Assembly: GCA_020634515.1 (NCBI GenBank)
Contig: JACKBL010000001.1
Coordinates: forward strand, 145,268-209,267
From: Ardenticatenales bacterium
Lineage (GTDB): Bacteria > Chloroflexota > Anaerolineae > Promineifilales > Promineifilaceae
Direction of reading: 5' to 3'
Length of the DNA: 64,000 bases
Both the position numbers and the translations under genes were made by a program. Positions within the stretch are counted from its first letter, which is position 1; each line of letters opens with the position of its first letter. Under the pieces are notes generated by a model. That model was not told the origin of the DNA, made no database searches, and saw only the letters and a list, made by a program, of their open reading frames with translations. Below are positions 1 through 64,000 of this stretch, one piece after another.

Positions 1-2
1 GC

Positions 3-725
3 GGCAAACGCGCCGTTTGCGCCGGGCCGGGCAACCCCCCGGTCGTCGTGGATGAAACCGCGGATATTGAGCAGGCGGGGCGGGACATCGTCATTGGTGG
101 CTCCTTCGACAACAACATCGTCTGCACCACGGAAAAAGAAACACTCGCCGTGGATGCCATCTGCGACGACCTGATCCAGGCCATGACGCGCCACGGGGCG
201 GTGCGCCTCAATCGCTGGCAGTTTGACCGCCTCTGGCGCGCCGTCATCGTCACGGATCGCGGTCCGGGCAAGTACGCGGACATGAACAAGGCCTTCATTG
301 GCAAGAATGCCGCCGTGCTGCTGGCGGAAATCGGCATCAGCGCCGGCCCCGAAGTGCGCCAGATAGTGGCCGAAGTGGACAAAACCCATCCCGCCGTCTG
401 GTCAGAGCAGATGATGCCCATTATGCCCGTCGTGCGCGTCGCCAACGCGGATGAGGCCATTGATCTGGCCGTGGCCGCCGAACATGGCTTCCGCCACACG
501 GCCGTGATGCACTCGAAGAATCTGGACAACCTCAGCCGCATGGCGCGCGAGATCAATTGCAGCATTTTTGTGAAGAACGGGCCTTGCCTGGCGGGACTGG
601 GGTATGGGGGCGAAGGGTACTGCTCGTTTACGATTGCCAGCCCCACCGGCGAAGGGCTGACGGGGCCGCGCAGTTTTAGCCGCTTGCGCCGCTGTACGCT
701 GGTGGATTCTTTTCGGATCGTCTGA
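3..725 (+). CDS. Acylating aldehyde dehydrogenase of BMC type (PduP/EutE-like), C-terminal part; the 5' end lies upstream of the window
   Basis: Frame is open from the window start. Translation ...GNPPVVVDETADIEQAGRDIVIGGSFDNNIVCTTEKE...MMPIMPVVRVANADEAI...CSIFVKNGPCLAGLGYGGEGYCSFTIASPTGEGLT parallels the C-terminal region of PduP/EutE CoA-acylating aldehyde dehydrogenases. It is followed directly by BMC shell genes. Confidence 0.85.
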   Translation, partial: GKRAVCAGPGNPPVVVDETADIEQAGRDIVIGGSFDNNIVCTTEKETLAVDAICDDLIQAMTRHGAVRLNRWQFDRLWRAVIVTDRGPGKYADMNKAFIGKNAAVLLAEIGISAGPEVRQIVAEVDKTHPAVWSEQMMPIMPVVRVANADEAIDLAVAAEHGFRHTAVMHSKNLDNLSRMAREINCSIFVKNGPCLAGLGYGGEGYCSFTIASPTGEGLTGPRSFSRLRRCTLVDSFRIV

Positions 726-731
726 CGTTTT

Positions 732-1316
732 ATGGATTTTCCCGCCCTGGCTCTTCTGGAGTTTAGTAGTATTGCTGCCGGCATTGCCGCTGGTGATGCG
801 ATGGTCAAACATGCGCCCGTGGCCGCCATCCAGACGGGAACCGTGCAGCCCGGCCATTACCTCGTGCTGGTGACGGGGGATGTGGCTTCCGTGGAGGAGG
901 CAGTGAAGGCAGGGCAAGAAATGGGGCGGGAGACGCTGCGGGACCAGGTGTTTTTGCCCAATGTGCATCCCGACGTGGTGCGGGCGCTGGGTGGGCAACG
1001 CCAGGTGCCGGCAGGGGATGCGTTGGGGATTGTGGAAACGGTGGCGGTAGCGGCGGCGATTGGGGCGGGAGATGCCGGCATCAAAGGCGCCGAAGTTGAC
1101 CTCATTCAAATCCGCCTGGCCGATGGTCTTGGCGGCAAAGGCCTCGTCTTCTTCACCGGCCTCGTCTCCGACGTAGAAGCCGCCGTGGAGATCGCCGCCA
1201 CCGCCGCCCAACCACACCTGCTGCGCCAGGTCGTCATCTCCCAACTCCACCCCGACATGCGCCCCAACGTCCATCTCGGCCGCTTCGGCGGCCATTTCGA
1301 CTGGAACCAGGCCTGA
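732..1316 (+). CDS. BMC shell protein with tandem BMC domains (BMC-T)
   Basis: Two Pfam00936-like BMC domains: ALALLEFSSIAAGIAAGDAMVKHAPV... and ALGIVETVAVAAAIGAGDAGIKGAEV.... It sits 7 nt after the aldehyde dehydrogenase stop. Confidence 0.8.
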   Translation: MDFPALALLEFSSIAAGIAAGDAMVKHAPVAAIQTGTVQPGHYLVLVTGDVASVEEAVKAGQEMGRETLRDQVFLPNVHPDVVRALGGQRQVPAGDALGIVETVAVAAAIGAGDAGIKGAEVDLIQIRLADGLGGKGLVFFTGLVSDVEAAVEIAATAAQPHLLRQVVISQLHPDMRPNVHLGRFGGHFDWNQA

Positions 1317-1318
1317 CT

Positions 1319-1594
1319 ATGCAACTCGCGCGCGTCATTGGAACCGTGGTCGCCACGCAGCAGTACGACGGGCTGCGCGGCATCAAATTCCTCATCGTTC
1401 AACCCCTCAACAAACAGCGCCAGCCCACGGGCGAGCCGGTGGTGGCCGCCGACGCCACCGCCCAGGCCGGCCCCGACGAACTTGTCTTTATCGTCGGCAG
1501 CCGCGAAGCCGCCCAGGCCCTGCCCATCACCTTCGTCCCCGTGGACCACGCCATCGTGGGCATCGTGGACGATGTCATGTTGGCGCAACGGTAG
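1319..1594 (+). CDS. BMC vertex protein (BMC-P, EutN/CcmL/PduN family)
   Basis: 91 aa. MQLARVIGTVVATQQYDG..KFLIVQPL is the typical EutN/CcmL N-terminus. It follows BMC-T with a 2-nt gap. Confidence 0.85.
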   Translation: MQLARVIGTVVATQQYDGLRGIKFLIVQPLNKQRQPTGEPVVAADATAQAGPDELVFIVGSREAAQALPITFVPVDHAIVGIVDDVMLAQR

Positions 1595-1624
1595 GGGGCG
1601 GAAGGCGGAAACCAGTTTTCAGAT

Positions 1625-1760
1625 TGGTTCATTCTCCCGGAATGGTAATACTAAAGCTCTCTGGAGATTGGACCAATTCCACGTGCTCAATGGCCATTTT
1701 CACCGGAAAAAATTGGTCCAATCTGGCTTAGCAATTACCGGGAATGAACCAATCTTCGGG
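1625..1760. repeat. Family A dispersed repeat (CCAGATTGGACCAATT core, two inverted copies)
   Basis: ctctggagattggaccaattcc ... aaaattggtccaatctggcttagc. The same ~45-110 bp element recurs at 5768, 13436, 33905, 39790 and 57885. Its core ATTGGaCCAAT is itself a 5-1-5 palindrome. Confidence 0.6.
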
Positions 1761-1768
1761 GAAAAGCG

Positions 1769-2896
1769 ATGTACCAACCCGCCTTGTTTGAAGATTTCGC
1801 GCCGGATATACCTACCGAGGGTATCAAGTATGCTGGATCGAAATTGAAACTCATCCCACATATTCTGCAACTTGCCAGGCAGGTTGAAGCCAGAACCTTA
1901 CTAGATGCGTTTTCAGGAACAACACGTGTTTCGCAGGCATTCGCAAAACTTGGGTACCAGGTTGTTTGCAATGACATCGCTGTCTGGTCCGAAATGTTTG
2001 GCTATGCCTACTTATGCAGCAAAAAAAAGCCCGAGGATTACCAGCCGTTGATTGATCATTTGAATGCGGTGGCTCCCATTGATGGATGGTTTACACAGCA
2101 CTATGGGGGTTTTGCGAATGGCGGGCGTGCTTTGCAGCAAGACGGGCTGAAGAAACCCTGGCAAATTCATAATACACGGAAACTCGATGGTATTCGACAA
2201 GAAATAGAGGCGCTTAACCTTGATGTTATAGACAAAGCAGTTGCACTTTCCAGCTTGATGTTGGCGCTAGATCAGGTGGACAATACGCTCGGGCATTTTG
2301 TATCCTATCTCCGGGATTGGTCTCCGCGTTCGTATAACAACTTGCTGCTCAAAGTGCCGGCAATTTTCTCAACGCCTTGCGAACACCAAGTCTTTCGCAA
2401 AGATGTATTCGAGTTGCTGCCGTATATTGCCGTGGATATTGCCTATCTTGACCCACCCTATGGTTCAAATAATGACAAAATGCCTCCTTCACGGGTGCGT
2501 TACGCTTCGTATTACCATATTTGGACAAGTGTATGTCTGTTTGATGAGCCGGAATTGTTCGGAAAAGCGAAGCGGCGGAAAGACTCCTCTGACAAAGTTT
2601 CTGCGTCTATCTTCGAGGAATTCCGTCAGGACGAGCAAGGAAAATACATTGCGGTCAGCGCAATCGAAAGACTCATTCGTCATATCCAGGCACGCTGGAT
2701 AATCCTGTCGTATAGTTCGGGAGGACGGGCTACTGCTGAAGAGCTTAATAATGTCATTTCCCGTAATGGCAAACTGCTTCAAGTCCTGGAAATTGATTAC
2801 AAAAGCAACGTCATGACCGGTATGAAATGGACACATGAGTGGCTACGAGATATTGAAACCCCTAACCGCGAGTTTTTGTTCCTCATAGAAAAATAG
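1769..2896 (+). CDS. N6-adenine DNA methyltransferase, Dam/D12 class (alpha-type), in a low-GC islet
   Basis: 375 aa. N-terminal IKYAGSKLKLIP and LLDAFSGTTRVSQAF (motif I variant), then the YLDPPYGSNND DPPY motif, in the order typical of Dam/M.EcoRV-like MTases. Local GC is about 45% against about 62% for the window. Confidence 0.85.
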   Translation: MYQPALFEDFAPDIPTEGIKYAGSKLKLIPHILQLARQVEARTLLDAFSGTTRVSQAFAKLGYQVVCNDIAVWSEMFGYAYLCSKKKPEDYQPLIDHLNAVAPIDGWFTQHYGGFANGGRALQQDGLKKPWQIHNTRKLDGIRQEIEALNLDVIDKAVALSSLMLALDQVDNTLGHFVSYLRDWSPRSYNNLLLKVPAIFSTPCEHQVFRKDVFELLPYIAVDIAYLDPPYGSNNDKMPPSRVRYASYYHIWTSVCLFDEPELFGKAKRRKDSSDKVSASIFEEFRQDEQGKYIAVSAIERLIRHIQARWIILSYSSGGRATAEELNNVISRNGKLLQVLEIDYKSNVMTGMKWTHEWLRDIETPNREFLFLIEK

Positions 2897-3034
2897 CCAT
2901 TCCTCCCACATTTTGAATAATGTTGCGCGGCGAGTATTTGAATCCAATGGGGGTTAAATATGAGTAGAGTTGGAAAGGAGACGAAGAAATATAGTGAGCA
3001 GCCACCACAATCCATATAAGGACCTCGAGTCTGG

Positions 3035-3138
3035 CGAAATCCACATATGGTGATCGGAGTCGAGGCTTTAGCCGGGTCAAACCCCATATGTGGGCCGGCT
3101 GAAGCCTCCACTCCCAAAAACGCCAGAGTCCAGTAAGG
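3035..3138. repeat. Family C MITE-like element (~100 bp, CTGGCG...CGCCAG termini)
   Basis: ctggcgaaatccacatatggtgatcggagtcgaggctttagccgggtcaaaccccatatgtgggccggctgaagcctccactcccaaaaacgccag. Near-identical copies occur at 46313-46412 (inverted) and 62950-63068. The internal inverted repeat is ggagtcgaggctttagccgg/ccggctgaagcctccactcc. Confidence 0.7.
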
Positions 3139-3599
3139 ACTTCACTAACCGCCTTAAATTGTTGATTAGCAAGCACCCCGATCTCATCGTAACGACCCTC
3201 AGTAACATCTTTACAATGCGTTTCATAGGCAACAAAACGCACGGCGATTTACATGTTGGAAAAGAGTTATATCGGGCAAAATCACAAGAAGAGGACGTGA
3301 CATTTTCAACGAACTTACAGAAGCCAAGTTTCCGCTTAGTAACCGCCCGTGTAACTACTAACGGTTATTTGGTCAAATCTGCGCTTTAATTGTGTTCATC
3401 TCCTCAATCAGGCACGAAGTGTTAACGGGTTACGGAAGGAAATCATCTTTCAATTGAAGTGTACTACTATCATGTCAAGGGTATTTTGATGGGAAACCAT
3501 GGGTCAATTCGCTGAATTGACCGGACAAGACAGCGTCTTGTCCTACGGCGCGTTTCCATCGTTTTATGCTTGACGGCACACTACTTTGAGTGGAGAAGA

Positions 3600-3866
3600 A
3601 TGTACATTGGCGAAGTGACAGGCACGGTGGTGGCGACGATTAAGCATGAGGCCTTTTTTGGGCGCAAGCTGTTACTGGTGGACCGCCTGGGGCTGGATGG
3701 ACAGCCCACGGGGGAGTATGATATTTGCGTGGATGTGGTGCAGGCGGGGGTGGGGGATCGCGTTTTGGTGCTGGATGAGGGGAATGGCGCGCGCCAGATT
3801 TTGGGGCGCAAGGTTGCGCCCGTGCGCGCCGTGATCGTGGGGGTGGTGGACGCGGTTGATCTGTAG
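3600..3866 (+). CDS. BMC vertex protein (BMC-P, EutN/CcmL/PduN family), second copy
   Basis: MYIGEVTGTVVATIKHEAFFGRKLLLVDRL...VRAVIVGVVDAVDL. ATG at 3600 is preceded by GGAGAAG. The longer track ORF from 3570 lacks an RBS. Confidence 0.8.
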   Translation: MYIGEVTGTVVATIKHEAFFGRKLLLVDRLGLDGQPTGEYDICVDVVQAGVGDRVLVLDEGNGARQILGRKVAPVRAVIVGVVDAVDL

Positions 3867-3941
3867 GCGGGAAAAACCGGAAAAACCGGGTTTTTTGAAA
3901 CCGGGAAAAACCGGGTTTTTTGGAAAAACCCGGTTTTTGGG
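3867..3941. terminator. Bidirectional terminator-like palindromic cluster (AAAAACCGGGTTTTT / AAAAACCCGGTTTTT units)
   Basis: Three mutually complementary units lie between convergent genes (BMC-P ends 3866, mutase ends 3942). A related pair occurs at 55905-56000. Confidence 0.6.
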
Positions 3942-5594
3942 TTACTGATTGGGCCGGTATTCTCCCCACAGGTCGCGTAGGGTGTGGCAGATTTCGCCCA
4001 GGGTGACGTTGTTTTCCACGCAGGCGAGGAAGTGGGGCATCAGGTTTTGGTCGGATTCGGCGGCGGCGCGCAGGTCGGCGCGGAGGGCGGTGACGCGCTC
4101 CTGGTCGCGGCTGGCGCGCAACTGGGCCAGACGCGCCCGCTGTTCGGCTTCCACGGCGGGGTCGATGCGCAGGATTTGTGGCGTGTGCGTTTCCGCTTCC
4201 ACGAATTCATTGACGCCGACGACGATTTCTTGCCGGCATTCCATATCCCGCTGAAACTGATAAGCCGCGTCTTCGATTTCGTGATGGGCGTAGCCGGACT
4301 CAATCGCCGTTAGCATCCCTCCCATCTCGTCAATGTCGCGCAAATACGCCGCCGCCCGATTCTCCAACTCATCCGTGAGATATTCAATGAAATAAGAACC
4401 GGCCAGTGGGTCCACCGTGTCGGCGGCGCCGCTTTCGTTGGCGATGATCTGCTGCGTGCGCAGGGCCACGCGCACCGCCTGCTCCGTGGGCAACCCCAGG
4501 GCCTCATCCATGCTGTTGGTGTGCAGGCTTTGCGTGCCGCCCAGAACGGCGGCCAGCGCCTGCGTGGTGACGCGGACGATGTTGTTTTCCGGCTGCTGCG
4601 CCGTGAGCGTGCTGCCGGCCGTTTGCGTGTGGAAGCGTAACTGCCAGCTTTTGGGATTTTTGGCCCCAAAGCGGTGGCGCATGATTTTGGCCCAGAGGCG
4701 GCGGGCGGCGCGGAACTTGGCGACTTCCTCCAGGAAGTTGTTGTGGACGTTGAAGAAGAAGGAAATCTGGTCGGCGAAGTCATCCACATCCAGGCCGGCA
4801 TCGAGGGCGGCCTGCACGTAGGCGATGCCGTCGCCGAGGGTGAAGGCGACCTCTTGCGCGGCGGTGCTGCCGGCTTCGCGGATGTGGTAGCCGGAGACGG
4901 AAATGGTGTTCCAGCGGGGGACTTCGCGGGCGCAGTAGTCGAAGATGTCGGTGATCAGGCGCATGGAGGGGCGCGGGGGGAAGATGTAGGTTCCGCGCGC
5001 CAGGTACTCCTTGAGGATGTCGTTTTGGATGGTGCCGCGTAGTTTGGTGAAGGGGACGCCTTGTTGCCGCGCCACGGCCAGGACCATGGCCAGGAGAATG
5101 CCGGCAGGCGCGTTAATCGTCATGCTAATGCTCACCCTGTCCAGGGGAATGCCGTCCAGCAGCGTACACATGTCCTGCAAGCTGGAAATGCTCACGCCCA
5201 CTTTGCCCACTTCCCCCATGGCCATGGGGTCGTCGGCGTCGTAGCCGATTTGCGTGGGCAGGTCGAAAGCGACGGAGAGGCCCATCTGGCCGCGGCTGAG
5301 GAGGTATTTGTAGCGTTCGTTGGATTCGGCGGCGGTGCCGAAGCCGGCATACTGGCGCATGGTCCAGAATCGCCCGCGGTACATGGTGGGTTGGACGCCG
5401 CGGGTGAAGGGGTATTCACCGGGAAAGCCAAGTTTGTCGGCGTAGTCGGGGTCGGGGTCGGGGGGGAGGTAAAGGCGGTTGACGGAAATGCCGGCACGTG
5501 TCTCAAACGACTCTTTCCGCTCAGGGAAACGCCGTAACACCGGCTGCAAAGTTTCCTGCTCCCACTGCTGTTTCTGCTCTTCTAACGTCATCAT
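3942..5594 (-). CDS. Methylmalonyl-CoA mutase, catalytic (N-terminal/large) subunit without B12-binding domain
   Basis: Long match to the MCM catalytic domain, e.g. [61 protein letters not shown]. Start taken at MMTLEEQ (ATG 5594) with an AAGGA RBS. The track ORF extends to 5732. Confidence 0.9.
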
Positions 5595-5767
5595 CTTATC
5601 CTTCAGGTGCGTTGGCGCCGTGGCGCGCCCGGCGCGAAGAACGCACGGCGCAAGAATTATCGAGGCTATTGTAGTAGAGAGTGGGAAAATGAGGCAACGC
5701 CAAATGCCACGCCCCCGCCTGACAAACGTCACGCACCGGGAATAAGTTCAGTCCCAATGGAAAGTAA

Positions 5768-5832
5768 CCCTAACCGCCAGGTCAAATTGGTCCAATCTCC
5801 AGAGCGCGTTAGTAGTTACAAGTAACCGCTGC
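5768..5832. repeat. Family A repeat (half copy)
   Basis: aaattggtccaatctccagagcgcgttagtagttacaagtaaccgctgcc. Confidence 0.5.
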
Positions 5833-5859
5833 CATGCCGTGTACTCTAATCCTCTCAAA

Positions 5860-5880
5860 TGTCATGGGAAAATCATGACA
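5860..5880. promoter_or_regulatory. Perfect 7-7-7 palindrome TGTCATG-N7-CATGACA upstream of the cytochrome gene (candidate operator)
   Basis: tgtcatgggaaaatcatgaca lies about 130 nt upstream of the 6012 start, in a divergent intergenic region. Confidence 0.35.
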
Positions 5881-6011
5881 TCCGTCAGTTGCACAGCCAT
5901 TCCTCATCCTTTACGGTGCGAGAATATGGGAAATGTGCTTTCCACCGTTGTCCCCCCGTCAAGTTATTTCTCCTGCTCGTTTGAACCGGGCGCTAGCTGG
6001 GAGGTCCCCTC

Positions 6012-8831
6012 ATGAGTGCGAAGAAAGCCTTTGTCTTCTTGTTGTTGTTACTCGGCCTGACTGCCACGGCTGTGACCTATGCCTGGGAGCCGGTTCCCGT
6101 AAGCGAAGATCCCCTGGTTCGTATGCCAGGCACGCAGCCGGAACAGAACGTGTATCTGCCAAATTCAGACCAATGCTACAATTGTCATGGTGATTACGAT
6201 CCGGTCGTCGAACCGTGGCGCAATTGGTCAGGTTCGATGATGGCGCAAGCCTTGCGCGACTTTTTGTTTTGGCCTGCTACCACCGTCGCGGCGCAAGACG
6301 CCGTGTGGGCTGTGGGCGGACCTAATGCCACGGACATTTGCCTGCGCTGCCACACGCCAATTGGATGGCTGGGCGGACGGTCCGATCCTACTAACGGGTC
6401 GCTGTTGAGCGACGCGGATTTCGATGCTGTGCAATGCACATTTTGCCATCGGATGTACGATCCGTTTTTTGATACGACTTATGCCGGCACTCGTGAAGGC
6501 GATGACTGGTCCGGCTATTGGGATGAAACCGACGCCAGCGACATGCCATCCAGCGCCGCGGCATGGGAAACCTATCTCCAGGATAGCGTGGAAGCAGCCC
6601 ACATCACCCTGTTCAACGGACAATCATTTTTTGTCAACAACCAGCCGCCGGCCGGCTACATCGAAAATGGCGGCGGACAGTACTTTGTTAGCGATCAGAA
6701 CTTGAGACGCGCCTCGTTTGCTGATGCCGAGGCCAATCATGGTATGCTTTACAGTCGTTATCACAAGAGCAAGTACTTTTGCAGCACCTGCCACGATGTC
6801 TCCAATCCAGTTCTGCTCAACCTCAACGCCAACCCACAAGAGCCGTTGCCTAGCGAAACAGTGCCCGCTTACAGCTACTATCACGTGGAACGCACCTTCT
6901 CTGAGTTCATGCTTTCCGCTTATGGGCAGGCGGGGGGCGCGCCAGGTGTGGGGCCGTTTGCGCCGGAAATCTTCGATACGTCGCATCCCGGCGATGTCAT
7001 TGCCTCTTGTCAGGATTGCCACCTGCGGGACATGCCCGGCAAGGGGGCTGACAAGAATGGCGCTGTCTTACGCCCGGTAGAAAGTGTTGAGCACCCACAG
7101 AGTGGCGTTCCTCAGCACGACCTGACGGGTGGCAATATGTGGGTGCCAGCCATATTGGCCAGCACAGTGCCCGGTTCACCCAATTACGACAGCGTCAATG
7201 ATGCTTTGCTCAATCAGGGGCCAGAATTACTGACGCTTGATCTGAATGCCGGCCTGGGGTTAGACCCGGATGCATTGTTGGCCGGTGTAGCGCGCGCGCA
7301 GCAAAATCTGCACGATGCTGCCGGCATCACGGACTTCCTTTATGAGCCGGGGAGTGGCGAGGTTTCATTCCGGCTGCAAAATCAAACCGGCCACAAACTG
7401 TTGTCCGGCTTTCCCGAAGGTCGCCGCATGTTCGTGAACATCAGGGCCTATGTCGGCGAAGCGTTGCTTTGGGAAGTCAACCCCTATGATGAAACCGTGG
7501 GGACATTGAAGGGTTTACCGCCGGCCTATTCACCGGATAGCCCGCCCCTGGCGGAACATGAGTTTTACGTAGATGCGTTGGTCTACGAAGTTCATCTGTC
7601 CAGTGACCTTACGGGGGAAGAAAAGACGTTCCACGTGGCTTTGAGTACACACCGCGACAAAGATAATCGTATTCCGCCGCGCGGCTTTCTGATTGATGAG
7701 GCTGCCGCGCGGCTGGTGGATCCGGCATGGATGGGTTCCTCGGCGCCGGATTACTTCACGGCGGCGGAATATGCGGGTGGATATGACGCCGTTACCTTGA
7801 GTGACTATGGCATCGCCTTGCCTGGAGCAGACCGGGTGGAGGTTTACCTCTACTACCAGACAACCAGCCGCGAGTACGTGACGTTCTTGCGCGACGAGAT
7901 CAACGGGACGGGTAATCTAACGTTGTGGAACCCGCCTCCTTCTGGGGAACCGGAAGCATACATTGCGCAGACAGACCCCTTCTTCGCACAATTGGCTGCC
8001 TGGGGAGACACGGTCTGGCAATTATGGGAGCATAATCGGGACTTGCCGGGCGCCGCGCCTGTGTTCATGGTGGGTGCGTCCTGGCAACTCGTTCAAGATG
8101 ATGGCTATGCCGTGCAATATGATGGTTGGCGCGGCGGCGAAGACGCGGACGCATTTGGTGGCGGTTTCCGCGCGGCGGATGCTGCCGGTCAATGGATTGT
8201 CTATCGCGCAACGCAACCATCCAACTACGTGACTTTGCTCGTCTGCCGCGGGCCTGATCAAGGATTGGCCTACCCGCTGATTGACGGGCAGTTCCAGGGG
8301 ATATTGGATCTGTATGCGCCAACTGCCGGTTGTCAGGAGGCGGTGACTTACACCGGATTAACGCCAACGCCGCACACGGTTGTGGTGCTGGCTTCTGGCC
8401 TGGGCAATCCCCATGCGACGGGCAGTGAGGTGCGTCTGGATGGCTTTGGGAGCGGGGGGGGAGTGGTAGATGACGACAGTCCGGCTGTGATCTACGGTTC
8501 CTGGAGCGGCATGGAATTGCCTCAGGCGAGCGGCGGTACGCTGCGGATGGCCACGCGGGCGAATGCCGGCATTACATTTAATGTCACCGGCGATCGCGTC
8601 GTCTGGTTATCGGCGTTTTGTCCTGTTTGCGGCGAAGCAGCGCTGTACGTGGATGACGTCTACCAGGCGACGGTAGATACATACAGTCCAACCTGGCTAT
8701 TCCAGCAGTCGGTTGTCGTCGCGGACTTGCCGCCGGGCGCACACAGTATCGAAATTCGGGCGACGGGCACCAAGAATCCTGCTTCCGCCGGCACGCTCGT
8801 CGTCTTTGACGGTTTCGCGTCGGTCCCCTAA
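6012..8831 (+). CDS. Secreted multi-haem c-type cytochrome (5 CXXCH) with a large C-terminal domain of unknown function
   Basis: Signal peptide MSAKKAFVFLLLLLGLTATAVTYA. Haem-binding motifs CYNCH, CLRCH, CTFCH, CSTCH and CQDCH all fall in the first ~360 aa. The remaining ~580 aa have no recognisable motifs. Confidence 0.8.
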   Translation: MSAKKAFVFLLLLLGLTATAVTYAWEPVPVSEDPLVRMPGTQPEQNVYLPNSDQCYNCHGDYDPVVEPWRNWSGSMMAQALRDFLFWPATTVAAQDAVWAVGGPNATDICLRCHTPIGWLGGRSDPTNGSLLSDADFDAVQCTFCHRMYDPFFDTTYAGTREGDDWSGYWDETDASDMPSSAAAWETYLQDSVEAAHITLFNGQSFFVNNQPPAGYIENGGGQYFVSDQNLRRASFADAEANHGMLYSRYHKSKYFCSTCHDVSNPVLLNLNANPQEPLPSETVPAYSYYHVERTFSEFMLSAYGQAGGAPGVGPFAPEIFDTSHPGDVIASCQDCHLRDMPGKGADKNGAVLRPVESVEHPQSGVPQHDLTGGNMWVPAILASTVPGSPNYDSVNDALLNQGPELLTLDLNAGLGLDPDALLAGVARAQQNLHDAAGITDFLYEPGSGEVSFRLQNQTGHKLLSGFPEGRRMFVNIRAYVGEALLWEVNPYDETVGTLKGLPPAYSPDSPPLAEHEFYVDALVYEVHLSSDLTGEEKTFHVALSTHRDKDNRIPPRGFLIDEAAARLVDPAWMGSSAPDYFTAAEYAGGYDAVTLSDYGIALPGADRVEVYLYYQTTSREYVTFLRDEINGTGNLTLWNPPPSGEPEAYIAQTDPFFAQLAAWGDTVWQLWEHNRDLPGAAPVFMVGASWQLVQDDGYAVQYDGWRGGEDADAFGGGFRAADAAGQWIVYRATQPSNYVTLLVCRGPDQGLAYPLIDGQFQGILDLYAPTAGCQEAVTYTGLTPTPHTVVVLASGLGNPHATGSEVRLDGFGSGGGVVDDDSPAVIYGSWSGMELPQASGGTLRMATRANAGITFNVTGDRVVWLSAFCPVCGEAALYVDDVYQATVDTYSPTWLFQQSVVVADLPPGAHSIEIRATGTKNPASAGTLVVFDGFASVP

Positions 8832-8836
8832 CGCGC

Positions 8837-10738
8837 TCAAGGCCCCTGGTTATTGTCGAACGCCGCGGTCAATTCCAACCAGCGTTCGAGAGCGGTTTCT
8901 AGTTCCGCTTCGATGCCGGCATATTTCCCGGCCAGTTGCGTCAATTGCTGATAGTCACTGCCGCTGGCGTTGATGGCCGCTTGCAGCCGCGCTTGCTCCG
9001 CTTCCAGGGTGGCGATGCGTTCTTCCAGGGCGGCCAGTTCCTGTCTTTCCTTCCACGTGGGGCCGGTTTTGCCGGCATTTTCCGTCCTGGAGCGCGTCGG
9101 TGTTTCCCCCCTGACGGGCGCAGGTTCCGGGGGGAGCGTGCCGGCAGCGCGGGCGCGTTGATACGCGGCAAAAGGAGCGGGATAGCGCGTACTCATCCCC
9201 CCATCGGCGAACGTTGCCAGGAAATCCACCGTGCGATCCAGGAAATAACGATCGTGGCTGACCACAATGAGGCAGCCCTGGAAGTTGTCCAAAAACTGCT
9301 CCAGCACTTGCAACGTCTGAATGTCCAGATCGTTCGTTGGTTCGTCCAGCAGCAGGACATTGGGACGCCGAGCCAACACGCCTAACAGATACAGCCGCCG
9401 CTTTTCACCGCCGCTGAGGGCATCAATGATGGCCCGCTGCTGCGGACGGGGAAAGAGGAACCAGTCCAGCATTTGCGCCGCTTCCACGCGCTCCCCATCG
9501 TTGGTCTGGATAAGGGGGGCTACTTCGTTGATGTAATCAATGACGCGGAGATCACGGGGGAGGTGGCGGCTGTGCTGATCGTAGTAGCCGATACGCACCG
9601 TTTCGCCCCAGTCCAGCACGCCGCCGTCCGGGGCGATTTCGCCCGCGAGGATGTCCAGGAAGGTGCTTTTGCCGGCACCATTCGGCCCAATCAAGCCAAT
9701 GCGATCCCCAGGGACCAACTCAAAATCCACATCCGCGAACAGGCACAAATCCGCAAACGATTTGCGTAGGCCGTGGGCTTGCAGCACCTTTTTGCCCAGC
9801 CGTCGCCCACCCAAAGCCATCGCCACACGCTGTTCGCCCGCGTCGTAGTCGAGGCGTTGCAGCTCCTCGATACGCTGCTTGCGCGCTTTCTGCTTGGTGC
9901 TGCGCGCCTGCGCCCCCCGCCGCAGCCATTCCAATTCGCGCCGCAACTGCGCCTGCCGCTTCTCTTCCTGGGTGGTGAGCGTCTCGTGCCGCAGTTGGTG
10001 TAGTTCCAGGTATCTGCTGTAGTTGCCCGGATAGTTGATGAGTTCGCGGCGGTCGATCTCCACGATGCGGTTGGCGACGCGGTCGAGGAAGTAGCGGTCG
10101 TGCGTGACCATGAGGAGGGCGGCGTTCATGTCGCGTAGGAAGCCTTCCAGCCAGTCAATGGTGTCCGCGTCGATGTGGTTGGTGGGTTCGTCCAGGAGCA
10201 GCAGGTCGCCGGGATCAATGAGGACCTGTGCCAGGGCCACGCGCTTGCGCTGGCCGCCGCTGAGCGTGCCCAGGCGGGCGTCGAATTCGGTGATGCCCAG
10301 GCGGGTGAGGATGGCCTTGGCGCTGGCTTCCGCTTCCCAGCCGCGCAGGCGGGTCATTTCGTCGCCGAGGTGGGCCAGGCGGGATTGCAGGTCGGCGTCC
10401 AGGGGGGTTTGCTGGAGGGCGCGGCTGGCCTGCTCGTATTGGCGCAGGACGCGAATGTGGGGGATGTCGCTGGCGAAGAGGGTTTCCAGGACGGTGAGGC
10501 TGTCGTCGAGGGGTGGGTCCTGGGACAGGTAGCGCACGCGCACCCCGCCCCAGACGGTGATGCTACCCTGGTTGGGGGATTCAATGCCGGCAATCAAGCG
10601 CAGCAGTGTCGTCTTTCCACTTCCATTGATGCCAATCAACCCAATCCGGTCACCGCTGTTGATGAGCAGGCCGGCCTGTTGCAGCAGCACTCGTTCGCTG
10701 TATTGGTGTGTGATTTCGGTGAGCGTGACCAGATTCAC
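8837..10738 (-). CDS. ABC-F family ATPase (duplicated ABC ATPase, Uup/YbiT-like) with C-terminal coiled coil
   Basis: Two Walker A sites (GINGSGKTT, GPNGAGKST), ABC signatures LSGGQRKR and LSGGEKRR, and the inter-domain linker typical of ABC-F proteins. Confidence 0.9.
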   Translation of the reverse strand: MNLVTLTEITHQYSERVLLQQAGLLINSGDRIGLIGINGSGKTTLLRLIAGIESPNQGSITVWGGVRVRYLSQDPPLDDSLTVLETLFASDIPHIRVLRQYEQASRALQQTPLDADLQSRLAHLGDEMTRLRGWEAEASAKAILTRLGITEFDARLGTLSGGQRKRVALAQVLIDPGDLLLLDEPTNHIDADTIDWLEGFLRDMNAALLMVTHDRYFLDRVANRIVEIDRRELINYPGNYSRYLELHQLRHETLTTQEEKRQAQLRRELEWLRRGAQARSTKQKARKQRIEELQRLDYDAGEQRVAMALGGRRLGKKVLQAHGLRKSFADLCLFADVDFELVPGDRIGLIGPNGAGKSTFLDILAGEIAPDGGVLDWGETVRIGYYDQHSRHLPRDLRVIDYINEVAPLIQTNDGERVEAAQMLDWFLFPRPQQRAIIDALSGGEKRRLYLLGVLARRPNVLLLDEPTNDLDIQTLQVLEQFLDNFQGCLIVVSHDRYFLDRTVDFLATFADGGMSTRYPAPFAAYQRARAAGTLPPEPAPVRGETPTRSRTENAGKTGPTWKERQELAALEERIATLEAEQARLQAAINASGSDYQQLTQLAGKYAGIEAELETALERWLELTAAFDNNQGP

Positions 10739-10744
10739 AGGTGG

Positions 10745-10960
10745 TAACGACCTCGTGAAACCTTCCCGGAAGCTCGTGGCTCAAGCCACTTCGCGTTAAA
10801 ACAGCTTCCGGGAAGGTGGTTGTGAAACCTTCCCGGAAGCTCGGACTCAAGCCATTTCGCGTTAAAACAGCTTCCGGGAAGGTGGTTGTGAAACCTTCCC
10901 GGAAGCTCGGACTCAAGCCATTTCGCGTTAAAGCAGCTTCCGGGAAGGTGGTGGCGCGTG
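10745..10960. repeat. Family B hairpin repeat, 3 tandem units of ~72 bp (CTTCCCGGAAGC ... GCTTCCGGGAAGG)
   Basis: gaaaccttcccggaagctcg..actcaagcca.ttcgcgttaaaacagcttccgggaaggtggttgt repeated three times. Each unit is an imperfect hairpin. Confidence 0.7.
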
Positions 10961-10961
10961 T

Positions 10962-12149
10962 TTACGGCAACTGCCCCGTAACAAAGCGGCGGGCGGTTTC
11001 GGCGAGGACGGCAGCACCAACGGGAATGACGCTCTCGTCGATGTCGAAAACGTCCGTATGGTGATGGCGGACGACTCCATCCGGTGTGGCTGCGCCGAGC
11101 ATGAACATGGCGCCTTGGGCGGCCTGGGCCATATAGGCGAAATCTTCCGCGCCCATGCCAAATTCCATGTCCGTTACGTCGTCTTCGCCGACCAGATCAA
11201 GGGCTGTCTGGCGCATCCAGTCGTTGACTTGAGGCGCGTTGTAGAGGGCGGGGTAGCCTTTGTTAATTTTTAACTCGTAGGCCCCCCCCATGAGGGTGCT
11301 GAGGCGGAGGGCGTTTTCTACTTCCGCCCAGAGCTTTTGGCGCACATCGTCGTGGTGGGAGCGGATGGTGCCTTCGAGCAGGACTTCGTTGGGGATGACG
11401 TTGGTGGTGGAGCCGCCTTCGATGTGGCCGAGGCTGACGACGCAGGGGCGCAGGGGGTTGATGAGGCGGGAGGGGATGGCGTAGAGTGCCGGCAAAATCG
11501 ACCCCAACATATGAATCGGATCAGAACCATTGTGCGGGTAAGCGCCATGCCCTCCATCGCCGCGCACCCAGGCGCGGAACGAATCAACCGCGGCCAGGCT
11601 GTACTCATCGTGGAAGAAACAGAGGCCGGCAGGCCGATCCGAGGCCACATGCAGGGCAATCACCGCGTCCAATCCGTCCAGGGCATCATCGGCGATCATG
11701 GCTGTGGCTCCGCTGACGCCATCCTCGTCGAACGCTTCTTCGGACGGTTGAAAGAGAAAGCGCACCGTGCCCCGCCACTTATCCATCTCCTCCGCCTGGC
11801 TTTGTTTGAGCAAATGGGCCACGCCCAGCAAAATGGCCGTGTGGGCGTCGTGGCCGCAGGCGTGCATCACGCCGGCATTTTGGGACGAATAGGGTCGGCC
11901 CGTTTTTTCCAAAATGGGCAGGGCATCCATGTCCGCGCGAATGCCAATAACAGGCCCGTCGCCGCTGCCGATTTCCGCGACCACGCCAGTGCGGCCCACA
12001 CCGGTGCGCGGCTGCAAACCAATTTCGCGCAGGGTGTCCGCCACCAGGGCGGCGGTGCGGAACTCCTGAAAGCTCAGCTCAGGGTGTTGATGAATGTCGC
12101 GGCGAATACGGATCAGTTCGCCGGCTATGCGTTGTGCTTTCTCTAGCAT
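10962..12149 (-). CDS. M20D-family amidohydrolase (N-acyl-amino acid amidohydrolase / hippurate hydrolase-like)
   Basis: DIHQHPELSFQEFRTAALVADTL...MHACGHDAHTAILLGVAHLL signature. Start at MLEKAQRI (ATG 12149, GGAGA RBS). The track ORF extends to 12299. Confidence 0.85.
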   Translation of the reverse strand: MLEKAQRIAGELIRIRRDIHQHPELSFQEFRTAALVADTLREIGLQPRTGVGRTGVVAEIGSGDGPVIGIRADMDALPILEKTGRPYSSQNAGVMHACGHDAHTAILLGVAHLLKQSQAEEMDKWRGTVRFLFQPSEEAFDEDGVSGATAMIADDALDGLDAVIALHVASDRPAGLCFFHDEYSLAAVDSFRAWVRGDGGHGAYPHNGSDPIHMLGSILPALYAIPSRLINPLRPCVVSLGHIEGGSTTNVIPNEVLLEGTIRSHHDDVRQKLWAEVENALRLSTLMGGAYELKINKGYPALYNAPQVNDWMRQTALDLVGEDDVTDMEFGMGAEDFAYMAQAAQGAMFMLGAATPDGVVRHHHTDVFDIDESVIPVGAAVLAETARRFVTGQLP

Positions 12150-12252
12150 ATCGTCATTCTCCAGGGAATTGGGTGTGGGATGAACAAAAACACGCGCACC
12201 GCCGCCCGTTCCGGGTGGGGGAAGCGATGCGCGTTTATGACGGATGGGGGCG

Positions 12253-12873
12253 TCAGGTAGGGACGAAGAGGGCAGCAGCGGAGATGTCCAGCCCGGCAAA
12301 GTTGGCGAAGGTGAGGTCGTCGAAGGGCAGGTTGTATTCTGTTTGCAGGCGCAGCATGATCACGAGGTAGTTTTCCAGGATGCGCTTTTCCCAATCAAGC
12401 CCCAGGTCCGCGGCCAGGGGTTTGAGGGCGGCTTCTTCTCCTTCCAGCTCCACGAAGTTGCCAAAGGGCATTTCGTCGAGGACGATCTCCACGCCATGAC
12501 TGATAAAGGTTTCGCGGTATTTTTCGTATATCTGGCGGGGGAAGAAGCCGAGGCGCTGCAAGATGAGGGAGGTGGTGGGCAGGTCGCTGATTTCGATTTC
12601 TAGTTCTTCGCGGATTTTGGCTTCGGAGGAGATGGCCTGAGGGGGGATGCCTTTGTAAGTGAGGCGAGCGCGGCTGTCCTGGCGCAGGCGCAGCAGGCGT
12701 CCGTGGCGGGCGAGGCCGTCCCAGGGGTTGTCAAAGCGGATGTTGTGTTCGTAGATGCGGGGGCGGTGTGGGTGAATGCCGGCATCTATCAAACGCGCGC
12801 GAAATGCCGGCAAATCCCGCAGCAGAAATTTGACCTCCACCTCCAGATGATGGGGGCTTTCGACCATACTCAA
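12253..12873 (-). CDS. CYTH-domain protein (class IV adenylyl cyclase / triphosphatase fold)
   Basis: N-terminal EVEVKFLL with the ExExK signature of CYTH. Overlaps the upstream BCCP gene by 4 nt, indicating operon coupling. Confidence 0.7.
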   Translation of the reverse strand: MSMVESPHHLEVEVKFLLRDLPAFRARLIDAGIHPHRPRIYEHNIRFDNPWDGLARHGRLLRLRQDSRARLTYKGIPPQAISSEAKIREELEIEISDLPTTSLILQRLGFFPRQIYEKYRETFISHGVEIVLDEMPFGNFVELEGEEAALKPLAADLGLDWEKRILENYLVIMLRLQTEYNLPFDDLTFANFAGLDISAAALFVPT

Positions 12874-13391
12874 TCCTCTTGCGCCTCATCGGGATCACCC
12901 ACGACCACCAACGGCTGGTCTTTTTCCACGCTCATCCCGTTTTCCACAAAAACCCGCTTCACCTTTCCGGCGCGCGGCGACTTCAACTCATTCTCCATTT
13001 TCATCGACTCCAGGATAATCACGGCGGCCCCTTTCTGCACCGTGTCTCCCACGGCCACAGGCACGCGCACAATGATCCCCGGCATGGGAGACTTCACCGT
13101 CATTTCCCCTTTGACGCCGCCCGTCTTTCCCTGCACCTGATTCAACAACAACAGCCGTTCATCCTGCACCTGGACCGAATACAATTCACCCCGGATGAGA
13201 ACCTCCCAGGCCTCTTCTCGTTGTTCAATAGCCGCCTCCACGGAATGGTTATTCACCAACAACGATAACAGACCCCCTTCGCCCAACGTCTGAAAGTCAA
13301 TCTGGTACGGTTCCCCGTCGATAATGAGGCGGTCTGCCTGTTCCACTTCAATGTTGAAAGTCTTATCGCCAACTATCGTTACGTATTTCAT
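12870..13391 (-). CDS. Biotin carboxyl carrier-like protein (biotinyl domain, ESMKMENEL) of acyl-CoA carboxylase
   Basis: C-terminal GDTVQKGAAVIILESMKMENELKSPRAGKV biotin attachment motif. Start chosen at MKYVTIV (ATG 13391). The gene lies next to accC and pccB. Confidence 0.75.
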   Translation of the reverse strand: MKYVTIVGDKTFNIEVEQADRLIIDGEPYQIDFQTLGEGGLLSLLVNNHSVEAAIEQREEAWEVLIRGELYSVQVQDERLLLLNQVQGKTGGVKGEMTVKSPMPGIIVRVPVAVGDTVQKGAAVIILESMKMENELKSPRAGKVKRVFVENGMSVEKDQPLVVVGDPDEAQED

Positions 13392-13435
13392 CGATTCAAT
13401 GCTCGCGTGTTGAGAATCTGATAGCCTGCCTTCTT

Positions 13436-13482
13436 CAGCAACTGCTAAGCCAGATTGGACCAATTTTCAGAGAGCGGCAGTA
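13436..13482. repeat. Family A repeat (compact copy)
   Basis: caactgctaagccagattggaccaattttcagagagcggcagtagttg. Confidence 0.5.
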
Positions 13483-13542
13483 GTTGCCTGCTTCGGACCT
13501 TCCTGGAAGCCTTGTCCGCTTCCAGAAAGATGAATATCGGCA

Positions 13543-15066
13543 CTAGTAGCGGCGCAATTGCTGCATACGCCCCTGTAGCTTCCATTGGTTCGTACTGCTG
13601 CCATTATGTGCCACCACCTGGCTCGCTTGCTGACCCTGCTGGTGCGCCATCAGCGTCGCCACGATGGCCGCTTCCAGATGTTTGTCCGCCTCCCGATCGT
13701 CCATGCTGAAGCGCTCTTCCACAAAGCGGGTGTCAAATGTGCCAAAGAGGAAGCGGTGGCTGTCCATCATGTGCTGATGGAAGGGGATGTTGGTCTTGAC
13801 GCCCATGATGCGATACTCCTCCAGCGCCCGCCGCATCCGCAAAATGGCGTCGCCGCGTGATTCGCCATAGCAGATCAATTTGCTGATCATGGAGTCGTAG
13901 TAGGGTGTGACATGGTAGCCGGGGAACACGCCGGTGTCAATGCGCACGCCAGGCCCGGTAGGCAGGCGACTGGTGGTGATAGTGCCCGTGGAGGGGAGGA
14001 AGTTGTTGTACGGGTCCTCGGCGTTAATGCGGCACTCAATGGCCCAGCCGCGCATTTTCACATCTTCTTGCGTCAGGCGCAGGCGACGTCCACGAGCGAT
14101 ACGCAGCATTTCCTGCACGATATCCACACCGGTGACGAGTTCGGTGATGGGGTGTTCAACTTGCAAGCGGGTGTTCATTTCCAGGAAATAGAAGTTGCGT
14201 TCTTTATCGACGAGGAATTCGACCGTGCCGGCATTCACATACCCCACCGATTTCGCCGCCGCCACTGCCACTGCCCCCATCCGCTGCCGCAAATCCTCAT
14301 TCACAAAGACCGATGGCGACTCTTCAATTAACTTCTGATGCCGCCGTTGCAGCGAACACTCCCGTTCGCCCAGATGAATCACGTTGCCGTGCATGTCCGC
14401 CAACACCTGGAACTCGATATGGCGGCCCTCCATGATCATCTTTTCCACGTAAATGCGTCCATCGCCAAAGGCCGCTTCCGCCTCCCGCCGCGCCGCCCCC
14501 AGCGCTGCCGGCAAATCCTCCATGTTGTACACCGGGCGCATCCCCTTGCCCCCGCCGCCCGCCGCCGCCTTCACCAAAACAGGCAGACCAATCTCCCGAA
14601 CCGCTTCCACCAGTTCGTCATCCGTCAGCCCCGGCTTCGTTCCCGGCACCACGGGCACGCCCGCCGCCGTCACCGTCGCCCGCGCCACTTGCTTATCCCC
14701 CATCATGGCGATAGCCTTCGGCGGCGGACCCACAAACACCAGTCCCGCATCCAGGCAAGCCTGCGCAAACTCCGCTCGTTCCGCCAGGAACCCGTAGCCC
14801 GGATGGATCGCCTGCGCCCCACTGCGGCGGGCCACATCCAGCAGCTTTTCAATGACCAGGTAACTCTCACGCGCCGGCGGAGGGCCGATGTGGTAAGCCT
14901 CGTCCGCGTGGCGCACGTGTGGCGCGTTGCGGTCCGCATCCGAATACACCGCAACCGTCTCAATGCCCAACTCGTGGCAGCCGCGTACAATGCGCATGGC
15001 GATCTCGCCGCGATTGGCGATCAGCAGTTTGTTAAATCTTTTGGGGTTTAGCGTGTCTGCTAACAT
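13543..15066 (-). CDS. accC: Biotin carboxylase (AccC / acyl-CoA carboxylase alpha N-domain)
   Basis: MLADTLNPKRFNKLLIANRGEIAMRIVR... ATP-grasp fold throughout. ATG 15066 has a GGAAGAAG RBS. Confidence 0.9.
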   Translation of the reverse strand: MLADTLNPKRFNKLLIANRGEIAMRIVRGCHELGIETVAVYSDADRNAPHVRHADEAYHIGPPPARESYLVIEKLLDVARRSGAQAIHPGYGFLAERAEFAQACLDAGLVFVGPPPKAIAMMGDKQVARATVTAAGVPVVPGTKPGLTDDELVEAVREIGLPVLVKAAAGGGGKGMRPVYNMEDLPAALGAARREAEAAFGDGRIYVEKMIMEGRHIEFQVLADMHGNVIHLGERECSLQRRHQKLIEESPSVFVNEDLRQRMGAVAVAAAKSVGYVNAGTVEFLVDKERNFYFLEMNTRLQVEHPITELVTGVDIVQEMLRIARGRRLRLTQEDVKMRGWAIECRINAEDPYNNFLPSTGTITTSRLPTGPGVRIDTGVFPGYHVTPYYDSMISKLICYGESRGDAILRMRRALEEYRIMGVKTNIPFHQHMMDSHRFLFGTFDTRFVEERFSMDDREADKHLEAAIVATLMAHQQGQQASQVVAHNGSSTNQWKLQGRMQQLRRY

Positions 15067-15088
15067 AACTTCTTCTTCCGGCTCAAGC

Positions 15089-16636
15089 CTACAAGGGGAT
15101 GTTGCCATGCTTCTTTGGCGGATTGCTGTCCCGCTTATTCTGCAACATATTCAGCGCGTTAATCAGGCGGGGGCGCGTCTCGCTTGGCTCAATGACATCA
15201 TCCACGAAACCGCGCTTGGCCGCTGTGTACGGGTCGGCAAAACGATCACGATAATCCTGCACCAGTTCCGCCTTGCGCGCCACGGGGTCTTCCGCGCTTT
15301 CCAATTCGCGGCGGAAAATAATGTTCACCGCGCCATCTGGTCCCATCACGGCAATTTCCGCCGTGGGCCAGGCCAGATTGAGGTCGGCACGGATATGCTT
15401 GCTGTTCATCACGCAGTACGCGCCGCCATAAGCCTTGCGCGTGACCACTGTGATCTTGGGCACAGTGGCTTCGCAGAAGGCGTACAGCAGTTTGGCCCCG
15501 CTGCGAATAATGCCGCCGTGTTCCTGGTTCACCCCAGGCATGAAGCCGGGCACGTCCTCAAACACGATCAAGGGGATGTTGAATGCGTCGCAAAAGCGCA
15601 CAAACCGGGCCGCTTTCTCGCTGGCATTGATGTCCAGCACGCCTGCCAGGACCATGGGCTGATTGGCAATGATGCCCACGCTGAAGCCGCCGAGACGGGC
15701 AAAACCGACCACGACGTTCGGCGCAAAATGCTCGTGGATTTCGTAGAAGACGCCATCATCCACAATCAGGTTGATCACGTCTTTGATGTCGTATGGCTTG
15801 TTCGGGTTGTCGGGCACGAGCGTGTCCAGCGCCGCTTCCGTGCGTAGCGCGTCATCCTTTGTGGGCTTAAAGGGCGGGTCTTCGGCGTTGTTTGCCGGCA
15901 AATAACTGAGCAGTTCGCGTATTTTGATCAGGCACTCCGCTTCCGATTCCGCGGCCATGTGGGCCACGCCGCTGGTCTCGTTGTGCGTCATGGCGCCACC
16001 CAGCGTCTCAAAGGTCACGTCTTCTCCCGTGACGGCCTTCACCACGTTCGGACCGGTAACGAACATGTAACTGCTGTTTTTGACCATGAAAATGTAGTCG
16101 GTGAGCGCGGGGGAATAGACGGCGCCACCGGCGCAGGGTCCCATGATGGCGCTTATCTGGGGAATGACGCCGGAGGCCAGGGTATTGCGCAGGAAGATGT
16201 CCGCATAGCCACCCAGGCTAACGACGCCTTCCTGGATGCGCGCGCCACCAGAGTCGTTGATGCCGATGAGGGGGGCGCCATTACGCATGGCCATTTCCAT
16301 GATTTTGCAGACTTTTTCCGCGTGTACTTCGCTGAGGCTGCCCCCAAAGACGGTGAAGTCCTGACTGAAGACGTAAACGGGTCGCCCGTCAATGGTTCCC
16401 CAACCGGTGACAACGCTATCGCCAGGGATTTGCTGGTCGTCCATGCCAAAATTGCGCTCGCGATGGACAACAAACATGTCGATTTCGTGGAATGAGCCGC
16501 GATCCAGCAGGATGTCTATTCGCTCGTGCGCGGTCATTTTCCCTGCTTTGCGATGGCGCTCAATGCGATCCGCCCCGCCGCCTTGTGTGGATTCGATACG
16601 CATCTGGCGTAGTTGCTCGATCTTCTTGTTTGCCAT
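15089..16636 (-). CDS. pccB: Propionyl-CoA carboxylase beta chain / methylmalonyl-CoA carboxyltransferase (carboxyltransferase subunit)
   Basis: 515 aa. ...[33 protein letters not shown]...[13 protein letters not shown]... is the typical PccB/AccD5 family sequence. Confidence 0.9.
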
Positions 16637-17120
16637 ACGTTCCTCTTCAATAAAAGGCAGGCTTCCAGCCGGGCTTGAAATGGGCGGCCCGGGGATCTGC
16701 TGCCGGCATTTTAGTTAAACGAGAGTTGAGCGGGCTTTCATGGTCAAAACCGCGAAACGGACAGCCATCTTTGGGCAAAGTCACCCAACGTGACCCGCGC
16801 ACAAAGCAATCACTGCGTCACCCCAACACCCGATCTGCTACTGGTACAACATTTTAAGGAAACCACGCCAGTTGTCGCTCAGCGCGCGGCCAGGAATTAC
16901 AACACCTCCCCACCCACCCATGAGAGCATCAACACTCACCCCACGGCGGAATGTACCCTTGCTCACCTGCGCCACTGGGGCAGGTGCGATGCACTACGGG
17001 CACACCACGTTCCTACTGCTTCCAGGGGTGACACTATTCGCGTGAACCTGCCAGGTTTCCTCGGTAGACATTCCCCTGCGCGGGAGAAATCCGGCAGGCT
17101 TTTAGCGAGGGACCAAAGAG

Positions 17121-17558
17121 CTACCACGGAGTTTTGTTCGTCACGCGCCAGAAATGGGCCGTGGCGCGGCGGTTCAGTAGCCAGTAGGCAAGCAAGCTGG
17201 CGCTTGCGTAGAATACCAACTGCGCCAGCCATCCATTTTTGGCCGCCGGTGACGCCACAAAGAAGACAACCAATCCTAATTGATAAGCGCCATAAAGCAG
17301 AATAACCGGCGGGATTGCGCGGCGGACAACAGGGCGTCGCCGCCACAGTAGAAACGCTTGCGCCGCAAACACAACGGTCCAAACAACTGACCCAATCAGA
17401 CGAGCCGTGGGAGAAAGCGTTGCGCCTGCCGTCACGAGCAACAGGCTCTGTCGGGCCAGACTGATTGCGCGCCAGATGTTGCCGCAACCAAACAGAACCA
17501 TTCCCCAGACGACCATTGTGATGCTGCGCGGGGTATGCGACATTGTTAAGTCTACCAT
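17121..17558 (-). CDS. Hypothetical integral membrane protein
   Basis: Start at MVDLTMSHTP. Four predicted hydrophobic helices (e.g. ITMVVWGMVLFGCGNIW, VVWTVVFAAQAFLLW, LGLVVFFVASPAA). No homology recognised. Confidence 0.45.
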   Translation of the reverse strand: MVDLTMSHTPRSITMVVWGMVLFGCGNIWRAISLARQSLLLVTAGATLSPTARLIGSVVWTVVFAAQAFLLWRRRPVVRRAIPPVILLYGAYQLGLVVFFVASPAAKNGWLAQLVFYASASLLAYWLLNRRATAHFWRVTNKTPW

Positions 17559-17620
17559 AGGTTGCTGAATTATATGCCAACGCGGCGGTCCGGTAAAGAA
17601 GGAAAGAATGACTATTCTGC

Positions 17621-19519
17621 TTATGTTGAGTGTACGCGCAACCGGTGCGAGATTTTCGTCACGGGGGGACATTCCCACGCTTCCGGGGCTGTTTCGCGGC
17701 GCAAATCTTTCAGACGGGGCAAAATGCCGCAGGCAAAACATTGGTCGCGGCAGTCGATGCGCGTTTCTCCTTCGTGGCTCATCAGGTAATCCTGCGTCAG
17801 AAAGCGGCGCGTCACTGCCACGTCGATGTGTTCCCAGGGGAAAACCTCGTCAATGCGCCGTTTGCGGTGGGTGTAGAAGGCCCTATCCAGCCCTTCGGCG
17901 GCAAAAGCGGTTTCCCACGCTTCCCGATTGAAGCGGTCCATCCAGGCGTCGAAGACGGCGCCATTGCGCCATGCCCGTTCGACGGCTGCCGCCACGCGGC
18001 GGTCGCCCCGGCTGAGATACCCTTCAAACAGCGATTCTTGCGGGTCGTTCCAGCGCAGTCGCAGGCCGGTTTCACGCATTTCGCGCCGCAGCAGCGCGAG
18101 TTTGGCCTCAATTTGGTCCAGGGTGTCCATCGGCTCCCACTGGAAAGGGGTGTGGGGCTTGGGAATGAAAGTGCTGACACCTACGTTGAGGCTGGCTTTG
18201 CGCCCGTGGATTTTGCGCCCTTCGGCGAGGACGGCTTTGCAGAGGTCAACGATGGCCTGCACGTCTTCCAACGTTTCGTGCGGATGGCCGATCATGAAGT
18301 AGAGTTTGATGGTGCGCCAGTCGCGGCGGTAGATTTCGCGGGCCGTTTCCAGCAGTTCCTCGTGGGTGACGTATTTGTTGATGATGTTGCGCATACGTTC
18401 GGTGGCGGCTTCGGGGGCCAGGGTGAAGCCGCCGCGTTTGCTGTCGCCGAGGTTGTCCATCAACCGGGTGGAGACGGTTTCGATGCGCAGGGAGGGGAGG
18501 GAGATGTTTAGCCCCAGGTGGCCGAAGCGCTCGTTGATGCGTTCGGTGAGTTCAAGGACGTGGGTGTAGTCGCTGGAGGAGAGGGAGAGGAGGGCGACTT
18601 CTTCGTAACCGGTTTTTTCCAGGATGATTTCCATGGCGTCGAGGATTTCGTCTACGGGGCGTTCACGCACGGGTCGGGTGATCATGCCGGCATGACAAAA
18701 ACGACACCCCCTGGTACAACCACGCATAATCTCAATGGGCGCCCGGTTGTGGACCGTTTCAATAAACGGCACAATAAAATCCGTCACCGGCGGCGGCATC
18801 ACGGGCACAATCGTCTTCAGCACGCGCGGGGGCGCTTCGGGGACCGTGGGCGTGATGCGCGCAATCGTGCCATCTTCATGATAGGCCACATCGTAAAAAC
18901 GGGGGACGTAGCAGCCTTCAATGCCGGCAATATGCCGCAATTGCGTCTCCCGATCCAGGTGGCGCGCCGCCCGCATCGTGGCGATCAGGCGCAAAATCGC
19001 TTCCTCCCCTTCGCCAATCACAAACACGTCAACAAACGGAGCCATCGGCTCCGGATTGTAGCAGGCGTGTCCGCCGGCAATCACCAATGGATACGACTCA
19101 TCCCGCTCCGATGCACGCACGGGCATCCCCGCCAAATCCATCAGGTTTAGCGCATTCGTGAAAAGCTGCTCATACGGCAGGCTGATCGCCAGCATGTCGA
19201 ATTCACGGATGGCGTGCTTTGTCTCCAGCGAGAACAACGGCAGATGCGTCTCGCGCATGATCGCTTCCATGTCCACCCAGGGCGAATAGACCCGCTCCGC
19301 CAGCAGGTTGCGGTGCTTGTTCACGATGTCGTACAGAATCATCAGCCCCAGGTTGGACATGCCCAGGTCATAAATGTCAGGAAAGGCCAGGGCGACTTTG
19401 TAGTCAACGTTCAGCCAATCCTTCACCACCTGGTTGTACTCGCCGCCCGTGTACCGCCCGGGCTTTACAACCCGTGGCAGGATGCGTTCCAGGGCAAGTT
19501 CGATCTGTTCTGGCGTCAT
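17621..19519 (-). CDS. B12-binding radical SAM protein (TIGR03960-like, fused DUF2344-like C-terminus)
   Basis: N-terminal B12-binding region (YKVALAFPDIYDLGMSNLGL...VIAGGHACYNPEP), a radical SAM cluster motif region (MRGCTRGCRFCHAGM), and a long C-terminal extension. Confidence 0.85.
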   Translation of the reverse strand: MTPEQIELALERILPRVVKPGRYTGGEYNQVVKDWLNVDYKVALAFPDIYDLGMSNLGLMILYDIVNKHRNLLAERVYSPWVDMEAIMRETHLPLFSLETKHAIREFDMLAISLPYEQLFTNALNLMDLAGMPVRASERDESYPLVIAGGHACYNPEPMAPFVDVFVIGEGEEAILRLIATMRAARHLDRETQLRHIAGIEGCYVPRFYDVAYHEDGTIARITPTVPEAPPRVLKTIVPVMPPPVTDFIVPFIETVHNRAPIEIMRGCTRGCRFCHAGMITRPVRERPVDEILDAMEIILEKTGYEEVALLSLSSSDYTHVLELTERINERFGHLGLNISLPSLRIETVSTRLMDNLGDSKRGGFTLAPEAATERMRNIINKYVTHEELLETAREIYRRDWRTIKLYFMIGHPHETLEDVQAIVDLCKAVLAEGRKIHGRKASLNVGVSTFIPKPHTPFQWEPMDTLDQIEAKLALLRREMRETGLRLRWNDPQESLFEGYLSRGDRRVAAAVERAWRNGAVFDAWMDRFNREAWETAFAAEGLDRAFYTHRKRRIDEVFPWEHIDVAVTRRFLTQDYLMSHEGETRIDCRDQCFACGILPRLKDLRRETAPEAWECPPVTKISHRLRVHST

Positions 19520-19539
19520 AAGGACGTCTCCTATGAAAA

Positions 19540-19607
19540 TAATCTTCCCGGAAGCTCATGCACGGATGATAGCCCTGGGGAGCAGCTTCCGGGAAGATGT
19601 TGTCATT
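19540..19607. repeat. Family B hairpin repeat (single unit)
   Basis: aatcttcccggaagctcatgcacggatgatagccctggggagcagcttccgggaagatg. Confidence 0.55.
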
Positions 19608-19710
19608 GATGGTGGTGCGCCGCCGCGCATGAAGTCTCCTGGCCGGTGGCCGTGCGCGCTTGCCTGGATTATAGCGCAAGCAGGCGCGGACGCGAGCAGG
19701 CGAGACTTTC

Positions 19711-19740
19711 AGCCCATTGCTAGATTTGTTAGAAAATTTA
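19711..19740 (+). promoter_or_regulatory. Candidate sigma70-type promoter for the kinase gene (TTGCTA-N17-TATAAT)
   Basis: cattgctagatttgttagaaaatttataataattc is an unusually AT-rich patch in a GC-rich intergenic region, about 100 nt upstream of the kinase start. Confidence 0.4.
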
Positions 19741-19867
19741 TAATAATTCAACCGTGACCAGTCATTTTCTCAAACAAGCCCTGCCAGGTTTTGCTTGTGG
19801 ATAGGGTTGGTTCTTAAGGAAACCAGGCGGACCTACGTGATTAGTGACACTTTGCCGGCATAATATC

Positions 19868-21790
19868 ATGGGTGGATTGACAACCAGGCAACTGAAGAGC
19901 AGGTTATTGGAGCGACGGACGCGACAGGGGCGTCACAGTCAGCTTAAACCCGGAGACGTACTGCAAGAACGCTACGAGATCATTGGCGTGCTCGGCGTGG
20001 GCGGATTTAGCTCCGTTTATAAGGCGCGAGACATGCGCTTCGCCAATGTCACCCGTCTTTGCGCCATCAAGGAGATGGTCAACCTGACCACGGACCCCCA
20101 CCTGCGCGAAATCACCATCAAATCCTTTGAGCGCGAGGCAAGCATCCTGGCAACGTTGGAACATCCCGCCATCCCGGACGTATACGACTATTTTACGGAA
20201 GGGGAGCGCAGCTATCTGGTGTTGGAGTTCATCCGCGGTAAGGATTTAGACGCGATCCTGGCGGAATCGGAGCAACCGCTGGACCAGGATACCGTGCTGA
20301 AGTGGGCATGGCAGATTGGTGAAGTGCTGACCTACCTGCACGGGCACAAACCGCGGCCGGTCGTTTTCCGAGACTTGAAACCCTCCAACCTGATGTTGGA
20401 TGTGCATGACCGCATCCACATAATTGATTTTAACATCGCCAAAGTGTTCCAGCAGGATGAAAAGCACACCATGATGGGCACGGAGGGGTATTCACCGCCG
20501 GAGCAGTATCGCGGTGAGTCCAGCCCGGCGGGAGACGTTTATGCGTTGGGGGCGACACTGCATCATTTGCTCACAAAGCAGGATCCGCGCATGGAGGTGC
20601 CGTTTTCGTTTAGCGAGCGGCCGATTCGGGCGCTCAACCTGACGGTGACGGAGCCGTTTGAGGCGATTATTATGCGCTGCCTTTCGTATAACGTGGAGGA
20701 CCGGTTCGCGGATGCGATGGCGGTGCAGTCGGCTCTGGCGGGGTTGATGGAGCCGCGGACGAGGCCACAGGGCACGGCGGACAGCCTGGCGACGCCGGTG
20801 AAGCGGGTGGAGGGGGAGGAAATGCCGGCATCCGCCATCCGTCCCCTCTGGCAGTTCAAATGCGAAGACGAAATTCGCGGCACGCCTCTGGTAGCCGACA
20901 ATCTCGTACTGGTGGGGGCCTATGACAACAACCTGTATGCCCTGTCGCTTGATGATGGCTCATTTGCCTGGAAGTTCCCCACCTCGGATGGCATTGCCGG
21001 CATGCCTGCCGCCTACCGCGACACGGTGTTCATTGGCTCCGCGGACAAAAATCTCTACTGCCTGCAACTCGCCAGCGGGCGCGTCCACTGGCAGTTTACC
21101 GCCAATGGTCCCATCTACTCCTCCCCCACCGCGCGGTTTGAACACGTCTTTTTTGGTTCCGACGACCATCACCTCTACGCCGTGAACGTGAGCAGCGGGC
21201 GCGCCGCCTGGAAATTCGATTCCCAGGGCGCGGTGCGCTCTTCCCCTCACGTCAGCGACGAGTACATCTACTACGGCACGGAAGCGGGGACGGTATACAG
21301 TCTGGACCTTGCCGGCAAAATCCGCTGGCAGTTTCAGGCCAAAAGAGCCGTCACTTCCACACCCTGTCTCGCCGAGGAAATGGTCTTTGTCGGTTCCCTC
21401 GACCACACCATCTACGCCCTGGATGCCAGCTCCGGCTGGCCTATCTGGCGCTTCCGCACTACCCGCCCTATTATCTCTTCTCCGGTCGTCCACGATGGCG
21501 TCCTCTACGTCGGCTCCGCCGATGGGCATCTCTACGCCATTGACATCTACTCCGGACGCAAGCTGTGGGCTTTCAAGACGGAAGGCCAGGTCGCATCTTC
21601 CCCGGCCATTTGGAATGATGCGGTCTATTTCGGCGCCACGGATGGTTGCGTTTACTGCTTGACCCTGAAAAAAGGCGCACTGCGCTGGCAGTTTGAAACA
21701 GGCGGCTACGTCATCTCTTCGCCGCGGATCGCTGCCGGCATTCTCTACATCGGCTCCACGGATCACCATCTCTATGCGCTGCCCGTTTGA
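19868..21790 (+). CDS. Ser/Thr protein kinase with C-terminal PQQ-repeat beta-propeller
   Basis: Hanks kinase motifs (VYKARDM, HRDLKPSN..., DFNIAKV, GTEGYSPPE). C-terminal repeats of PQQ type (NLYALSLDDGSFAWKF..., HLYAV..., TVYSLDL...). Start uncertain: ATG 19868 or GTG 19844. Confidence 0.85.
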   Translation: MGGLTTRQLKSRLLERRTRQGRHSQLKPGDVLQERYEIIGVLGVGGFSSVYKARDMRFANVTRLCAIKEMVNLTTDPHLREITIKSFEREASILATLEHPAIPDVYDYFTEGERSYLVLEFIRGKDLDAILAESEQPLDQDTVLKWAWQIGEVLTYLHGHKPRPVVFRDLKPSNLMLDVHDRIHIIDFNIAKVFQQDEKHTMMGTEGYSPPEQYRGESSPAGDVYALGATLHHLLTKQDPRMEVPFSFSERPIRALNLTVTEPFEAIIMRCLSYNVEDRFADAMAVQSALAGLMEPRTRPQGTADSLATPVKRVEGEEMPASAIRPLWQFKCEDEIRGTPLVADNLVLVGAYDNNLYALSLDDGSFAWKFPTSDGIAGMPAAYRDTVFIGSADKNLYCLQLASGRVHWQFTANGPIYSSPTARFEHVFFGSDDHHLYAVNVSSGRAAWKFDSQGAVRSSPHVSDEYIYYGTEAGTVYSLDLAGKIRWQFQAKRAVTSTPCLAEEMVFVGSLDHTIYALDASSGWPIWRFRTTRPIISSPVVHDGVLYVGSADGHLYAIDIYSGRKLWAFKTEGQVASSPAIWNDAVYFGATDGCVYCLTLKKGALRWQFETGGYVISSPRIAAGILYIGSTDHHLYALPV

Positions 21791-21854
21791 ACCGCCCATC
21801 CGGGCGTCGCGGCGGAAAGGCAGTATCGTGCGCAATATCATCAACAGGCTTTTC

Positions 21855-22844
21855 ATGGGTAACAAAAAATATACAGAAGAAGACGCCGCTGGCGTCGATC
21901 CCTTGCCAACGCCCGGCGTCAGCGACGGCGCCGCGGACACCGTGCCCGCTGCCGCCGGGCCAATGCCGGCAGCAGATGAGCAAACCATTTCCGCGCCCCT
22001 GCCTGCCCTGCCAGAAGAACTCCCCGCCACCACCCCCCTGGCCGCGCCACCGCCGTCCCGCGCCCCCCGCATCCACGCCGTGCAACGCTGCCATGTCGGC
22101 GCGGTGCGACCCCGCAACGAAGACTCCGCCCTCACCTTCGTCGGCGAAACAGGCGGCCAATCTCCCTTGCTCCCTTTTTCCATGTACATCGTCGCCGATG
22201 GTATGGGCGGCCATTTCGCCGGACACGACGCCAGTCGCCGTGTCTCCCGCCTCGTGGCCGCGCACCTGATGCAACAAATCTATCTGCCCCTGTTGCGCGA
22301 AAAGGACGGCGTTAACCAGAAACCGGTGCAGGAAATCATGCTGGAAGCGGTGCAGGCGGCCAACCGGGAAATTCACAATCCCGACCCGTTCAAGGAAACG
22401 GGCACGACCCTGACGGCAGCCGTGATCCTGGGGCGGCGTCTCTACCTGGCGCACGTCGGCGACAGCCGCGCCTACTTGCTGCGCGACCGCGCATTGAAAC
22501 TGCTGACGACGGATCATTCCTACGTCCAGCGGCTGCAAGATGCGGGGCAGTTGACGCCGGAAGAGGCGGCCACGCATCCGCAACGCAACGTGCTTTACCG
22601 GGCCGTTGGTCAGGGGGGGGAACTGGAAGTGGATGTGTCTACCTCGGCGCTGCCGGCATCTGGGCAGTTGTTGCTGTGCAGCGACGGCCTGTGGGGGCTT
22701 GTCGCCGAAGACGTCATCACGGACGTCCTGGAAGACGCGGCCCTTTCGCCAGACGCTAAAGTGGACCGACTCGTGGAATTGGCGCTGCGCGGTGGTGGGC
22801 ACGACAACATTACGGCCATTCTCGTCTCTTTCTCGCTTGCCTGA
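21855..22844 (+). CDS. PP2C-family Ser/Thr protein phosphatase
   Basis: YIVADGMGGHFAGHDASR...LAHVGDSRAYLLRD...LLCSDGLWG...GGHDNITAILV PP2C motifs. Start uncertain: ATG 21855 or GTG 21829. It overlaps or abuts the kinase 3' end. Confidence 0.85.
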   Translation: MGNKKYTEEDAAGVDPLPTPGVSDGAADTVPAAAGPMPAADEQTISAPLPALPEELPATTPLAAPPPSRAPRIHAVQRCHVGAVRPRNEDSALTFVGETGGQSPLLPFSMYIVADGMGGHFAGHDASRRVSRLVAAHLMQQIYLPLLREKDGVNQKPVQEIMLEAVQAANREIHNPDPFKETGTTLTAAVILGRRLYLAHVGDSRAYLLRDRALKLLTTDHSYVQRLQDAGQLTPEEAATHPQRNVLYRAVGQGGELEVDVSTSALPASGQLLLCSDGLWGLVAEDVITDVLEDAALSPDAKVDRLVELALRGGGHDNITAILVSFSLA

Positions 22845-22921
22845 CCGGTTCGCCGTGTCGGCGGTTCTCGTGTGCCCCAGGTCGTGGGCAAAACGGTTAC
22901 TATTTGTGGAGACAACGCACC

Positions 22922-23341
22922 ATGCGCTACCAGTATACATTTACACGATTGTTGGTAGAGGACTTTAGGGCGTGCTACTTGTTTTATCGGGACGTTCTCG
23001 GTTTCCAGCCCTCATTTGGCACGGAAAACGACGGCTACGCGGATTTTGATACAGGAGGCGTGACGATTGCTTTGTTTGACCGGCGCGAGATGAGCGAAAC
23101 GGTGGGTACATCTCACCTCCCACCCCAGGCAGCGGCGCAGGATGGGGTCTGCCTGGTGTTTGCGGTGGAGGATGTGGCGGCGGCATGCCGGCATTTACAA
23201 GCACACAACATCCCCCTCGTCACCCCCATGACGGATCACCCGGATTGGGGTATCCGCACCGCCCATTTCCGCGATCCCGATGGAAATCTGATAGAGATTA
23301 ATTGTTCGCTGGAGATTGAACCAGGTTCGCACGCTCAATGA
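22922..23341 (+). CDS. Glyoxalase/bleomycin-resistance (VOC) family protein
   Basis: ~140 aa. ...VEDFRACYLFYRDVLGF...HFRDPDGNLIEI... has typical VOC-fold signatures. Confidence 0.7.
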   Translation: MRYQYTFTRLLVEDFRACYLFYRDVLGFQPSFGTENDGYADFDTGGVTIALFDRREMSETVGTSHLPPQAAAQDGVCLVFAVEDVAAACRHLQAHNIPLVTPMTDHPDWGIRTAHFRDPDGNLIEINCSLEIEPGSHAQ

Positions 23342-23460
23342 CCATAGTAACCGTCCGAAACTAACTTCACACTTTTTACGGACGGTTACTGCCCCACTAT
23401 CCATGATAGCCGCCATCATGGATAGCCGCTGTCCGCCCATTTCCGCTAACTTAATTGCGG
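23342..23460. repeat. Family D repeat (~110 bp, GTAACCGTCCG...CGGACGGTTAC and TTAATTGCGGACAGCCA elements)
   Basis: Shares about 85% identity with 43690-43800. Contains two internal hairpins. Confidence 0.55.
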
Positions 23461-23490
23461 ACAGCCACGTACGCCCGCATTAAAAAGAAG

Positions 23491-24735
23491 ATGCTAAATT
23501 TCACGATTCAAGCCAGCCGCGAGACACTCAGCGCCCAAGAGTCGGCCCAGCTCCTCTATCTTCTCATTGAGGTCAGTGCGCCCGAACATTATCGCCTCTC
23601 GCACCTGCCGCTCAATGTGGGCCTCGTCATCGATCGTTCCACCTCCATGCAGGGTGATCGGCTGGAGCGCGTCAAAGCCGCGGCAGCGCTGCTGGTGGAA
23701 AAGCTCTCCGCCGCCGACGTACTCTCCGTCGTTGCCTTCAGTGATCGGGCGGAAGTGGTACTGCCCGCCAGCCACGTGCGCAACAAAGCGCCCGTGCTAT
23801 CACGCCTGCGCACCATTGTTGCCTTCGGTGGCACGGAGATTTACCAGGGTTTGAACGCCTGCGTCAAGGAAATGCGCAAGGCTGACCTCGACCATCACCT
23901 GAATCACATCATCCTCCTCACGGATGGTCAGACATACGGGGATGAAAACGCCTGCCTGCAATTAGCCCAGCAAGCCGCCGCCAGCCACATCGGCATCAGC
24001 GGCTTTGGCATCGGCTCCGAGTGGAACGACCAGTTTCTCGACCGCCTCGTTGCCCCCTCCGGCGGTCAATGTGCCTACATCGACACGCCCGATCAGATTG
24101 TCACCCTTTTGCAGCAGCGCATACAAAGCCTGGGCAAAGTGTACGCACACAACTTCCGGCTGAAAGCGGACCAGTTTCCCGCCGGCGTGCGAATACAATA
24201 TGGCTTGAAATTCAAGCCATTTGCCCAACCGCTGCCCGACAACCCGCAGCAAGACCTCAATCTGGGATCTGTAGAAGCGCGTACGCCGCTGGTTTTTGTG
24301 CTTGAGTTGATGATCGAATCGCAAAGCGGACCAAGACTGGAGATCCCCCTCACATTTGTGGCCGACATCCCGGCGGAAATGGCCGTCAATCAACCGTTCC
24401 ACCAGAAGTTGGCATTGCCCGTCGGTGGACAGAAAGCGGACGTATTTCCTCCGGACGCCGTCGTGGAAGCGGTGCGCGTGCTCAACCTGTATCGCCTGAA
24501 TGAAACCGCCTGGCACGAGATTGAAGCCGGCCAGTTGCAAACGGCCGTCACGCGCATGCGGCGACTGACGACGCGGCTGCTGGAATCCGGTTTTACGCAG
24601 ATGGCGACGCAGGCGCAGATAGAAACGGAGCGGCTGTCTACCATGGGCACGCTCTCTTTGGAAGGGCGCAAGCGGCTGAAGTTTGGCACGCGCGCCCTGC
24701 TCACGAAAACGTTGATGTTGAATGACGATGATTAA
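23491..24735 (+). CDS. von Willebrand factor type A (vWA) domain protein
   Basis: MIDAS motif VIDRSTSM (DxSxS), ...LLTDGQTYGD.... Start at MLNFTIQ (ATG 23491). Confidence 0.8.
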   Translation: MLNFTIQASRETLSAQESAQLLYLLIEVSAPEHYRLSHLPLNVGLVIDRSTSMQGDRLERVKAAAALLVEKLSAADVLSVVAFSDRAEVVLPASHVRNKAPVLSRLRTIVAFGGTEIYQGLNACVKEMRKADLDHHLNHIILLTDGQTYGDENACLQLAQQAAASHIGISGFGIGSEWNDQFLDRLVAPSGGQCAYIDTPDQIVTLLQQRIQSLGKVYAHNFRLKADQFPAGVRIQYGLKFKPFAQPLPDNPQQDLNLGSVEARTPLVFVLELMIESQSGPRLEIPLTFVADIPAEMAVNQPFHQKLALPVGGQKADVFPPDAVVEAVRVLNLYRLNETAWHEIEAGQLQTAVTRMRRLTTRLLESGFTQMATQAQIETERLSTMGTLSLEGRKRLKFGTRALLTKTLMLNDDD

Positions 24736-25231
24736 GTGTCAGGATTGTGGCGTGGCGCAACATACGGGTGCGCTGTTTTGCGGCGAGTGTGGCGCGTCGC
24801 TGTTCAATCCGGTGCAGCAGAGCACCGGGGTGCTTCCCTTTACCCAAGAACTGGGGCAACCACCGCCATCGCTGGCCGGACAGTCGCTGGAACCCTCAGC
24901 CCTGCCGATGACGATAACTTTTTTTATCCCCAGCAGTGGGCGGCGTGTGACGCTCTCCAATGTGTATGAGGTGGAGGTAGGGCGCAAAGATGAAGTCATG
25001 GGCATTACGCCGGGATTAGACCTGACGGTGGATGATGGGGCGCAGTCTGGCGTCTCGCGGCTGCACGCCAGGATTTTGCTGACGACGCAGGGAGCGGTGT
25101 TGTCGGATTTGAACAGCACCAATGGGACGTTGCTGAACAACTTCCGCCTGCGGGCGGAAGAGCCGTATCTGTTGCAGTCGGGGGATGAAGTGCGTTTTGG
25201 ACATTTGCTGGCGCACGTTTTCATTAATTGA
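24722..25231 (+). CDS. FHA-domain protein with N-terminal zinc ribbon
   Basis: CQDCGV...CGECG zinc ribbon, then an FHA core (EVGRKDEV...GVSRLHARILLTTQGAVLSDLNSTNGTLLN...LQSGDEVRFG). Overlaps the vWA gene by 14 nt. Confidence 0.8.
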   Translation: MTMIKCQDCGVAQHTGALFCGECGASLFNPVQQSTGVLPFTQELGQPPPSLAGQSLEPSALPMTITFFIPSSGRRVTLSNVYEVEVGRKDEVMGITPGLDLTVDDGAQSGVSRLHARILLTTQGAVLSDLNSTNGTLLNNFRLRAEEPYLLQSGDEVRFGHLLAHVFIN

Positions 25232-25321
25232 CGGCTGTCTCTTTGGTGGTTGGCCGCTCTTTATCAGCCGGTCACGGTTTGGTTATTTGCCGGAAAATGC
25301 CGGCATTGATAGGATACCCTC

Positions 25322-25564
25322 ATGAGTATTGCTGTACTCGTTCATATTGTAAACGAAGAACCCATTGCCGCGGACCTGGAAGAAATGCCCGACGTGCGCG
25401 CGCAGTACATTGCGCTGCGCAACCCCCGCCGCCGCGATGGCAAAGACTTGCATTACCTGGAAGAAGAGGTCGCCACTATGCTCATTCCCTGGCATCGGAT
25501 CAATTTTGTGCAGGTAATGCCGGCAGCAGGCGCTGAAGAAATCATCGGCTTTGTCCGCGAATAA
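25322..25564 (+). CDS. Small hypothetical protein (80 aa) translationally coupled to a response regulator
   Basis: AGGATA RBS. Its stop lies 2 nt before the regulator ATG. No family recognised. Confidence 0.5.
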
Positions 25565-25566
25565 TC

Positions 25567-26313
25567 ATGGTTGAACAAATCCCCGAATCCCTGGAACCCA
25601 CCGTTCCCCGCCTCATCCTCGTCGTTGACGACGAACGACGCATGATCCGCTTCATCCGCATGAACCTGGAACTGGAAGGCTACCAGGTCATCGAAGCCAG
25701 CAACGGCCTGGAAGCCCTGGAACAAACCCGCCAACACGTCCCCGACCTGATCATCATGGACGTGATGATGCCCGAACTAGATGGCTTTGAAACCCTCCGC
25801 CTCCTGCGCGAAATCTCCACCGTCCCCGTCATTCTCCTCACCGTCAAAGAAGACGAAGAAGACCGCATCCACGGTCTGGAACTCGGCGCCGACGATTACG
25901 TGACCAAGCCATTCAGCCCGCGCGAGCTGAACAGCCGCGTCAACGCCGTCCTGCGTCGCGCCAGTTGGCCCGCGCCGCCGCCGCGCACCGTCCTGCGCAT
26001 AGACGACCGCCTCTCCGTGGACTTCAACCGGCACCAGGTCATCGTCGCCGGCGAACGTATTGACCTCCGCCCCACGGAATATCGCCTCCTCAGCCACCTG
26101 ATCCAGAATGCGGGCTGGGTTGTCCCCCACGAAACGCTCCTGCAAAAAGTGTGGGGGTACGAATACCGCGATGAAACCCACTATCTGCGCCTGTACATCA
26201 ACTACCTGCGCAAAAAAATCGAAGAAGACCCCGCCAACCCCGGCTATATCCTTACCGAACGCGGTACCGGCTACCGCTTCGTGGATTACAAGAAAGGATT
26301 ACTCGCGGATTGA
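25567..26313 (+). CDS. OmpR/PhoB-family response regulator (REC + winged-helix)
   Basis: LILVVDDE...[14 protein letters not shown]...[28 protein letters not shown]-terminal ...[13 protein letters not shown]...GYRFV. Confidence 0.9.
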
Positions 26314-26424
26314 TTCTCCCCAACAACCGACTATCCACAACCCCCAAATCCGCCCACAATTCACCACCCACTGATTTTAAACCCGGGTAGCCGCTCCCTC
26401 GCCCACGAAATTTCCACAAACACT

Positions 26425-26455
26425 TGTGCCGCAGCGCGTCATGGGTGTAAAATAG
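26425..26455 (+). promoter_or_regulatory. Candidate promoter for rel (TTGTGC-N17-TAAAAT)
   Basis: cacttgtgccgcagcgcgtcatgggtgtaaaatagcc about 110 nt upstream of the rel start. Confidence 0.35.
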
Positions 26456-26564
26456 CCGTTCATGGAATAATCCGGCGCAAGTCGCAGACGTGTGACCTTT
26501 CTCGCACGTTGTCGGACGTATGTATCGCGCCTGAGCAAACGCACCAAAGCGGTGAGGCATTTTC

Positions 26565-28880
26565 ATGCTACCTCATCTTGTACTTGACCACCCGCCCGAA
26601 AATGGCGCCGCAACGGAGAAGAGGCTTTTGACCATCCCCGCGGATGGCAAACAGTTCTTCGACCTCGTGGATTCCTATCTCAACCTCACCGACCGAGAAA
26701 TCGTGCGACGCGGGTTTGCTTTGGCGCGCCAGGAGCATGGTGACGCCAAACGCAAATCGGGTGAACTTTTCTTTACCCACCCCCTCACCGTTGCCTACTA
26801 CCTGGCCGACTTTCGCCTGGATGCTTCTGCTCTCGTCGCCGCTCTTCTGCACGACGTGGCCGAAGACACCCGTGTTAGCGTAGAAGAAATCGAAGCGGCG
26901 TTTGGTCCCGAAGTCAGTCGCCTCGTAGACGGCGTCACCAAATTGAAAGACGTGACCGCCGGCGTATTCCAGGGCGAAGCCGCCCGCGGCAGAGACCTCA
27001 CCAACCAGCAGGTTCAGGAAGCCAGCCTGCATAAGCTGTTCGACCACACCACCGCCGACGTGCGCGTCGTGCTGATCAAAATCTTCGACCGCCTGCACAA
27101 TATGCGCACCATTCGCGCCATGCCGCCACACAAACAGCGGCAAAAAGCGGAGGAGACCCTCGCCGTTTATGCGCCCATGGCCAATCGTCTGGGCATGTGG
27201 CATGTCAAAAACGAGCTGGAATCGCTCTCCTTGCAGGTGCTAGACAACAGCGCCCATGCCCAGATTGCCCGCCGTCTGGAGCATCTAGCACGCGCGCATC
27301 AGGCAATCTTCCCCGAAATCGTGGGGCAGATTATGGAACGCCTGGTGGAAAAGCAGATGCCTGTGTTGGATGTTGTCTACAGCCCGCGCCAGGTTTATTC
27401 CATTTATCGCGATCTGAAAGCGAATAGAGGCAGCTACGAGGATATTGACAACGCCCTGCGCCTTGTCGTTCTACTGGACAACGATCTCGACTGTTACACG
27501 GCTATGGGCTGCCTGCACCAGATGTGGCCTCCCGTGCCGCATCAGTTTGATGATTACGTGGCCGTGCCGCGCGAAAACCTCTACCGCTCCCTGCACACAA
27601 CCGTTGTACACGAAAGCGGGCAGCACCTGAAAATCAGGCTGCGTACCATCGAAATGGACAAGACCTCGGAAATTGGCGTACTGGCCCGCTGGCTATACAA
27701 AGGCTCTCCGCTGTGGTCCGCCAGTTCGTCCCGCCGTGTGGATGCTTTCCTGGACAATATCAAGGAAAATATCAATCTGGAGCCGCACGATCTCGGTTTT
27801 GGCGTGCAGGGCGTGGTGGACAATGTGCTGCAAGACCAGATTCGCGTCTACACGCCGCAAGGGGAATTGAAAGAACTGAGCAAGGGAGCCACGCCCGTTG
27901 ATTTTGCCTATGCCATTCACACGGAAGTGGGTAATCAGACCTATGCCGCCTACGTGGACGGAAAGCCGTTCCCCCTCAATCGCTCCCTGCCCAATGGCGC
28001 GCAGGTGCGGATTGAAATGAAGCGGGGGCAGGGGGCGCAGCGAATGTGGCTGGATGAGGATTTGGGTTACGTGACGACCAGCCGCGCCAAGGCACGCATC
28101 AGGCGCTCGTTCCGTCGTCTGCCGGCAACGGCCGTCATGGTCGAAGGAAAGCGGCTGCTCAACGAAGAGCTAAAGATGCTGGGCTTCCAAACAATGCCGC
28201 ACGAACAGGCGGCTCAGTTGATGGGCCTGCCTACGCCAGAAACACTCTACCGAGACCTGGGGCGGGCGGAAATGCTGCCGACAGATCTAGCGACGCGCGT
28301 AGCGGAAGCGATGTGGGATGTATGGCCTTCCATGCGCGTGGGCAGTGAGGTCGTGAGAAGCAATGGCGATAGCTACCGCATTGCCCATGCGGATGGGCAT
28401 GAGTTGCGCCTGTGCCGCGCCTGCCGCCCGGAGCCGGGGACGCGCATCATGGGGTATTTGCGTGTCGATGGGCGGGTGACAGTGCATCGTGTGAGTTGCG
28501 TCAAACTGCCGGGCGATCCGCGCGGCGCGCGCACGCTGAAGTTGAACTGGGCGGACGCTTCCGCCTGCGATGTGCGCGTGGTGGCGATGGAAGTTGATGC
28601 CCATGACCGCATGGGGCTGCTGAACGAAATCACTGACCTGATGCTGGCGGAACAGATCAACATTGAGTATTTTGCGATGCCCCACGAGGGGCGAATGCGG
28701 CATCTGGTTTTTGAAGTGGCGTTGAGCAGCCCGCGTCTGCTGGTGCGCATTTTGCACCAGGTGTTGGCGCTGGCAAACGTGACGGCGGTGCGCTGTCTGA
28801 TTAACGAGAAGCCGTTATATGCGTATGGACCCAATGGGGAGGAGAATGGGGAGGAGGGCTTTCGCGCTGACGTGATCTGA
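26565..28880 (+). CDS. rel: Bifunctional (p)ppGpp synthetase/hydrolase, RelA/SpoT family
   Basis: HD hydrolase domain (FTHPLTVAYYLADF...ALLHDVAEDT), synthetase domain (...RSLHTTVVHESGQHLKIRLRTIEMD), TGS and C-terminal ACT-like region; 771 aa. Confidence 0.9.
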   Translation: MLPHLVLDHPPENGAATEKRLLTIPADGKQFFDLVDSYLNLTDREIVRRGFALARQEHGDAKRKSGELFFTHPLTVAYYLADFRLDASALVAALLHDVAEDTRVSVEEIEAAFGPEVSRLVDGVTKLKDVTAGVFQGEAARGRDLTNQQVQEASLHKLFDHTTADVRVVLIKIFDRLHNMRTIRAMPPHKQRQKAEETLAVYAPMANRLGMWHVKNELESLSLQVLDNSAHAQIARRLEHLARAHQAIFPEIVGQIMERLVEKQMPVLDVVYSPRQVYSIYRDLKANRGSYEDIDNALRLVVLLDNDLDCYTAMGCLHQMWPPVPHQFDDYVAVPRENLYRSLHTTVVHESGQHLKIRLRTIEMDKTSEIGVLARWLYKGSPLWSASSSRRVDAFLDNIKENINLEPHDLGFGVQGVVDNVLQDQIRVYTPQGELKELSKGATPVDFAYAIHTEVGNQTYAAYVDGKPFPLNRSLPNGAQVRIEMKRGQGAQRMWLDEDLGYVTTSRAKARIRRSFRRLPATAVMVEGKRLLNEELKMLGFQTMPHEQAAQLMGLPTPETLYRDLGRAEMLPTDLATRVAEAMWDVWPSMRVGSEVVRSNGDSYRIAHADGHELRLCRACRPEPGTRIMGYLRVDGRVTVHRVSCVKLPGDPRGARTLKLNWADASACDVRVVAMEVDAHDRMGLLNEITDLMLAEQINIEYFAMPHEGRMRHLVFEVALSSPRLLVRILHQVLALANVTAVRCLINEKPLYAYGPNGEENGEEGFRADVI

Positions 28881-28894
28881 GGTAAAACAGCGGC

Positions 28895-31027
28895 ATGAAT
28901 TTACAAACTGTCGCTGCCCAAACGAATGTCCGTTTATTTCAAGTAGAAGCGGCGGTGGGGTTGCTGGATGCCGGCAATACCCTCCCCTTCATCGCCCGTT
29001 ATCGTAAAGAAGCCACCGGCGGCCTGGACGACGAACAACTGCGCCAGATCAGCCGCTTGCTGGACAGCCTGCGCGCCCTGGAAAAACGACGCCAGACCAT
29101 CCTGGACAGCATCACCGCCCAGGGACAGATCACCCCCGAACTGGCGCGCCAGCTACACGCCGCCACCACCCTCACCGAACTGGAAGACCTCTACCAGCCG
29201 TACAAGCCGAAGCGACGCACGCGCGCGACCGTGGCCCGCGAGCAGGGCCTGCAGCCCCTCGCCGACCTTATCCTGGCGCAGCCCCGTTCGCAAGAGAGCC
29301 TGGACAGGCTGGCGGCTCCCTTTTTGAACGAAACGATCGCCACCGCGGATGAGGCTTGGGCGGGCGCGCGCGACATTGTGGCGGAGGCGATTGGCGATCA
29401 CGCCGGCGTGCGCCAGCAGGCGCGGGAGAAGGCGCTGCGTTGGGGCAGTCTCGGCAGCAGTGTGTCACCTCAGGCCGCCGACGAGAAACAGGTTTTCCAG
29501 ATTTATTATGACTTTCAGGTTTCGCTGAGCCGCCTGCGTCCGCATCAGGTGTTGGCGCTCAATCGTGGCGAGCGGGAAAAGGTGCTGCGCGTGCGCATTG
29601 ATGTGCCGGAACGGGATTGGCGCGGCGCGCTTGATGCCCATTTTCGTCCACATCCCCGTTCTCCGCTGGCGGAGCAGCTTGCACTGGCCGCCGAGGATGC
29701 CGCGAAACGTTTGTTGTTGCCGGCAATTGAACGAGACATCCGCCGCACCCTCACCGAACAAGCCGAAGCCCACGCCATCCACGTCTTTGCCGTCAACCTG
29801 CGCAAATTGCTCATGCAACCTCCCCTGGCCGGGCAAACCGTCATGGGCATTGACCCCGGCTACCGCACCGGCTGCAAAGCGGCTATCGTGGACCCCACGG
29901 GCAAGGTGCTGGAGACGACCACCATCTATCCTCACCCGCCCCAGCGGCAGCAGGAGGTCGCCGCCAGAACGGTCGCCCATCTGGCACGCCGGCACGACGT
30001 CACCCTTTTTGCCATCGGCAATGGCACAGCTTCCCGCGAAACGGAGCAGTTGGTGGCGGATCTGATCCAGGGGGGACAGGTGGGGGAGGCGCAGTACCTG
30101 ATGGTGAACGAGGCGGGAGCCAGCGTCTACAGCGCCAGCGAACTGGCGCGCGCAGAGCTGCCGGAAATGGACGTGAGTATGCGTGGGGCGGTGTCCATTG
30201 CCCGCCGCGTGCAAGACCCCCTGGCGGAATTGGTTAAGATTGAGCCACGCGCCATTGGCATTGGTCTCTATCAGCATGATGTGAATCAGAAGCAGTTGGC
30301 GGAGGCGCTGGATGGGGTGGTGGAGAGTGTGGTGAATCAGGTGGGGGTGGATGTGAACACGGCTTCTCCCGCGCTGCTGCGGTATGTTGCCGGCATTGGT
30401 CCGAAACTGGCGCAAAAGATTGTGATGCATCGGGATGAGCAGGGTCCTTTCGTCGGCCGGGAGGAACTGACCCAGGTATCCGGCCTGGGACCAAAGGCGT
30501 TTGAGCAGGCGGCGGGCTTTTTGCGCGTGCGCCAGGGGGATAATCCGCTGGATGCCAGCGCCATCCACCCGGAGAGTTATGCGTTGGCGGCGGGGGTGTT
30601 GGCGCGGGTGGGCTTGACGCCGACGGCGTCACTGGCGGAGCGGGAAGCGGCGCTGGCGGGATGGCAGGAGCGGTCTCAGGTTGGGGTGTTGGCGGAGGAG
30701 TTAAATGCCGGCATTCCCACCCTCACCGACATCCTGGAACAACTGATCCGCCCGGGCCGCGACCCCCGCGCCGACCTGCCCGCCCCCCTGCTGCGCCGCG
30801 ACGTCCTCTCCCTGGAAGATTTGCGCCAGGGCATGCGGCTGCAAGGCACCGTGCGCAACGTCGTGGACTTTGGCGCATTCGTCGATATTGGCGTCAAACA
30901 AGATGGCCTGCTGCACCGCGGTCAGTGGCCGCGCCGCGAGCCACCCGGCGTCGGCGACATCATTGACGTCACCATCCTACAAGTGGAAATCGAACGCGGG
31001 CGCATCAGCCTCGGCTGGGCCGATTGA
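28895..31027 (+). CDS. tex: Transcription accessory protein Tex (YqgF/HhH/S1 domains)
   Basis: 710 aa. C-terminal S1 domain (GMRLQGTVRNVVDFGAFVDIGVKQDGLLH). Overall layout typical of Tex. Confidence 0.9.
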   Translation: MNLQTVAAQTNVRLFQVEAAVGLLDAGNTLPFIARYRKEATGGLDDEQLRQISRLLDSLRALEKRRQTILDSITAQGQITPELARQLHAATTLTELEDLYQPYKPKRRTRATVAREQGLQPLADLILAQPRSQESLDRLAAPFLNETIATADEAWAGARDIVAEAIGDHAGVRQQAREKALRWGSLGSSVSPQAADEKQVFQIYYDFQVSLSRLRPHQVLALNRGEREKVLRVRIDVPERDWRGALDAHFRPHPRSPLAEQLALAAEDAAKRLLLPAIERDIRRTLTEQAEAHAIHVFAVNLRKLLMQPPLAGQTVMGIDPGYRTGCKAAIVDPTGKVLETTTIYPHPPQRQQEVAARTVAHLARRHDVTLFAIGNGTASRETEQLVADLIQGGQVGEAQYLMVNEAGASVYSASELARAELPEMDVSMRGAVSIARRVQDPLAELVKIEPRAIGIGLYQHDVNQKQLAEALDGVVESVVNQVGVDVNTASPALLRYVAGIGPKLAQKIVMHRDEQGPFVGREELTQVSGLGPKAFEQAAGFLRVRQGDNPLDASAIHPESYALAAGVLARVGLTPTASLAEREAALAGWQERSQVGVLAEELNAGIPTLTDILEQLIRPGRDPRADLPAPLLRRDVLSLEDLRQGMRLQGTVRNVVDFGAFVDIGVKQDGLLHRGQWPRREPPGVGDIIDVTILQVEIERGRISLGWAD

Positions 31028-31097
31028 CCCGGCAAGGAAACGGAAAGGCGCGGTGCACTTGCCAGAAATGCGCCGCGCCTGATCGTGATGGAGCCAA

Positions 31098-32903
31098 CTA
31101 GCCCGCTTCGTGCCCGTTAGTTTCCGGGGCGAGCGACTTGCCCGCGGCCTGCTGCTGAATGAACATGCCCAACAAGGCATCCATCATCCCCGCGCCACCG
31201 CTGCCGCCACTGACGGCCACATCCGGCACAATCCGCACCTGGCGGTCGCCGACCACCTGCATCAGTTGCAACAAAGTGTACCCCTGCGCGCCCAGCGCCT
31301 GCACGCCGGCCTGGTATGCCTGCGCCCGCGCATTACCGATAGTGCGCACCGCTTCCGCTTCGCCCAGCGCCTGCAAGCGGGTGGCTTCTGCCTCACCCTG
31401 CGCCTGCTTGATGCGTGCCTGGCTTTGCAGATCGGCAATCGTCACGCCCTGCTCCGAACTCACCATGTCCCGCTGAATGTCGGCCATGGCCGTTTCCCGC
31501 ACCAGCGACTGCCGCTGCGCCTGCGCCTCGCGCTGCACTTCATACGTCTTGCGCTGCTCCTCGGCGATCTTGCGGTCCGTCTGCGTCAACATCAACTCCG
31601 CCGGCGGCGTGATGTCGCCGATCAGGGTGTCAATGGCTTGCACATCATAGGCGCGGATCGCGTCCCGAATGTGCTTGGCCGCCTCTACCTGCCGCTGGCT
31701 GCGGGCGCTGAGGAAGTCCAGCACCGTGTACTCCTGCGCAGAGTTGCGGAAGTAGTTGCCCACAATGGGCTGCAAAACGTGATCGACCAGGTTCTGCACG
31801 GAACCCACGCGGGAGATGACCTTGGGCGCATCCGGCGCGCCAATGTGGATGATCTGGGCCACATCCAGGTTGAAGGCGAAGCCGTCCTTGGAGCGTACCG
31901 TAATCGGCGATAGCTTGGCGTCATAGGCGTGCGCCTCCGTGCGCGAGGCCCAGTTGAGGACGATGTTGGTGGTGGGGACCAGTTCCACACGCATGACGCG
32001 CGTGTTGAGCGGGTGCTTGCCCGGATAGAGGGGCGTGATCCAGACGCCCTTGTGCCCCGGATCGACCAGATTGCCATGCTTGAAGGATTCGCCGCTGACG
32101 TCCAGGTGTTCCTTGCCCACGAAGGAGATGACGATGCCCACGTGACCGATGGGGATTTCCGTCATGGGGGCCTGCTCTACTTGCACAAACCAGGGGTTCA
32201 AGTTCCAGGAGCCGGAGAGGAGTACCTGTTCCTGCAAGCCACGCCGCCCGCCTTTGTCGAGGAAGGCTTGCGCGTCCTGGAAGTTGTTGTGGTCGTAGAT
32301 GATGGGGCCGGCGATCTCGCCTTCTTCGATGGGTTCGCCGTCCATGGTGGTGACGATGCCCACGCGGTCGGGATGCACTTCGTAGACGAGAAGCTGCCGC
32401 GGGTCCATACCGTAGGCTTCGGCGGTGGCGGCGGTGATGACGGTGAAGAGGGCTGTGTTGATGCGGTAGGTTCCGGCGGTGAGAAGGCCTAATTGTCGCC
32501 CTTTTTCGCCGCCGTTCTGCAAAAAGGCGCGGGCGTCCTGGAAGTTGCCACAGGGCACATTTTTGCCCAAAATGCGCTGCGGGGGAATGGCTGCGCCGTC
32601 GGCAGCGATGACCAGACCAATTTGCCCGGCGGGGACGATGATGACGGGCTGTTTGACGACGCGGAACATCCAGGGGAAGTAGCCGAAGTGCCAGCCAGGG
32701 GGGAGGGTGTTCGCCTGGTAGCCGGCTTCCCGATTCAGGGCGACGAGCTGGCCTGCCGGCAAACCACGGCCAAATTTACGAATGACGATGCCGACTTCGT
32801 CTTCTTTGACGACGACCAGACCGACGATCTGTTTCACGAAGACGAGCGCGGCGAGTAGGAGGACGAATAGAAAAGCGAGCCAGGGGAGCAGAGAGCTAAA
32901 CAT
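31098..32903 (-). CDS. Flotillin-like SPFH/Band-7 domain membrane protein
   Basis: N-terminal TM helix, SPFH domain, and a long C-terminal EA/Q-rich coiled-coil region (…AEEQRKTYEVQREAQAQRQ…GEAEATRLQALGEAEAV…). Confidence 0.85.
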   Translation of the reverse strand: MFSSLLPWLAFLFVLLLAALVFVKQIVGLVVVKEDEVGIVIRKFGRGLPAGQLVALNREAGYQANTLPPGWHFGYFPWMFRVVKQPVIIVPAGQIGLVIAADGAAIPPQRILGKNVPCGNFQDARAFLQNGGEKGRQLGLLTAGTYRINTALFTVITAATAEAYGMDPRQLLVYEVHPDRVGIVTTMDGEPIEEGEIAGPIIYDHNNFQDAQAFLDKGGRRGLQEQVLLSGSWNLNPWFVQVEQAPMTEIPIGHVGIVISFVGKEHLDVSGESFKHGNLVDPGHKGVWITPLYPGKHPLNTRVMRVELVPTTNIVLNWASRTEAHAYDAKLSPITVRSKDGFAFNLDVAQIIHIGAPDAPKVISRVGSVQNLVDHVLQPIVGNYFRNSAQEYTVLDFLSARSQRQVEAAKHIRDAIRAYDVQAIDTLIGDITPPAELMLTQTDRKIAEEQRKTYEVQREAQAQRQSLVRETAMADIQRDMVSSEQGVTIADLQSQARIKQAQGEAEATRLQALGEAEAVRTIGNARAQAYQAGVQALGAQGYTLLQLMQVVGDRQVRIVPDVAVSGGSGGAGMMDALLGMFIQQQAAGKSLAPETNGHEAG

Positions 32904-33213
32904 GGGTTTTCCTTGCCAAAGAGAGATGACGCGGCAAAGCGCGGCGCACCCGGGGATGGATGCCGTGCCGGCATTTCACGCCAACAAAGCAGCATACGAC
33001 AAATTGCGAGTAAGGATGGGGGAACAGACAGCCAACCGGCTTATGGGGGGGAATAAATGGGGAACATGACCAACCACCTCCTGGCGCGACAACAACGATC
33101 ACCGACTGCCGCCAATCAGTCATTTCAGGCGATCTGACCAGAAAATACGCGGAAATATTACAAAATTTCCGCTCTCGTGTCAATATATGGGGGGAGCGTG
33201 GTAGCGGGCGTCC

Positions 33214-33894
33214 CTATGTTGAGATGGTGTGTGGCTTGCTCTCTCTTACTTCCCACAAATCATCATGCTTATCTGAGAACCAAAGCTCGACGTACTTCAA
33301 ACGCAGTTCGGTTGGTTCATCATTTCCGGTTACTGTTGAATACGAGTAGTGAATAACCGGTAGATTGAAGTCTGTTCTACAATGCCTAACCTGGTGATGT
33401 AACCTTGCCACATCTCCCATAGTGGTTGTGTTGGGGCAAATGCAGATGAACATACCTGTATACTTCAATTCAGCAAGCAACAATCTGGCAAAGTCATGAT
33501 AGCGTGGCTGTACTTCGTTAAACTGGCGTATTTGGTGTCCATCACACGCGACGGATAAAGGGGGTCCAAAGAAAATGGCATCATCCTCAATGAAGTTACG
33601 CAACAGGCCTTTATCCAGGGCATCTCCACAATAACACGCAATCCCCTGTTTCCGATTTGCGGCCACAATACTTGCTTCGATGTCCAGTCCTCGATAAGTC
33701 TGCATATTCAGATATTTTGAGTACGCTTGAAACTGCCTTGTGCAATCACCACAGCAGATTTCCGCAATTGTATTTACGGAGGGAACCAATTCCCTCAATA
33801 GAGAAACCCTTTGAAGGATCGTCTGGGAATTTGTACGAGCGAAAGATTTTCTATTTAGATCAGGCGTTTGATACATCCCATTCAACTCACTCAT
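33214..33894 (-). CDS. Hypothetical protein in a low-GC islet, possibly a class I SAM-methyltransferase-like fold
   Basis: Local GC about 46%. Weak MTase-like motif order: EICCGDC (motif I-like), YRGLDIEASIVAANRK, CYCGDALD, AIFFGPPLS (DPPY-like position). A Family A repeat sits immediately upstream of its start. Confidence 0.5.
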   Translation of the reverse strand: MSELNGMYQTPDLNRKSFARTNSQTILQRVSLLRELVPSVNTIAEICCGDCTRQFQAYSKYLNMQTYRGLDIEASIVAANRKQGIACYCGDALDKGLLRNFIEDDAIFFGPPLSVACDGHQIRQFNEVQPRYHDFARLLLAELKYTGMFICICPNTTTMGDVARLHHQVRHCRTDFNLPVIHYSYSTVTGNDEPTELRLKYVELWFSDKHDDLWEVRESKPHTIST

Positions 33895-33904
33895 GAGGCA
33901 GTAT

Positions 33905-33992
33905 TTTATCTTGTTGAGTAACTGCTAGGCCAGATTGGACCAATTTCACCAGAGAAAATTGGTCCAATCTCCAGAGAGCGTTAGTAGTTCCG
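33905..33992. repeat. Family A repeat (full copy, two inverted ATTGGaCCAAT cores)
   Basis: gtaactgctaggccagattggaccaatttcaccagagaaaattggtccaatctccagagagcgttagtagttcc. Confidence 0.6.
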
Positions 33993-34054
33993 CGAAACGA
34001 AGAGTTCTACCCCGCTCGCATAGTTCACTTCAGTCTACCCGGAACGTTTTCTCG

Positions 34055-34612
34055 TTATGTGCTCAATTGCTTCATGGGGATGATCAATAACGCCTGAATG
34101 TAATCCGCCATCTCCTCTTTCGAGCAAATCATCCCCGATTCCAACCACCAGCGCATGAGGCTGATCATCGTCGAGGCGAAGTGATGCGCCATCAACTCAT
34201 CTGGAATACGAGGGCAATGAAATGTTTGCCGACCATCTTCCAGGCCAATGGCTACCGCGGCACTCAGCAGATGATCGGACGCGGGGCTGTTCAGGAGCGT
34301 CATGAACAATTCCGCATGTGTTTCAATGTATGTTAAGACGGTCATCGTGTTTTGTTGTGTTGCTCTTTCATCGGATGGCGGCAGCAGCAACGACTGCACC
34401 CTACCGAGGATGTCGTCAACAAGCGACTGCAACAGCGCCTCTCTATTCTCATAATGGCGAAAAAACGTCTTGTACCCAACCTGTGCTTCACGAGTAATAT
34501 CACGAATGGTGATCTCATGATAAGGTTGACTATTCGCCAGCGCGATCAGCGATTCTTGTAGAAGGCGGCGTGTTCGTTGTACGCGTAGATCATTTTCATT
34601 CATCACTTTCAT
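34055..34612 (-). CDS. TetR-family transcriptional regulator
   Basis: N-terminal HTH ...SLIALANSQPYHEITIRDITREAQVGYKTFFRHYENRE.... Start at MKVMNEN (ATG 34612, AGAGAG RBS). Confidence 0.85.
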   Translation of the reverse strand: MKVMNENDLRVQRTRRLLQESLIALANSQPYHEITIRDITREAQVGYKTFFRHYENREALLQSLVDDILGRVQSLLLPPSDERATQQNTMTVLTYIETHAELFMTLLNSPASDHLLSAAVAIGLEDGRQTFHCPRIPDELMAHHFASTMISLMRWWLESGMICSKEEMADYIQALLIIPMKQLST

Positions 34613-34725
34613 TATACACTCTCTTGACCCCAAATGGTACTTATGATACATTGTGGGCTACAATTAAGACCCATCAAAGGTCTTAAGGAATCCCATAGGT
34701 CACAAAAATCAAGAGGAAAAGAAGG

Positions 34726-35472
34726 ATGCGCCGTTTAAGAAACAGAACCGTTGTTATTGCTTTGTTGGTGGTTTTGCTCGTTCTGATGGGTTGTGACAAC
34801 AATGACACGCCCGCGGTTTCAGATGGAGGGGGCAGCCACACGGCAAGCAGTAATGGGCATCGGCCTGAAATCGATATGCCCAGCCCCATCGAACTCGACC
34901 CAAGCAGAGGGCAAGAGATTGGTTCGGTATTTGAAGCCTTTCTCACGCCTCATCAAGAAGGAGGGGAGGAAGAGGATACCCCCGAAACGGTTCCCGACAT
35001 CTTCAAATCGACTCAGCCATCCGTCCTCCGCGACGAGCGCCCATCCCGTGGTCACGGCGTTCTCTCTTTTACCAAAGACTTGAGCAGAGCATATGTTCAC
35101 ATCGCTATCGAAAATGTCAATCCCGAGGACATTGTGATGTTCCATATCCATTGCGGCAAGCCGGGACAGTTGGGGCCGATTCTCATCAATTTTGCCCTGG
35201 CGGGGAATATCAATGAGTATTGGGCTGACAATGTTCTGACTTTAGAATTGACCAATAAGGATATTGAGGCGGTTACGGAACATGCCACAGGTGTCGTGGG
35301 GGCGCTGACGGATGGATGCCCCATTGTTCCGACGCTGCCGACGGACAAGGTGAAGACGATTGCCGGCATGGAGATGATAGCGCGAGAAGGGGAGCTTTAC
35401 TTTAACTTGCACACTGCCGCACAAACATTTTTTGGCGATATTCGGGGACAGTTGCAGCAAGTAGGGGATTAG
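34726..35472 (+). CDS. CHRD-domain lipoprotein
   Basis: Signal peptide plus lipobox (VLLVLMGC). CHRD-like core ...AYVHIAIENVNPEDIVMFHIHCGKPGQLGPILINF...ELYFNLHTAAQ. Confidence 0.7.
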   Translation: MRRLRNRTVVIALLVVLLVLMGCDNNDTPAVSDGGGSHTASSNGHRPEIDMPSPIELDPSRGQEIGSVFEAFLTPHQEGGEEEDTPETVPDIFKSTQPSVLRDERPSRGHGVLSFTKDLSRAYVHIAIENVNPEDIVMFHIHCGKPGQLGPILINFALAGNINEYWADNVLTLELTNKDIEAVTEHATGVVGALTDGCPIVPTLPTDKVKTIAGMEMIAREGELYFNLHTAAQTFFGDIRGQLQQVGD

Positions 35473-35684
35473 GGCGTTGCAAACCTGGCTGCAAGCAAAA
35501 TCGAGCATACCGTTTAGGCCGCATCCGTATTTTAGATTGGAAATGACGAATGCGCTGGAAGGGGTCTTGCTTGTCGGATAGTCCCAAGTTGATTTTGCAC
35601 GAACCCTGCGGACTGGCGCTACAATTCATAGCGGTGTCTGACGGATATTGACTTTTACGCTGCGGCGCGCCGGGAGTTGCGTGG

Positions 35685-37271
35685 TCAGGTTGGCAGGTTG
35701 TACCGTTGCCGGCATAACTGGCGATAAGCGGCTTCTTCTTGTTCCCAGCGGTCGTCGTCCCAGCCAAGTTCCGGTTGGGCGATGGCCCGAATCTCGTGGA
35801 GGCAGTCGAGGCCACCGCGCGGCAGCAGCAGTCCCAGACGCACACGCCGCAGCAGCAGATCTTCCAGGTGGACGACGCCTTCGGCGCGGGCGGCCCAACG
35901 CAGTTCGGCCCAGAGGTTGATGCTGTCGGCGATGAAGGTGAGTTCATGGGGGGCGGCGGCGGCGAGTAATGCCGGCATATCCCGACCATATCGCCCCGCC
36001 AATCGCAACTTCATCCCCGGCTGCAAACCATCCGCCAACGACCCTGGATCGGCGGGTTCATCCAGCACGCGGTCCCGCTCCCGAAACGCCGGTTTGCCCG
36101 GCAGTTCCCGCCGCACCTGGTTCAGGGCATCATGCGCCATCACGCGGAAGGTGGTCAGCTTGCCGCCGGCCACGGTGAGCAACCCATCTTCGCGCCAGAG
36201 AACGTGTTCGCGGGATTCTTTGGAGGGGTCCGCTTTGCCGGTGTCGATGACGGGACGAATGCCGGCAAACGTACTCACGACATCCTCCTCCGCCAACGCC
36301 AATGCCGGGAACGCAGCCGTCAGCCCCGTAAACAAATAATCCATCTCCGCGCTGCTCATACCCGGATCGTGCAGATTGGGCGCATCGTGGTCCACGTCCG
36401 TCGTGCCAAACAACGTTACCCCTTCCCAGGGAATGGCAAACACGGGGCGCTGGTCCGTGGGATGAGCGAAACTGATCGCGCGCGTCAACGGAAACCGCCG
36501 CGCGGAGAAAACCAGGTGGCTGCCGCGCAGTTGGCGCAACCGTTCGTCGCCGCCAATTTGCCGCCGCAGTCCATCCGCCCAGGCCCCCGTGGCATTGATC
36601 ACCACGTGGGCCTGCACTTCCGCGTCACGCCCGCCGCCCGCCGGCGACGCATCGCGCAACCTCACGCCACAAACCTGCCCATCCCGCCGCCGCGGCAGCC
36701 CCGTCACCGGCGCGTAGTTGAGGGCGACGCCCCCATCCGCCACGCCTTCACGAATAACGCGCAGCACCAGGCGCGCATCATCCGTTTGCGCGTCGAAATA
36801 GCGGAAGCCGCCCGCCAGATTCTCCGTGGTCAGATGAGGGGCCAGATGCAGAATGCCCTCGTTATCATACCGTTTGTGTCCCCATTTCAGCCCCAGCAGG
36901 TCATAGATAGCCAACCCTGCGCCAAACATCCACGGCGGCACTTTGTCACCGTGGAAGTGGACGTAGAGGAAGCCCAAAGGCTGCACCAGACCCCGTCCTT
37001 CCTCCAGCAGCCGTTCTCGCTCCCCCACGGATTCCACCGTGACCCTGAGCTGCGCGTTTTTCAGGTAGCGCAGGCCACCATGCACCAGTTTGGAAGAGCG
37101 GCTGGAGGTGCCGCAGGCAAAGTCCCGCGCCTCCACCAGCAGCACGCGCAGTCCCGCGCGCGCCGCCTCGCGGAAAATACCCGCGCCCGTAATCCCGCCA
37201 CCGATGACGACCACATCCCACGGATGCGCTAATTGCGCCCAAACTGTGTCACGCCAATCCCCGCTCCACAT
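35685..37271 (-). CDS. FAD-dependent glycerol-3-phosphate dehydrogenase (GlpD/GlpA family)
   Basis: DVVVIGGGITGAGIFREAARAGLRVLLVEARDFACGTSSRSSKLVHGGLRYL is the N-terminal signature of G3P dehydrogenases. Confidence 0.85.
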   Translation of the reverse strand: MWSGDWRDTVWAQLAHPWDVVVIGGGITGAGIFREAARAGLRVLLVEARDFACGTSSRSSKLVHGGLRYLKNAQLRVTVESVGERERLLEEGRGLVQPLGFLYVHFHGDKVPPWMFGAGLAIYDLLGLKWGHKRYDNEGILHLAPHLTTENLAGGFRYFDAQTDDARLVLRVIREGVADGGVALNYAPVTGLPRRRDGQVCGVRLRDASPAGGGRDAEVQAHVVINATGAWADGLRRQIGGDERLRQLRGSHLVFSARRFPLTRAISFAHPTDQRPVFAIPWEGVTLFGTTDVDHDAPNLHDPGMSSAEMDYLFTGLTAAFPALALAEEDVVSTFAGIRPVIDTGKADPSKESREHVLWREDGLLTVAGGKLTTFRVMAHDALNQVRRELPGKPAFRERDRVLDEPADPGSLADGLQPGMKLRLAGRYGRDMPALLAAAAPHELTFIADSINLWAELRWAARAEGVVHLEDLLLRRVRLGLLLPRGGLDCLHEIRAIAQPELGWDDDRWEQEEAAYRQLCRQRYNLPT

Positions 37272-37284
37272 AATCTTTTCCCTT

Positions 37285-37335
37285 CTGCCCCAGCTTTCGT
37301 GGAAGCTCGATACACCTTCCGGGAAGGTGTGCGTT
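37285..37335. repeat. Family B hairpin repeat (short copy)
   Basis: cgtggaagctcgatacaccttccgggaaggtgtgcg. Confidence 0.45.
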
Positions 37336-37337
37336 AC

Positions 37338-38945
37338 CTATATTTCCTCCGCGTCCGCCAGCAGTTTGCCCGGATTCATCATGCCCTCCGGGTCGAAGAG
37401 GCGGCGCACATTTTCCAGAACGCTCATGCCCAGGGGGCCTTTTTCTGCCGGCAAATACGGCGCATGATCCATTCCCACCCCATGTTGATGGCTGATCGTG
37501 CCCTGGTGGGCCACGATCTCCTGACTGGCTCGCCGCTTCATTTCGTGCCAATGCCCCAACGTCCGCGCCGGATCGGCATTACGGCGGAAAAGATAGGTGA
37601 CATAAATACTGGCCCCATCGTTGTAGACGTGCGAGAGGTGCGCGAAAACCAGCACCTGTTCTTCCGCGTCCGCGCTGGCGGCGGCGATGGCCGATTTAAG
37701 CGCGGCGGCGGTGTCCATGACGGCGGACCAGGGTACGGCCGTCTCCAGAGTGTCCACGGCGTAGCCATGCTCCCACAGGGTATTACGCAAATAGGGGTTG
37801 CGGAAGCGGCTGTGTTCCCAGATTTTGCCGATGGTCTGGCCCGTGGGCAGGCCGCCGTGCTGCCGGATGAGGCTGTTGGCGCGGCGCAGCGCGGCGGCGG
37901 TGAGGCGGCTGTCTCCGGTGACGCCGTAGAGGAGGAGGCAGCGTTCGTCGCCGTAGCTGAGCAAGTTGAGGCCGCGGTCCGCCCATTGCAGAAGCTGCTC
38001 TTTGCCCGACAGCGTGAGGGTGACTTCTGTCTCTTGCGCGTCGCTGAGGCGGAGCATGGAGAGGGGGACTTTGGCCTGCACGATGTCTCGCACGGCGGCC
38101 ACGCCTGTTTCCCAATCGCGGAAGAAAGCGGCGTGGAAGCTCTCGGTCTGGGGCAGTGGGCGAATGCGTACGGTCACATCGGTGATGATGCCCAGGCGGC
38201 CCTCGCTGCCGAGGATGAGGTGGCGCAAATCGGGTCCGGCGGCGCTGGCGGGCAGGGGATGGATGTCCAGAGGCCCGACAGGGGTTTCCAGGTGCGCGCC
38301 GGCGAATAACTCTTCGATGCGCCCGTAGTAGTAGGATTGCTGCCCGCTGGAGCGGGTGGCGACCCAGCCGCCGAGGGAGGCGTATTCAAACGATTGCGGG
38401 AAGTGGCCGAGGGTGTAGCCACGGGCGTGCAGGGCGGCTTCCAGGTCGGGGCCGAGGATGCCCGCGCCGAAGGTTGCCAGTCGGCTTTCTTCGTCCAGTT
38501 CCCGCAGGGCGTTGAGGCGGGAGAGGTTGATGGTGAGGATGGGCACGTCGCTGGGCAGGGGGTTAATGTGCCCGACGACGCTGGTTCCGCCGCCGTAGGG
38601 GATGAGGTTGATGTGGTGTTCCTGGGCAAAGGTGAGTAGGGCGCGCACGTCTTCGCGGCTGGTGGGGTAGGCGACGCCGTCGGGGAAGGCGTCGATGTAG
38701 CCGGAGCGAAAGGCGATCCAGTCGGGCAGGCTTTGGCCGCGGGCGTGGCGGGCGCGCTCGGCGGGGTCGGTGGTGATGAGGGGGTGCGCGGGCAGGCGCG
38801 TGGGGGGCACGCGGGCGACGACGTCGGTGAATGCGGCGTCGGGGTAGGGTGTGCCGGGGCCGATTTTTTGGGCGAGATAGGTGGCGGCGGATGCCGGCAT
38901 TTCCATTACAACCATCTCATCTCCCCAACCATTCCATCGTTTCAT
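37338..38945 (-). CDS. FAD-linked oxidase, alkyldihydroxyacetonephosphate synthase-like (AGPS/GlcD superfamily)
   Basis: N-terminal MKRWNGWGD (WNGWG motif typical of AGPS-like proteins). PCMH-type FAD-binding domain (EDVRALLTFAQEHHINLIPYGGGTSVVGH). GGGAGGG RBS. Confidence 0.8.
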   Translation of the reverse strand: MKRWNGWGDEMVVMEMPASAATYLAQKIGPGTPYPDAAFTDVVARVPPTRLPAHPLITTDPAERARHARGQSLPDWIAFRSGYIDAFPDGVAYPTSREDVRALLTFAQEHHINLIPYGGGTSVVGHINPLPSDVPILTINLSRLNALRELDEESRLATFGAGILGPDLEAALHARGYTLGHFPQSFEYASLGGWVATRSSGQQSYYYGRIEELFAGAHLETPVGPLDIHPLPASAAGPDLRHLILGSEGRLGIITDVTVRIRPLPQTESFHAAFFRDWETGVAAVRDIVQAKVPLSMLRLSDAQETEVTLTLSGKEQLLQWADRGLNLLSYGDERCLLLYGVTGDSRLTAAALRRANSLIRQHGGLPTGQTIGKIWEHSRFRNPYLRNTLWEHGYAVDTLETAVPWSAVMDTAAALKSAIAAASADAEEQVLVFAHLSHVYNDGASIYVTYLFRRNADPARTLGHWHEMKRRASQEIVAHQGTISHQHGVGMDHAPYLPAEKGPLGMSVLENVRRLFDPEGMMNPGKLLADAEEI

Positions 38946-39664
38946 CTTTTCCCTCCCGTGGGCGGAAGCGCCGCGCTATACATGGCCCGACGCCAAAGTT
39001 GCAAACTCTCGGTGACGGCTGCGGTGGTGTACTGTTCCGCGGCGGCGGCGTCGCCGGCCTGGGCCGCGGTCAGCAGTCTGGCATAGTAGGCGCGAGAGCT
39101 TTCGCGGGATGCCGGCAAACTAAAATACACCACGGCCATCTGTTGATATAACTCGCCAAACCCATTCAAAATGAGCGTAAAAATTGGGTTGCCCGACAAA
39201 ATCGTTAAGCGGCGGTGCAGTTCCCAGTCCGCCTTTGCCAGATAGTCGGGTGTGTCCGTCAGGTTGGCATAGTCCGCCAGCAGCGCGCACACAGCGGCGG
39301 CGCGCCGCGCCACGGCCAGGCGCGCATAGGTGGGGGCCAGCAGTTGGCGCACTTGCAGCAGATTGGGCACGAAATCGGCGGGCGCGTGTTCCGGGTGGCG
39401 CGCCAACCCTTCCAGGACGCCCAGGTTGCCCTCTTCCCAGTAGTTGCGTACGCGCGTGGAGCGGCCATGCTGAATGTCGATCCAGCCATCCCGCGCCAAT
39501 CGCTGCAACGCTTCACGCAAGGTGGGGCGGGTGACGCCCAACTGCGCGGCAAGATCGCGTTCTGAGGGCAAACTGCTATTCATCTGGAATTCGCCCGTGA
39601 GAATCGCGGCGATCAGGCGGGATTCGGCGACTTCCGTCGGTCGTTGTATTGGTTGCCAATTCAT
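38942..39664 (-). CDS. GntR-family transcriptional regulator (FadR/FCD subfamily)
   Basis: wHTH: LPSERDLAAQLGVTRPTLREALQRLARDGWIDIQHGRSTRV. Alpha-helical C-terminal domain. ATGA overlap with the downstream oxidase. Confidence 0.85.
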   Translation of the reverse strand: MNWQPIQRPTEVAESRLIAAILTGEFQMNSSLPSERDLAAQLGVTRPTLREALQRLARDGWIDIQHGRSTRVRNYWEEGNLGVLEGLARHPEHAPADFVPNLLQVRQLLAPTYARLAVARRAAAVCALLADYANLTDTPDYLAKADWELHRRLTILSGNPIFTLILNGFGELYQQMAVVYFSLPASRESSRAYYARLLTAAQAGDAAAAEQYTTAAVTESLQLWRRAMYSAALPPTGGKR

Positions 39665-39789
39665 ATAACACCATCTTCTGGTAAGAGGTCTGACCAGTTG
39701 GTGGCAGTATAAACGATTATGGTGTTTTTGTCTAGGGGAAAAACCTTCCAGGAAGCTACTTGAACTTTAAGAAATAGCGTAACTACGCG

Positions 39790-39835
39790 CTTTTTGAAAA
39801 TTGGTCCAATCTGGCTTAGCCGTTATGAAATAACT
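39790..39835. repeat. Family A repeat (half copy)
   Basis: gaaaattggtccaatctggcttagccgttatgaaataacttcgg. Confidence 0.5.
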
Positions 39836-39870
39836 TCGGTAATCACGTCGGGCGGTTTAAGCAAGACCAA

Positions 39871-39897
39871 CCCCCTTCCCCCGCGGGGGGAAGGGGG
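39871..39897 (-). terminator. Strong GC hairpin (CCCCCTTCCCCCGC/GCGGGGGGAAGGGGG) downstream of dedA
   Basis: Perfect 13-bp stem with no loop mismatch, about 130 nt past the stop of the 40029-40673 minus-strand gene. Confidence 0.6.
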
Positions 39898-40028
39898 CTA
39901 TTTCGAGAGGGTGGGAGGCGCGGAGCGCCCCTCGTACATTATTACCCCTTCCCTAGAGACAGGAGCAGCGTGTGTGCGATTACCCGTTTGTTTTCAAAAA
40001 TCAACCAGCATCCGGGCAGGGTGAAGCG

Positions 40029-40673
40029 TTACGCATGTTCCGCGCCGGTGCGGGCTTTGACGGCTTCGTAAACGACGGGGACGAGTGAGATGAGGATGAT
40101 GGCCATGATCACCAGGCTAAAGTTGTCGCGTACAATGGGCAGGTTGCCAAAGAAATAGCCGGTCAGGGTGAAAAGAAGGACCCAGGTGATGCCGCCGACG
40201 ATGTTGAAGGCGAGGAAGCGCCCGTAGTGCATGGCTCCGACGCCGGCGACGAAGGGGGCAAAGGTGCGAATGATGGGGACGAAACGGGCCAGGACCACGG
40301 CCTTGCCGCCGTGTTTTTCATAAAACAGGCGCGTGCGCTCCAGGTATTCCGGTTTGAGGAAACGGACCGTGCCGCTGAAGGCGCGAATGCCAATGTAATG
40401 GCCGATTTGGTAGTTTACGCTGTCGCCGATGATGGCCGCGGCGATGAGGAGAAGGATGAGCCAGGTGATGTGCAGGGAGCCGAGGGCGGCAAATGCGCCT
40501 GCCGCGAACAGGAGTGAGTCCCCGGGCAAGAAGGGGGTGACGACCAGACCTGTTTCCATGAAAACGATGCCGAAGAGGATGAGGTAGGTCCAGGTGCCGT
40601 AGTCGCTGATGATCACGCTCAGGTGTTTGTCGATGTGCAAGATGAATTCGATAACGGTTTGGATGATTTCCAT
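40029..40673 (-). CDS. DedA-family membrane protein (SNARE-associated/VTT domain)
   Basis: ...LVVTPFLPGDSLLFAAGAFAALG...GHYIGIRAF...GGKAVVLARFVPIIRTFAPFVAGVGAMHYGRF... Confidence 0.85.
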   Translation of the reverse strand: MEIIQTVIEFILHIDKHLSVIISDYGTWTYLILFGIVFMETGLVVTPFLPGDSLLFAAGAFAALGSLHITWLILLLIAAAIIGDSVNYQIGHYIGIRAFSGTVRFLKPEYLERTRLFYEKHGGKAVVLARFVPIIRTFAPFVAGVGAMHYGRFLAFNIVGGITWVLLFTLTGYFFGNLPIVRDNFSLVIMAIILISLVPVVYEAVKARTGAEHA

Positions 40674-40772
40674 AAGTGTTTTACCTCGGACGTAGGGTGG
40701 ACAACAAGGGCGGAATTATACCCTACTTTTTTCGGGGGTGACTGCGTTTTGCCCACGGCTGGTGGGCGTTTT

Positions 40773-41270
40773 TTAGACGTTGGGGTGTGGTTTGGCGGGG
40801 ATGGCCTGGTTTTCGATCTGGTGTTTGAGGCAGGTGAAGAAGGATAGGCTTTGTTTTTGGATGATGGGATGGAGGAGGTGAGGGGGAATGCCGGCATAAT
40901 TTCCCCACAAATGTACGTCCATACGCCATTGCATCCTGGTTACGCCCGCGGTCCCATTCACCAAATGCATCCGATTGTGCGCCACGATTTGATGTTCCGC
41001 GCCCTGGATGGCCGTTGGTGGCCCCACCGCCACGCGCACTTGCAGTGCTGCTTGCCACGGCGCGGTCCGGTCCAACCAGGCACCTTCCGCCGCGCACGGC
41101 AGGCGCACCTGCCCCACGGGCACGATCAACGTTGCCAGAAAACGACCTGGCTCTACCACGTCTAGCGACTCCAATCCCGCCACGCACCCCCCCATGGCCC
41201 GGGCATCGGTAATGAACTGCCATACCACATCCGGCGTTGCCCGAATGTTCACATCAATCTCGAAGCGCAT
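40773..41270 (-). CDS. SRPBCC-superfamily protein, CoxG-like
   Basis: MRFEIDVNIRATPDVVWQFITDARAMGGCVAGLESLDVVEPGRFLATLIVPVGQVRL resembles the CO-dehydrogenase subunit G fold. Start at ATG 41270; the track ORF runs to 41333. Confidence 0.65.
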   Translation of the reverse strand: MRFEIDVNIRATPDVVWQFITDARAMGGCVAGLESLDVVEPGRFLATLIVPVGQVRLPCAAEGAWLDRTAPWQAALQVRVAVGPPTAIQGAEHQIVAHNRMHLVNGTAGVTRMQWRMDVHLWGNYAGIPPHLLHPIIQKQSLSFFTCLKHQIENQAIPAKPHPNV

Positions 41271-41820
41271 GCCCGTTTCGCTGCGCCTCCTGCCAGGCGG
41301 GAAAGGCGGCAATTGACCGTTCGATAAAGCCATCTACGATTTCGCGCAGTCGCCATTGGGTGATATTTTGCGCGATACCCTCGACCATGACTGCCGGCAT
41401 AAATCGCAATCCCTTGGGACGAGGAAGATTGGCGAGCAGTTCAAATGTGTACTCAATTATCGTCCGCCGTGCCCCGTCAGGAACGAATACCGACTCGCTG
41501 GCATAATATCCCTGAACCTGGGAGGAATTGAAAGATGCCTTGGCCTTGACGGGCGTGAACCCATCAACCGGCACCACACGAATAACGCCCTCATCCTCGG
41601 ACACAACCATCTGCACGTCACAAACAATCGTGATTTCGTAAGCCCCCATTTCCGTTGCGCTGTAGATCATACGAAATTTTTCGTCGCCTAGCGGTTCGTG
41701 CATATTGATGTGTGGGAGAAAATCTACAAGTCGGGTGAGGTCACGATAGAAATTGATCGCCGTCTGGATGTCGGCGGGAAAGGTAAAAGTGCGGCTGTTC
41801 GACCCCGCAATCTTCATCAT
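41254..41820 (-). CDS. Hypothetical protein (SRPBCC/START-like?), translationally coupled to phaR
   Basis: Its ATG overlaps the phaR stop (ATGA). No firm family assignment. Confidence 0.55.
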   Translation of the reverse strand: MMKIAGSNSRTFTFPADIQTAINFYRDLTRLVDFLPHINMHEPLGDEKFRMIYSATEMGAYEITIVCDVQMVVSEDEGVIRVVPVDGFTPVKAKASFNSSQVQGYYASESVFVPDGARRTIIEYTFELLANLPRPKGLRFMPAVMVEGIAQNITQWRLREIVDGFIERSIAAFPAWQEAQRNGHALRD

Positions 41821-42401
41821 AGCGACTGCTCTCTCTCCTCGTCTTCGTTGGGGATGACCAGTTGATTCAAGTGCTCCAATTTGCTTGTGAGCACATCAAG
41901 CTGGCCTGCCAGGCTGGCAATATCTTGCTGCGTGGGCAATCCACGCATTCTTAGCAGTTCCTCCAGGCGCTCCTCCGTTGCGGGAAAGTCGGGCAGGCGG
42001 CGTGTTTGCGCCAGCAATTTGTCGCGCAGCCGGCGTCCCTCCTCTTCCGCCAACTCCCCCTTCTTGATCAACGCCTGAATGCGGCGCTCAATTTCATCAT
42101 CCACCTGGCGAATCAGGTCCAACGGCGCGGCCAGGGCGCTGCGCAATGAACTCAATCGATCTCCCCCCGCCTTCACCAGTCCCGTCAATACGGACTGGGG
42201 CAGGAAGCCGCTTTTCTTTTTTTCTTGCTCAAAAATGATTTGGGTGAGCGTGAGCGTTGTCAGGTCTTCCCCCGTGCTGTGATCCATGACCTGAACTTCC
42301 TGACCATCACGGATCAATTCGGCAATACCATCCAGAGTAATGTACTTCTTGGCCTCTGTGTCATACAGTTTGCGATTCGGGTAACGCTTGATGATGGCCA
42401 T
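41817..42401 (-). CDS. phaR: Polyhydroxyalkanoate synthesis repressor PhaR
   Basis: MAIIKRYPNRKLYDTEAKKYITLDGIAELIRDGQEVQVMDHSTGEDLTTLTLTQIIFEQE is the conserved PhaR N-terminal DNA-binding region. GGAGGG RBS before ATG 42401. Confidence 0.8.
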   Translation of the reverse strand: MAIIKRYPNRKLYDTEAKKYITLDGIAELIRDGQEVQVMDHSTGEDLTTLTLTQIIFEQEKKKSGFLPQSVLTGLVKAGGDRLSSLRSALAAPLDLIRQVDDEIERRIQALIKKGELAEEEGRRLRDKLLAQTRRLPDFPATEERLEELLRMRGLPTQQDIASLAGQLDVLTSKLEHLNQLVIPNEDEEREQSL

Positions 42402-42809
42402 TATTCCCTCCGTAGCGGACAATGGTCTGCAAATCAGTGTGCGGGGCATGAATGTGGTCAGGTTCTCGCTGGGGGCCGGCAAACGCACACATCTGTTCCT
42501 GCCCGTGCATTGCGCTGCGGTTATTGCGGACGTGCGACCTGTTGCGTTAATGCCGGCATCAGGTTCACGGAAGTTATTATAGCCGAGCCAGACAACTTCG
42601 CCATCTGCCCATCAAGACTCGTCGTAAGACTCCTGGGCTATACCCTGCCCGATAGAGTACGCCCACGCCATCCTGATACAAAAAAGGGAGATGGGGTTGC
42701 CATCTCCCTGACTGCCGCCTTCCCCAAAAGCTGTTTCGCGCTTCCGGGAAGGCTTGTTGAGGAACTTTTGCCGGCCTTGACACGGCTCAAGCCCCGCGCC
42801 GGTGCCCAA

Positions 42810-43223
42810 TCAGGCAGTTGTCTTTCTCAGTTCGTCTACCTTTCGGTTGAGGGCATTGACTCGCGTCGTCAACTCCTTGATGTCCTCGCGCGTGGGCACG
42901 TTCATGCGTGTCAGCAACTCTTCCAGCCGTTTGTCCAGCTCAGCTTCGGCTTTATCCGTCGCCTCCCGCGCCTGGCTCTTACGCTGTTTCATCAGGTCGT
43001 CCAGCATTTTGCGCCCGTCTTTCTCCAGCGACTCGCCCCGCTCAACCAGTTTGTTAAAAAACTCCACAAGCCAATCTTGCGACTCATCCAGGGTGTCCTG
43101 CCCCCAAGAAATGAATCCCAGGCCCGCTAGCACCATTTTGCGGGTGCTGCTGACAACCATATTTTCTTTTTCTTCCACAACTTCGATCATTTGTGGCTTT
43201 GCGCCGTTTGTCTTTGTCATCAT
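42810..43223 (-). CDS. Phasin-family PHA granule-associated protein
   Basis: ...VLAGLGFISWGQDTLDESQDWLVEFFNKLVERGE... helical phasin signature. GGAGG RBS before ATG 43223. Confidence 0.75.
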   Translation of the reverse strand: MMTKTNGAKPQMIEVVEEKENMVVSSTRKMVLAGLGFISWGQDTLDESQDWLVEFFNKLVERGESLEKDGRKMLDDLMKQRKSQAREATDKAEAELDKRLEELLTRMNVPTREDIKELTTRVNALNRKVDELRKTTA

Positions 43224-43287
43224 TATTACCTCCAGGATAGCGATGCGATTGATCGCGTAAGGGTGCATCCGTCAATGGATTTAGGCC

Positions 43288-43332
43288 AATCCAGGAAAAT
43301 ATCGATCCGGAAAAGGCGCGATTTTCTGGATT
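43288..43332. promoter_or_regulatory. 12-bp inverted repeat AATCCAGGAAAAT-N20-ATTTTCTGGATT upstream of the phasin gene (candidate PhaR operator)
   Basis: Sits 65-110 nt upstream of the phasin start in a locally AT-richer patch. phaR is encoded immediately downstream. Confidence 0.4.
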
Positions 43333-43689
43333 GGCTTGAGGCTTTTTCGGTATGGAATAGGATCATTCAAATTCCGAACAAGCCTTAGATCGACCGATGC
43401 GCCGGATGGGTCCTTGTCCCTGGCAGAGTCCAGTGTCGAGCCTGAACCAGCCCTGATTGTCGTTTTCAAGTCCGCGACCACCGATAGTGGACAGCCTTTC
43501 TTCAGTTGTCACGCGGCGCAACAAGAGCTTATGACGCACCGCGTTATGAGCAATATAACATGCCCGGCGAAAGAAGTCAATAGACGATGCGGTATCTCTT
43601 TAGGAGCGGAAATTAAAGAAGCTGGCCATGTCATTTCCTTACCGTTCCTTCAAACTGACGAGGCAATTCCGTACTTTATTTCATCGTCA

Positions 43690-43800
43690 GTCCTTAGTAA
43701 CCGCCCAAAAGTAACTTCACGCTTTTTACGGACGGTTACTGACAAGCTGTCCGCACATTTCCGCTAATTTAATTGCGGACAGCCACTTAGCAGTTACGAG
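43690..43800. repeat. Family D repeat (second copy)
   Basis: tagtaaccgcccaaaagtaacttcacgctttttacggacggttactgac...gtccgcacatttccgctaatttaattgcggacagccac. Confidence 0.55.
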
Positions 43801-43814
43801 AATTTGCTCATGTA

Positions 43815-43905
43815 CCAACAAACCTTCCCGGAAGCTCGATTTCAAGCCCCCAGCGTCTCGTCATTGAAGTCCTTGCGCGGCCAGACAGCTTCTGGGAAGG
43901 TGGTC
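43815..43905. repeat. Family B hairpin repeat (single unit)
   Basis: aaaccttcccggaagctcgatttcaagcccccagcgtctcgtcattgaagtccttgcgcggccagacagcttctgggaaggtggtcgtgaacc. Confidence 0.55.
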
Positions 43906-43915
43906 GTGAACCGTT

Positions 43916-43944
43916 TTGACAACCATCAGCCGCCCCGCTAAACT
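43916..43944 (+). promoter_or_regulatory. Candidate promoter for the tungstate transporter operon (TTGACA-N17-TAAACT)
   Basis: gttttgacaaccatcagccgccccgctaaact about 60 nt upstream of the tupA start, which has an AAGGAGA RBS. Confidence 0.4.
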
Positions 43945-44002
43945 ACCCCCCGTTTCACCAACATTGGAAAGACCCGCATCCACCAACTAAAGGAGAAAAT
44001 CC

Positions 44003-44860
44003 ATGCACCGCCTGGTTCGTATTTGTGTTTTGTTCCTTTTCGTTTTCCTGCTAGCAGCCTGTGGGCAGCCCGATCCACAGGTGCTGCGGCTGGCGACGAC
44101 GACGAGTACGGATGATTCGGGTTTGCTGGGGGCGATATTGCCGGCATTTGAATCCGAATATAACGCGCGCGTGGATGTGGTCGCCGTGGGCACGGGACAA
44201 GCATTGGCGCTAGGAGAAGCGGGTGACGCGGACGTGCTGCTGGTCCATGCCCGCGCCCGCGAAGACAAGTTCCTGGCTGATGGGCACGGAACGGCTCGCT
44301 TTGATGTAATGTACAACGATTTTGTGTTGGTCGGGCCGGCGGATGATCCTGCCGGCATTCAAGGTGAAACCCTGGCCGCCGCCGCCCTTGCCCACATCGC
44401 CGCCGCCCAGGCCCCCTTTGCCTCACGCGGTGATGACAGCGGAACCCATATTAAAGAGATCAGTTTGTGGATGAATGCCGGCATCACCCCCGACCCCAAC
44501 GCCGACTGGTACGCCTCCCTCGGCCAGGGCATGGGAGCAACCCTCACCTACGCCAACGAAGTCGGCGCGTACACCCTCACGGACCGAGGCACGTTCCTGT
44601 CGCAGCAAGCCAATCTGCCCAACCTGGTCGTTATGGTCGGCGGCACGCAAATTGCCGGCAACGCCGACCCCGCCCTCCTCAACCCCTACGGCGTCCTCCT
44701 CGTCAACCCCGACAAAGGCGGCATCAACGAAGCGCTGGCCAAAGATTTCGCCGATTGGCTCACCTCCGTGGAAACGCAGCAAATCATCGCCGACTTTGGC
44801 GTAGACAAATTCGGGCAGCCCCTTTTCTACCCTGACTCACAACCGTGGCGCAACCGTTAG
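44003..44860 (+). CDS. tupA: Tungstate/molybdate-type ABC transporter substrate-binding lipoprotein (TupA/WtpA-like)
   Basis: Lipoprotein signal (LLAAC). LRLATTTSTDDSGLLGAILPAFESEYNARVDVVAVGTGQALALGEAGDADVLLVHARAREDKFL matches the TupA-family PBP. Confidence 0.8.
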   Translation: MHRLVRICVLFLFVFLLAACGQPDPQVLRLATTTSTDDSGLLGAILPAFESEYNARVDVVAVGTGQALALGEAGDADVLLVHARAREDKFLADGHGTARFDVMYNDFVLVGPADDPAGIQGETLAAAALAHIAAAQAPFASRGDDSGTHIKEISLWMNAGITPDPNADWYASLGQGMGATLTYANEVGAYTLTDRGTFLSQQANLPNLVVMVGGTQIAGNADPALLNPYGVLLVNPDKGGINEALAKDFADWLTSVETQQIIADFGVDKFGQPLFYPDSQPWRNR

Positions 44861-44884
44861 CCACGCACATTTCCGGCTTTTGAC

Positions 44885-45586
44885 ATGGATACTCTGCTGC
44901 GCGCCTTCCAGGAAGCCCTGCGCCTCCTCCTTTCCGGCGATCCGGCACTCTTCGCCGTCCTCCTCCTCACCTTGCGCGTCACGGGAACGGCCTTGCTTTT
45001 TGCCCTGCTTTTCGGACTGCCCCTGGGCACGATCCTGGGGCTAAGCCCGCGCATCCCCGCCCTGGGCCTGTTGCAACCCCTCATCTACACAGGCATGGGG
45101 CTGCCCCCCGTGGTCGTGGGCCTGTTCGTCTACCTGCTGCTCTCCAATCAAGGCGTGCTGGGCGGGTTGGACTGGTTGTTTACGCCGGCGGCCATGATCA
45201 TGGCGCAAACCATCCTTGCCCTGCCCCTGGTCGTGGGGCTGACGATGACGGCGCTCCAGGGGGTGGATATGGAGTTGCGCTTGCAGATTGTGTCGCTGGG
45301 TGCGACGCGCTGGCAATTGGCGCGGGCCGTGCTGCATGAAGCCCGCATGGGCGTGTTGGCGGCGGTCCTGGCGGCCTTCGGCGGCATCATCTCCGAAGTG
45401 GGCGCGGTAATGCTGGTCGGCGGCAACATCGCCGGTCGCACGCGCGTGTTGACCACGGCTATCGTGCTGGAGACGCGCAAAGGGGATTTCGCCCTGGCGC
45501 TGGCGCTGGGCATTATCTTGCTGTCGTTGGCGTTTTGCGCCAACCTGGCGCTTTTTCATTTACAGTGGTGGGGGAAGGGGCGATGA
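44885..45586 (+). CDS. tupB: ABC transporter permease (TupB-like)
   Basis: Multi-TM permease directly following the binding protein and overlapping the ATPase gene by 4 nt. Confidence 0.8.
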   Translation: MDTLLRAFQEALRLLLSGDPALFAVLLLTLRVTGTALLFALLFGLPLGTILGLSPRIPALGLLQPLIYTGMGLPPVVVGLFVYLLLSNQGVLGGLDWLFTPAAMIMAQTILALPLVVGLTMTALQGVDMELRLQIVSLGATRWQLARAVLHEARMGVLAAVLAAFGGIISEVGAVMLVGGNIAGRTRVLTTAIVLETRKGDFALALALGIILLSLAFCANLALFHLQWWGKGR

Positions 45587-46308
45587 GCCAGCCTCTTTAC
45601 GCGCTGGCGGACGTGCGGCAGCAGTACGATGGTCGCCAGGTGCTGCGCATTGACCGCCTCACCGTGGCGCGCGGCGAAATCCTGGCGGTGATTGGTCCCA
45701 GCGGGGCGGGCAAGAGTACGCTGCTGCGGCTGCTCAATTTTCTGGAACCCCCCGCCGCCGGCGAGATCTGCTATGAGAACAGGCCGGTTTCCTGGCCGCC
45801 GCCGTTGTCCTTGCGCCGCCAGGTGACGACGGTTTTTCAGCGTCCGGGGTTGCTCAGTCGCAGCGTTGCCGGCAATATCGCCTACGGACTCTCTTTGCGT
45901 GGACAAAAACTGCCCCAGGCGGAACAGGATCGCTGGTTAGAACGACTGGGACTGCAACACCTGGCGCGCCAGCACGCGCGCCGCCTCTCCGCCGGGGAAG
46001 CGCAGCGGGTGGCACTGGCGCGGGCGCTGGTGATGCAGCCGCGCGTGCTGCTGCTGGATGAACCGACCGCCAATCTGGACCCGTACAACGTGGGTCTGAT
46101 TGAAACGATTGTGCGCGAGGAGAATGCCGCGCGCGGCATCACCGTGGTCCTGGTGACGCACAACATCTTTCAGGCGCGGCGCGTGGCGCACCGCACGGCG
46201 CTGCTGCTGCGGGGAGAAGTGGTCGAGGTGGGGGAAACGTCGGCTTTTTTCGCGCGCCCGACACAGGCGCAAACCGCCGCCTTTCTGCGCGGCGATCTGG
46301 TGTATTGA
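45583..46308 (+). CDS. tupC: ABC transporter ATP-binding protein (TupC-like)
   Basis: Walker [10 protein letters not shown], signature LSAGEAQRV, Walker B LLLDEP. Start at MSQPLYA (ATG 45583, GGAAGGGG RBS). Confidence 0.85.
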
Positions 46309-46312
46309 AAGG

Positions 46313-46412
46313 CGGGACTCTGGCGTTTTTGCAGTGGAGGCTTCAGCCGGTCCACACATGGCGGTTGACCCGGCTAAAGCCTCGACTCCGTTCACCCTAT
46401 GTGGAATTCGCC
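46313..46412. repeat. Family C MITE-like element (inverted copy)
   Basis: ctggcgtttttgcagtggaggcttcagccggtccacacatggcggttgacccggctaaagcctcgactccgttcaccctatgtggaattcgccag. Confidence 0.7.
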
Positions 46413-46466
46413 AGACTCAAGTTAAAAGGGTCCAATCTTCTCGATTGGACCCTTCTTCAGGGGAAA

Positions 46467-47510
46467 TCAAAGCATCTGGTCCATGATTTGCGTCAGAGCG
46501 GACGCGGGTGGACGCAGTTTGTCGTCGGGGAGCAGGGCCAGCGGGTGCGTGTTCAATTCGCTCACTTCCGCGAATGAGGGGCGGCTGTCATCAAAGTAAA
46601 CCAGGCCCGTGATGAATTCGCGGTTCTGCTCCGCTTGATAAAGGCGGGCCAGCGCCCGCGCCCGGTCGGTGGGATCGTAGTCCGCTTCCAATTTGCGCAG
46701 GACGATCATGGAGCCGTCATGGAGGGCGATCTCTTTGGCTTCGCCTGGGGCGTAGTCGTCGATCATGATCTCTTCCTGCCGGGGCACGAAGTCCAGTTCA
46801 TGGAGTTGGATTTCATGCTCTTTGCCGTAGCTGTAGCTCTTGGTGGATTCGTCGTGGTTGTTGAAGGTGACGCAAGGGCTGATGATGTCCAGCACGGCGG
46901 TGCCGCGATGGTTCAGGGCGGCACTGAGGAGGGCGCGCACCTGTTTGGGATCGCCGGAGAAGGAGCGGGCGACGAAGCCACAACCGGCCTGGATGGCTTC
47001 GGCGCAGAGATCGATGGGGGGGTAGGGGTTTGTGCCGGCATATTTCAAAGTCTGACCCTGATCCGCCGTCGCCGAAAACTGCCCCTTCGTCAACCCATAC
47101 ACCCCGTTGTTCTCCACAATGTACACCAGGCGCACATTGCGGCGGCACAAATGCTTAAACTGCCCCATGCCGATGCTGCCCGTGTCCCCGTCGCCGCTGA
47201 CGCCGATGCCGCGTAGCGTATGGTTTGCCAGTAAAGCCCCCGTTGCCACTGACGGCATGCGCCCGTGCAGCGCGTTGAAACCATGCGACATGCCCAGGAA
47301 ATAAGCGGGCGACTTGCTGGAACAGCCAATGCCGCTCAACTTAACGATCTCATTCTGGCGCAGGTTCAACTCATACGCCACAGCCGTGATCTGGCTGGCA
47401 ATGGAATCATGCCCACAGCCCGCGCACAGAGTAGAAGGACGCCCCTTATAATCCGCCTGGGTCAACCCCAAAAGATTCGTTCTTGCCCCCCGTTGTGTTT
47501 GCGTCGCCAT
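46467..47510 (-). CDS. korB: 2-oxoacid:ferredoxin oxidoreductase, beta (TPP-binding) subunit
   Basis: ...TLCAGCGHDSIASQI...GIGCSSKSPAYF...GDGDTGSIGMGQFKH...NNGVYGLTKGQ... Start at MATQTQ (ATG 47510, AAGGAG RBS). Overlaps the alpha stop (TAATG). Confidence 0.85.
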   Translation of the reverse strand: MATQTQRGARTNLLGLTQADYKGRPSTLCAGCGHDSIASQITAVAYELNLRQNEIVKLSGIGCSSKSPAYFLGMSHGFNALHGRMPSVATGALLANHTLRGIGVSGDGDTGSIGMGQFKHLCRRNVRLVYIVENNGVYGLTKGQFSATADQGQTLKYAGTNPYPPIDLCAEAIQAGCGFVARSFSGDPKQVRALLSAALNHRGTAVLDIISPCVTFNNHDESTKSYSYGKEHEIQLHELDFVPRQEEIMIDDYAPGEAKEIALHDGSMIVLRKLEADYDPTDRARALARLYQAEQNREFITGLVYFDDSRPSFAEVSELNTHPLALLPDDKLRPPASALTQIMDQML

Positions 47511-49339
47511 TATGCTTGCTCCTTTTCCTGTATGGCTTCCACCACCCAACGCGCCGTCAAAGGCATTCCATCCAGATGCGCCAATGACACCAGTTTTGTG
47601 GCCATGTCCGGCATTTCCGTCGTCAGAATATTGTGCATTTGTCCATCGCGGTTTAGCTCTACCACGTAGACACGTTCATGCCGCGCCACGAAATCGCGCA
47701 CATCCCCATTGATGGGCAGTGCCCGCAGGCGCATGAAGCTCGTGGGTACGCCCGCCGCCGCCAGTCGGTCGCGGGCTTCGTCAATGGCGTACATGGTTGT
47801 GCCATAGCCGATAATGCCAATCTCCGCGCCTTCTGTTGTATCCGTTATGGGCGCGGGCACAAGCGTGCGCGCCGTATCGAATTTATGCGCCAGGCGGGCC
47901 ATATTGGCCTGCCAATGGTCGGGCCGTTCACTGTAAACGGCGGCATCATTATGTCCCGTGCCGCGGGTGAAGTACGCCGCCAGTGGGTTTTCATTGCCCG
48001 GCAGGGTGCGGTAGGCAATGCCATCCCCATCCAGGTCCCGATAGCGGGCAAATCCGTTCGCCGCCACCTCTTCCGCGCTCAAAACCTTGCCCCGCTTAAT
48101 CGGCTCGGTGGGATAGGCGAACGGCTCGGTCATCCAGTTGTTCATGCCCAGGTCCAGGTCGCTCAGGACCATCACCAGCGTTTGCAATTCGTCCGCCAGG
48201 TTCAGCGCCGTGGTGCCAAACTCAAAGCATTCGCCGACGCTGGCGGGCAGCAGCAACACGTTCTTGGTGTCGCCGTGCCCCAGGTAGTAGGCAAACAGGG
48301 TGTCGCACTGGCCGGTGCGCGTGGGCAACCCCGTGCTGGGGCCGACGCGCTGGATGTCCCAGATAACGGCGGGGATTTCGGCGAAGTAGGAGAGGCCGGC
48401 GAACTCGGCCATGAGCGAAATGCCCGGCCCGGAGGTGGCCGTCATGGCGCGCGCGCCGGCCCAACCGCCGCCAATGACCATGCCAATGGCCGCCAGTTCG
48501 TCTTCCGCCTGGATGACGACGAAGTTGTTTTCGCCTGTTTCCGGGTTGCGTCGCAGCCGGGGCAGGTAGTCGTTGAGGCTGTCCACAAGGCTGGTGGAGG
48601 GCGTGATGGGGTACCAGGCGACCAGGGAGACGCCGCCGAAGACCGCGCCCAGCGCCGCCGCTTCGTTGCCCGTGATCAGAATCTGGCCTGCCGTGGCATC
48701 CATCGGTTCGACACGATAGGGGTCTTGCTTTCGCAGATTTTCCACGGACCAGTCATAGGCCAGGCGCACGATCTGCATGTTGCTATCCACCAACTTCTGC
48801 CGCCGCCCAAAGAGATAGCCCAACGCTTCTTCGATTCTGTCCAGTTCAATACCCAGCAGGAAGGAAACCGCGCCCACGTACACCATGTTTGCCATGTAGT
48901 CGCGGATGCGCCCGCGCACGCCGGCGGCGCGCAGGAACTGGTTCACGGGGATGCCATACATGGTCACGTCGTCTCGCTGAGGAGGATTGCGCCAGTCGGC
49001 GTTGTAGATGCATACGCTGTGTGCCGGCATTTCCTGCAAATCCTGCAACGCCGTCACCTCATTGAAAGCTACCAAAATCTCCGACGTTTCCCGTCGTGCC
49101 ACATACCCCTTGTCGCTCACGCGAATCTGATACCAGGTCGGCAGTCCCTGGATATTAGACGGGAAGATATTCTTCCCATTCACGGGAATGCCCATTTTGA
49201 ACAAGGCGCGCAGCAGCGTCAGATTAGATGTCTGGCTCCCTGTTCCATTCGTCGTGGCAACGTTTATGGCGAAGTCATTTACAATAGACCTCTCCATGGC
49301 TGCCGATTCAGTTGGCGCTGTCCGCGCTTCATTGAGCAT
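47510..49339 (-). CDS. korA: 2-oxoacid:ferredoxin oxidoreductase, alpha subunit (fused gamma+alpha domains)
   Basis: 609 aa. ...SIVNDFAINVATTNGTGSQTSNL...WYPITPSTSL...[14 protein letters not shown]... AAGGAG RBS before ATG 49339. Confidence 0.85.
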   Translation of the reverse strand: MLNEARTAPTESAAMERSIVNDFAINVATTNGTGSQTSNLTLLRALFKMGIPVNGKNIFPSNIQGLPTWYQIRVSDKGYVARRETSEILVAFNEVTALQDLQEMPAHSVCIYNADWRNPPQRDDVTMYGIPVNQFLRAAGVRGRIRDYMANMVYVGAVSFLLGIELDRIEEALGYLFGRRQKLVDSNMQIVRLAYDWSVENLRKQDPYRVEPMDATAGQILITGNEAAALGAVFGGVSLVAWYPITPSTSLVDSLNDYLPRLRRNPETGENNFVVIQAEDELAAIGMVIGGGWAGARAMTATSGPGISLMAEFAGLSYFAEIPAVIWDIQRVGPSTGLPTRTGQCDTLFAYYLGHGDTKNVLLLPASVGECFEFGTTALNLADELQTLVMVLSDLDLGMNNWMTEPFAYPTEPIKRGKVLSAEEVAANGFARYRDLDGDGIAYRTLPGNENPLAAYFTRGTGHNDAAVYSERPDHWQANMARLAHKFDTARTLVPAPITDTTEGAEIGIIGYGTTMYAIDEARDRLAAAGVPTSFMRLRALPINGDVRDFVARHERVYVVELNRDGQMHNILTTEMPDMATKLVSLAHLDGMPLTARWVVEAIQEKEQA

Positions 49340-49426
49340 ATATACTCCTTTGGTAAATCATACGTAACTGCTAACCCTCTCGGGGGCTGAGCTTATCGAC
49401 GTAAACCCTACAGGTCCCCAAGACCT

Positions 49427-50971
49427 TTAGGGTTTGGTCCGAGACCCCAGATTTAGTTTCCCTTTCAAATAGTGGACCACATCGCGGAAGGAAATGATGC
49501 CGATGGGATGCCGGCGCTCGTCCACAATGGGGAGATGCCGGAAACCATGATCGGACATCAAGTGTATCGCCTCAGCGATAGGGGCGTTGTTCATCAACGT
49601 GTATGGATTGCGCGTCATGTAATCGTCTACATGCGCTTTGCTCAGGTCTTCTACCTGCCCCGCAACACGCATCAAGATGTCATACTCCGTGAGAATGCCC
49701 GACAGAACGCCGCTGTCATCCGTGACCACCACGCAGCCAATCCGGTGCGTGTTCATCATCTGCACCGCATTTGCCACCGACGTCCCCGCTTGCACCATAA
49801 TGGGCTGCTTGGGCGAAAGATTCGCCAATACATCCGTCGCCAACCACGCTTCCTCCGCTGTTGGCTCCGGTCGCTCCTGGTCCAATTCGTCCACGTAAGC
49901 TTCGTCCAGGTTGCCGGCTAATTGTCCCTGGATGCTCGGTTCAATAGTCGCGTGTTCGTCCACCGTCCAGGAATCGGCGGCGCGATACAGTTTGTCCAGG
50001 TCGCCCACGCCGCGCTGCGCCGTGGCCGTCTCAATTTGCTGGCGCAGACCTTCGCCATAGGTGGTCTTGTGGACGCGACGAATAACGCCCAGGGGTACGG
50101 GGAATTCGGGATGTTCCATGCTGCCCAGGATATAGGCCAGTTCTTTGGAGGTCTCGTCGTGAACCAGCAAGTCCGCTTCCGTAAAGCCGTTGCCCAATTC
50201 CACCACTTTCGGGCGGAAACCCTCAAGGATAATGCCTTTGTCCCGGTTCTTGCCAAATACCAGCGGCTTCCCATGTTCCAGGTAGATCAGATGGTCGTCG
50301 CGCACTTTGCGATCCGTCCATCCTTCCCACTCCGTCGGGTTGAAGATGACGCAGTTTTGATAAATCTCGACAAAGGACGAGCCTCGATGCAGGGCGGCTT
50401 CCAGCAGCGTATCTCCCAGGTGTGCGGTGTGCGCGTCCAGCGTGCGGGCGACAAACGTAGCTTCCGAAGCCAGCGCCAGGGCAATCGGGTTGATGGGCTG
50501 CTCAATGGCCCCCATGGGAGAGGACTTGGTTTTGGCTCCCTGGCGGGACGTGGGCGAGTATTGCCCTTTGGTGAGGCCGTAGATGCGGTTGTTGAAGAGG
50601 AGGATGTTCAGATTGATGTTGCGCCGCAGCGCGTGAATCAGGTGGTTGCCGCCAATGGAGAGGCCATCGCCGTCGCCGGTGATCACGAAAACGCGCAGAT
50701 CAGGATTGCTGATCGCCAGGCCGGTTGCCAGCGTGGGCGCGCGCCCGTGGATGCTGTGGATGCCGTAGGTATTCATGTAATACGGGAAGCGGCTGGAGCA
50801 GCCAATTCCGGAAATGAAGACGATGTTTTCTCGCGGGACGTTTAATTCCGGCAGCACCTTTTGTACCTGCGCCAGAATCGAATAGTCCCCACACCCGGGA
50901 CACCAGCGAACTTCCTGGTCGGAGACGAAATCTTTGCGCGAAAGGTTGAGGGGAATTGCTTGTGTGGTCAT
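49427..50971 (-). CDS. 2-oxoacid:ferredoxin oxidoreductase beta subunit fused to a C-terminal tandem CBS pair
   Basis: Residues 1-~340 are a complete beta subunit (WCPGCGDYSIL...GIGCSSRFPYY...GDGDGLSIGGNHLIH...NNRIYGLTKGQ). Residues ~385-514 carry two CBS motifs (...VQMMNTHRIGCVVVTDDSGVLSGILTEYDILMRV... and ...AIHLMSDHGFRHLPIVDERRHPIGIISFRDVV...). Confidence 0.85.
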   Translation of the reverse strand: MTTQAIPLNLSRKDFVSDQEVRWCPGCGDYSILAQVQKVLPELNVPRENIVFISGIGCSSRFPYYMNTYGIHSIHGRAPTLATGLAISNPDLRVFVITGDGDGLSIGGNHLIHALRRNINLNILLFNNRIYGLTKGQYSPTSRQGAKTKSSPMGAIEQPINPIALALASEATFVARTLDAHTAHLGDTLLEAALHRGSSFVEIYQNCVIFNPTEWEGWTDRKVRDDHLIYLEHGKPLVFGKNRDKGIILEGFRPKVVELGNGFTEADLLVHDETSKELAYILGSMEHPEFPVPLGVIRRVHKTTYGEGLRQQIETATAQRGVGDLDKLYRAADSWTVDEHATIEPSIQGQLAGNLDEAYVDELDQERPEPTAEEAWLATDVLANLSPKQPIMVQAGTSVANAVQMMNTHRIGCVVVTDDSGVLSGILTEYDILMRVAGQVEDLSKAHVDDYMTRNPYTLMNNAPIAEAIHLMSDHGFRHLPIVDERRHPIGIISFRDVVHYLKGKLNLGSRTKP

Positions 50972-50998
50972 GTCAGGACTCCATCTTGCGGATGATCG

Positions 50999-52852
50999 CT
51001 AGCTCAATATCTCGTCAATGCGGGCGCTGATCTCGCTCACGGTGAAGGGGCGGGCGTGCAGTTTGGGCAGCGACTGCACGTCCATCAGGAAACGTCCGCG
51101 CAACAAGAAGGCCAGTTGACCTGCGTTGAGTTCCGGCACGACGACGGTGTCGTAGCGGCTGAGGACGGCGCGCAGGTTGCGCGGGAAGGGGTTAATGAAG
51201 CGCAGGTGGGCGTGGGCGACGGATTGGCCGCGCTTTTGCGCCTGGCGTATGGCGGAGCGCACCGCGCCGTAAGTGCCGCCCCAGCTCAGAAACAACAATT
51301 TGCCCTGGCGCGGTCCAAACACCTCCAGCGGCGGAACGAAGTCCGCCAGGCGTTCCACTTTGGCGGCGCGTTCCGTGATCATTTGCTCATGGTGACGCGG
51401 GTCGTAGGAGACGTTGCCCGTTTGTGGCGCTTTGCTCAGGCCACCCAGGCGGTGTTCCAACCCCTCCGTGCCGGGCAGCGCCCAGGGGCGGGCCAATGTT
51501 TCAGGGTCGCGTTGGTAGGGCAGGAAGGGGGCGTCGCCGTTGCCGCGTCCCGCCGGATGGGTGACGGGGATTTCGGGGATGCCGGCAGCGTCCGGGATGC
51601 GCCACGGTTCAGAGCTGTTCGCCAGGAAGCCTTCGGAGAGGATAACGACGGGGGACATGGCGCGCACGGCCATGCGTGCCGCCCAGATGGCGATGTCGAA
51701 GCAGTCGGCGGGGCTTTGCGGGGCGACGATGGGGATGGGGCTTTCGCCATTGCGGCCAAACATCGCTTGCAGCAGATCGGCCTGCTCCGTTTTGGTGGGC
51801 AGGCCGGTGCTGGGGCCGCCGCGCTGCACGTTAATGATGATCATGGGCAGTTCCAGCATCATCGCCAGGTTCATGGCTTCGCTCTTGAGGGCGATGCCGG
51901 GGCCGCTGGTGGCGGTGACGGAGAGCGCGCCGCCAAAGGCCGCGCCAATGATGGACCCCATGGCGGCGATTTCGTCTTCCGCCTGGAAGGTGCGCACGTC
52001 GAAGTGGCGCAGCGGGGCGAGGGCGTGCAGGATGTCGCTGGCGGGCGTGATGGGGTAGCCGCCATAGAAGAGGGGCTTGCCCATTTTGCGCGCGGCGGTG
52101 ACGAGTCCCAGGCTGATGGCTTCGTTACCGGTGACTTTGCGATAGGTTCCTGCCGGCAAAGTCGCGGGCCGTACCTGGTATCTCTGACGGAAAATCTCCG
52201 TGTTCTCGCCAAAATAGTAGCCCATGCGCAGCGCCTTCAGATTCCCTTCCAGGATTTCCGGGCGTCCCGAGAATTTCTTGCGTAGCCAGGATTCCGTTGT
52301 CCCCAGTCGGCGATCAAACATCCAGAAGGTGAGGCCGAGCGCGAAGAAGTTTTGGCTGCGGTCCTTTTCTTTTGAGGACAAGCCTTCAATATCCTTCAAT
52401 GCTTCGCGGTTCAGGGATGTCAGCGGCACGGTGAGCAGGCGATAGCCTTTGAGGGAGCCGTCTTCGAGCGGGTTGGTTTCATACCCCGCCTTGCGTAAAT
52501 TTTGTTGCGTGAAGGCATCCGTGTTGACCACGATTGTGCCGCCTCTAATCAGTTCCGGTAGATTTTTCTTTAGTGCGGCGGGGTTCATGGCGATGAGGAT
52601 GGCGGGGGCGTCGCCGGGTGTGAGAATATCGGTGCTGGCAAATTGGACTTGAAAGCCGCTGACGCCGGGCAAAGTGCCGGCAGGCGCGCGAATCTCGGCG
52701 GGGAAGTCCGGCATGGTGCTCACGTCATTGCCAAAGACGGCGGACGTATTCGTAAACTGGGTTCCGGTTAGCTGCATACCATCACCGGAGTCTCCCGCAA
52801 AGCGAATCACGATAGATTCGACCTGTTCCAAAATCGGTGTGGAATCACTCAT
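50999..52852 (-). CDS. 2-oxoacid:ferredoxin oxidoreductase, alpha subunit (second paralogue)
   Basis: 617 aa. ...[19 protein letters not shown]...[12 protein letters not shown]...[16 protein letters not shown]... It is a paralogue of 47510-49339. Confidence 0.85.
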
Positions 52853-52921
52853 TGTGGTTTGTCTCCATGAAAAGGACGAATGACGAAAAGCGCGTATCGC
52901 TGCGTCGCGCGCGCGGCGTGA

Positions 52922-53386
52922 TCAGCCGCCTTCCGGCGTGCTGGCGACCAGGTCGGGCGCGGGCGGGCGGTTGAGGACGACGGTCGGGTAGCGCGCCGCC
53001 AGATAGTCGAGAATGCACTTGTGCGTCATATTGCCCACAATTTTGCCCGTGACATCGACGACGGGCAGGTTACGAATGCCCTTGCGGTCCATGAGCCAGA
53101 GCGCATCGGCGGCGGGGAAATCGGGCGTGACGGTGATCGGGTCAGGCGTCATGATGCTGGTCACGAGCTGGTGCAGGTTGTCGCCGCCGATGACCTTGCG
53201 CAAGATGTCTCGCTCCGTCACGATGCCTACGAGTTTGTTTGCGGACAGGACGAGGCATGTGTGATGATGTTCGGCGCGCATGCCGGCAATAGCCGCGCCT
53301 ATTGTGGTATCGCTGGTGACGCGGCTGAAATCCGTTAGATTGAGATGTTGCACTTGTTCGGTTTGGAGTTCTTCGCGGAGGGTCAT
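52922..53386 (-). CDS. Stand-alone CBS-pair protein
   Basis: 154 aa with two CBS motifs (...HHTCLVLSANKLVGIVTERDILRKV... and ...GIRNLPVVDVTGKIVGNMTHKCILDYL...). Overlaps the downstream GntR gene by 4 nt. Confidence 0.8.
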   Translation of the reverse strand: MTLREELQTEQVQHLNLTDFSRVTSDTTIGAAIAGMRAEHHHTCLVLSANKLVGIVTERDILRKVIGGDNLHQLVTSIMTPDPITVTPDFPAADALWLMDRKGIRNLPVVDVTGKIVGNMTHKCILDYLAARYPTVVLNRPPAPDLVASTPEGG

Positions 53387-54093
53387 GGTGTTTCCTGGGT
53401 GGGGGAATGGGGTGTTGTTACGACGGGGGGGAGAGACAAGGTGGGAAGGAGTTTGAAGTGGGCAACCAATAGTTCCAGGCCCTCGTCAAAATCGTCGCGG
53501 CACAATGCATCCACAATGCGCTCGTGATAGTCCCATACGCGCAACCAGTAGCCGTAGTCCGCCAGCCGCGTCAGTTCGCTGGCTTCGTAGGCTTCCCAAT
53601 AGGCATTGAGGATGCCGCGCACAAATGGGTTTTCGAGATGGGTGAAGATGGTCATGTGCAGGTCGCGGTGTTCTCGATTGGGCACATGGACGGGTTCGCC
53701 GCGCAGTTTGCTCCAGGCGTTGTCGATGATGGCGCGTAACTGTGTTTTGTCGGCGGGTGTGAGTTTGACGACGGCTTCCGGCCACATGGCGGCTTCCAGG
53801 GTCTGGCGCAGTTGGCTGAACTGCATGAAACTGGCTTCGCCCGTGGCCATGCTGTAGAGGAGGCTGGGGAGAACTGCCGGCATAAAATCAAACGGTTCAC
53901 GCTTCATGCCCACCCGCGGGCGAATCGAAATAAGCCCCAAATGGCGCGCGAACTCAAGCTGCTCGCGCAGTTTCCCTACGCTCACGCCCATTTCCGCGCC
54001 AATATCCGCCAACGTAGGTAGCGTTTCCCCGTTGGTGGCCGGGTGTTCCGCCAGGTATCTGAGAAAGTCGGGTTTGAGTTTGCTTAGCTGCAT
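53383..54093 (-). CDS. GntR-family transcriptional regulator with FCD-type C-terminal domain
   Basis: wHTH: LPTLADIGAEMGVSVGKLREQLEFARHLGLISIRPRVG. Alpha-helical C-terminal domain. Confidence 0.75.
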   Translation of the reverse strand: MQLSKLKPDFLRYLAEHPATNGETLPTLADIGAEMGVSVGKLREQLEFARHLGLISIRPRVGMKREPFDFMPAVLPSLLYSMATGEASFMQFSQLRQTLEAAMWPEAVVKLTPADKTQLRAIIDNAWSKLRGEPVHVPNREHRDLHMTIFTHLENPFVRGILNAYWEAYEASELTRLADYGYWLRVWDYHERIVDALCRDDFDEGLELLVAHFKLLPTLSLPPVVTTPHSPTQETP

Positions 54094-54450
54094 ACGCGCG
54101 TTTTAGTTCCCCCAAAGATTGGTTCATTCTTTGAGCCTGCCGAAGGCAATATGGGCACGGGCTTCGAAAAGATCAACCCACGAATGGGTTAGCGGCCGCA
54201 TTTATCCGATAAATCCGATTTATCCACAAGGAATGTAGTATATCAAGGTTTTCTAGGGTGGGCAATGGAAAAATAGGCGTTTAGTGGGTTCGTTACTGTT
54301 CCGCCGTACCTGTACCAACAAACCTACCCGGAAGGCAACGACCTGGCCCGTTGCTTGAGCTTGCCGAAGGCCATGTGGGCGTCAACAGGGGCTTTGACAA
54401 GGGCTTTGGCAAGCGCGGCCCACGGGCGGGCTAGCTGCCACCATGTGGGT

Positions 54451-55059
54451 CTAATAATAGCGTGCAACCTCCGCCGGCGGGCGACGGGTTTTGCGTTTGC
54501 TTTCGGCGGGGAAACCCAGCGTAATCAGGCCCTGCGGCTGCCAGTCGTCCGGCAGGTCCAGCGCCAGGCGCACCACATCCGGGCAGAAAAGAGGCGCGCA
54601 CATCCAGCACGCCCCCAACCCGAGGGCGTGCGCCGCCAGCAGCAGATTTTGCCCGGCCATGGCCGTGCTTTGCACGGCCATCACCCATTCATGCCGGCGG
54701 CGCGCTTCGTCAGGATAATTGTCCATATCCACGAGGCTGAGGCAAAGGAGGATGAGGGCGGGGGCAGCGGTGATGCGTTCGTAGGAGCGACCGGCGTCCT
54801 GCTCAATGATGGCGGGGGGCACGCCATCGGCGGCCAGGTCGGCGCGCAGCCGCTGGCCCATGGCCGCGGCCAGTTTCTGCTTGATGGCGTCGTTTTGGAT
54901 GACGGCGAAGCGCCACGGCTGGCGGTTGTGCGCGGAGGGGGCCCAGATGCCGGCATTAAGCAGTTGGTCCAGCAGCGATGGGGGCAGTGGCTCCGGGCGA
55001 TAGCGGCGGATGGAACGGCGCTCGCGCAGCCAGTTTACGGGATCGGCGGGAGGGGGCAT
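54451..55059 (-). CDS. Nitroreductase-family protein
   Basis: ...RRSIRRYRPEPLPPSLLDQLLNAGIWAPSAHNRQPWRFAVI... Start uncertain: ATG 55059 or ATG 55134. Confidence 0.75.
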   Translation of the reverse strand: MPPPADPVNWLRERRSIRRYRPEPLPPSLLDQLLNAGIWAPSAHNRQPWRFAVIQNDAIKQKLAAAMGQRLRADLAADGVPPAIIEQDAGRSYERITAAPALILLCLSLVDMDNYPDEARRRHEWVMAVQSTAMAGQNLLLAAHALGLGACWMCAPLFCPDVVRLALDLPDDWQPQGLITLGFPAESKRKTRRPPAEVARYY

Positions 55060-55069
55060 GGCGTGACTA

Positions 55070-55894
55070 TTAGGGGGTGCGGGGTTGCCGGCAAATAAAG
55101 ACGCCGGACAATTTGCTGACGTGGAACGCGCCATGTTCGGCGATGTGTTGCCGCAGTATTTGCGTCAGGGTTGCAACCAGGTCATCCCAGGTGACGCCTG
55201 ACGGCAGCATCTGTTCAATTCGTGCGCGTGTCGTTGCCAGGTAGTCAATGACGGGCTGGGGTTGGGGGAAGACGAAGGCGGCGTGCAGATCAAACCGTTC
55301 GACGTGGGCGAAATGGCGTACCAAAGCAGGCGTACCGTTTTCCAGGCCAAAGGCGTTGCCGGCATTTTGCCAGATCGTTTGCGGTCCTGTTCCCCCCAGA
55401 CGCCGGATGGCGTCCTGGCGCAGGTGATTCAATTCAGCCATGGATTGAGCGCTGTTGGTGACGGCCAACAGGCAGCCAGTGGGCCGCAGGACGCGGGCGA
55501 TTTCCGCCAGGGCGGCGCCGCGGTCGGGGACATGATAGAGCATGTGGTTGGCGAGGACCACGTCGAAGGCGTGGCCGGCGAGCGGGAGGCGTTGCGCGTC
55601 CAGATTAACGCGGTCGGGGGGCGGGGCCGGCAGTCCGCGGAGCATCCCCAGCGAGAGGTCGGCGGCGATGTAGTGGCCGCACCGCTGCCGTGCCGCCGCG
55701 ACGTAGCCGCCAGAGCCGCAGCCCACATCGATGACGCGCTCCGTGCCGTGCCAGGGGATTTTGTCTAGGACCCAGGCGGTGAAGTCTACCTGGGGCACGG
55801 TGTACAGGGCGTGCGTGCGAATGCGGACGTTGAGGTTTTCGTCGTTTTGGTATTGTTGTTTGACGTAGGCGACGTCGTCGCTGCGAATGGTCAT
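55070..55894 (-). CDS. Class I SAM-dependent methyltransferase (Methyltransf_11/25-like)
   Basis: ...RVIDVGCGSGGYVAAA... (motif I), ...FDVVLANHMLYHVPD..., ...VLRPTGCLLAV... Start at MTIRSDD (ATG 55894, AGGAG RBS). Confidence 0.8.
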   Translation of the reverse strand: MTIRSDDVAYVKQQYQNDENLNVRIRTHALYTVPQVDFTAWVLDKIPWHGTERVIDVGCGSGGYVAAARQRCGHYIAADLSLGMLRGLPAPPPDRVNLDAQRLPLAGHAFDVVLANHMLYHVPDRGAALAEIARVLRPTGCLLAVTNSAQSMAELNHLRQDAIRRLGGTGPQTIWQNAGNAFGLENGTPALVRHFAHVERFDLHAAFVFPQPQPVIDYLATTRARIEQMLPSGVTWDDLVATLTQILRQHIAEHGAFHVSKLSGVFICRQPRTP

Positions 55895-55904
55895 GGGTAC
55901 TCCT

Positions 55905-56000
55905 GGAAAATGCCGAAAGGCCAAAAACCGGGTTTTTACACATGAACCACTCTGGTAATTTCGGCCGGACACTCGAAAAACCCGGTTTTTTCAGTGAACT
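55905..56000. terminator. Long hairpin made of complementary AAAAACCGGGTTTTT / AAAAACCCGGTTTTT units (same family as 3867-3941)
   Basis: The units sit about 45 nt apart, between the GNAT stop and the methyltransferase start on the minus strand. Confidence 0.45.
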
Positions 56001-56545
56001 CACGAATCAATAACCAGCAAACGTTCCAATATGATACCCGTTTTGCCCGTCTGTGGCAGTCGGATTTCCCGGCTGATAGTGAAACCCAACCGCTGGTAAA
56101 GGGCCAGGGCGCGGACATTATCCGGCATCACGCCAATCTCCAGGAGAGGCCGGCGCATGTGGCGGGCGATGTTCGTGAGGACGGCGATCAGAGCCGTGCC
56201 GATGCCCTGGTCGCGGTAGGCTGGGGCAACCAACAGATCGGCGATTTCGGCGGCGTTGGCATAAATCTGAAGCTGACCACGCCCTACGATAGCCTCCTGA
56301 ACCGTGGCGATGAGAGGGAAGCAGCGCCCCCGGGTATAAGCGGCGAGCGCGCGGAGGCACGCTTCGTCGAAAGCGCGAAAAGGGTGGTCGGGATAGCAGG
56401 CGGCGTGCAAGGGACGGATGTCGGCGGGCCGCAGGGGGCGGATGATCAGCCTGGGGGGGGCAGGAGGCGGGGGCGTAAGGAGAAACGGGGGCAACGATTC
56501 CTCCGCGTTTTTTGGGCGTCGCGGATCATCCGTTGATGGGGCCAT
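56000..56545 (-). CDS. GNAT-family N-acetyltransferase
   Basis: ...LLVAPAYRDQGIGTALIAVLTNIARHMRRPLLEIGVMPDNVRALALYQRLGF... acetyl-CoA binding motif (Q/RxxGxG/A). Confidence 0.8.
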   Translation of the reverse strand: MAPSTDDPRRPKNAEESLPPFLLTPPPPAPPRLIIRPLRPADIRPLHAACYPDHPFRAFDEACLRALAAYTRGRCFPLIATVQEAIVGRGQLQIYANAAEIADLLVAPAYRDQGIGTALIAVLTNIARHMRRPLLEIGVMPDNVRALALYQRLGFTISREIRLPQTGKTGIILERLLVIDS

Positions 56546-57326
56546 GATGGTTTGTGCCGGGCAGGTGCAGCAGCGGCAGACTGGCGGCGATGCGCTCCGG
56601 GGTTGAAAGTTCTAGCGTGAGGATAGGGGGCGGGGTTATCTGGCGAAAGAGTGGCAGCACCTCTCGATAATTAATCACGCCGTTGTCCAGAGACCAGTGC
56701 AGGTCAATGTGGCCGTCGTGGTTATTCAGATGGCAACTGTAGAGCCAGGGGGAGAGCGCGGATACCCAGTCCGTCAGTGGTACGTGGGAGAAGAGGGTAG
56801 CATGGGAGACGTCAAGGCAGGCGCGCACGTATGGGTTGTCCACTTCGCGCAGGATGTCCGTGAGCAGGGAGGGTTCATCTTCCCACAGATTTTCCATTAC
56901 CACGGTGATGCCATAGTGGGCGGCGCGCTGGCCTAGCTTGCGCCAGAAGGCGACCTGCCGCTGGTGCCAGCCGGGACGGTAGTTGGGGAACCGCAGCAGG
57001 CCCATATAGTTCAGGTGAAAGACGACGGAAGACGCGCCCAATTCGGCGGCGATAAACAGGTTTTGCAGATACCGTTTGCGCGTGAGGGCGACGATGTCCG
57101 GGTCGAGGCTGCCGCTGACCATATCATAGAACGCGCCGTGGAGACCCAGACCGCCGGTGAATCCCGCCAGAATTTGCTGATGTTCACGCAAGACGGTGCG
57201 CCAGTCGCCGGCGAGGATGTCCGGTTCGGCGAAGGCGTATAGCTCTAGTCCGCAGCCGAGTTCTTCGGCCCAATGGCGGTAGGTGCGCGTTTGATGACGG
57301 TCGGTGGCAAAATAGACTTTATCCAC
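56526..57326 (-). CDS. Sugar phosphate isomerase/epimerase (xylose isomerase-like TIM barrel)
   Basis: ...AAELGASSVVFHLNYM...HYGITVVMENLWEDEP...ACLDVSHATL... Overlaps the GNAT gene by 20 nt. Confidence 0.8.
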   Translation of the reverse strand: MDKVYFATDRHQTRTYRHWAEELGCGLELYAFAEPDILAGDWRTVLREHQQILAGFTGGLGLHGAFYDMVSGSLDPDIVALTRKRYLQNLFIAAELGASSVVFHLNYMGLLRFPNYRPGWHQRQVAFWRKLGQRAAHYGITVVMENLWEDEPSLLTDILREVDNPYVRACLDVSHATLFSHVPLTDWVSALSPWLYSCHLNNHDGHIDLHWSLDNGVINYREVLPLFRQITPPPILTLELSTPERIAASLPLLHLPGTNHHGPING

Positions 57327-57687
57327 GTTGATCCTGGTTCCCCCGCGATTCCCAGCCCAGCGTTTTGCCTGTGGCTGGCGTGATGTTGGATGCCAGCCGC
57401 GAATATGGTCAATCTCGGTAGAGCCAGTTTATTGGGCACGAATGACCGAATTGGGCCAGCGTTCGCGCGGCTGTGGTCATTCGGGTCCGCTTTGCGTCAG
57501 GGCGTGGGGTGGTGTCACACATTATGCTGCCCACAACCAAATGGGTGAAACTCATGCCGGATTTTGCGTCTAATGAGATTGGTGATCGAATGGCGCAAGT
57601 CTACTCGCGCCGACGGAGTCCGTCAATAAACAATGGGAACTCAGTACTAGGCATGGGACATCATGGCGCGCCGGGCACTCGCAGACG

Positions 57688-57716
57688 AAAAAGCCCTGCG
57701 ATGCGCAGGGCTTTTT
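57688..57716. terminator. Rho-independent terminator (AAAAAGCCCTGCG-atg-CGCAGGGCTTTTT), bidirectional
   Basis: Perfect 8-bp GC stem flanked by A-run and T-run, in a 680-bp non-coding region. Confidence 0.6.
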
Positions 57717-57884
57717 CAGGGGGACAGATAAAAAGGAGGAATGTAAATTGAGTGTCAATATTAGCCAGCCTGCTCTTTGTGCGTCCAGACCGGCACCATA
57801 GGGAGAACGTGACCTTAGTATAGGCCGTTGTGCCGGCATCCTCAAGAAAGTCTGATACAATCTGTGTGTAAAATGGTTTACAGA

Positions 57885-57995
57885 AAGTAATTGCCAGGCC
57901 AGATTGGACCAATTCTCTCTGGTGAAAATGGTCATGGAGCGCGCGAAATTGGTCCAATCTCCAGAGAGCGTTAGTCGTTACGACAGAAATACGAG
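57885..57995. repeat. Family A repeat (full copy)
   Basis: gccaggccagattggaccaattctctctggtgaaaatggtcatggagcgcgcgaaattggtccaatctccagagagcgttagtcgttacgac. Confidence 0.6.
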
Positions 57996-58011
57996 TCGGT
58001 AGCAGCCAACA

Positions 58012-58839
58012 ATGGAAACACGCTGTCCCAATTGTCAACAACCTTTGCTCTCCGGCGATACTGCCTGCTGGCAGTGTGGCTGGCAACTGGCGGAACCCGT
58101 TCCCGCGGCGGCGGATGCGACGGTGCTGTCGGCCCCGCCCGCGCGCGCCCAGGTTCCCGCGCTTTGGATTTACGCTGCTTTGACCGCTTTCCTCGTGATT
58201 ATGGCCGGCATTTTGCTGCATCAACTCGGAAAACAACCGTTGGTGCAGGTGTCCGCCGGGGGGCGAATGCCGGCAGACTGGCAGCGGGTGACCACGTATG
58301 GGCGCACGCTCACGCTGGACCTGCCGCCGGGATGGACGTGGCTGGACCAGGAAGATCCATCGCAGGCGGATGCTTTTGCCGCTTTGCTGGCGCGGCGGCA
58401 GGGGTTGCTGTCGTTGACCTATCCCCTGGGGCGGCAAGACCCGAATGCGGCGCTCATATTCGCCGCCGCGCCCGCCGCCGTCATTGATCTGGCGGCGGAG
58501 CCGGTGACGCTGGTGGTGATTCGCAGCCCTGTTTTGAGCCGGTTGTCGGCGGAGGCGGCGCTGGCGACGGTGGCGGAGGCGGATGTGGAACTGGTAGACG
58601 GGCGGCAGGTTCCCAATTACGATAAAACGCATACCAGTTTTTTGCTGGAGATGGATGTGGCCGGCGTAGGGCGAGTAAGATGCCGGCAACAATTCTTCCA
58701 CGACGAACCGGACAGCCTGCTCCTGGCTGTCTGTGGCCACCCGCAACAATTCCGCTTTTACGCCCAACAAGTGGAGGAAATCCTCGCCACCGTCCAGCGA
58801 CTACACCCCCAGGCATTCCATCATCGCCCACCCAGTTGA
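58012..58839 (+). CDS. Hypothetical membrane-anchored protein with N-terminal zinc ribbon
   Basis: CPNCQQ...CWQCGW zinc ribbon, one TM helix (LWIYAALTAFLVIMAGILL), and a ~200-aa Ala-rich extracytoplasmic domain. Confidence 0.6.
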   Translation: METRCPNCQQPLLSGDTACWQCGWQLAEPVPAAADATVLSAPPARAQVPALWIYAALTAFLVIMAGILLHQLGKQPLVQVSAGGRMPADWQRVTTYGRTLTLDLPPGWTWLDQEDPSQADAFAALLARRQGLLSLTYPLGRQDPNAALIFAAAPAAVIDLAAEPVTLVVIRSPVLSRLSAEAALATVAEADVELVDGRQVPNYDKTHTSFLLEMDVAGVGRVRCRQQFFHDEPDSLLLAVCGHPQQFRFYAQQVEEILATVQRLHPQAFHHRPPS

Positions 58840-58874
58840 AAGGTTCACGATGGGTAAGACTACACAGCCTATGC

Positions 58875-58985
58875 GTACATGGTCCAACAAACCTTCCCGG
58901 AAGCTCAATGTCAGGCTAAAAGCGTCTCAAAATGCAGCGGCATTTCGCATGGAAACAGCTTTCGGAAAGATGGGAGTGAGCCGTC
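58875..58985. repeat. Family B hairpin repeat (degenerate copy)
   Basis: caaaccttcccggaagctcaatgtcaggctaaaagcgtctc...aaacagctttcggaaagatggg. Confidence 0.5.
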
Positions 58986-59114
58986 CCACGATGGCATGGC
59001 ATTGGGCATGGCACGAAACCCTGTTTTATCCGCATTTCCGCGTCTTTCTGGCTTCCTTTCCCCAGGTCCATACCCGGCTTGACGCACTCCTGTCCACTCA
59101 GTACAATCCCCCCT

Positions 59115-60086
59115 ATGTCGCAAGAACCTGATGGGCTTAATTTCAATTATGGTGGCCAGGCCGTGATCGAAGGCGTCATGATGCGCGGTTCGCAGGCGCT
59201 GGCCGTTTCCGTACGCAATCCTCATGGCGAGATAGTCACCCACGTCGAACCTTTGAACCAGGCCATCTATGGCAGCAAGATGGCGCGCCTCCCCTTTGCG
59301 CGTGGTCTGACCCTGTTGTGGGATGCGCTGGGGCTGGGCATTAAGGCGCTCATGTTTTCGGCGGAAGTGGCCGTGCCCGAAGAAGAAAAAGCGGACCCGC
59401 AAGGCAAGGCGTTTGAAGGGCCGGTGCAGGTCGGAACGGTCGCCATCTCCCTCGCTTTTGCCATCGGGCTGTTTTTCGTCTTGCCCGTTTTCCTGGCGAG
59501 CCTCATTGAGGGCTGGCTGCATTTGCGCGAGTCGCAGGTTGTCAGCAACCTGATTGAAGGGGGCATCCGCCTGTTAATCCTGGTGGGCTACATCTGGAGC
59601 ATAGGCCTGCTGCCGGACATTCGCCGTTTGTATGGGTATCATGGGGCGGAGCATAAAACGATTAACGCTTATGAGGCAGGCGCGGCGCTCACGCCGGAGT
59701 CTGTGGCCCGTTTTCCGCTGGAGCATCCGCGCTGTGGTACGGCTTTTTTGTTGACGGTGGTGATCGTTTCCATTCTTTTGTACAGTTTTTTCCCGCCGTT
59801 GAACCTGGCGCTGCGTATTGTCTCGCGCCTGTTGTTGCTGCCTGTGGTTGCCGGCATTGCTTACGAGATCATCCGTTTCTCCGCCAAACATCTTGATAAC
59901 GTCTTCATTCGCATCATCATAAAGCCCAACCTGGCTTTGCAGCGGCTGACCACTCGTGAACCAGACCAGACCATGTTGGAAGTCGCCATCACCGCCTTTC
60001 AACAGATGATGGCCCGTGAAAGCGGGACTGTTTACGCAGAACCCGCGCTCGTGCTCGCGGAAACATCAGACGCAACCCCTCGTTAG
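59115..60086 (+). CDS. DUF1385-family membrane protein (YqhQ-like)
   Basis: N-terminal NYGGQAVIEGVMMRG signature of DUF1385, followed by multiple TM helices. Start at MSQEPDG (ATG 59115). Confidence 0.8.
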   Translation: MSQEPDGLNFNYGGQAVIEGVMMRGSQALAVSVRNPHGEIVTHVEPLNQAIYGSKMARLPFARGLTLLWDALGLGIKALMFSAEVAVPEEEKADPQGKAFEGPVQVGTVAISLAFAIGLFFVLPVFLASLIEGWLHLRESQVVSNLIEGGIRLLILVGYIWSIGLLPDIRRLYGYHGAEHKTINAYEAGAALTPESVARFPLEHPRCGTAFLLTVVIVSILLYSFFPPLNLALRIVSRLLLLPVVAGIAYEIIRFSAKHLDNVFIRIIIKPNLALQRLTTREPDQTMLEVAITAFQQMMARESGTVYAEPALVLAETSDATPR

Positions 60087-60382
60087 AATTCATATACCGC
60101 CGGCGCGCCACCCTGCCCCAGAGATGCGGGCAATCTCTCCGCTTTGGTTTCTTGCCCGACTGCGCAGCTTCGCGCAACCGCCGATTTGCGCGTTTCCCGC
60201 GCCGATTGGTCTACCAGTGGCGCGCTGACTCCGCCAGTGTTCGCTGCATGCCGTATCGCAGCTTGACGCGCACCCGCTCGCCGGGGGTGTGCTTACTATC
60301 CCCGTCACCATATCGGAGATGCGTCGGGCATCCCGGCATGGCAATGTGGGCGATCAGGTCCTGCTGAGGTGAAAGGAACAGT

Positions 60383-61024
60383 ATGTCCAGGGGTGAAAAG
60401 CATAATCAGACCGGGTTACAATTTTACGGTGATTGGGAATTGGAGAAAGCGGTAGCCGCTTTTCGTAAAGCGACGGCTGCTGAACCGGATAATCCCGAAT
60501 ATCACCTCAATCTGGCGCGCGCGTTTGCCCGTTCCAGCAGCTTCGACGAGGCGATTCAGGCATTGGGCGAGTACCTGCGCACGGAGACGGACGCCCAACT
60601 CGCCAGCCGCTACGAACGCCTGTTTTCCTCGGCGCTGGATGACGTGGAAAGCGCCCTCATTGAGGGCATGCGCCGGTTGGAGTTATCCATTCAGTACACC
60701 GGCAAGGCGATCCAGATGTGGTTGGAGTATCGCATCACGATTGGGCGGCGGCCGTTGCGCGTGACGAAGCCAGAGTTGTGGGCGGCGGCGCTGGCCTACA
60801 CGATTGTGAAGGTGAATTTCCTGCAACTTAAACTGGGCGCGGTGGCGGCGGCCTTTTCCGTCAGCGAGCGGTCGCTAAAGGAACGGTTTGGTGAACTGGT
60901 GCAGGCTTTGGATTTAATGCCGGCAGATTACCGTTACTTCGTGGGTGATCAAAACCCGCTGGACAAACTCGTAGAAGCGGCGCAGATCATGGAAGAACTG
61001 GACCAGCGCTTCATGGAAGACTGA
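60383..61024 (+). CDS. Hypothetical protein with TPR-like N-terminal helical repeats
   Basis: LQFYGDWELEKAVAAFRKATAAEPDNPEYHLNLARAFARSSSFDEAIQAL is a TPR-like motif. No other family assignment. Confidence 0.55.
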   Translation: MSRGEKHNQTGLQFYGDWELEKAVAAFRKATAAEPDNPEYHLNLARAFARSSSFDEAIQALGEYLRTETDAQLASRYERLFSSALDDVESALIEGMRRLELSIQYTGKAIQMWLEYRITIGRRPLRVTKPELWAAALAYTIVKVNFLQLKLGAVAAAFSVSERSLKERFGELVQALDLMPADYRYFVGDQNPLDKLVEAAQIMEELDQRFMED

Positions 61025-61029
61025 GGAAT

Positions 61030-61435
61030 AATGAGAACATCTTCCCGGAAGCTGTTACCCAGGACTATCGTCTGTGACGAAGCTTCCGGGAAGATCATTG
61101 AGAACATCTTCCCGGAAGCTGTTACCCAGGACTATCGTCTGTGACGAAGCTTCCGGGAAGATCATTGAGAACATCTTCCCGGAAGCTATTACCCAGGACT
61201 ATCATCAGTGATGAAGCTTCCGGGAAGATCATTGAGAACATCTTCCGGAAGATTAGGACTATCATCAGTGACGAAGCTTCCGGGAAGATCATTGAGAACA
61301 TCTTCCCGGAAGCTGTTACCCAGGACTATCGTCTGTGACGAAGCTTCCGGGAAGATCATTGAGAACATCTTCCCGGAAGCTGTTACCCAGGACTATCATC
61401 TGTGATGAAGCTTCCGGGAAGATCTTTTACAGAGG
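61030..61435. repeat. Tandem array of 6 x ~66-bp Family B hairpin units (not CRISPR: no spacers)
   Basis: Unit attgagaacatcttcccggaagctgttacccaggactatcgtctgtgacgaagcttccgggaagatc repeated six times with point variants and one internal deletion in unit 4. Confidence 0.8.
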
Positions 61436-61563
61436 AGTCACCACGCCACTGCGCGACACCACCAACAAACGAAAATAGCGCGGTTGACAGGCGGCGCTTC
61501 TCCCAACTGTCAACTGACCACTACCCACTGTCAACTGACCACCATTTACAAAGGAGTCACTCA

Positions 61564-62505
61564 ATGTTAAACAAAATTGCACTTTATGGCGCGGGCAACG
61601 TCGGCGCTACAACGGGCCACTGGCTGGCGAACAAGGAAGTCGGCGACATCGTCATGTTCGACATTTTTGGGCAGGTGGCTGCCGGCAAAGCCCTCGACCT
61701 CTACGAAGCAGGACCGGCCATCGGCTTTGATTCCCGCATCACCGGCAGCAGCGACGTAAGCATCATCGAAGGCGCGGACGTGGTCGTCGTCACCGCCGGC
61801 GTGCCGCGCAAGAAGGACCCCGTCACCGGCAAATTCCCCAGCCGCGATGAACTGGTGAAGATCAACCAGGACGTGATGACGGTCGTCTCCGAAAACATCA
61901 AGAAGTACGCCCCGGACAGTATCGTTATCGTTGTCACCAACCCACTGGACGCCATGTGCCACGTGATCAAGGAGATCACCGGCTTCCCGCGCGAACGCAT
62001 CATCGGCCAGGCGGGGGCGCTGGATACGGCGCGCTACAAGACCTTCATTGCCATGGAACTGGGCGTGAGCGTGGAAGATGTACACGGCATCGTCCTCGGC
62101 GGGCACGGGGACACGATGGTTCCGCTGCCCCGACATACGTCGGTCGCCGGCATTCCCGTCACCGAACTCATCTCCCCGGAAAAACTGGACGCCATCATCC
62201 AACGCACCGCCAAAGGGGGCGGCGAAATCGTCGGCCTGCTCGGCTACAGCGGCTACTACGCCCCCGCCGCCGGCGCCGCCATCATGGTCGAATCCATCCT
62301 CAAAGACAAAAAGCGCGTCATCCCCTCCGCCATCTACACCCAGGGCGAATACGGCTACCATGACCTCTTCATCGGTCTGCCCGCCGTTCTCGGTCGCCGG
62401 GGCGTGGAACACATCATCGAAATGGACCTGAACGAAACGGAACGCGCCATGCTCGACCACTCCGCCGAAGCGGTCCGCTCGGTCGTGCAAGTGTTAGGCT
62501 ATTAG
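61564..62505 (+). CDS. mdh: Malate dehydrogenase, LDH-like family
   Basis: MLNKIALYGAGNVGATTGHWLA...VVVTAGVPRKK...IVVTNPLDAM...LGGHGDTMVPL... The substrate-specificity Arg (GVPRK) indicates MDH. Very similar to Chloroflexus MDH. AAAGGAG RBS before the ATG. Confidence 0.9.
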   Translation: MLNKIALYGAGNVGATTGHWLANKEVGDIVMFDIFGQVAAGKALDLYEAGPAIGFDSRITGSSDVSIIEGADVVVVTAGVPRKKDPVTGKFPSRDELVKINQDVMTVVSENIKKYAPDSIVIVVTNPLDAMCHVIKEITGFPRERIIGQAGALDTARYKTFIAMELGVSVEDVHGIVLGGHGDTMVPLPRHTSVAGIPVTELISPEKLDAIIQRTAKGGGEIVGLLGYSGYYAPAAGAAIMVESILKDKKRVIPSAIYTQGEYGYHDLFIGLPAVLGRRGVEHIIEMDLNETERAMLDHSAEAVRSVVQVLGY

Positions 62506-62566
62506 GCGTTTGCAAGGTATGAGAGGCAAGCGAGTCTTGCCCCTCATACCTCATACCTCATCAAAG

Positions 62567-62920
62567 ATGTCTACTTCGCATCAGGAAATGCCGATTTTTA
62601 CGCGCACTTTTGATTTCCTGACCTGGCTGTTGCCGCAAACGAATCACTTCCCGCGCGCCCATCGGCACACGTTTACACAGCGACTGTTGGAGGCCGCATT
62701 TGATCTGCGAGAACGACTCGAAGAAGCAAATTGGCAGCAGGGCAACGCCCGGCTGCAAAAACTGCAGGAAGCAGATGAAGCCTTATCCAAAGTGCGGCTG
62801 TATCTGCGTCTGGCATATCGCTGGAAGTGGCTCACGCCAGGCCAATACGAACATGCGGCAGCGATGATGACGGAAATCGGGCGCTTACTTGGCGGATGGA
62901 AAAAGAAAACTGGCAGGTAA
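62567..62920 (+). CDS. avd: DGR accessory variability determinant (Avd; four-helix-bundle protein)
   Basis: ...FDFLTWLLPQTNHFPRAHRHTFTQRLLEAAFDLRERLEEA...MTEIGRLLGGWKKKTGR parallels Bordetella phage bAvd (…EVGRILGSWIARVNRKG). It lies upstream of the TR and a DGR-type RT. Start uncertain: ATG 62567 or 62588. Confidence 0.75.
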   Translation: MSTSHQEMPIFTRTFDFLTWLLPQTNHFPRAHRHTFTQRLLEAAFDLRERLEEANWQQGNARLQKLQEADEALSKVRLYLRLAYRWKWLTPGQYEHAAAMMTEIGRLLGGWKKKTGR

Positions 62921-62949
62921 CGGCGTCACTTCACCATACATTATTGATC

Positions 62950-63068
62950 AGGAGCTGGAGTCTGGCGAAAACCACATATGGTGGTCGGAGTCGAGACTTT
63001 AGCCGGATCAAACCGCCATATGTGGGCCGGCTGAAGCCTCCACTCCAAAAACGCCAGTGTCCAGTCAG
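62950..63068. repeat. Family C MITE-like element (third copy) inserted between avd and the DGR template repeat
   Basis: ctggcgaaaaccacatatggtggtcggagtcgagactttagccggatcaaaccgccatatgtgggccggctgaagcctccactccaaaaacgccag. Confidence 0.7.
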
Positions 63069-63089
63069 GAAGTGCAACCTCCAGCCGCT

Positions 63090-63260
63090 CACACCGGCTG
63101 ATGTTGGGGGCAAAACCCATAACGGCTGCTCCGCCCGCAACAGGAACGACCCGCACAACAACTTCAACGACAACAACGGGTTTCGGGTGGCAGTTTCCAC
63201 ACTTCTCCTGCAGGTTGTGTCCCAACCGGAATTGCCTGGCGGGTACGCCTTCCGGGCCGA
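63090..63260 (+). other. Candidate DGR template repeat (TR), AAC-rich, CLec-type
   Basis: ggctgctccgcccgcaacaggaacgacccgcacaacaacttcaacgacaacaacgggtttcgggtggca... In frame it reads GCSARNRNDPHNNFNDNNGFRVAV, the signature of CLec-fold DGR variable regions (…RSANRNRNNPDNRNNNIGFRC…). Boundaries are approximate because no VR is available for alignment. Confidence 0.6.
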
Positions 63261-63389
63261 GGTGAGAAATGGCGGGGTTTTGTCCTGGCCGCGCCCAAAG
63301 CGTCAGCCGCGGGCCGGGCAAATAACAACGGGCCGCGTCTCCCCGGTTCGTCCCTGAGACGCGGCCACTTTTCACAAACCGTGTTGGCT

Positions 63390-63535
63390 CTGCAGAATTT
63401 AAGCGGGAGTGGAGGCTTTAGCAGAATTTAAGCGGGAGTAGAGGCTTTAGCAGAATTTAAGCGGGAGTGGAGGCTTTAGCCGGAACGGTTGCAGAATTTA
63501 AGCGGGAGTGGAGGCTTTAGCCGGAACGGTTGCGA
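63390..63535. repeat. Tandem ~30-bp repeats (GCAGAATTTAAGCGGGAGTGGAGGCTTTAG x4, last two with an 11-bp insert)
   Basis: Direct repeats lie between the TR and the RT start. The GGAGGCTTTAGCCGG core matches the Family C MITE core. Confidence 0.75.
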
Positions 63536-63595
63536 CAGAATCTCCTCTCCGCCCCCCTATCAGGAGATGACCCCACGAGTTCCCCCAAAGCCACC

Positions 63596-64000
63596 TTGTT
63601 TCACGCCCTCTGTAGTTGGGATAACTTGCTCCAGGCTTACCAGCAGGCCAGTCGCCGCAAACGGGGGCGGGGCGATGTGGCCGCCTTTGAATATCGCCTG
63701 GAAGACAACCTGCACGACTTGCAGCAAGAGCTGCGCGCTCGCACTTACACTCCGGGCCGCTACAACAGCTTTTTCATCCACGAACCGAAGCGGCGGCTGA
63801 TCAGCGCGGCGCCGTTTCGGGACCGTGTGGTGCATCACGCCTTGTGTAACGTTATCGAACCGATTTTTGAGCGCGCGTTCATCTACGATTCTTACGCCAA
63901 CCGTGTGGGCAAGGGCACGCACCGCGCCCTGGACCGGGCGCAGCAGTTTGCCCGCCGTTTCCCCTACGTGCTGCAATGCGACTTGCGCCAGTTCTTTCCC
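63596..64000 (+). CDS. DGR-type reverse transcriptase, N-terminal ~135 aa (3' truncated by window end)
   Basis: Frame 2, open to the window end: ...SWDNLLQAYQQASRRKRGRGDVAAFEYRLEDNLHDLQQELRARTYTPGRYNSFFIHEPKRRLISAAPFRDRVVHHALCNVIEPIFERAFIYDSYANRVGKGTHRAL... is collinear with Bordetella phage Brt (WENLLDAY...KRR...[31 protein letters not shown]...YTYACRPDKGTHAGV). No ATG/GTG in frame after the upstream stop at 63518; TTG 63596 or TTG 63530 are the possible starts. The overlapping track ORF 63489-63800 is in another frame and is rejected. Confidence 0.85.
   Translation, partial: MFHALCSWDNLLQAYQQASRRKRGRGDVAAFEYRLEDNLHDLQQELRARTYTPGRYNSFFIHEPKRRLISAAPFRDRVVHHALCNVIEPIFERAFIYDSYANRVGKGTHRALDRAQQFARRFPYVLQCDLRQFFP

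Follow-up and report, generated by a model that had tools for sequence, protein, structure and literature searches.

The diversity-generating retroelement (DGR) of the Bordetella phage BPP-1, in which the order is mtd-avd-TR-brt, is the prototype of its kind and a described system with which the locus reported here can be compared, not least at the level of its RNA, where the 3′ end of the template repeat (TR) pairs with the spacer to give a template:primer duplex and the sequence upstream of the TR pairs with the spacer to give a second duplex (Handa et al., bioRxiv 10.1101/2023.10.23.563531). As regards the arrangement of the genes, Wu et al. have catalogued 48 DGR arrangements around a core of avd, TR and reverse transcriptase (RT), including cases where the target is on the reverse strand, is non-adjacent or is remote (Wu et al. 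2018, NAR, PMC5758913). As regards the host and the kind of protein that is diversified, Dore et al. have described DGRs of multicellular bacteria, including filamentous Chloroflexi, that diversify NACHT/nSTAND-CLec proteins proposed to be antigen sensors (Dore et al. 2024, PNAS, PMC10907252); one of the RT clades in the DGR phylogeny of that study is clade 5D (PMC10907252).

The locus considered here lies at the far end of a 64,000-nt stretch of an Ardenticatenales bacterium assembly (this whole stretch is referred to below as the window) and runs on into contigs from other assemblies that continue it. It is best read as a complete and recently active DGR, in the order avd, TR, structured spacer and RT, followed by a convergent target gene, and we would put the probability of this reading at roughly 0.93. 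The gene content, the pairing of the TR with a variable repeat (VR), the adenine specificity of the differences between them, the diversity of the VR between populations and the covariation in the RNA all support it directly: the RT is of the DGR type, the avd gene sits beside the TR, there is an IMH/IMH* pair with a GC repeat, and the VR is diversified. As an avd-TR-RT DGR diversifying a STAND/NACHT-CLec sensor in filamentous Chloroflexota, the locus belongs to a kind that is already known, while the example itself is new.

With the BPP-1 system it has in common Avd, a TR, a DGR-type RT and adenine-specific substitutions, a VR at the 3′ end of a target with the C-type-lectin fold, an IMH and IMH*, a GC inverted repeat 3′ of the VR and (here from covariation) the template:primer duplex, together with the one that the spacer forms with sequence lying upstream of the TR. 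The differences are mainly of arrangement and setting. The target lies downstream of the RT on the opposite strand, whereas that of BPP-1 lies upstream on the same strand; the element is cellular, that of BPP-1 phage-borne, and where BPP-1 diversifies a tail-fibre protein the present target is a NACHT protein of 1002 aa; in the second duplex, the strand upstream of the TR is intergenic, 2 nt before it, whereas in BPP-1 it falls inside avd; and the TR is shorter, at 87 nt. The hairpin is also placed differently, being some 49 nt from the end of the VR, whereas in BPP-1 it reportedly follows directly after the IMH.

The DGRs of Dore et al. (PMC10907252) resemble this one in that the VR falls in an FGE-type CLec domain at the C-terminus of a target whose central domain is NACHT, in that the host is a Chloroflexota MAG (Anaerolineales/Ardenticatenales), and in that the VR varies between natural populations. 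Two targets are common in their clade, whereas a single target is seen here, and the N-terminus of the present target has two predicted TM segments and a coiled coil, with no recognised effector domain. Architecture B1 of Wu et al. (PMC5758913) has the same avd-TR-RT core order, with a target whose placement varies, and reverse-strand and non-upstream targets are catalogued in the same work; set against it, the convergent layout is common to the closest of the relatives examined for the present locus (RT 78-79% identical), whereas a relative with an RT 74% identical (L032) has the canonical upstream target. Among the former, L031 (RT 78% identical) shows the arrangement avd-TR-RT> <target with a 996-aa NACHT-FGE target and an adenine-specific VR, L030 (RT 79%) and L035 (RT 78%) likewise have the convergent layout and an adenine-specific VR, and elsewhere among the relatives there are cases with a pair of VRs, or with the TR placed downstream of the RT. 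These are examples rather than a census of architectures: automated VR detection in 51 metagenome relatives, many of them on contigs too short for the purpose, found an adenine-specific VR in seven, and its coverage was of relatives other than those with the TR downstream of the RT.

When an adenine-masked pattern of the TR (CTTCNNCGNCNNCNNCGGGTTTCGGGT) was run against the genome contig collection it picked out 17 loci, the best being L006, with 90% identity over 64 nt of the TR. On this Anaerolineales MAG contig (CAZJBA010000140.1, positions 1-620) there is a target VR and, some 160 nt further on, a TR with 90% identity to that of the window. No avd separates the two, and the contig, which is 8 kb long, has no RT; next to them, as in the window, is a gene for a lactate/malate dehydrogenase.

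Table 1 Features of the locus. Positions are those of the window, or window-equivalent positions (window-eq.) for features read on the continuing contigs L022-L029.
Feature	Position	Strand	Basis and remarks
avd (accessory variability determinant)	62567..62920	+	117 aa from ATG 62567; NCBIfam NF033474, Pfam PF22296
Palindromic dispersed repeat	62947..63062	+	~105 nt, between avd and TR; repeat search; not DGR-specific
Predicted stop duplex	63107..63118 (GGGGCAAAACCC) with 63275-63286 (GGGTTTTGTCCT)	+	Complementarity search, covariation
TR	63121..63207	+	Aligned to VR of contigs L022-L029; between avd and RT
IMH* (3′ part of TR)	63178-63207	+	TR-VR alignment
Predicted template:primer duplex	TR strand 63200..63207 (CACTTCTC) with 63264-63271 (GAGAAATG)	+	Covariation
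Structured spacer RNA	63226..63365	+	nhmmer, RNAalifold, covariation
P1 hairpin	63226-63244/63247-63262	+	Spacer RNA
P2 helix	63286-63297/63310-63320	+	Spacer RNA
A-rich single strand AAATAACAAC	Between P2 and P3	+	Spacer RNA
P3 helix	63332-63346/63352-63365	+	Spacer RNA
Tandem array of palindromic-repeat half-units (GCAGAATTTAAGCGGGAGTGGAGGCTTTAGC..., GGAGTGGAGGCTTTAGCCGG)	63392..63531	+	Periods 29 and 41 nt; between spacer and RT start
DGR reverse transcriptase, 5′ part	63530..64000 (off window end)	+	Pfam RVT_1, E 2e-16
GC hairpin CTGGGGGGG-CTTT-GCCCCCCAG	window-eq. 64696-64717		8-9 bp G/C stem; contigs L022-L029
Target gene	window-eq. 64754-67762	-	1002 aa, convergent with RT; contigs L022-L029
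VR	window-eq. 64766-64852	-	TR alignment, contigs L022-L029

An earlier note on this DNA had picked out the stretch 63090-63260 as an A-rich template repeat dominated by AAC and AAT codons. The stretch does contain the TR, although the TR proper is narrower, and it also takes in two features of the RNA, namely the 5′ strand of a duplex (63107-63118) and the first hairpin of the spacer (63226-63262). Its A-richness and the predominance of AAC are real enough: the mutable block at 63139-63177 is 46% A, as against 20% for the window, and in the frame that gives GCSARNRNDPHNNFNDNNGFRVAVS the codon AAC occurs in phase eight times per 25 codons at 63112-63118, the highest count in all six frames of the 64 kb (mean 0.35; 99.9th percentile 4). 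AAT, on the other hand, is absent, the A-bearing codons being seven AAC, two GAC, one CAC and one AGG. Enumeration of the codons shows that none of these can be turned into a stop codon by substitution of adenine, which bears out the suggestion that the repeat is designed for adenine mutagenesis without the creation of stops. The mutable adenines of the TR number 18, distributed over 11 codons within the block just mentioned, and give it a coding capacity of about 3.3e10 protein variants.

The earlier note had also stated that no second copy of the repeat exists in the window. This was checked with an adenine-masked scan of both strands, in which the 76-nt core 63123-63198 was matched at its 57 non-A positions alone: the TR itself scores 57/57, the next best position in the 64 kb scores 34/57, and the maxima across 20 shuffled windows were 30-33/57, so that the statement holds. 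Nor was a VR found within the window by a tiled scan at ≥80%, by a general repeat search or by tblastn with the target protein. Where the earlier note went astray was in regarding the TR as an orphan. Look-ups of exact proteins, using the malate/lactate dehydrogenase encoded just upstream of avd and then the full RT, led to eight contigs (L022-L029, from ENA "WANG18-1" and other metagenome assemblies, and from the NCBI MAG GCA_020432705.1, Anaerolineales bacterium) that are 99-100% identical to the window over 55875-64000 and run on past its end; the MAGs concerned go under the names Anaerolineales bacterium and Ardenticatenales bacterium at NCBI. Expressed in window-equivalent coordinates (the L022 coordinate plus 56143), these contigs carry an 87-nt VR on the minus strand, 94 nt past the stop codon of the RT and 766 nt beyond the end of the window, about at the 3′ end of a target gene whose own stop codon lies 82 nt past that of the RT and 754 nt beyond the window end in every contig that reaches so far; the VR, the target and the hairpin discussed below were thus read on other assemblies of the same population, rather than on the window's own molecule.

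The TR looks orphaned because the window ends inside the RT gene, before the VR is reached, and the orphan appearance is simply an artefact of where the window was cut. The departure from the order target-avd-TR-RT is, by contrast, genuine, with the target lying downstream of the RT and convergent to it, and of the two alternatives that had been offered to account for it, an RT-proximal downstream target or a remote (trans) one, it is the downstream one that was found on the continuing contigs. The practical moral is that, when a partnerless TR is met at the edge of a window, the continuation of the contig should be consulted before the TR is called orphan or trans-acting.

Comparison of the TR with the VR over the 76-nt core shows differences at none of the 57 non-A positions, while of the 19 adenines 9-12 differ, according to the contig (Fisher p 6e-7 to 2e-9), so that the mismatches are adenine-specific; neither of the outcomes that the earlier note had named as refuting it, a VR inside the window or mismatches not specific to adenine, was therefore encountered. 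The adenines in question belong to the strand on which avd and the RT are also encoded, just as is expected of a transcribed template. There are three VR haplotypes at the DNA level among contigs L022-L029, and four at the protein level (YWLAPLNHFNDNS, SWSGPRDRFYDLY, YWLVPHDDFFDDG and YGNGPRHGFDGDY) among the eight full-length members, from different assemblies, of a 90%-identity cluster; the haplotypes differ only in TR-adenine codons, and none of the differences makes a stop. Since the RT gene shows only 0-1 nt differences among the same contigs, the four haplotypes imply that the DGR has been active within the time taken for these near-identical strains to diverge, and they lend added support to the published, still hypothetical role of DGR-diversified STAND proteins as antigen sensors that can adapt, in filamentous bacteria. 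At 63122 and again at 63199 every haplotype has the change A>C, and for this reason the exact ends of the cDNA are uncertain.

At their 3′ ends the TR and VR have in common a 22-nt block (GGGTTTCGGGTGGCAGTTTCC), after which three of nine positions differ (TR ACACTTCTC, VR cCAtTTgTC), and the homology ends after 63207. To judge from the sequences, this divergence is of the IMH*/IMH pattern. The earlier note had suggested looking for a GC hairpin as well as an IMH at the 3′ end of any VR, and both are present, the hairpin falling about 45-60 nt past the VR; CTCTGA-like repeats also occur 3′ of the target stop codon. The 81-nt region with the hairpin has a folding z of -3.6, and the arrangement is kept in the relatives L030 and L031 with a different stem sequence. 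It could equally well be that this hairpin is a bidirectional terminator between the two convergent genes.

At NCBI the target goes under the annotation "SUMF1/EgtB/PvdO family nonheme iron enzyme". Its central part is a NACHT domain (PF05729, aa 227-399, 41.1 bits where the cutoff is 26.7, E 2.2e-10) and its C-terminal part an FGE-sulfatase domain of the C-type-lectin fold (PF03781, aa 730-1002, E 1.2e-32), within which the VR, placed as it is at the 3′ end of the ORF, encodes aa 969-993 of the 1002. The N-terminus has two hydrophobic segments (about aa 23-72), predicted to be transmembrane, and beyond them a charged, coiled-coil-like stretch; no effector domain was recognised there by Pfam. 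The protein thus has the central STAND/NACHT NTPase domain of the bacterial NLR-like proteins, but it does not correspond to a described defence-protein model: in PADLOC it matched no bNACHT or Avs model, and gave weak matches at the level of the P-loop alone (PprDinG, 9e-6; PtuA, 9e-4). The locus is thus a clear case, found in nature, of a cellular Chloroflexota DGR by which the lectin-fold sensor of a NACHT protein, predicted to be anchored in the membrane, is hypermutated. One copy of the 1002-aa target is from a 1.2-Mb NCBI MAG contig. Separately from the VR, the target genes of L024 and L025 carry clusters of SNPs at nt 543-592, 886-912 and 2657-2724 of the 3009-nt ORF, one of which falls in the FGE-sulfatase domain, roughly 200 nt upstream of the VR; these clusters show no match to the TR, and may be due to recombination between strains or to chimeric assembly.

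Of the remaining genes, avd is recognised both by NCBIfam NF033474 (DivGenRetAVD, where it scores 93.1 bits and the cutoff is 80) and by Pfam bAvd (PF22296, E 1.9e-19), while PADLOC assigned its product to no defence family. Gene callers begin it at 62519, giving 133 aa, but the 117-aa version is the more likely because a GC-rich hairpin (GGTATGAGAGGCAAG...CTTGCCCCTCATACC, 62516-62550), which lies directly 3′ of the dehydrogenase stop codon, overlaps the N-terminal extension of the longer one. In RTs of the DGR type, the usual QG motif of motif 4 is replaced by (I/L)GxxxSQ; here the motif reads IGNLTSQ (LPIGNLTSQFW), at 6066-6100 of a contig (L001) that extends the RT of the window at 100% identity. 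The full RT (P0001) is 380 aa long, ends at window-equivalent 64672, and is 100% identical to that of the window in the part they share. A scan of 62400-64000 for promoters and terminators yielded nothing above the expectation from shuffles.

The 180 nt that follow the TR are strongly conserved in relatives in which the RT is merely 78-79% identical, and an nhmmer profile found the spacer in 30 related loci. Applied to 23 sequences, RNAalifold gave three helices comprising 34 pairs, 28 of them with compensatory changes. The template:primer duplex, which like the hairpins was not selected by complementarity, has compensatory changes in seven of its eight pairs and 91.3% of cells paired over 16 related DGRs, with co-varying versions in relatives such as CAAGTTTC/GAAACTTG and CATATTGC/GCAATATG, and its TR strand coincides with the segment in which IMH* and IMH differ. 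For the predicted stop duplex there are compensatory changes in eight of 12 pairs, and 94.7% of cells are paired in the 16-sequence alignment, although as its upstream strand was located by a search for complementarity these figures are to some extent a product of that search. Of 23 related loci, 21 have a complementary run of 10-14 bp, with the upstream strand at the expected place in 18; where the VR is known, this strand lies 0-7 nt before the start of TR-VR homology.

For the structure as a whole, 94.3% of cells are paired over 16 sequences, as compared with 78.6% for column shuffles (none of 500 reaching the observed value) and 44-60% for slid partners. At gathering thresholds no Rfam family matches any part of the window, and for 62900-63560 this holds even when the limit is relaxed to E<=1. 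Covariation speaks for both of the RNA elements that are found in the BPP-1 DGR, while their function would follow by analogy; in particular, the sequence evidence suggests that the upstream duplex is the analogue of the "cPRT stop" duplex of the Bordetella phage. The covariation also shows that the DGR RNA elements whose definition in the Bordetella phage is structural can be recognised in a distant Chloroflexota lineage, where they predict the 5′ boundary of the TR to within 2 nt.

Two repeats are interspersed with these elements. The first, lying after avd and ahead of the TR, has the look of a REP/MITE-type element: it has further copies at 3016-3119 (+) and 46315-46421 (-), with a mean column identity of 86% over the three, forms a long hairpin (RNA MFE -57.7 kcal/mol, z -5.5), and has no match in Rfam. 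The tandem array at 63392-63531 is built from one arm of this same palindromic repeat and is absent in L030 and L031. Assemblies of this one population differ in the distance from TR to RT, which is 286, 334, 356 or 441 nt, and this variation in the length of the array could be either real or the result of assembly collapse.

How far do these observations leave room for other readings? That the segment might be no template at all but a pseudogene fragment, derived by duplication from an FGE-sulfatase gene, is suggested by the tblastn match of the target protein at 63118-63207 (60% identity); yet every mismatch is at an adenine of the strand that also encodes avd and the RT, the homology is limited to 87 nt between conserved RNA duplexes, and the position between avd and the RT is the canonical one, so that this idea is scarcely conceivable and was rejected, the divergence being confined to adenines rather than random. 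Nearly as hard to credit is a TR that is truly orphaned, or that acts solely in trans, the similarity downstream not being a cognate VR. The lack of any VR within the 64-kb window would fit such a case, but it has to be set against complete identity at the 57 non-A positions combined with adenine-only substitutions at one and the same place after the RT in every contig reaching there, and it was on this adenine-specific VR in same-population contigs that the case was dismissed. It is a different matter to ask whether the TR, besides its adjacent target, also diversifies at least one remote target elsewhere in the genome, which is unlikely, although there are points in its favour: non-adjacent and remote targets are documented in cellular DGRs (PMC5758913), two targets are common in DGRs of the STAND-target clade (PMC10907252), and the relatives L048, L088 and L095 each have two adenine-specific VRs to one TR. 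Telling against it is that no further VR was found between 63 kb upstream and 10 kb downstream of the RT, where the best other adenine-masked score was 32-34/57. A protein search with the C-terminal 99 aa of the target also gave no other protein with the GCSAR...GFRVAVS scaffold among the 26 candidates scored, although this is weak evidence, as the full-length target cluster was itself missed. The joint proposition that the TR feeds a remote family of NLR-like sensors in trans and that the flanking repeat insertions modulate the frequency of diversification is more doubtful again.

There is also the question of whether the DGR might be a fossil, its TR-VR similarity dating from past activity and the element now being inactive. 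The insertion of a repeat between avd and the TR and the variable tandem array between the spacer and the RT, either of which could disturb the operon or the RNA, give this some colour. It is nevertheless very improbable, and was rejected on three grounds, namely the existence in near-identical strains, with RTs 0-1 nt apart, of four VR haplotypes that differ at TR-adenine codons without stops, the intact state of the avd, RT and target ORFs, and the likewise intact RNA pairing elements of the window.

On the preferred reading of an active DGR, a sequence of events can be proposed. The strand carrying avd, TR and RT would be transcribed and the RNA would fold such that the stop and template:primer duplexes bracket the template; by analogy with BPP-1, a complex of RT and Avd would then prime itself from the spacer next to 63271. 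The cDNA would be copied from about 63199 of the TR back to about 63121, with misincorporation opposite adenines, and synthesis would terminate, again as in BPP-1, at the upstream duplex 63107-63118/63275-63286. The points of priming and termination that we infer in this way agree with the observed TR-VR boundaries. Replacement of the VR by the cDNA (homing), once more by analogy with BPP-1, would presumably be guided by the IMH and the GC hairpin, and the outcome would be that 11 codons are varied on the ligand-binding face of the lectin fold of an NLR-like protein, with up to about 3e10 variants.

Lastly, the window contains other repeats away from the DGR itself. Upstream of the malate/lactate dehydrogenase gene there is a tandem array with a 67-nt period (60994-61494) that includes the palindrome AGCTTCCGGGAAG...CTTCCCGGAAGCT; related copies of its motif are found in intergenic positions at 10755-10977, 19528-19610, 43809-43859 and 58878-58928, and the copy number varies by assembly. 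A third dispersed family, centred around AATTGGTCCAATCTCCAGAGAGCG, occurs in both orientations, at 1644-1738, 5768-5826, 13437-13494, 33917-33998, 39788-39824 and 57886-57988.
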